Below, in pieces: positions 1-26,227 of a stretch of DNA of 26,227 bases. The translations under genes and the position numbers were made by a program. Positions within the stretch are counted from its first letter, which is position 1. Every line of letters starts with the position of its first letter. Below the pieces are notes generated by a model. It searched no databases. It worked only from the letters and a program-made list of their open reading frames with translations, and was not told the origin of the DNA. This DNA is from a virus (taxonomy: Duplodnaviria; Caudoviricetes). Location of the stretch: positions 1-26,227 of the IMG/VR virus record IMGVR_UViG_3300036860_000191. The stretch is one strand, 5' to 3'.

Positions 1-16
1 CTTTAAAACCCCCTAT

Positions 17-108
<92 letters not shown>

Positions 109-214
109 GATGTCGCAGAAACTTATTAAGGCAAATGGACCCCTTGAATGTTTAGGGGAGGGGGGGCGTCGAGGCGTAAGTGCTGATGCTGCTATGGGTT
201 AGGCGTGTTTGACG

Positions 215-269
215 ACTCCCCATCTAATGCCCATCCAATGCCCATCAAATCCCCAATGAATCCCCAACG
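215..269 (+). repeat. Five tandem 11-bp repeats (consensus AAT[GC]CCCAWCN)
   Basis: Contiguous units with an exact 11-nt period: ACTCCCCATCT, AATGCCCATCC, AATGCCCATCA, AATCCCCAATG, AATCCCCAACG. Confidence 0.8.
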
Positions 270-292
270 AGAGGCTAAAATAAAACTTAATA

Positions 293-315
293 CTTATTAT
301 GTAGTGGATGACCCT
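293..315 (+). repeat. 23-bp dispersed direct repeat, copy 1
   Basis: CTTATTATGTAGTGGATGACCCT matches 1813-1835 at 20/23 positions, with an exact 13-nt core ATGTAGTGGATGA. Confidence 0.8.
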
Positions 316-368
316 GGTATGCTTGGCATGGGTTTTGAGTATCCCGTTTGCCTTATCTTCGCCCCTTC

Positions 369-381
369 TAAGCCCTTGATA
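369..381 (-). promoter_or_regulatory. IHF-consensus binding site
   Basis: The minus strand reads TATCAAGGGCTTA, an exact match to WATCAANNNNTTR. It lies about 30 bp upstream of the sigma54 -24 element at 411. Confidence 0.55.
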
Positions 382-409
382 ATGCAGGACATAGGTAGGG
401 TTGTAGGGA

Positions 410-424
410 TGGCATGAATATTGC
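410..424 (+). promoter_or_regulatory. Sigma54 (RpoN) -24/-12 promoter motif
   Basis: TGGCATGAATATTGC has GG-N10-GC spacing with TGGCA and TTGC flanks, in non-coding DNA. Confidence 0.6.
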
Positions 425-610
425 CGGCCCCGGAGCCATTCGCCCCTGGGTCCATAAAGATTGAATCATCTTCCCCAAATCATTTATCACTATGATTGTT
501 ACCAATAACCCACTAATGTTGAGTCGGTCTCCACTTTAGTGGACAGTGTATAAGAAACCACCAAAGGGAATCTTTTCCGAAAACAAAATACCAGTTCTAG
601 AATTTATTTT

Positions 611-625
611 TGGTACGGCAATTGC
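611..625 (+). promoter_or_regulatory. Sigma54 (RpoN) -24/-12 promoter motif
   Basis: TGGTACGGCAATTGC(T) has GG-N10-GC spacing, is preceded by an AT-rich tract, and ends about 80 bp upstream of the ORF at 708. Confidence 0.6.
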
Positions 626-707
626 TTTCTATTGACTTTGGTCTGCTCCAGGTGTATATTGTAGATGGTGCGAGAACGATCAAGTCCAGCTGGAAGGGGA
701 ATGAAGG

Positions 708-908
708 ATGGCAATACCAGACAAGGTAGAGAGTAAACTCAGGGCTCAAGCAACCATCATCCATTCCGCACTGGATGATATCAAGCGGATCGTGGTTCCT
801 GATGACAGCGACCATTACGTTTCACATATCTCCGTCTCTCGGGACATCCGCGGAACACTTCGAGTCTCTTACAAGTGCAGTTTGGTAATCCCCTATAACA
901 TACAGTAA
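708..908 (+). CDS. Hypothetical protein, 66 aa (first gene of the GC-rich operon)
   Basis: ATG preceded by purine-rich GGAAGGGGAATGAAGG. Packed 11 nt upstream of the next ORF. Confidence 0.6.
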   Translation: MAIPDKVESKLRAQATIIHSALDDIKRIVVPDDSDHYVSHISVSRDIRGTLRVSYKCSLVIPYNIQ

Positions 909-919
909 GGAAAAGAAAA

Positions 920-1090
920 ATGAACCTCACGCAATCGACAGCCTACGCCGTGCGAGACATCATCAAGGAAGCCATCAACCAGCTAAAGGATAGCTGGGAC
1001 GGAGACGAGTCGGTCTACACCATCGAAGTCAAGCGGATTGATGACCCGGACTTGTATGTGTTTCTCGCAAACAAAAGCCTTGACATCTAA
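920..1090 (+). CDS. Hypothetical protein, 56 aa (not in the ORF track)
   Basis: Translates as MNLTQSTAYAVRDIIKEAINQLKDSWDGDESVYTIEVKRIDDPDLYVFLANKSLDI. TAAGGA RBS at 906-911, and C/G-ending codons like its neighbours. Confidence 0.7.
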   Translation: MNLTQSTAYAVRDIIKEAINQLKDSWDGDESVYTIEVKRIDDPDLYVFLANKSLDI

Positions 1091-1148
1091 GCCGTTCTGT
1101 GAGACACTAAGACCCTAACGACGCACCTAACAGAAGAGGATAGAAACC

Positions 1149-1550
1149 ATGGCAACGGAAACCGTCGTCAAGCCCGAGCCGACCAAGACGAAGAACGAGA
1201 TTCCTGATCCTTCCAGCTGGTCCAACGTCTCGGGAACGAAACTCCAGGAACGGGACTTCTACAGCGGAACGCCCAAGAGCGGCGAAGTCTATTCCTACAG
1301 GGAAGTCGCAATCCAGGACGGCCAGTCGATCAAGCCTTCCGAGCTGACGAAGCTTTTCGGGTTCAACGAATCCGATCACGTGAACGCCATCTTGGCTTTC
1401 GAGAATGATCGCCGGAAGGTCACAGCTCGATCCGCCGGAGTCGTGGAACGCAAGGCGAAGGATCCCAACCAAGTCGATCTCGCCCTTGCCATTCTCGCGG
1501 CCGCCCAGGGAAAGACCTTGGCCGAAGTCAAGGCAATGCTCGGCGTCTAA
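1149..1550 (+). CDS. Hypothetical protein, 133 aa, strongly biased GC3 codons
   Basis: AGAGGA RBS. Codons almost always end in C or G (AAG, GTC, ATC, GCC). Followed by a terminator. Confidence 0.85.
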   Translation: MATETVVKPEPTKTKNEIPDPSSWSNVSGTKLQERDFYSGTPKSGEVYSYREVAIQDGQSIKPSELTKLFGFNESDHVNAILAFENDRRKVTARSAGVVERKAKDPNQVDLALAILAAAQGKTLAEVKAMLGV

Positions 1551-1566
1551 TCCGTAACCTAAAGGG

Positions 1567-1603
1567 AAAGGCCAATGCTCGCTTAGGTTGGCCTTTTCTT
1601 TTT
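1567..1603 (+). terminator. Intrinsic terminator, possibly bidirectional
   Basis: Stem AAAGGCCAA (1567-1575)/TTGGCCTTT (1588-1596) followed by TCTTTTT, with a purine-rich 5' flank. Confidence 0.8.
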
Positions 1604-1746
1604 CCTTCCAGCCTACTATACAACATACTATACCAGGGTTTAGTATACTTCTTTGTATACCCCTATGGGATCTTTTACGGGTCCCATTTTTTCGCAGGTA
1701 GCCGAAGGCTAGTACTTCCATACCGTCTCTCTCAAAATTCTTTTTC

Positions 1747-1810
1747 TTTTAACCCATCTTATTTTAACAATCCTTTTTTCTTTTTAACAATCCTTTTCTT
1801 TTTAAAAATC
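1747..1810 (+). repeat. Four degenerate TTTTAA(C/A)AATC repeats in a T-rich tract
   Basis: Copies at 1747 (TTTTAACCCATC), 1762 and 1782 (TTTTAACAATC) and 1800 (TTTTAAAAATC), separated by T/C runs. Confidence 0.7.
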
Positions 1811-1812
1811 TC

Positions 1813-1835
1813 CTTACGATGTAGTGGATGAGCCT
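1813..1835 (+). repeat. 23-bp dispersed direct repeat, copy 2
   Basis: CTTACGATGTAGTGGATGAGCCT matches 293-315 at 20/23 positions and ends 1 nt before the -35 hexamer. Confidence 0.8.
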
Positions 1836-1836
1836 C

Positions 1837-1865
1837 TTGACGTTGGAGGGTTATGGCGCTATATT
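1837..1865 (+). promoter_or_regulatory. Sigma70-type promoter of the packaging/structural operon
   Basis: TTGACG-N17-TATATT, then AGGAGAGG (RBS, 1872-1879) and ATG at 1890. Confidence 0.75.
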
Positions 1866-1889
1866 TTCCACAGGAGAGGTTGTTGAGTC

Positions 1890-2483
1890 ATGGGTCTAAG
1901 TTTATTAATCAGTGAAGAAGAATTAAAAGAAAGAATGGAGAAATCTGCCATAATCTATAAAAGAATGGGAAAGGGAGGTTTGCTGAGGGTTGATAGGGGT
2001 GGATACAATAATGGAAGAGGGAATGGTAATCTAGGAAAAGCTCAGTTTGTTAGGGAGTTGATTGCCGCGGATGCCAAACAATATGGAATTTCAAAAGCTG
2101 CTGAGAGCTGGGATTGCTCTTTAACAAGTGCATATTCATATAAAGATGGTAGAAATGGGACCCATACAAAGAAGGGTTCCAATGAGGAAACTGTTAAGAA
2201 ATCCGAGGAAATCTTAAAAGATAGACAGGTTAAGATTATTGAGTCCACAACATTAAAACTGATGGAAGTCATGGAATCCATGAATGTAAAACTTATATCA
2301 TCTGATCCTCTCAAACAAAGTATCCTCGCAAAGAATTTAGCAACCGTGGCTGAAAAGATGAATAACAATGGTGGGAATAGAGATGATGGAGTTACATTCA
2401 TTGTTCATGTTCCCAAGCTGAGAAAAGTAGAAGATTTCGGAGAAGCGGTAAGAGTTATTGAAGCTGAGGTTATCAAGGGATAA
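1890..2483 (+). CDS. Probable terminase small subunit
   Basis: First gene of the packaging operon. It has an HTH-like segment (GISKAAESWDCSLTSAYSY), a helical middle and a C-terminal beta strand (VTFIVHVP), as in TerS architecture. Inferred from synteny. Confidence 0.55.
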   Translation: MGLSLLISEEELKERMEKSAIIYKRMGKGGLLRVDRGGYNNGRGNGNLGKAQFVRELIAADAKQYGISKAAESWDCSLTSAYSYKDGRNGTHTKKGSNEETVKKSEEILKDRQVKIIESTTLKLMEVMESMNVKLISSDPLKQSILAKNLATVAEKMNNNGGNRDDGVTFIVHVPKLRKVEDFGEAVRVIEAEVIKG

Positions 2484-2623
2484 TGAGTATTAAAATACTA
2501 ATGAGGCCAATCTGTTGGGTGAGAGGTCATAAATATTTTACATCAAGTCATGGACCTTATCCATCCGTTACAGTAATCTATACATGCAATAGATGTTTTA
2601 AGGTTAAAGAAGAAAATGTTTAG
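2483..2623 (+). CDS. Small Cys/His zinc-binding protein, 46 aa (DUF1660-like pattern)
   Basis: MSIKILMRPICWVRGHKYF...YTCNRCFKVKEENV shows a C-x3-GH ... CxRC pattern. TAATG overlap with the upstream stop. Confidence 0.65.
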   Translation: MSIKILMRPICWVRGHKYFTSSHGPYPSVTVIYTCNRCFKVKEENV

Positions 2624-2699
2624 TAAGATTTGGAAGTTCATTAGAGAGAAGATATTACCAATGGCGATGAGAGAATACATTGATAAAAAGACCAAGTGA
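2616..2699 (+). CDS. 27-aa cationic amphipathic peptide
   Basis: MFSKIWKFIREKILPMAMREYIDKKTK. It overlaps the upstream ORF end, has a GTGA overlap with the next ORF, and fills the gap exactly. Confidence 0.55.
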   Translation: MFSKIWKFIREKILPMAMREYIDKKTK

Positions 2700-3139
2700 A
2701 AGTAAAGGATCATGCAAATGTAATCGTCTTATCCATGATGGGTGTTGGATTAACAACACTCGCCTTTTACTTACCAATCAAGCAATGGGGGCTGTTGATA
2801 GGAATATGCGCAGGATTAATCATAACAAGCATAATAATATACGAAGCTTGGGCAATCACTAATGAATATCCAGGAGATACATTAAGTGAAGCATTATGGA
2901 GATTATCCAGTCGTCCAATTGTACCTTGGTTATTCGGTGGTGCGAGTGAATGGCTTATTCTTAGTCATACGTTAACTGATCCACATTTGATCGCGGCATG
3001 GTTCTTCTTACAAGGACATTTCTTCTTCCAGGCGCAGAAAGAAAAAGAGAAACTAGATATGAAGGATCAGGTAGATGTAGCTAAGACTGGAATATTAAAG
3101 ATCAGCGGTGAAGCATTACAGTTAGTTCCAGTGGATTAG
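2696..3139 (+). CDS. Multi-pass membrane protein (holin-like candidate)
   Basis: Three to four hydrophobic segments and a charged C-terminal tail. Confidence 0.7.
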   Translation: MKVKDHANVIVLSMMGVGLTTLAFYLPIKQWGLLIGICAGLIITSIIIYEAWAITNEYPGDTLSEALWRLSSRPIVPWLFGGASEWLILSHTLTDPHLIAAWFFLQGHFFFQAQKEKEKLDMKDQVDVAKTGILKISGEALQLVPVD

Positions 3140-3148
3140 GAGTTTGTG

Positions 3149-3271
3149 ATGGCTTTTGCTTTAAGAGTTGCAGCAGCAATCCTTTTCGCAATTGGAGTTC
3201 ATGAGGGAAGTATAAGACTAACAAATGCAGGTTTGTGTTGCTTTGCAATTAGCTTTGCATTGACACGTTAA
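3149..3271 (+). CDS. 40-aa two-helix membrane peptide (not in the ORF track)
   Basis: MAFALRVAAAILFAIGVHEGSIRLTNAGLCCFAISFALTR. GGAG RBS at 3139-3142. Ends 1 nt before the next ATG. Confidence 0.65.
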   Translation: MAFALRVAAAILFAIGVHEGSIRLTNAGLCCFAISFALTR

Positions 3272-3272
3272 A

Positions 3273-3611
3273 ATGATCGCTGCCTTAATCCTATTCTTAT
3301 CAACGTTAGCCGAAGTACACAACAAGTCTATTCCATCCTCAAACGTCGTTGTAAGCCTAAGAATAGCTGAGTTGAATGGTGCAGTTAAAACGACTTGCCT
3401 GAAAGACCCCAATGGTAATAAATCGTATCTCATTGAGATTAGCTTATTCGGTTTAAGCCGAACGGATAATGAGATAAAGCATATGGCAGTCCATGAACTT
3501 TGTCATATCATGCTACCTGAACATAATAAGATCCTATGTAGTTTAGGTGGTAATTTAGATAAGATGGAATGGGAAGCTGATCGCTGTGCATTCTCCCTTT
3601 TATCCAAATGA
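3273..3611 (+). CDS. Signal-peptide-bearing minimal zincin metallopeptidase
   Basis: Hydrophobic N-terminus MIAALILFLSTLA, HELCH (HEXXH) motif, and a downstream EWEAD third-ligand motif as in gluzincins (M48/ImmA-IrrE type). Confidence 0.75.
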   Translation: MIAALILFLSTLAEVHNKSIPSSNVVVSLRIAELNGAVKTTCLKDPNGNKSYLIEISLFGLSRTDNEIKHMAVHELCHIMLPEHNKILCSLGGNLDKMEWEADRCAFSLLSK

Positions 3612-5269
3612 CAATCGAAGTTTCCAGTGAGTTAAAGCCGAACTCTAAACAACAGGAAGTATTCCTGGGTTTGCCTGCGGGAGAGAATGGATTCTGGGAA
3701 GCATTCTATGGAGGTGAAGCTGGTTCAGGTAAAACATTCTCCATAGTAACATTACCTCTCTTCCTAAGATGTCATGACATTTTCGGATTCCGCGCAACGA
3801 TCTATCGTCGTTCATTCCCTCAAATCAATGAAAGCTTAGTACCAGAAAGCCGGAAATGGTATGGCAAATTCGGCTTCAGATACAATGAGTCGGATCACGT
3901 TTGGAAACACCCAAGAACGAAAGCTGAAATAGCCTTCGGATTCATCGAGCATGAGAAGGATGTTTTCAAACATGATTCTGCTCAATACCATTACCTAGCA
4001 TTTGAGGAACTAACTCAATTTACTGAGTTTATGTATAAGTATCTCCTTCATCGTAATCGTTCTGATATAGCTGGATGGGATGCAATATGCCGCTCAGTGG
4101 GTACCCCAGGAGATATAGGAAATACCTGGGTTAAAAAACGTTTCGTATATCCATGCCGCGAGGGAATGAAACCCATTGAATACTCCCTCCCCAATGGTAA
4201 GATTGGGCGTAGAATATTCATCAAAGCCCGTAGGGATGATAACATTGATCTCATTAAGAATGATCCCTCATATGGTGATCGTTTAGAATTACTGCCATCG
4301 GAAGCATTGAAGAGGGCGAAGAAATATGGTGATTGGGATGCATTCCAAGGTCAGGTATTTACTGAATTTCGTACATATCATCATCCTGATGAACCAGACA
4401 ATGCAATCCACGTAGTACAACCATATGAGATTCCAGATTGGTGGCCTAAACTAATAGCAATAGATTGGGGATATCTTCATAATACATGGGTTGGTTGGGG
4501 TGCCGTATCTCCATCCGGTAAGTTAGTTATATACCGGGAGTATGCAGTTAATCAGACTAAGATTAAGGTATGGGGTCCGCATGTAAAAAGATTGAGTTCT
4601 GATGATGGAAATATACGTAGGATTGTGGGGGATCCGTCTGGATTTCGTAACATTGGTCTTGAAAGAACAATAGCAGACCAAATGATGGAGGCCACAGATT
4701 GGGTTATTGAAGAAGCTGACAATGATCGAATCGGTGGCAAAATGCTTCTCCATGAATTAATGCGATGGGAAAAAGCCCCTCCATCATTGAATGCAAAAGA
4801 AGGCTTCGACCCAGAATATGCTAGTAGATTGATGAGAATGAAGGGTGATGAAGCCTATCATGAATATTGCATTCAATATATGCCTGAGGAGGTTAATGAA
4901 TCTCTACCTAAGTTGGAGATATTCGATAATTGCCAGATGTTAATAGACAGTTTGATGACAGTAACATATAATAATAAAAGCAAGAGTTCCAATATCAATG
5001 AAGAGGATGTTAAGAAGGTAGATGGTGATGATCCATATGATGGCCTTAGATATTTAGCTAAGGCATATGAGAGATTTATAGGGATGTCAGGGGATGAGTA
5101 TGGTAGAAGGTTAGAGGTTCAAGGTGCCATTGATAAGCTTCTCAAGAGTGGTGATTATTATGCATTCAATAATCAAATGGATGAGATTGAAGCTCTTCAA
5201 GAGAGTAGATCAAACCGCGGATATGGAAAGTATAAGAGAATCAGGAGACACTCAAGCGTTGTCCATTAA
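3608..5269 (+). CDS. terL: Terminase large subunit
   Basis: Q motif (PNSKQ), Walker A GGEAGSGKT, Walker B LAFEE, coupling motif (VGTPG), and RNase H-type nuclease residues IAIDWG and DDPYDGLRY. Confidence 0.95.
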   Translation: MTIEVSSELKPNSKQQEVFLGLPAGENGFWEAFYGGEAGSGKTFSIVTLPLFLRCHDIFGFRATIYRRSFPQINESLVPESRKWYGKFGFRYNESDHVWKHPRTKAEIAFGFIEHEKDVFKHDSAQYHYLAFEELTQFTEFMYKYLLHRNRSDIAGWDAICRSVGTPGDIGNTWVKKRFVYPCREGMKPIEYSLPNGKIGRRIFIKARRDDNIDLIKNDPSYGDRLELLPSEALKRAKKYGDWDAFQGQVFTEFRTYHHPDEPDNAIHVVQPYEIPDWWPKLIAIDWGYLHNTWVGWGAVSPSGKLVIYREYAVNQTKIKVWGPHVKRLSSDDGNIRRIVGDPSGFRNIGLERTIADQMMEATDWVIEEADNDRIGGKMLLHELMRWEKAPPSLNAKEGFDPEYASRLMRMKGDEAYHEYCIQYMPEEVNESLPKLEIFDNCQMLIDSLMTVTYNNKSKSSNINEEDVKKVDGDDPYDGLRYLAKAYERFIGMSGDEYGRRLEVQGAIDKLLKSGDYYAFNNQMDEIEALQESRSNRGYGKYKRIRRHSSVVH

Positions 5270-5540
5270 CTTCTTACTGTACGATACTATCGAAACTCTT
5301 AAGGGTAGAATAAAAGCATTGGAAGATGAAAATCTCTGGCTGCGGATTCAGGTTGATAAATTGACGGGGAAGCTATCTAATATTGATGGCTCTTTTCCAG
5401 TTAATATCAATAAGGAAGATATGACTCCAATAAGTGGTATTGAATTGCCATCAGAGAGAAAATCTCGTTTAGCAAAAGAATCATTGGCAAGGTTGAAGGA
5501 TAAAAGAGAAAAGGCATTAGAAGAGAAAGAGAATGTCTGA
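5160..5540 (+). CDS. Coiled-coil hypothetical protein (start 5160 or 5223)
   Basis: Heptad segment IETLKGRIKALEDENLWLRIQVDKL. Overlaps the TerL 3' end and the next ORF start. Confidence 0.7.
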   Translation: MHSIIKWMRLKLFKRVDQTADMESIRESGDTQALSINFLLYDTIETLKGRIKALEDENLWLRIQVDKLTGKLSNIDGSFPVNINKEDMTPISGIELPSERKSRLAKESLARLKDKREKALEEKENV

Positions 5541-5919
5541 TCCGGGATGGACTTTTACTTCTCTTAAACATTATATCATATCCCTCCTGAATGAGAGAGA
5601 TAAACGATATGAACAGAGATTTAGAGCACAACAAGAAGCTATTTCTAAAACTGAAAAAGCATCTGAGTTAAGGTTTCAAAGTGTTAATGAATTTCGTAAT
5701 ACTTTAGCAGATCAAGCAAAGAGTTTTGCTAGTTCAGAGGCTTTAAATAATCTCAGGGATAGAGTGGATAAATTGGAAAATATACTCAGTGCACTTAAGG
5801 GTGAGGATTCTGGTGGATTAAGTTTAAAGAATGAGAGCAGAGCTAATATCTCAATCTTGATAGCTGTGATGTCTGCAATAATTGGCATAGTAGTTTTCTT
5901 AATGAGGTTTGCTAAATGA
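5533..5919 (+). CDS. Coiled-coil protein with a C-terminal transmembrane anchor
   Basis: Long heptad region followed by ISILIAVMSAIIGIVVFLM, a topology seen in XhlA/holin-associated phage proteins. Confidence 0.75.
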   Translation: MSDPGWTFTSLKHYIISLLNERDKRYEQRFRAQQEAISKTEKASELRFQSVNEFRNTLADQAKSFASSEALNNLRDRVDKLENILSALKGEDSGGLSLKNESRANISILIAVMSAIIGIVVFLMRFAK

Positions 5920-6662
5920 ACATCCCTGTCTCTGCCTCTGCCTTTATCATAACAGTATTACTGATAGGCGCCAAAGATTGTAAAGATATACCATATCCAT
6001 TTCCATCACCAACTCCATTACCAATTCCATCTTGTGTTCCATGCCCTTCACCGACTCCAATCCCAACTCCAGAACCAACTCCATCAATAACTCCTGAACC
6101 TTGTCATTGTTTACCAGAAATGCCTTGTCCTCCTGGTCAAGTTAGGGAATCTCATTTAGGTCCAGGTCCATGTTTCTGTAAGATTTATGGTGTTTGTATT
6201 CCTGATCCAGATGCATCGGCTCCACCATATCCAGATCATTGTCCTAAAATGATTTGTTGGAAACCTCAGAAAACTCTCTTCGATCCAAACAACGTGAAGG
6301 TTGGTGATAAAATAACCATTGATAGCACTGAGTTTTTCGGAGTTTGCCTACCAAGAGGGAGATGTAATGCAGAAGTTAATATTGTATGTGGCGGAAGGCC
6401 ATGTGAAGATCCGCGGGGAGTAAGATGGTATCAAAAATCTGGTCCTGTTATTCCTCAAGATGGAAATAACTGGAAGGTTCATGCGAATGAGAGTGGAGAT
6501 GGAAGTAATGAATATGGGTATCAGTTACAGGTGAAGATCCCTGCCAAAGGAACTTATGTAATCTGCGTATCCATTCTTCCTGATTTGAGAGACGCATTAG
6601 GGAAGCCTGTATCATTTGAACCCGACGCAGGACGTTGTACTGATTTTACTGTAAGTCGATGA
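5916..6662 (+). CDS. Exported Pro/Cys-rich protein, possibly a lipoprotein
   Basis: N-terminal hydrophobic stretch, then Cys22, a PTP linker and 17 Cys in total. ATGA overlaps at both ends. Confidence 0.75.
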   Translation: MNIPVSASAFIITVLLIGAKDCKDIPYPFPSPTPLPIPSCVPCPSPTPIPTPEPTPSITPEPCHCLPEMPCPPGQVRESHLGPGPCFCKIYGVCIPDPDASAPPYPDHCPKMICWKPQKTLFDPNNVKVGDKITIDSTEFFGVCLPRGRCNAEVNIVCGGRPCEDPRGVRWYQKSGPVIPQDGNNWKVHANESGDGSNEYGYQLQVKIPAKGTYVICVSILPDLRDALGKPVSFEPDAGRCTDFTVSR

Positions 6663-9076
6663 CATACAATTCTAAAAAGCCTGAATGGCTTGAAAAATCC
6701 GTTAAAACAATTTTCGACTCCTGCAATAAGGAGTGTGATAATAAGCGTAGATTTCTAGCTCCATTCTGGAAAAGAGCTGAATACTATTGGAATAACATCC
6801 ATGATATCTATTGGGATGCTGTATCATGGGATTGGCGTACCTTTGAGGGTGATAATCAAGATGAGGGATTTGAAGAATTACTAGATTCCAACAAAACCAT
6901 AAGTACATACCGCGCTTATGGTGAATCCATTGTTTCCGCGGCAACCATTGGCAAACTCAGCATTAGATTTTTTCCAGAGGATGCCGAAGATCCACTTGAT
7001 ATTGACAAGTCACGTATATACAGCGACATTGGTGATTATATCCAGCGTATGAACAACATCATTGATTTGAAGAGGAAGGCTTTCGTAATTCGATGGAATC
7101 AAGGATTGGTTGGAGCTTATACATATTTCAAGAGGGATAAGGATGAATATGGTGTAAGAAGGAAGCCTAAGATTGTTACTGAGGGTAGCATTAATGTAAA
7201 GAATGTTTGCAAAGAGTGTGGTTATGAGGAGGTTGAGAAAGAACTATCTGATCCGATGGATATGATTGCTGATACTGTTGAGGGTAATCAGCCTGATATA
7301 AATTCTATTATGAATGAAGGTTTACCGGATATTAATCCAATGCCTTCTCCTGATATGCCTCAGTCTCCAATACCAATTCCAGGTATGGATATAGGAATGG
7401 GTATGCCTCCCTCTCCTGATATGGGAATGGTATCTGGAATGGAGATGGGTATGAAAGAAGGAGAATGTCCAGAATGCGGATCAATGATGGAAAAGGAAGA
7501 TGAGATAATTGAAGATTCAACCCAGGATGGTTATGAAGAAGAAGATAAAGGAATGTCAGTCATTGAACTCTATCCTCCTCTATCTATTAAAATCCCTCAT
7601 TATGCAACAAAGCCATCCCAGATTAATTATGTAATCCTATCATCTGAGTTACATTTCTCTGAAGTAACAGCATTGTATCCAGATGATGAAGAGGAAATTA
7701 GTCAGGGTGATGTAGATAGTATTGAGGCCAATGAAAGGAATCAGGCAGATTACTACGGAGATTCTGCTGTATCAGAAAATCTAGTAACACTTACAAGGGC
7801 CTGGTTTAAACCTTGTATGTATAACATCATTGCTAAGGATAAAGAAAATCTAAAGCAACTTAAGAAGAAATATCCAAATGGATTTAAAGCAACCCTTGTT
7901 GGTAAAGACAATCGTTTACTGGATTGTGAACCTGAGAAGTTAGATGACCATTGGACATTCCTTAAATCTCCAACTGATACTCATATATACGCTAAAGCAT
8001 TGGGTGATCCAATGGTTCCCATCCAAGATATTGAGGATGATCTTGTATTCTTAACCTTAGATACAATACGTCATGCGGTTGGTGAGACATTCATCAATTC
8101 AGACATCATTAATATGAAGACATTGCGAAGCATGAAGAGTATGCCTGGATCGTATACTCCTGTTACTGTTAAGAGTAATAGACCAATCTCCGATAACTTC
8201 TTTACAACCAAGAATGCATCATTAAGCAGGGAAGTGGCTGAGTTAGCACAATATATGCAAGAAAAAGGTCAGCTTGTTGTTGGAGCTTTTCCTTCCATAT
8301 ATGGTGGTCAATTCGAAACTGGTTCAAAAACGTTAGGAGTTTATCAAGAATCTCGTACTCAAGCATTGCAAAGAGTAGCAATTCCAGCTGATTGTATTGA
8401 TGACATGCTAGCCGAAGCAATCTTCAAAGCTGTTAAATTATATGAAATCAATATGAGTGGGGATGAATCTTATGCAGTTGAGGAAGGAGGGAGTTATAAA
8501 AATGTAAATCTGAGGAAGCCAATTGGGGGGAATGTCAGTCGCGTTGAGGTAGTTAAGAGTGAACAATTCCCCACAACATGGGAACAAAAGCGTGCATTCA
8601 TTATGGAATTGCTTGGTATGAATTTGGAACCAATCCAAGCTGCTGTATTTGCTCCCGAGAATGTTGGAATGATTAGTAAGATAGTTGGTATTCCTGAATT
8701 GAAGGTTCCTGGTGAGAACGATCGTAATAAACAACTTCATGAAATTCAAGAATTATTGATGGGTGAACCAATCCCATCACAGAATACAGATCCAATGACA
8801 GGGATGCCTGCTGTTGATCCGAACACTGGAATGCCAATGATGACAAGTTCAGTTCCAATTGATAATGATGTTGATAATCATTCAATTCATGCTGGTGTGA
8901 TTACAGCCTTTGCAGTTTCTCCGGAAGGAATGAGAGCTAAGAAAGTCATTCCTCAGGGTTATGAGAATCTAATGCTACATCTGAGAGAGCATAAAGCTGC
9001 TGAGGCAATGATTATGCAACAGCAACAACCAATGCAGGTTAATGAAGAGGAGAAAGAGAATGTCGGAGTCAGTTAG
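6659..9076 (+). CDS. Portal protein with a split zinc-ribbon insertion
   Basis: 805 aa, located between TerL and scaffold/capsid. Helical, with DPMVPIQD and a Q/M/P-rich tail typical of podovirus portals. Carries CKEC and CPEC motifs. Confidence 0.85.
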   Translation: MTYNSKKPEWLEKSVKTIFDSCNKECDNKRRFLAPFWKRAEYYWNNIHDIYWDAVSWDWRTFEGDNQDEGFEELLDSNKTISTYRAYGESIVSAATIGKLSIRFFPEDAEDPLDIDKSRIYSDIGDYIQRMNNIIDLKRKAFVIRWNQGLVGAYTYFKRDKDEYGVRRKPKIVTEGSINVKNVCKECGYEEVEKELSDPMDMIADTVEGNQPDINSIMNEGLPDINPMPSPDMPQSPIPIPGMDIGMGMPPSPDMGMVSGMEMGMKEGECPECGSMMEKEDEIIEDSTQDGYEEEDKGMSVIELYPPLSIKIPHYATKPSQINYVILSSELHFSEVTALYPDDEEEISQGDVDSIEANERNQADYYGDSAVSENLVTLTRAWFKPCMYNIIAKDKENLKQLKKKYPNGFKATLVGKDNRLLDCEPEKLDDHWTFLKSPTDTHIYAKALGDPMVPIQDIEDDLVFLTLDTIRHAVGETFINSDIINMKTLRSMKSMPGSYTPVTVKSNRPISDNFFTTKNASLSREVAELAQYMQEKGQLVVGAFPSIYGGQFETGSKTLGVYQESRTQALQRVAIPADCIDDMLAEAIFKAVKLYEINMSGDESYAVEEGGSYKNVNLRKPIGGNVSRVEVVKSEQFPTTWEQKRAFIMELLGMNLEPIQAAVFAPENVGMISKIVGIPELKVPGENDRNKQLHEIQELLMGEPIPSQNTDPMTGMPAVDPNTGMPMMTSSVPIDNDVDNHSIHAGVITAFAVSPEGMRAKKVIPQGYENLMLHLREHKAAEAMIMQQQQPMQVNEEEKENVGVS

Positions 9077-10289
9077 GGATGCCTTGGATGCTTTGGATTT
9101 GGATGCTCCTTCTGAAACTGATGACAAAATAGATGAGGATTCTGATGCTTCTTCTGAGGAGGAATCTCCTGAAGATGATGAATCTACGGAAGAGGAAGAA
9201 TCAGAATCATCTGATAAAGATGAATCCAAAGAGACTGAGGAAGAACCGGAATCTACATCTAAAGAGTTCAAAGTACCTTCATTAATAACAAGGGTAAAGC
9301 AGAAGTTTGGTAAGGAAGTATTTAAGGAATTCCCTGAACTTGAAGATGCTTATTTCAAATGGAAGGAAGTTAGCCAATTACATGGAACCGTTGAAGAAGT
9401 AAAAGAATCACAAGAGAAAGCGCTTTATTTAGATCAGATTGGTGAGAAGTTAGTTGAAGGTGACATTGAACCAATTCTTGATGCAGCTTATGAGGCTGAT
9501 CCGAACTCAGTAACAAAAATTGCCCATAGCTTTTTGCCATTGCTGAGGGAGAAATCTCCTAAGCTATTTAGTCAAGTAATCCATCCAGTCGTTGTCAATG
9601 TACTAGCCAAGGTAGCTAAAGATGCTGAGGCAATGGGAAATGAAAATCTCCTAACCGCGGTAAGGTACATTAACAAGCATATGTTTGACGACGATGGAGT
9701 TCCAAGGAGGATGGAGCTTCCTAAATTTGATAAGGGTAATGATGAGGTTAAGCAGGAAAGGAATAAGTTAGCCGCGGAGAGGGAATTCAACTTCTATTCT
9801 AACGTAGAAAGTAAATCAGATCCAGTCATTTCGAGGATTGTAGCTAAGAATCTTGATCCTAAAGGTAGACTTCCTGAGGGAATTAGAGAGGTAGCTATTA
9901 ATAATATCAAGGCAATGGTATATCAGATGCTAACAAGTGATAAAGCTCATATGTCAAAGATGGCTGCATTGAAGAGAACTGCCATGGCTAATGGATATAA
10001 TGGTAACTATGCTGAGAATATTGCTAAGGAAATCCTAGCATCAGCAAAGGAATTAATCCCAATCGCAAGGGGTAAGGTTGTTAAAAAGCTTGGTATTGAG
10101 AAAATTCTATATAAGGGAGAGGGAGATGGTAAGGTAGATAAATCCATTCCTTCTCATTCATCTGGAACCATATCAACAGGTAGTGGAGGTAAGTTGGAAG
10201 TTGATAAGATTGATTGGGGCAAAACATCTATTCGTGATGCAATGGACGCTGCGATTGATGGTAAGGGTAATGTTCATCTTAAAAAGTAG
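9060..10289 (+). CDS. Probable capsid scaffolding protein
   Basis: Very acidic, disordered N-terminus and a helical body, located between portal and capsid. A GAGGAG RBS favours ATG 9060 over 9042. Confidence 0.75.
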   Translation: MSESVRDALDALDLDAPSETDDKIDEDSDASSEEESPEDDESTEEEESESSDKDESKETEEEPESTSKEFKVPSLITRVKQKFGKEVFKEFPELEDAYFKWKEVSQLHGTVEEVKESQEKALYLDQIGEKLVEGDIEPILDAAYEADPNSVTKIAHSFLPLLREKSPKLFSQVIHPVVVNVLAKVAKDAEAMGNENLLTAVRYINKHMFDDDGVPRRMELPKFDKGNDEVKQERNKLAAEREFNFYSNVESKSDPVISRIVAKNLDPKGRLPEGIREVAINNIKAMVYQMLTSDKAHMSKMAALKRTAMANGYNGNYAENIAKEILASAKELIPIARGKVVKKLGIEKILYKGEGDGKVDKSIPSHSSGTISTGSGGKLEVDKIDWGKTSIRDAMDAAIDGKGNVHLKK

Positions 10290-10325
10290 CTATGCATTCA
10301 TTGGGTTGGGTTGTTGAAGGGAAGG

Positions 10326-10384
10326 AACTCGATTTTCCCCTTATACCTTCTTGCGAAAAGGGGCGCAAAATAAATGATCGAGTT
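10326..10384 (+). promoter_or_regulatory. Structured RNA leader upstream of the major capsid gene
   Basis: Outer stem AACTCGAT/ATCGAGTT enclosing the alternative pairings CCCCTT/AAGGGG and TTGCG/CGCAA. Confidence 0.45.
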
Positions 10385-10431
10385 GGTTGGTTACATCTTT
10401 GAAATTAACTCTTAAGGTAGGGTAAAAGAGA

Positions 10432-11703
10432 ATGGGAAGTCAGAGTGAAGCTGCTGTATCTGGCTTAGAAATTGAAAAGGTCAGACCTATTGTGCGGTCT
10501 GCCTTTGATTATGACGCTTTGTTTTATGGAGATCTTAAAAAGAAGACTCCTGAAATTATCAGTAAAAGAGATATGAGAATCCCTATTAGGTTGAAGCCAG
10601 GTGGTAAATTCCGCCATGTGAATCCAGATGGTGGAGATTACGGTAGGGGTTCTGGAATCACATATGATAAGGCAGTTATTGGTGTTCAGCATCTTATGGA
10701 AGCTGTTGAATGGACAGATGAATCCGAATGGGCTACTGACAGTGAAAGGAAAGCTGTTCTAGATAGCTTCAAAGATGGATTAGCAAAAGCGCTTGAGGAA
10801 ATGCAACGGAATCTTGATTCTGTATGCATGACTGATGGCACTGGTGTAATCGGTACAGCAACAGTCTATGCTGTTGCTGGTGGAGTTGCTGTTCCTGGAG
10901 CCGATAGATTAACATTCACCACAGATGGTTTCAGGGCAAGGCTATTCCGATTTGACATGGATGTCAACGTTTATAATGCTGCCCTAACGGTTAACAGAAC
11001 GTTGGGAGCAGAAAGAACGATTGTATTCCATGATCCAGCCAATAACATCATCGAAATCACACCATCGTTAGCAACAGGAATTGCTACAGATAAGATTGTC
11101 TTATCTGGGTTGACAGCAACACCTCCTGTAAGCATTTTTGGTGTTCCATATCACCATTCTAATGCTTCTACAGGAACATGGCTTGGATTCAACCGAGCAA
11201 CAACTCCTGAAATCCGAGCGAATAGAGTGAATGCTGCTGGTCCATTTGCTCTCCCACTATTCCGTTTGGCATTGAATAAGCCAGGAGACAGGACAGGTAA
11301 GAAGAAGATTAAGTATACTGCTTGGACACATCCTGCTCAAACAGATGCTTATGAACAGATTACTGTCCTTAGTACGATTGTTAATCAAATGCCAAATGGT
11401 AAAGGCGCTGATATGTTCTATGATCCAGATAATATGCAAATGGCTGGAGTCCCTGTTAAAACATCTTTCAGCTGGGATCGTACTAGGATAGATTTGATCA
11501 GCAGGGATGCATGGGGAAGGGTTGAAATGAAACCCGCTGATTTCCTCAAGAAGAATGGAAAATATATCTTTGAAGGTCGCGGTGTAAGCGGTGGTGTTGC
11601 TGGATATAATATTGTTTATCCAAGGGTAAGCACGAATATCTATATTGATAATCCAGCAGAAGGAAGCTATATTGACGCCTTAACTGTCCCAACGGGGTAT
11701 TAA
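10432..11703 (+). CDS. Major capsid protein (HK97 fold inferred)
   Basis: 423 aa, after the scaffold. It has a long spine-helix-like segment ending in DGTG and a beta-rich insertion, and is followed by a small gene and a terminator. Confidence 0.85.
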   Translation: MGSQSEAAVSGLEIEKVRPIVRSAFDYDALFYGDLKKKTPEIISKRDMRIPIRLKPGGKFRHVNPDGGDYGRGSGITYDKAVIGVQHLMEAVEWTDESEWATDSERKAVLDSFKDGLAKALEEMQRNLDSVCMTDGTGVIGTATVYAVAGGVAVPGADRLTFTTDGFRARLFRFDMDVNVYNAALTVNRTLGAERTIVFHDPANNIIEITPSLATGIATDKIVLSGLTATPPVSIFGVPYHHSNASTGTWLGFNRATTPEIRANRVNAAGPFALPLFRLALNKPGDRTGKKKIKYTAWTHPAQTDAYEQITVLSTIVNQMPNGKGADMFYDPDNMQMAGVPVKTSFSWDRTRIDLISRDAWGRVEMKPADFLKKNGKYIFEGRGVSGGVAGYNIVYPRVSTNIYIDNPAEGSYIDALTVPTGY

Positions 11704-11705
11704 TC

Positions 11706-12032
11706 ATGGCACTAGCTGAAAACGCTTGGGACTTCTTACTACCAGGTGGTATTCCTGGATCTGGAAAGCCAAAAGTTGGTCCAGCTATAGCTTCGGCCGC
11801 TACAATTGCACCAACCTTTCCAATTCAATATGTATCTGGAACAGCTGCTGTTGTTAACATTACAGTACCTTATGTTGGATTCTCCGGAGTTATTATTCTA
11901 ATTCCAACAGGTATTTTCACATGGACAGCTGCTGGAAACATTGCAATTGCTGGAACAGCAGTTGTTAACAAAGCATTGTTCATGGTATATGATCCACAAG
12001 CTGCTAAGTGGATTCCTAGCTATTTGGCATAG
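11706..12032 (+). CDS. Probable capsid decoration/cement protein
   Basis: 108 aa, A/G/T/I-rich beta protein 2 nt after the capsid gene, before the shared terminator. Confidence 0.6.
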   Translation: MALAENAWDFLLPGGIPGSGKPKVGPAIASAATIAPTFPIQYVSGTAAVVNITVPYVGFSGVIILIPTGIFTWTAAGNIAIAGTAVVNKALFMVYDPQAAKWIPSYLA

Positions 12033-12039
12033 AGCTTTT

Positions 12040-12082
12040 AGAAGGAGGGGTTTAATTACTCCTCCTTCTTACTTCTTCTTTT
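12040..12082 (+). terminator. Intrinsic terminator after the capsid genes
   Basis: AGAAGGAGGGGT-ttaatt-ACTCCTCCTTCT forms a 12-bp stem with one G-U pair, followed by a T-rich tail. Confidence 0.8.
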
Positions 12083-12093
12083 GGTAAGATGTA

Positions 12094-12660
12094 ATGAATC
12101 AGTCTGATTTGGTTAAAGTAAATAAAACCTTAGCAGAGAGATATGGTAAATCCATAGATGGTCGATCTTACTTTAGATTGGTATGGAGTGAGGATGAGTT
12201 AGAGAAGAGAGAAGGTATATTTTTAGAAGAGCATCCAATCATTGATGACAAAGGAAGATTGATTGTTATTGAGAGTGAGGTTGAGGGAGTTAAGGAAACA
12301 TATAAGTATATGTATATTTGGGATAAATTTATTCTTGAGGAGTTAAGGTTTGAGGATATTCCGGCTGAGATTAAAAACAACCAGAAGGGATCATACGAAC
12401 CACTCTATGTATTTCAAGACAAGTTTTATGAACCGGTTGAACCAACAATGGATGCCATTGACATGCTTATCTATTATCGCCTGAATGGTAATCTAAAAGG
12501 TCATAAGCCCACTGAGGCTGAATTGATTAAACACCGAAGAGATCAGTTTAAAGAAGAAATTGATGAAGCAATTCCATCCGGTGTTGTAAATCAATTAGTT
12601 AAGGGTCATGCTGTTTTCTTGGATACTTCTAAGCAGAAGGAGAAAGTAAATGGCAGCTAG
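12094..12660 (+). CDS. Hypothetical protein, 188 aa
   Basis: Open frame with operon codon bias. Overlaps the next gene. Confidence 0.8.
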   Translation: MNQSDLVKVNKTLAERYGKSIDGRSYFRLVWSEDELEKREGIFLEEHPIIDDKGRLIVIESEVEGVKETYKYMYIWDKFILEELRFEDIPAEIKNNQKGSYEPLYVFQDKFYEPVEPTMDAIDMLIYYRLNGNLKGHKPTEAELIKHRRDQFKEEIDEAIPSGVVNQLVKGHAVFLDTSKQKEKVNGS

Positions 12661-12997
12661 GCCATCGCAACAACAATTGGTTGCTGTTGAAGATACATTA
12701 GGTGCGGCTGATGGAACAAAAGTATTAGCTGCTGCTCCTGGTGCTAATAAACGTATTGTTGTTGTTACCTTGCAAGGTTCTGTTATTGTATCCGCGGCAT
12801 CAGCTTGTGATATTGAGTCAGGAGATGGTGTTATTGAGTTGATTAGATTCGGTGCAAGTCCTGGATTACATCAGTTTACTAGAATGTGGATTGGTGGATT
12901 TCCACTTCCTCTCAATCAACCTCTAATTATCCAACCAGATGCACCTGGTCCTTCTGTTCATGCTACTGCTGAATATTACATTGAAGGTAAGCAATGA
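12650..12997 (+). CDS. Probable small virion beta-sandwich protein, 115 aa
   Basis: AAGGAG RBS, alternating beta pattern, structural context. Confidence 0.7.
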   Translation: MAARPSQQQLVAVEDTLGAADGTKVLAAAPGANKRIVVVTLQGSVIVSAASACDIESGDGVIELIRFGASPGLHQFTRMWIGGFPLPLNQPLIIQPDAPGPSVHATAEYYIEGKQ

Positions 12998-13191
12998 CGC
13001 TGGTTGAATTTAAGAATAGAGTTAATAGGTTGTGGGTCATTGGGAGGAGGAGCAAGATTGCTTATGTACGGTTTTATCCAAATCCTGGATTTATGCTTCC
13101 ATTATGGAAGAACAAAAGAGTAAGATATAGTAAATTCTACGGTTGGAAAATAACTAAAGCTCCGACTGATTCTAATCCAAGAGGTCTATAA
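12994..13191 (+). CDS. Basic hypothetical protein, 65 aa
   Basis: ATGA overlap upstream and TAATG overlap downstream. Confidence 0.65.
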   Translation: MTLVEFKNRVNRLWVIGRRSKIAYVRFYPNPGFMLPLWKNKRVRYSKFYGWKITKAPTDSNPRGL

Positions 13192-13637
13192 TGCCGCAGT
13201 TCGCCAGACCAGATGCCGATACGTTAATAGGAAACTTCCAGGATCAAGCTGGAGGAACGACTAATATCTTCAACTCAATTGATGAATCTGCGGCATCAGA
13301 TGCTGATTTTATTCGCTCTCCAGTATCACCAGTTAATGAAGTTTATGTTTGTCGTTTATCTGACGTTACTGATCCAATATCTTCTTCATCCCATATAATG
13401 AGAATGAGAACAGCGAATGATGTTGCATCCGGTGGTGAAACACTTAATTATACCCAACAGCTTCGTATGACGTATGTTAATGAAGGTTCTCAAGGAACAT
13501 TAATCGCTTCCCAAAGCCGAAATGGCGTAGCAGATGCTACATGGACAACCTCAACCTACACCCTAAGCGGTGCAGAAGCAGATGCTATTACTGATTATAC
13601 TGCATTGTTCTACAGGTTTGTTGTTAATAAACCATAA
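13191..13637 (+). CDS. Probable virion jelly-roll-like domain protein, 148 aa
   Basis: T/S/A/D-rich beta protein (MPQFARPDAD ... AITDYTALFYRFVV). GAGG RBS. Confidence 0.7.
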   Translation: MPQFARPDADTLIGNFQDQAGGTTNIFNSIDESAASDADFIRSPVSPVNEVYVCRLSDVTDPISSSSHIMRMRTANDVASGGETLNYTQQLRMTYVNEGSQGTLIASQSRNGVADATWTTSTYTLSGAEADAITDYTALFYRFVVNKP

Positions 13638-13643
13638 ATAGGG

Positions 13644-14795
13644 ATGGCAACTAGATTAAGATTTACGTCGGAAGCAACTGCTCCGGCAGTTTCCCCTGCA
13701 TTACAAACTTATCTTCATAATGCACCAGCTACTGTTAGAAGGGTTTTAAAATCTTCAGACAGTTCGGCTTTATCGACAGTAGCTTATAACCCTGATTCTT
13801 CGGATCATATAGTAGCGGGAGATTCATTAGCATGCCAATTTGTATCGAATCCTATGGTTGCCGGCATAACATTTACTGTACTTGATACGATTAAATGGTG
13901 CCTTCAATGTTTAGAATCTAATGCTGGAAACAATTTAAATCTTCAGCTGTTCATCTCAATCGTATCTCAAGATGGAGCCACTGTAAGGCATACATTAATT
14001 GGAAAAACTGAAGAACCAACTGAATTAGCTACAGTTCTTACAAGTAGATTCCATTCTGCATCACAAACTGGAACAGGATATACAACTGTATTAGGTGATA
14101 GATTAGTTGTTGAGGTAGCTGTTGAAGGAACACCAGTAGCAACAAGTGGAGTACAAGCCCATAATGCATCTATTAGATTTGGAAACAATGGTGCTGGTGG
14201 TGATCTATTAGAAAATGATACTCAAACAGGAACTACTCTTAATCCTTGGATTGAATTTGTTCCTACAATTACATTCGTAACTCCAACAAAAGGACAAGTA
14301 TCATGGGCGGAATTTGAGATACCCCTTGTAGGCACTAAAGGAAGGATCAGTTGGTCTGAATTTGAAGTTCCTTTAGTAGCTACAAGAGGAAGAATTAGTT
14401 GGACTGAGTTTGAAATTCCATTAGTACCAACAAAAGGGTTAGTATCTTGGGCTGAGTTTGAAATCCCAACTGCATCAAGTACACCAACTAGGGGTTTAGT
14501 TTCCTGGGCAGAATTTGAGGTTCCAGATCCTCCTACGCCAACGAAAGGATTGATATCTTGGGCAGAATTCGAAATACCTAATTCTCCCACACCAACAAGG
14601 GGAAGATCATCATGGATGGAATTTGAGACTCCATTCGTAGCTACAAGAGGAAGAATATCATGGAGTGAGTTTGAAGTTCCAAACTTCGGTTCCCCTCCAA
14701 TAGGAGCACCATCTGATAGTAATATAAATATTATGATGGCTTATATTCGAGATCTTTTTTCGATTGTTTTGTTTACGTTAAACGTCGTTTGTTAA
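13644..14795 (+). CDS. Probable virion protein: N-terminal beta domain plus 8 tandem SWxEFExP repeats
   Basis: About 210-aa T/S/G-rich domain, then eight T[KR]Gx[VIS]SWxEFE[VIT]P units and a hydrophobic C-terminal tail. Confidence 0.8.
   Translation: MATRLRFTSEATAPAVSPALQTYLHNAPATVRRVLKSSDSSALSTVAYNPDSSDHIVAGDSLACQFVSNPMVAGITFTVLDTIKWCLQCLESNAGNNLNLQLFISIVSQDGATVRHTLIGKTEEPTELATVLTSRFHSASQTGTGYTTVLGDRLVVEVAVEGTPVATSGVQAHNASIRFGNNGAGGDLLENDTQTGTTLNPWIEFVPTITFVTPTKGQVSWAEFEIPLVGTKGRISWSEFEVPLVATRGRISWTEFEIPLVPTKGLVSWAEFEIPTASSTPTRGLVSWAEFEVPDPPTPTKGLISWAEFEIPNSPTPTRGRSSWMEFETPFVATRGRISWSEFEVPNFGSPPIGAPSDSNINIMMAYIRDLFSIVLFTLNVVC
14286..14681 (+). repeat. Intragenic tandem repeat, 8 units of 16-19 codons
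   Basis: Protein-level conservation with diverged synonymous positions. Linkers are LVG, LVA, LVP, TASSTP, DPPTP, NSPTP and FVA. Confidence 0.9.
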
Positions 14796-14807
14796 AGGAG
14801 ATTTTAA

Positions 14808-15299
14808 ATGTTTAGAGTTGAGAATCCTACCGATCTGCTAGTACAAGAAACAGTGTTCAATGCAAAATATATGGTAACTGCTAAAGGTTTTGTTGATGTA
14901 CCAACTAGGGAAATTGCAGATGCATTGGTTACTGAATCGGGTGGGAAATTAGTTATAACAATGGAAGGAAAACAAGCAAGGTACTTTGTTTCGCATGATG
15001 CTCCAGTACCTCTCACTGTATCATGCGGAGGTGTTAATATAATTATTCCGGTTGGAGAGCAGCTTGAATTGGATAGTAAAAAAGCTGCCGAGTCTGTATT
15101 GAATGATTATAATAATACACTACATCCTCATGGATATAAATTAGTTATGACCTCTGTTGATGATGAAACTTTAGAGGAGAATTTTCCTCAGGAAGAAACC
15201 ACAAGCTCGGAAATGGTATCTTCCTTAGATGAAGAAGTAACTCCAACAGAGGAAGTTGAGTCAGATTGGAAAGGACCACGTGGAAAGGGAAGAAAGTGA
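14808..15299 (+). CDS. Hypothetical protein, 163 aa, internal duplication and acidic tail
   Basis: AAGGAG RBS. Two similar ~45-aa beta-beta-beta-alpha units, an E-rich tail and a basic tip (KGPRGKGRK). Confidence 0.8.
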   Translation: MFRVENPTDLLVQETVFNAKYMVTAKGFVDVPTREIADALVTESGGKLVITMEGKQARYFVSHDAPVPLTVSCGGVNIIIPVGEQLELDSKKAAESVLNDYNNTLHPHGYKLVMTSVDDETLEENFPQEETTSSEMVSSLDEEVTPTEEVESDWKGPRGKGRK

Positions 15300-15907
15300 G
15301 TAAGTATACCATTGCGTCAGTATGTAACTTTCGTATTGGGAATGAACATAAGCCTGGATTGCACCCATCCGACTATTATATCGAAGCTGCCTCACCTAAT
15401 AATATATCGGTATTGGTGATTGGTGATGGTATGCATTATATTCCACAACTCAATGGTAAGGCATTGAGAATTAATGTTATGGCTGAGGAAATTGCAAAGG
15501 CAGTTGTATTTGACTTTTGCTCTGCTTCTATCCTGGCTGATGATATTGTTAAACCAGGATTATTTTGTGTTGAGGGAGAATTCACTCCTGAGGAAATCAT
15601 GAGTGATTTTCCTAATGAGGTTAAGGAAGCAAGAAAAAGTCATATTGAATGGTGTAAGAAATTAGTCAAAGCTGGTGATGATGATTGGGCTGAAAATCAT
15701 AAGTATAAGACAATCGCTGAAGCTTGTAGGAATGCTGCGAGGTTCTTAGGATTAGAAAGGGATTGGTTGGAAGTTAAGCATGAAGATGTTATTGAGGTTA
15801 AATGTCCAGCTTGTAAGACGGCTATTGATAGTACAGCTATTGTATGTATGAATTGCAAAGCGGTATTGGATAAGAAGAGATACGCTGAACTTTCTTTTGC
15901 TTCTTAG
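15296..15907 (+). CDS. Protein with a C-terminal zinc ribbon
   Basis: CPAC-x10-CMNC motif. A GTGA overlap suggests the start is 15296 rather than 15266. Confidence 0.8.
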   Translation: MSKYTIASVCNFRIGNEHKPGLHPSDYYIEAASPNNISVLVIGDGMHYIPQLNGKALRINVMAEEIAKAVVFDFCSASILADDIVKPGLFCVEGEFTPEEIMSDFPNEVKEARKSHIEWCKKLVKAGDDDWAENHKYKTIAEACRNAARFLGLERDWLEVKHEDVIEVKCPACKTAIDSTAIVCMNCKAVLDKKRYAELSFAS

Positions 15908-15924
15908 ATTTGTGAGGTAGAAAG

Positions 15925-16113
15925 ATGCCACATGATAGAGATGGTAAAATATTAAATGTTGGTGATCGTATTAATATACCTTGTAATATTAAATCAATTA
16001 CAACTAGTGAGGAATTGTGTAATGTAACGGTAGAAACTGCACAACCTATGTTTCCAGAAACGTATAGAACAACTCTCGTATTGAATAGTAAACAAGTAGT
16101 TAAGGTAGAGTAA
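15925..16113 (+). CDS. Small SH3/KOW-like protein, 62 aa
   Basis: GAGGT RBS. DRDGKILNVGDRI is a typical small beta-barrel opening motif. Confidence 0.65.
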   Translation: MPHDRDGKILNVGDRINIPCNIKSITTSEELCNVTVETAQPMFPETYRTTLVLNSKQVVKVE

Positions 16114-16124
16114 GAGTAAGAAAA

Positions 16125-16802
16125 ATGCCAACAGGTACTGTAATAGCTGATGAAGCAAGAAGTAACCATTTGAATGATACGGCTGCGGCTGTTTTTACTA
16201 ATGCAGCTTTATTGCCAATCATCAATGCAAAATATAGAGATTTACAGGATATGCTGGTTGAGAATGATGTACCAGTTTTTACTGAAAAGAATACTGTTAT
16301 AACAGTACCTGCTTTAGCAGTATCCATACCTCCAGGAGGAGGAGCTGGACAATTACCTACTAATTTTGTTGAACCCATAAAATTATATGAAAGGGCTGTT
16401 GGTCAAGGGGAAGATCAATGGGTTCCTATGAGTGAGAAGCAATTTGAACCCAATGCATTGAAGGATACTATGCTCTTATATTGGGTTTATAGAGAGGAAG
16501 AAATTAAGTTGGTTGGAGCAACATCTATAAGGGAAGTATTGCTATGGTATGTTAAATCATTAGCAGCGTTGGCTGCAATTACGGATAACGTTGCTATTGG
16601 GAATTCTCAGACATATATGGCAGCTGCGGTTGCTGCTCAGGCAGCTTTAACAATTGGACATAATCCATCCCTCGCTGCTAACTTGCAGCTGTTAGCTAAT
16701 AAGCATTGGGAATCACTATTGAATCGTGCTACTAGAAAGAATCAAAGTTTGGTAATAAGAAAAAAGGGTTGGCGTCGTCCAAGACGTATTCTTGTTGGAT
16801 AG
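16125..16802 (+). CDS. Probable head-tail adaptor (P22 gp4/T7 gp11 analogue)
   Basis: 225 aa with two N-terminal helices, a beta middle, a C-terminal helix pair and a basic tail. Upstream of the nozzle-like gene. Confidence 0.65.
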   Translation: MPTGTVIADEARSNHLNDTAAAVFTNAALLPIINAKYRDLQDMLVENDVPVFTEKNTVITVPALAVSIPPGGGAGQLPTNFVEPIKLYERAVGQGEDQWVPMSEKQFEPNALKDTMLLYWVYREEEIKLVGATSIREVLLWYVKSLAALAAITDNVAIGNSQTYMAAAVAAQAALTIGHNPSLAANLQLLANKHWESLLNRATRKNQSLVIRKKGWRRPRRILVG

Positions 16803-16835
16803 GAATAGCTTTATCCACCTAAAAGGAGGTGTGAG

Positions 16836-17168
16836 ATGGCTGTTACAAGTACAAAAGATTTCATGGGTAGGTTAAACAATGCAATTCTGGGAATTGGTAC
16901 ACTTACATTCACAGGTAACTATGAAGCTGGTGGGCCGAGTTTAGATTTCCAAACTGTTTTTGGTGTAACTACCAAGCAACCAAGGAAGGTAATTATTGTT
17001 GGGAAAGCTGGATATGCTTATCGCTATGATCTAGCTAACAAGAAGGTATTGGTTCTATATTATGATTATAACAATGCTGCCGATGGTCCAGCTATTGAAT
17101 TACCTGTTGCAGCTTATCCTGCTGGAATAGGTACTGATGTAATTGATGCTTGGGTGCTTTTTGGATAA
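16836..17168 (+). CDS. Probable virion structural protein, 110 aa
   Basis: Perfect AAGGAGGTG RBS. Beta-rich (TFTGNYEAGG, GYAYRYD). Confidence 0.75.
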   Translation: MAVTSTKDFMGRLNNAILGIGTLTFTGNYEAGGPSLDFQTVFGVTTKQPRKVIIVGKAGYAYRYDLANKKVLVLYYDYNNAADGPAIELPVAAYPAGIGTDVIDAWVLFG

Positions 17169-17178
17169 AGTATATATC

Positions 17179-17355
17179 GTGAATATCTCTAATGTAATGA
17201 TAAGCGGATTCTCTCCCAGAAGTATTACTCAAGTAGATAGTATTGATACGGCGAAGAAGGTTGCTGAAGAATCTGGTTATAGGTTGAAAGTAAGTGTTGG
17301 TGAGAGTCCTGTATTGTCATTGAATGAGGATGATGAGCAGTATCTGAAACTTTAA
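17179..17355 (+). CDS. Hypothetical protein, about 58 aa (start uncertain)
   Basis: Open frame filling the gap between 17168 and 17363. Weak RBS. Confidence 0.45.
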   Translation: MNISNVMISGFSPRSITQVDSIDTAKKVAEESGYRLKVSVGESPVLSLNEDDEQYLKL

Positions 17356-17362
17356 AAATTTT

Positions 17363-19294
17363 ATGTCAAAAAGGGATCATCCAGCTATAGTTTTAGATAT
17401 TATAAAAGGATTGTTTGCTAGACGTGGGGTATTATTACCTCCAAATGGTTATTTAGTAGATGCTACAAATTTACAGTTTAATCCTTTGCCCACAGGGGTG
17501 GAAAGTATATTTACTAATCAAATATTGAGAAGTAGGGAGTCATTTATACTTGAAGCTACACTAACCGGTGCTTTAACAGGTTATAGAAAATTTCATTTTT
17601 ATAACGGCAGGATACTCTATTCAATTGACAGTGGTATACTAAAAGATTTTACAGCTGGTACAACTATTGCAACAACAGGAGGAGCAGGATCACATCATAG
17701 AGGTTTAACCTTAAATGGTAGATTTTATTTCACTCCGGTAACTACAGGAGGAGGTTATACAGGCAGTTCTGGTGAATTTATATATGTATATGATCCATCC
17801 CTATCAGCAACCGCACGTAAAATAGCTGGTACTAAACCTGGTGCTGGAATGTTAGCCGCGGCTGGAGCGGCAGGAGTTATTGAGCCTGGAAAGCATGTTT
17901 ATGCGGTATCATTTATCACAAACACTGGCTTCATTACAAAACCAGGTTCCCATGTTGCACTTGTAACAGCCGCGGCATCAACAAAAACAGCGTTAACAGT
18001 AATACCAACAGGAGGATCTTTTGTAGTTAAAAGAAGATTATGGATGAGTAAGGTTGTTAGAGAACATGATGGAAATCTAACTACTGTACCATTGTTCTTC
18101 ATTGGTGATATTAATGATAATGTAACAACAACTGCAACTTTAGATGCTTACGATTCTCAGCTTATATCAAGCGCAGATCCATATATGGATTTGTTGGAGG
18201 AAGTACCAGCTGGTGCATTTTTGACTATGTTTGATGATAGACTAGTCTCATGTGGTGAATCAGCTAATCCATATATCGTTAGAATTTCAAATCAGAATGA
18301 ACCAGAGGCTTTTGACTCAGTCGATGGTCTAAGAGAGATTAATAAATATGATAATGCAGCATTTGGTGGTGTAACCACTACTAGATCATTGAGAGGTAAC
18401 TTACATTGTTGGAAGGTTGATAGAACTTATGTACTTAAGCCAAATGGATTAATACCAGCTGAGTGGGAAATAGAGATAATTGATACAACTCTAGGGGCAT
18501 CACCGGAATCAATAAGTGAAATTCTTGGTGATTCTAATCCATATAATGATTTACTCTTAGTAGGTAATCCTAGTGGATTATATTTATATGATGGTGGTTA
18601 TACAAATCAATTATTTCCATTGAGTTATAATATTGAACCATTGTGGAGAAGTAATGCGAGAGATCCATTGGATTATAATACAGGTATGAAAATAAGAATT
18701 GATCCACAGAATTTTAGATTGTATGCTATTATGCCGCAATATCTACATAGTTCTGCGGAGTCTGGTATTTTTTATGGTGATTTTTCTGATGGTTTATCAT
18801 ATGACAAAATTAAATGGTCTATATGGACTCCTTCTTTTATTGACATACATGTGTATAATCCTCTTTCAGGAATTGCATCACCAACATTATATGCATTGAA
18901 ATTCACTGGTGGTAAATTAGTAAAATTAGACCAGGGTACAATAGGTGAAGGTGAAGATTGGGATGCTACTAGACCAGCTATTCGCGCGTCTTTTATTACG
19001 TGTAATAAAGAGTTAGATATAATTCATTGTGCTGGCGTTCGTGGATGGCTTGTTGGTGATGGTGTTAATAATAATTATAATTTTGGTGTAAAATCCTATT
19101 TCAATGGTGTAGCGACTCCTAATCTATTATCCATCATACTACCTACACCTATGAGAATGATAGAAAAATTATTTAACGTTCAAGGTCATATGCTTGAAAT
19201 ATCAGTTGAGAAGGCATCAGGTGTTAAAGGTTATATGAGTTTAGGTGCATTGATGGCATATGTTAAGTCAGTATATCAGGAGCAACCAATGTGA
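17363..19294 (+). CDS. Probable tail nozzle/hub protein (P22 gp10/T7 gp12 analogue)
   Basis: 643 aa, beta-propeller-like (FDDRLVSCG, VRISNQNEPEAF, SPESI), with an inserted Ig/FN3-like segment. Located after the adaptor. Confidence 0.7.
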   Translation: MSKRDHPAIVLDIIKGLFARRGVLLPPNGYLVDATNLQFNPLPTGVESIFTNQILRSRESFILEATLTGALTGYRKFHFYNGRILYSIDSGILKDFTAGTTIATTGGAGSHHRGLTLNGRFYFTPVTTGGGYTGSSGEFIYVYDPSLSATARKIAGTKPGAGMLAAAGAAGVIEPGKHVYAVSFITNTGFITKPGSHVALVTAAASTKTALTVIPTGGSFVVKRRLWMSKVVREHDGNLTTVPLFFIGDINDNVTTTATLDAYDSQLISSADPYMDLLEEVPAGAFLTMFDDRLVSCGESANPYIVRISNQNEPEAFDSVDGLREINKYDNAAFGGVTTTRSLRGNLHCWKVDRTYVLKPNGLIPAEWEIEIIDTTLGASPESISEILGDSNPYNDLLLVGNPSGLYLYDGGYTNQLFPLSYNIEPLWRSNARDPLDYNTGMKIRIDPQNFRLYAIMPQYLHSSAESGIFYGDFSDGLSYDKIKWSIWTPSFIDIHVYNPLSGIASPTLYALKFTGGKLVKLDQGTIGEGEDWDATRPAIRASFITCNKELDIIHCAGVRGWLVGDGVNNNYNFGVKSYFNGVATPNLLSIILPTPMRMIEKLFNVQGHMLEISVEKASGVKGYMSLGALMAYVKSVYQEQPM

Positions 19295-19944
19295 GAGCTA
19301 CATTTACTCCCAATCCAATTATAAATGCTAAGTCTCTTACTGATTTAGTTACACATATACAGAAATCAGATGCTAAATTATACAATGCTTTAGCAAAGGG
19401 ATGGATAAATATTGATCGAGCTTATGGATTAATTAAGAGTCATGAAGATCGCCTCATTCTTCTTGAGAAAACCAAAAAGGCTTGTTCAATATACAATGAT
19501 GCCAACATAGCAACGGTAACTGCTGTAACAAAAACATTAACTTTCAACTCTGAGGATTATGATAATGATGATATGCATGATGCTGTTAATACTAGTAGAA
19601 TTACAATAAAGACTCCAGGTTATTATGATTGTGGAATGAACGTAACATTTGCCTCAAATGCAACAGGATTTAGAGAAGCACGTATTACAGTTGTATTTAT
19701 CGGTGGTGGTACATTAGATATAGCAGCTATGAGGGTTCCGGCTGTTTCTGGATTTACAACGCTTCTTAATATTAGTCGTTCATGGCGATTAGATCAAGGT
19801 GATTATCTTGAATTCAAAGTGCAACAAAACTCTACTGTTGGATTGGATGTAGTTGCAACAGCAAGAGTTGGTATAAGTGCATGGGCAGTTATGGATGAGA
19901 GAAGATGGAATCCAGAGGACTTACCTAATAGATATGAGGAATAG
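19291..19944 (+). CDS. Short fibre/spike with a coiled coil and a C1q/TNF-like head
   Basis: IKSHEDRLILLEK coil, then LTFNSEDYD...SRITIKTPGYY...LDQGDYLEFKV, matching the C1q-like jelly-roll pattern. Confidence 0.65.
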   Translation: MRATFTPNPIINAKSLTDLVTHIQKSDAKLYNALAKGWINIDRAYGLIKSHEDRLILLEKTKKACSIYNDANIATVTAVTKTLTFNSEDYDNDDMHDAVNTSRITIKTPGYYDCGMNVTFASNATGFREARITVVFIGGGTLDIAAMRVPAVSGFTTLLNISRSWRLDQGDYLEFKVQQNSTVGLDVVATARVGISAWAVMDERRWNPEDLPNRYEE

Positions 19945-19971
19945 TCTTACTTAAAGGTGAGGAGTAAGAGA

Positions 19972-20847
19972 GTGCCAAGAAGAGATGATGAAGTTATAGA
20001 TTGGGAAAGACGGAGAAGGAATCGTAATGGTCCTACAAGTGAATTACCTAACCCAGGTAATGTAGATCCACGAAGTATGCCAGATTATAAACCTCCCATT
20101 CCTACCATTCCAGGAGAGGAAGTGGTTGATGATTATCGTACACGTAAGCAGAAATATCAAGAATCATTGGGAGTAGGAGGAAGGAAAGCATTTAGGAAGG
20201 GATTGAACGAAAATTGGGATAGAATTGCTCGTGCTTATTTATCTGGTACACCATTAGAAGACTTAATTGAACGATATGGAGAAGGTGGTGGACCAAGGGA
20301 AGGGAGAAATAGTGTTGCATGGGATCAATGGACTTCAGGTAATAACCCTGGATTACAAAGAGCTATTCGAAATAAGGATATGTTTCAGGGTGCCATAAGT
20401 AGAGGAAGAGTTAAAGAATGGCCTCCTGGGAGTGGAAGATATTATGGACAATGGTTTGGTAATAAGCCACAATGGTTTGATTCTCTAGGAAATGTTATTG
20501 GTGATGGAGGAGAACCACCACCTATGACAAATCCAACAGCACCAACCGCGGCTCCAATTAATCCAGGAGATATTACTTCTGGGGGAGTTACTTATAATCC
20601 TGGAACAAGACCACCTCCAAACCCTGTTGGTCCTCCAGTTGGAACTAATGTAGCACAACCTCCATCTTATATGACTGGTTCCCCTGCTATGCAGCCTCAT
20701 CCAGCACCTTGGTATTCTAATCAATCGCAACCTATGAAACAACAACCATCTGTACAAAGAAGCCCATATAGTATGCAATATAATACATCTTCTCCCAATG
20801 CCAGAGGTATGCAACAAAGAAGGAGAATGCCATGGACGTTATCTTAA
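19972..20847 (+). CDS. Arg- and Pro/Gln-rich protein, possible internal virion protein
   Basis: AGGAG at 19960-19964 favours GTG 19972. Termini are largely disordered. Confidence 0.7.
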   Translation: MPRRDDEVIDWERRRRNRNGPTSELPNPGNVDPRSMPDYKPPIPTIPGEEVVDDYRTRKQKYQESLGVGGRKAFRKGLNENWDRIARAYLSGTPLEDLIERYGEGGGPREGRNSVAWDQWTSGNNPGLQRAIRNKDMFQGAISRGRVKEWPPGSGRYYGQWFGNKPQWFDSLGNVIGDGGEPPPMTNPTAPTAAPINPGDITSGGVTYNPGTRPPPNPVGPPVGTNVAQPPSYMTGSPAMQPHPAPWYSNQSQPMKQQPSVQRSPYSMQYNTSSPNARGMQQRRRMPWTLS

Positions 20848-21236
20848 AACCTTATGATTTAACTGATCTTCTTGATCATTTTATCCCACTTCATAAGAAA
20901 TATTATACCGATGATTATCCATTACCAATTATGAACAACATAGTTGATGCAAGAATATTGAAGAATGGAAATGGAGCCTCCGCGGTTGGAGTTATTAAAG
21001 TGTTTATGGAGTTAATACTTGCGATGGATTTGGATGCTATGAGGGTTAAGAGGGTTAAGAATGTTGACTCTCTCATTAAAGAACTTGTATTAATCGCTAA
21101 GGATAAGGGTATTGAACAGATTCATGCCTTCCCGAATGAGTCTTTTGCGGAATATTTGGTTAAACATTATGGCTTTGAAAAATGTCCTGGAGTACCAATT
21201 GTATTAAACCTCAATGGAGGTAATGTGAATGGCTAA
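20832..21236 (+). CDS. GNAT-fold protein of the internal-virion module
   Basis: LVLIAKDKGIEQIHAF...FAEYLVKHYGFEK matches the C-terminal GNAT motif B pattern. Its position before the ejection genes is common in podoviruses. Confidence 0.65.
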   Translation: MDVILKPYDLTDLLDHFIPLHKKYYTDDYPLPIMNNIVDARILKNGNGASAVGVIKVFMELILAMDLDAMRVKRVKNVDSLIKELVLIAKDKGIEQIHAFPNESFAEYLVKHYGFEKCPGVPIVLNLNGGNVNG

Positions 21237-22245
21237 AGGGGCTGCTAAACAAATTAATAGAGACGCTACGAATGAAAGTAATCGTATTAATAAGGAGTCT
21301 TCTGATTATTTTAATCTGCTATCAGGTAGAATGGGTCCAGCCCAACAAAGAGCAGATGAATCATATGGAGATATTTATGGAGGATTTAAAAAGTTCTTAG
21401 ATCCTTCTTATGCATCTGGATCACCTGGGTTTGGTGAATATGAAGGAATGTTTAAGAATTTGTATAATACAGGCGGATTGGATGCTGAAAACATAGACAG
21501 GATAAGGGGTAAAGGTGGATTTGATGAATTCGCAAAAACTGGAGGCTACTCTACAGGAGATATTTCTAATATTAGAAGCCGTTCCAACAGGAGTATTCCA
21601 AGTTTCTTTGATGCATTAAGAGCTAAGATGGGAGATCAAGCCTTAATAAGTGGAACTCCAGCTTCCTATACATCTTCATTATCCAGGATGAGTAGAGATC
21701 AAGCTAGACAATCTGCTGATATGGCTTTGGATACTGAACTTGGAATTAAGGATAGAGTTAATGAAGGGAGGAGATATGGTATATCTGGAATGAGTGGGGC
21801 TGAACAAGGATTAGCTGAATTGTTAAGCCGGAATAAGATTGCTGGTGCAGAAGGTGGATTAAGAGCGGCTGGAATGGGTGCTCAGTTTGGAGAGAATAGA
21901 GATAAAAATATATTAGCCGCGCTTGGTGGAATGGGTGATCTAAGAGGACAAGTACCAGGGGAAGAGTTTAACCTATATAAAATGATGTTGGAGAATATGG
22001 GTCAACGCGGTGGTTTGTATAATGCAAACTTAGGTAATAGAATGCAATATAATCCTAATAAGAGTTTTATGGATTACGTTGGACAAATAGCTAAGATTGT
22101 TGGTCCAATTGCTGCAACAGTATTAACTGGAGGAGCAGCAGCACCATCATTAGCATTGATGGGTTCTGGTGGTGGTCAACCAGGATTCACACCAACAACT
22201 TATACACCAGGAGGAGCAGCTTCTGGTGAATATGTTGAAGTTTAA
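21229..22245 (+). CDS. Probable DNA ejection (pilot) protein
   Basis: G/A/M/Q-rich helical protein with a C-terminal Gly-rich hydrophobic segment (IVGPIAATVLTGGAAAPSLALMG). Confidence 0.65.
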   Translation: MAKGAAKQINRDATNESNRINKESSDYFNLLSGRMGPAQQRADESYGDIYGGFKKFLDPSYASGSPGFGEYEGMFKNLYNTGGLDAENIDRIRGKGGFDEFAKTGGYSTGDISNIRSRSNRSIPSFFDALRAKMGDQALISGTPASYTSSLSRMSRDQARQSADMALDTELGIKDRVNEGRRYGISGMSGAEQGLAELLSRNKIAGAEGGLRAAGMGAQFGENRDKNILAALGGMGDLRGQVPGEEFNLYKMMLENMGQRGGLYNANLGNRMQYNPNKSFMDYVGQIAKIVGPIAATVLTGGAAAPSLALMGSGGGQPGFTPTTYTPGGAASGEYVEV

Positions 22246-22247
22246 TC

Positions 22248-23228
22248 ATGCCAAACATTAATTTTCCATTCTCAGGTATGGCTTACGAAGAAGAGGAAGA
22301 GGAAAATCCTTATTCCTATTTGGAGAATTTAGCAGATATGGGAGAACCTGAAGTTGATATGCAAACTCCTGTACAGGATAAGTTTATGCAATTTATACAG
22401 GGAGTTCCGAAGAGAGCTGATTATCACCCTAAATTTAAAAATAGAATATTGCCTGCATTGGTAGCTGGATTAGGTGGTGCTGCAGAAGGAATGAAATATG
22501 GTGTTGGTCTTGGGCAGGAAATGTTAGATAGACCTTATAATAGAGCAATGGAAGAATTTCAAACAACCGCAGCAACATATAAACCAGCTCTAGCTGCTGA
22601 GAGAGGTGGTATTGAAAGTAAGAGGAAGATTATTAAGGATATGATTGATAAGCAAAAGTCAACTCGGAACTTCTTATTAAATATGGAGAAAGCTGCAACT
22701 GCACATGAAGATAAATTGAAGTCTATTGAGGCTATGAAGGATAAAGAAGAAGCTAAGAGATTGTTGGCTGAGGAAAAAATGAAATGGTCTCAATATACTT
22801 TTGGTGAGGTACAAAAAATTAGACAAGCCAATCTTGGATTGAAACAACAAGGTCTTAACTTAGCAAAAGCAAGGGAAGGAAGATTAGCTGGAGGTGTAGA
22901 TAAACCTCTACCAGCTGCTGAACAAAAGAGTATTGCAGAGTTAGCTGCTTCTGAGGTTAGTAAGGATCCAAGATTTGAGAAGTTCTATTCTCCTGAGGAT
23001 AAAGCATTTGGTGATGAGATAACTGAAGGTAAGGAAACATATACAATAGATCCAGAAACTAAGAAAGCATTGAGTGCTGCCCTTGCTAAAGCTAAGAGTG
23101 ATATTGCTAGAAGAACAAGAAAATCTTATGAGAATATGCCTCAACCAAATTATCCAGGTGGAGGGTCTATCTCATCTGGCCTCGAACCATGGTATTCAGG
23201 TATATTTGATGATGAGGAGGAGGAATAA
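22248..23228 (+). CDS. Probable ejection protein, 326 aa
   Basis: Gly-rich hydrophobic patch (ILPALVAGLGGAA), long coiled coil and acidic termini. Confidence 0.65.
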   Translation: MPNINFPFSGMAYEEEEEENPYSYLENLADMGEPEVDMQTPVQDKFMQFIQGVPKRADYHPKFKNRILPALVAGLGGAAEGMKYGVGLGQEMLDRPYNRAMEEFQTTAATYKPALAAERGGIESKRKIIKDMIDKQKSTRNFLLNMEKAATAHEDKLKSIEAMKDKEEAKRLLAEEKMKWSQYTFGEVQKIRQANLGLKQQGLNLAKAREGRLAGGVDKPLPAAEQKSIAELAASEVSKDPRFEKFYSPEDKAFGDEITEGKETYTIDPETKKALSAALAKAKSDIARRTRKSYENMPQPNYPGGGSISSGLEPWYSGIFDDEEEE

Positions 23229-25891
23229 TGGGCAACTTCTTTGATGATTTAGCTAATTACTTCGAAGATACACCTGAGAAAGCTAAGAAATATCTTGATG
23301 ATCTTAAGGAGCAGAATAAATTTCTGATTGAACCAATACCTCAGCTTAAATCATTAGCAGAGAAGATTCCTGAGTTTCCATGGGAGAAGCATGTATCACC
23401 CTATACATTTCCTCTAACGAGTCCATTGGATGTCATTACTTCACCTAAAAAGTATTTTAAAGGTTTGGCTGAGAATATTACTCCACTGGATGTTGCAATT
23501 CCAGCTGCTTCAAAAATTGGTAAGATAGGAAAAGCAACAGTTGGAGCAATGAAAGAGGGAAGAGCTTTAGGTGGTATACCAGGTAAAGAAGATGATTTAG
23601 CTAAGGCTCTTCAACAATCTATTGATTTAGCTAAACAGATGAAGGAATCTGGCATAAAACAACCTCTTAAAGGAATGAGTGATCTTAAGAAGATGTTAGG
23701 TGGAATGCCATCAAGGGCTGAGGAAGCCGCGGTTAAAAAAGCAGCTTATGAGAAAACATTAACTCCAGAGGTAAAAGCTGTTAAAGATTTAGAGGGTAAA
23801 GGTGTTGAGTTAGGTCCAGATTATGTAAAAGATGTATTAAGCTATGGTAGGAAAGCGGTTGGTAAAGGGAAAGTCAATCCAGGACTTAATGTAATTGAAA
23901 GACCGAATGGAGAGGTTGTTTATAATTATTTTGATGAGGGTGGGAACTTAGTTGCTTCTGGAATGACTAAAGAAGGTAAGGTTAGAGATGTTGCGAAGTT
24001 TAGTAAAGCACTATCTAAAGAAGAGAGAAAAGGCATTGACAGGAGTATTTTAGCAAAAGAGAAGGAAGGAGTTAAGAGCATTTATGCTGAAATGCAGAAG
24101 AGAGGAAATGTATCTGACATAGAACATGCTACTCCGGCTGCTTTTAAAACATCCTCTGCTGTTAAGGAAGGAAGCGATTTCAGAGTCGGAGATTTATCTA
24201 CAGTTAAAGGTGAAAGAGGAGCAATCGGAAAATCAACACCTCCGCCTAAATATGATATTCCAGGGAGATTTAGAGTTAAGGATACAATAAATGGTAGGAA
24301 AATCAATTTTGCAACAGATTTCGACAAAGCTGCTTATCAATTAGCATTAGGCAAAAAACCCAATGATGATCTATTATTGGATCTAATCAACGCTACTAAA
24401 TCAAATAAAAATCCAGAAGGCCTACCTCCTAATATAATCTTAAAGCATGCGAGGAAGTTAAGAGCAAGAGCTAATAGTTTATCTAAGGCACTCCCAAAGG
24501 GTGATATCGATTTATCCATGCGTCACATGGGAACTAAGACTAAAGGAGTAAGTAAAGATACATGGTTTGACACTCTAATTGGTATGCCATCAGAATTTAA
24601 GTTCGGTGGAGATTTACCTTGGGGAAGGCAATCTTATCGTCCTAACATCTTACATCCTTTTAAGACTGGTTTTCCTGCCCTTAAATCATCTCTCAAATCG
24701 ATGACAGAGAAGGGATACAATGAAGCGTTAGGGGAAATTGGAGAAACTCCAGTTGGTACATTAATGGAGGCATTACATACCGCAGGAACTAAAGACTTAG
24801 AAAGCATACTACCAAACATTGGTAAGATGAAAGGATTAGCATATTCTGATATACCAGAATTCTTCTCCAAATCTACATTGGGTGAGAAGGTACCATTACT
24901 GGGTAAATATTATGTTAAGCCAAGCAAGAGAATGTATGATGCTGGTCAGAGAATGACTAGGGCTAAAGAACTTGAAAGGATTGCTGGAGGGGAAGAAGGT
25001 CTACTTAAAATGCTGCAGGATGAATCTAAGGGGAGTGAATTAGAGTCTATTATAAAAAGAGTGAATGAAGAAAGTGGTCATGGTAAGTTGCCGGGAGCTT
25101 TCGATAAAGCATTGGAAGCAATGTCATATGGATTTACCGCACCGAGAAATATGGTTGCAAAAGCACAATTCTATAATCCTCTCTCTTACATTCCTAAAAC
25201 TGGAGCAACACCATTTGGTAGATTTGAAGGAGCAGCTTATAAAGACTTCATGAAGGATCAAGCTAAGTGGTTAGCTATGATGGGGGGGACAATGTATGGT
25301 GCTGATAAGATGGGAGCAGATGTTGAACCTAATCCATTAGCATCTAATTTCGGTATTCGGTTTGGTGATTACAAACCCGATATATTTGGTGGTGAATTGG
25401 GTATTATGAAGACTATACCACGTATGTTTACTGATGAAAGAATTAGTTCTAAAGGAAAGGAATATCAGGGAGATCCATCTAATGATCTTATGAGATTTAT
25501 AAGGGGTAGGATTAGACCAGGATTACCAGCCATGACTTATGATGCTGCTTTTGGTTATGATCCAATGTCTCAAGAAAGAGTTAATTATATGGGAGAAAGT
25601 CTTGAGAAGCCATACATTAACGACCCATTACAGATTCCATATAGTAGATGGGCTGCACAACAAGCTACTCCATCTTGGCCTGGAGATATATATGAAGCCG
25701 CTACCAAAGAACCATTAGCAACTCCAGCCGCGGTGGTATTAGGAGGTTTGGGATTTGGTAGTTCAACGTATGATCCATTTGAAGAAAATCCTTATCGTCC
25801 AGCTAAACAATTTTATAAATTACCAGTAAAAGGTCGTCCTTCTCATCAAAGGAAATCCGGGAAGAGGATTACTGGTAATGTTATTCGTTAG
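23228..25891 (+). CDS. Large internal virion/ejection protein, 887 aa
   Basis: Last and largest gene of the operon. K/G/A-rich and apparently multi-domain, with Gly-rich hydrophobic patches near the C-terminus. Confidence 0.7.
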   Translation: MGNFFDDLANYFEDTPEKAKKYLDDLKEQNKFLIEPIPQLKSLAEKIPEFPWEKHVSPYTFPLTSPLDVITSPKKYFKGLAENITPLDVAIPAASKIGKIGKATVGAMKEGRALGGIPGKEDDLAKALQQSIDLAKQMKESGIKQPLKGMSDLKKMLGGMPSRAEEAAVKKAAYEKTLTPEVKAVKDLEGKGVELGPDYVKDVLSYGRKAVGKGKVNPGLNVIERPNGEVVYNYFDEGGNLVASGMTKEGKVRDVAKFSKALSKEERKGIDRSILAKEKEGVKSIYAEMQKRGNVSDIEHATPAAFKTSSAVKEGSDFRVGDLSTVKGERGAIGKSTPPPKYDIPGRFRVKDTINGRKINFATDFDKAAYQLALGKKPNDDLLLDLINATKSNKNPEGLPPNIILKHARKLRARANSLSKALPKGDIDLSMRHMGTKTKGVSKDTWFDTLIGMPSEFKFGGDLPWGRQSYRPNILHPFKTGFPALKSSLKSMTEKGYNEALGEIGETPVGTLMEALHTAGTKDLESILPNIGKMKGLAYSDIPEFFSKSTLGEKVPLLGKYYVKPSKRMYDAGQRMTRAKELERIAGGEEGLLKMLQDESKGSELESIIKRVNEESGHGKLPGAFDKALEAMSYGFTAPRNMVAKAQFYNPLSYIPKTGATPFGRFEGAAYKDFMKDQAKWLAMMGGTMYGADKMGADVEPNPLASNFGIRFGDYKPDIFGGELGIMKTIPRMFTDERISSKGKEYQGDPSNDLMRFIRGRIRPGLPAMTYDAAFGYDPMSQERVNYMGESLEKPYINDPLQIPYSRWAAQQATPSWPGDIYEAATKEPLATPAAVVLGGLGFGSSTYDPFEENPYRPAKQFYKLPVKGRPSHQRKSGKRITGNVIR

Positions 25892-26075
25892 TGTTGATCT
25901 TCAGTTTAATCCCTCCAATGGGACCGCGGTAGAATTTACCATCCTTCTCCGTCTTTCCCAACCTTAAGGATTCATGCCATTTATCATGCAATTCTCTATT
26001 ATTTATATAAGCTCCACATTGATCACATTCCATAATCAAAGTTTTTCCATCACTAAGCCAAATCGGATTGTACAT
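25881..26075 (-). CDS. Small zinc-finger protein, 64 aa
   Basis: CDQC-x9-HDKWH (C2H2-like). GGAGGT RBS upstream on the minus strand. Confidence 0.75.
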   Translation of the reverse strand: MYNPIWLSDGKTLIMECDQCGAYINNRELHDKWHESLRLGKTEKDGKFYRGPIGGIKLKINTNE

Positions 26076-26076
26076 C

Positions 26077-26226
26077 TTAACCTCCCAAAACCCTTCTCGC
26101 CTTTTCTAGATATTCAATGGCAATTCTAATATTCCTTCCAATATGATCGCTCTTTATCGTATGGCTGGTCATAATTATAGCATCCTTATCATAACTATGT
26201 TGATCCAAATGAGGAAATTTCTTCTT
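26077..26226 (-). CDS. 3' end of a hypothetical protein (truncated by the window)
   Basis: Open frame ...KKKFPHLDQHSYDKDAIIMTSHTIKSDHIGRNIRIAIEYLEKARRVLGG*, stopping 1 nt before the next ATG. Confidence 0.6.
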   Translation of the reverse strand, partial: KKKFPHLDQHSYDKDAIIMTSHTIKSDHIGRNIRIAIEYLEKARRVLGG

Positions 26227-26227
26227 T

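What the first reader, a model, noticed from the sequence alone, without database searches (positions are those of the whole stretch)
13191..14795. Candidate donor-strand display system: eight tandem beta strands next to an apparently incomplete beta domain
Seen: the 383-aa protein ends in eight copies of a 13-residue strand-like motif (T[KR]GxxSWxEFExP). The linkers are 3-6 aa and often Pro-rich, so each unit is too short to fold alone and too irregularly spaced for a regular solenoid. Its own N-terminal domain closes with a similar strand (NPWIEFVP). The gene directly upstream encodes a 148-aa beta domain that stops abruptly after ITDYTALFYRFVVNKP. Unverified recollection: related phage domains starting M[AP]QFARP often continue with one more strand of the RVSWAExEVP type. 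Inference: that last strand was split off and multiplied on the neighbouring protein. One scaffold chain could then capture up to eight copies of the 148-aa subunit by strand complementation in trans. This would be analogous to donor-strand exchange in chaperone-usher pili, giving a beaded virion appendage whose valency is set by repeat number.
Basis: partly seen in the sequence, partly recalled or inferred. Interest (0 to 1): 0.82.

Follow-up and report, generated by a model that had tools for sequence, protein, structure and literature searches.

The report
Phage plug-and-socket bead string
A phage gene encodes a protein domain that lacks the last strand of its fold, and the next gene carries eight spare copies of that strand, so one chain is predicted to snap on up to eight domains like beads, likely on the virus particle and probably helped by a small third protein that almost always sits beside them.

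Summary
Observation confirmed; interpretation well supported in silico. The 148-aa protein models as a CBM-type jelly roll minus its C-terminal strand: solved jelly rolls align only up to about 15 residues before their ends, and reach them with a relative that has the strand. Relatives carry the SWxE[LF]ExP strand in cis. Spare strands occur in 35 of 44 loci with a strand-less domain and 0 of 27 complete-only loci (kinship inflates this). Two domains plus two repeats model with one repeat per groove: ipSAE 0.86, best control 0.16. Tail-protein relatives nest three domains with three strands, or two with two. New: the basic 65-aa ORF upstream abuts 47 of 62 free-standing strand-less genes and none of 93 other domain copies: a likely third component. 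Correction: NPWIEFVP is not the motif. Untested: real binding, 8:1 loading, virion location, sugar binding. No match in Pfam, PHROGs, PDB or cultured phages; nine paper searches found no such phage system. The scan noted this architecture before on other DNA; no sequence look-alike was found.

The parts
12994..13191 (+). 65-aa basic ORF (15 K/R, 2 D/E), stop overlaps the start of the 148-aa gene (TAATG); candidate chaperone or third subunit of the free-standing domain
   Evidence: Abuts 47 of 62 distinct free strand-less genes, 0 of 22 C-terminally fused, 0 of 4 internal, 0 of 67 complete copies; reverse scan 11 of 12 loci have the free domain next door, the 12th contig ends; free third-codon variation; no Pfam/PHROG hit
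13191..13637 (+). 148-aa strand-less jelly-roll domain (socket / bead)
   Evidence: AF2 pLDDT 94.8, pTM 0.89; galactose-binding-like/CBM fold, Z 7-8, targets unmatched over their last strand (vs 118); 430 near-length relatives
13470..13496 (+). Extra loop around Y95/E98/G102, typical of the free-standing form
   Evidence: Loop motif in 51 of 66 free domains, 2 of 67 complete, 0 of 23 C-terminally fused
13644..14276 (+). N-terminal 211-aa domain of the scaffold; a complete jelly roll of another family, interchangeable among relatives
   Evidence: ESM Atlas model aligns over 1-211 to PepX_C-like folds, TM 0.59-0.65, under the service's naming bar; 49-53% identical domains precede arrays in L019, L150, L156; other arrays have unrelated or no N-terminal domain
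14286..14681 (+). Eight tandem donor strands (plugs), periods 16,16,16,19,18,18,16 aa
   Evidence: predicted to insert between strand 69-75 and residues 1-7/40-47 of the socket
14682..14795 (+). 37-aa C-terminal tail ending in a hydrophobic stretch; possible anchor (inference, untested)
   Evidence: sequence; arrays of relatives also end in short variable tails

Best explanation
The 148-aa protein is a jelly-roll domain that stops before the last strand its relatives carry, and each of the eight repeats in the 383-aa neighbour is predicted to supply that strand, so one scaffold chain would string up to eight domains into a beaded appendage, likely on the phage particle. Shown by sequence: the split, the identity of repeat and cis strand, the gene linkage. 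Predicted: the strand runs antiparallel between strand 69-75 and residues 40-43/1-7, with its Trp opposite R73 and I30, its invariant Glu opposite R71 and a bulge at the Ser; two sockets fit on repeats 16 residues apart. Inferred: the unloaded array is a flexible string; loading rigidifies it and multiplies a CBM-like (most likely glycan-binding) surface, with valency set by repeat number (1-16 by profile count in relatives). Inferred: the co-translated basic 65-aa protein binds the acidic free domain, either shielding the empty groove until docking (chaperone) or staying on as a third subunit. The same joint is likely used 1:1 to hook cargo proteins that end in a strand-less domain onto partners with a single strand.
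For: Cis forms: 70 of the long or representative proteins examined have one complete domain, 24 end in a strand-less one. Fold completion on the same targets: 4bj0_A 2-150 to 2-167 (Z 7.4 to 10.4, rmsd 3.1 to 2.8, aligned 115 to 128), 2zew_A 2-131 to 2-146 (Z 7.6 to 10.2), 2yc2_A 1-119 to 1-134 (Z 8.2 to 9.6). Complex: ipSAE 0.86, best of 3 controls 0.16; this mark was reached by 116 of 157 solved complexes and 2 of 215 mismatched pairs (rough here: own alignments, calcium riding along); runs agree in at least 98% of contacts; partner pLDDT 95; no PDB sequence relative to explain a pass from memory. Co-occurrence 35 of 44 vs 0 of 27. Count match of domains and strands in 21 of 22 nested tail proteins, 19 with 3+3 and P0301 with 2+2. 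Strand separated from its domain by about 220-240 aa in L029, P0172, P0190, P0275, P0327. Missing links: complete domain plus 5-10 spare strands (P0297, P0268, P0311), and such genes follow a free strand-less gene in L153, L182, L189. Period 16 in 124 of 150 intervals, none under 15. R71 and R73 stay at least 90% conserved in an alignment that is mostly strand-less. Family members sit inside virion proteins (phrog_3287, phrog_31), and the window genes lie between capsid and adaptor-like genes.
Against: All structure is predicted; no binding, stoichiometry or virion data. The strand-less model is itself confident (pLDDT 94.8) and I could not inspect its coordinates for an open groove. The co-occurrence test is not phylogenetically independent: 6 state changes on the tree, 1 independent pair on well-supported branches, sign test not significant. 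9 of 44 strand-less viral loci, 4 of 28 metagenome loci with 1.5 kb or more downstream and 4 of 4 GTDB strand-less loci showed no spare strand; a 35-kb record estimated 76% complete (G001) had only one 14-bit candidate. Nested tail proteins are one related family, and which strand goes to which domain was not modelled. Only 2 of 8 sites were modelled together. Shared fold shows no sugar binding. The 65-aa gene is absent beside 15 of 62 free genes and its role was not modelled.
Confidence: 0.78

Rival explanations
1. Strand complementation is real, but the beads are purely mechanical (stiff spacer or stalk segments that project the scaffold's N-terminal domain), with no ligand binding of their own.
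For: Period is held at 16 aa with a floor of 15; the N-terminal carrier domain varies freely while the bead is conserved; nested copies in tail proteins look like length extenders.
Against: Some arrays have almost no other domain to project (L005, L014, L018, L022); free beads keep an extra conserved loop and a linked gene. This rival shares the docking step with the best explanation.
Confidence: 0.3
2. The repeats self-assemble (beta-solenoid, trimeric fibre or amyloid-like stack), and the 148-aa protein is a separately stable domain that merely shares ancestry with them.
For: Regular 16-aa period; some spare repeats are drawn as strands in the monomer model; oligomers were not modelled.
Against: pLDDT 50-55 for the spare repeats; single spare strands in many loci cannot form a solenoid; no arrays in 27 complete-only loci; counts match in nested proteins; complex passes with controls.
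Confidence: 0.07
3. The pair acts outside the virion, for example as a cell-surface or intracellular assembly made during infection, with the hydrophobic tail as membrane anchor and the basic 65-aa protein binding nucleic acid or membrane.
For: Hydrophobic C-terminus; strongly basic 65-aa protein; in some relatives the genes lie away from obvious tail genes.
Against: Structural-gene context in the window; family members embedded in virion proteins; no signal peptide is evident in the sequences; tails of relatives are mostly short and not membrane-like.
Confidence: 0.12

Closest known systems
TasA/TapA fibres of Bacillus subtilis (PMC9674648; passages read)
   Same: Jelly-roll subunit whose fold is completed by a beta-strand from another chain that shields a hydrophobic groove.
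   Different: TasA donates and accepts in one chain and polymerises head to tail; here the acceptor has no donor strand and all donors lie in tandem on a second chain (comb, fixed valency). The missing strand is C-terminal. Phage-encoded; no sequence link found.
Chaperone-usher (type 1, CupE) and type V pili (PMC7616799; passages read)
   Same: Incomplete beta-sandwich completed in trans by a donor strand.
   Different: Those are Ig-like pilins (recalled) in chains, assembled by usher and periplasmic chaperone or by protease; none of these is encoded here, and no exchange step was shown. The 65-aa protein may be a functional stand-in for a chaperone (untested).
Tandem beta-zipper of S. aureus FnBPs (PMC7480013; figure-legend passage read)
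   Same: Disordered array of linear repeats, each adding a strand to a module.
   Different: FnBP repeats add strands to complete host modules; here the strand is an integral, homologous part of the partner's own fold and both come from adjacent genes.
Cellulosome scaffoldin-dockerin (recalled, no paper read)
   Same: One scaffold with repeated sites recruits separate modules; cargo can be fused to the docking module (for example P0146 with a GDSL-like domain).
   Different: Cohesin and dockerin are both folded domains; here the site is a 13-residue strand.
CBM4/CBM16/CBM6-type galactose-binding-like jelly rolls (4bj0, 2zew, 1uxz)
   Same: Fold of the completed domain (Z about 10, rmsd about 3 A, 127-128 aligned).
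   Different: 6-16% identity, no Pfam hit, many unrelated jelly rolls score within 1 Z; sugar binding not shown.

Membership tests
Donor-strand complementation systems (works like) | Acceptor lacks one strand of its fold | tested here: met
   vs 118, 14, 125 (alignment and predicted models)
Donor-strand complementation systems (works like) | Donor strand from another chain fills an internal slot and packs on the core | tested here: met
   predicted only: strand between 69-75 and 40-43/1-7, touching core residues 52, 54, 56, 87, 89, 91, 139-145
Donor-strand complementation systems (works like) | Binding and stabilisation shown experimentally | not testable with these tools
   needs purified protein and peptide
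Chaperone-usher / type V pili, TasA fibres (membership) | Each subunit carries its own donor strand and polymerises head to tail | tested here: not met
   0 of 119 close relatives carry a strand; only window hits are on the scaffold
Chaperone-usher pili (membership) | Usher, PapD-like chaperone and secreted pilin | tested here: not met
   17 window proteins around the locus scanned, no such Pfam family; context is terminase/capsid
Tandem beta-zipper adhesins (membership) | Repeats add an edge strand to complete modules of a host protein | tested here: not met
   partner is an incomplete phage domain homologous to the repeat's source; slot is internal
CBM4/6/16/32 carbohydrate-binding modules | Jelly-roll fold | tested here: met
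   Z 10.4, rmsd 2.8, 128 aligned to 4bj0_A; not clearly above other jelly rolls
CBM4/6/16/32 carbohydrate-binding modules | Sequence match to the family model | tested here: not met
   no Pfam hit for the window protein; best for 22 relatives E 0.028 to PF14741, below cut-off
CBM4/6/16/32 carbohydrate-binding modules | Glycan binding; structural calcium site | not tested
   calcium rode along but was not scored; conserved D10, D31, E32, D37 are only candidates

The most novel reading that the evidence does not exclude
A widespread family of uncultured phages (7,155 clusters at 50% identity for the domain) uses a three-gene, secretion-free assembly kit: a strand-less jelly-roll socket, a tandem array of donor strands that sets valency, and a dedicated 50-70-aa mini-chaperone that holds the socket until it is handed to the array. 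The same joint hooks enzymes and fibres onto the virion, giving a cellulosome-like, mix-and-match adhesion apparatus built by fold completion.
Probability: 0.35. Interest if true: 0.92.

Novelty: new variant of a known kind. Interest (0 to 1): 0.8.

Why it matters
Donor-strand complementation is known from cellular fibres as a head-to-tail chain. Here the same chemistry appears as a comb: many donors on one chain, free acceptors, on phages. If true it gives phages a way to tune adhesin number by repeat expansion and to swap cargo by fusing a socket, and it explains a very large unannotated family, with every evolutionary intermediate on record (whole, insert-separated, nested, whole plus spares, fully split). 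It is directly testable with a 148-aa protein and a 13-16-residue peptide, and would be a natural tag-and-catcher pair with built-in multivalency. The linked 65-aa protein offers a test of how an incomplete fold is kept soluble without a periplasmic chaperone.

Tried and rejected
Family libraries: no Pfam or PHROG hit for the 148-aa, 383-aa or 65-aa proteins. PDB sequence profiles gave nothing under E 0.5. Foldseek on PDB gave no hit at E 0.001 or better; BFVD gave 11, mostly uncharacterised phage proteins, best TM 0.70. No match in 50,697 GenBank phage records with the 148-aa protein or P0297 (tblastn sensitivity only). A viral scan with the scaffold N-domain found no relative; relatives turned up among other loci. 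Searching five records with the repeat array found nothing, but a profile scan of the same records found three strands in G003, so that search was too blunt. Rejected: NPWIEFVP as a donor strand. Rejected: my early idea that the invariant Glu is a calcium ligand like the CBM32 Glu (PMC12926856, passages); the model pairs it with R71, and calcium contacts were not reported. Rejected: frameshift or sequencing stop between the two genes. Alignments A5 and A6 were out of register and not used. The Fisher p of 4e-12 is not used as evidence because kin are not independent. 81 'internal' rows were left out of the first tree. The 65-aa protein does not resemble the donor strand by eye, so a simple placeholder mimic is not supported.

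Full report
Context. The window is the structural region of an uncultured tailed phage: terminase large subunit at 3608 (phrog_979, E 3.5e-34), major head protein at 10432 (phrog_14242, E 0.003), an SU10-adaptor-like protein at 16125 (PF24175, E 3e-5, under the cut-off). My reading as a podovirus-like layout is inference from gene order. No whole genome is held. The finding lies between capsid and adaptor.

Observation. Both ORFs and all eight repeats are as described. The repeats are diverged at DNA level, mostly at third positions, so they are old and under protein-level selection. NPWIEFVP is not a copy of the motif (best -4.9 bits); it closes a separate N-terminal domain that the ESM Atlas model aligns with PepX_C-like jelly rolls, TM 0.59-0.65.

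The repeat is the family's own last strand. The 148-aa protein has 430 near-length relatives among 449 candidates and 31 longer ones among 587; a profile finds 7,155 clusters at 50% identity, E up to 0.001. Many relatives continue after the ITDY motif through a short loop into a strand of the VSWAELEVP type. A profile made from 22 such cis strands, with no repeat in it, scores the window repeats 19-30 bits; shuffles give 0.08 hits per 100,000 residues at 14 bits.

Structure. AlphaFold2 gives the 148-aa protein pLDDT 94.8. Against 48,161 solved chains it matches galactose-binding-like jelly rolls at Z 7-8, and the target ranges stop short of the targets' ends. A relative with its own strand plus five spares (P0297) models with the first strand at pLDDT 89-96 and the spares at 50-55; the same targets now align 14-22 residues further, to their ends, and Z rises by about 1.5-3 (4bj0_A 7.4 to 10.4; 2zew_A 7.6 to 10.2; 2yc2_A 8.2 to 9.6). 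So the missing piece is the terminal strand of the jelly roll. Two copies of the 148-aa protein with a 32-residue, two-repeat stretch scored ipSAE 0.86 against a best control of 0.16; the mark was reached by 116 of 157 solved complexes and 2 of 215 mismatched pairs, counts that hold only roughly here; runs agree in at least 98% of contacts and partner pLDDT is 95. Each copy takes one repeat, antiparallel to strand 69-75 and to residues 40-43, Trp opposite R73 and I30, Glu opposite R71, with a one-residue register shift at the Ser. R71 and R73 are at least 90% conserved in alignment A1; the Glu is invariant in 68 repeat pairs at the first site. The model supports binding and does not show it. 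No sequence relative in the PDB was found, though intact jelly rolls are common there and may guide the model.

Genomic co-occurrence. Of 80 viral loci plus the window, 71 remained after dropping near-duplicates. Spare strands were found in 35 of 44 loci with a strand-less domain and 0 of 27 with only complete domains; free-standing genes 22 of 25 (19 with three or more), C-terminally fused domains 11 of 17 (nearly all with one). In 80 metagenome loci (not de-duplicated, overlapping the viral set) 34 of 69 strand-less loci had strands, 24 of 28 where 1.5 kb or more lay downstream, and 1 of 10 complete-only loci had one; in 27 GTDB loci 0 of 23 complete-only and 0 of 4 strand-less had any. The trait is clustered on the tree (6 changes against 22 shuffled) and independent pairs are too few for a test, so this is consistent evidence, not a p-value. 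Repeat period is 16 in 124 of 150 intervals and never under 15.

Intermediates. (a) Domain and strand separated by a 220-240-aa insert in one chain: L029, P0172, P0190, P0275, P0327. (b) Nested: about 1,000-aa virion proteins (phrog_3287 in 6 of 7 tested; tail-nozzle-like is my recalled reading) hold three domains in series, only the last with an adjacent strand, followed by two more strands 15 residues apart. Domain and strand counts match in 21 of the 22 my anchor caught: 19 with 3+3, P0301 with 2+2, P0167 2+2 by score; P0222 3+2. One family, and not modelled. (c) Complete domain plus 5-10 spares: P0297, P0268, P0311, and in L153, L182 and L189 such a gene follows a free strand-less gene. 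This series suggests the array arose by tandem duplication of the terminal strand (inference; no rooted test).

A third gene. The 65-aa ORF at 12994-13191 has relatives directly upstream of the free domain in otherwise different neighbourhoods. It abuts 47 of 62 distinct free strand-less genes, mostly within 0-6 bases, and 0 of 22 C-terminal, 0 of 4 internal and 0 of 67 complete copies; two complete-copy loci hold it, beside their free gene (36 of loci L001-L051 were left out of this count, mostly as shorter copies of later loci). A pattern scan from the other side gave 12 loci (4 already in hand, 2 near-identical): 11 have the free domain next door, in one case with the order swapped, and the 12th contig ends. 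Third codon positions vary freely and other frames are mostly closed, so it is a protein. It is strongly basic (relatives +7 to +25), the domain acidic (9 K/R, 17 D/E). Free domains also mostly carry an extra loop that complete ones lack (51 of 66 against 2 of 67). Most free genes fall in one clade, so linkage may partly be inheritance. I infer a binding partner, chaperone or cap; it is missing beside 15 of 62, so it is not universal or has diverged past detection.

How it likely works. Shown: split fold, homologous strands, linkage. Predicted: one strand per socket, neighbours fit at 16 residues. Inferred: the 65-aa and 148-aa proteins are made together; sockets load onto the array and complete their fold; the loaded string is anchored to the virion through the scaffold's tail or N-domain and presents up to eight CBM-like beads, most likely for avid binding to host surface glycans, otherwise as a stiff stalk. 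Virion location rests on gene context and on family members inside virion proteins (phrog_3287; central tail fibre J in L031), not on this copy.

Comparison and novelty. It works like donor-strand complementation: TasA is a jelly roll completed by a neighbour's strand (PMC9674648, passages), pili likewise (PMC7616799, passages), and FnBP repeats bind tandem modules by added strands (PMC7480013, one figure-legend passage). It is a member of none: no head-to-tail donor, no usher, no host module. Nine searches of the open-access library (listings only, apart from four papers read as passages) showed no phage system of this kind; subscription papers and supplements were not seen. Earlier notes of this scan describe the same architecture on other DNA, one of them later partly overturned; five sequence or place look-ups found no look-alike of these proteins, so I cannot tell whether e1-9723193 is this family. 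They are not counted as support.

Verdict. Real, and well supported computationally. New variant of a known kind: known chemistry, undescribed comb topology and host, plus a linked third gene. Confidence in the full model 0.78 (docking step alone about 0.88); interest 0.8.

Noticed in passing
P0125, P0127, P0152-P0167, P0192, P0219, P0266, P0301: About 1,000-aa virion proteins (phrog_3287) with two or three jelly-roll domains inserted Russian-doll fashion, their last strands gathered in a row; in several the first domain has a further insert (phrog_9998).
   Followed up: partly
L037:1-915 and 897-4001: A different triple repeat (PR.TQY.LEVL type) upstream of a protein that ends in a strand-less domain; possibly a second plug subtype that the profile misses.
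   Followed up: no
L001:5536, L005:6348, L011:3158, L033:5957, L030:1822: Many arrays or sockets begin with a short hydrophobic MSLLL-type leader, and many family proteins end in short hydrophobic tails such as MLLGVG-like motifs; these may be further strand-addition tags for anchoring.
   Followed up: no
L020:4452-5570 (same as L187): The repeat array is interrupted by a stop and continues in a following short ORF; sequencing error, readthrough or a split scaffold.
   Followed up: no
P0146, P0269, P0278, P0295, L028:3756-4796: Strand-less domains at the N-terminus of cargo proteins (P0146 carries a GDSL-like domain); for L028 three spaced strands lie about 5 kb away in the same record.
   Followed up: partly
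window 5916-6662 +: 248-aa Cys/Pro-rich ORF with a hydrophobic N-terminus between terminase and the putative portal; no Pfam or PHROG hit, no relative among fetched loci.
   Followed up: partly
window 3273-3611 +: 112-aa ORF with hydrophobic N-terminus and an HExxH motif just before the terminase; possible small metallopeptidase (motif recalled).
   Followed up: no
L025:1143-2968 and 7338-8410: Methyltransferase-, glycosyltransferase- and radical-SAM-like ORFs (by eye) among the structural genes of a related phage.
   Followed up: no
L033 / L191: Closest synteny to the window (capsid 63% identical, four following genes shared) but with an unrelated scaffold N-domain, 10 repeats and other genes between socket and array: the scaffold is exchanged faster than its neighbours.
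   Followed up: partly
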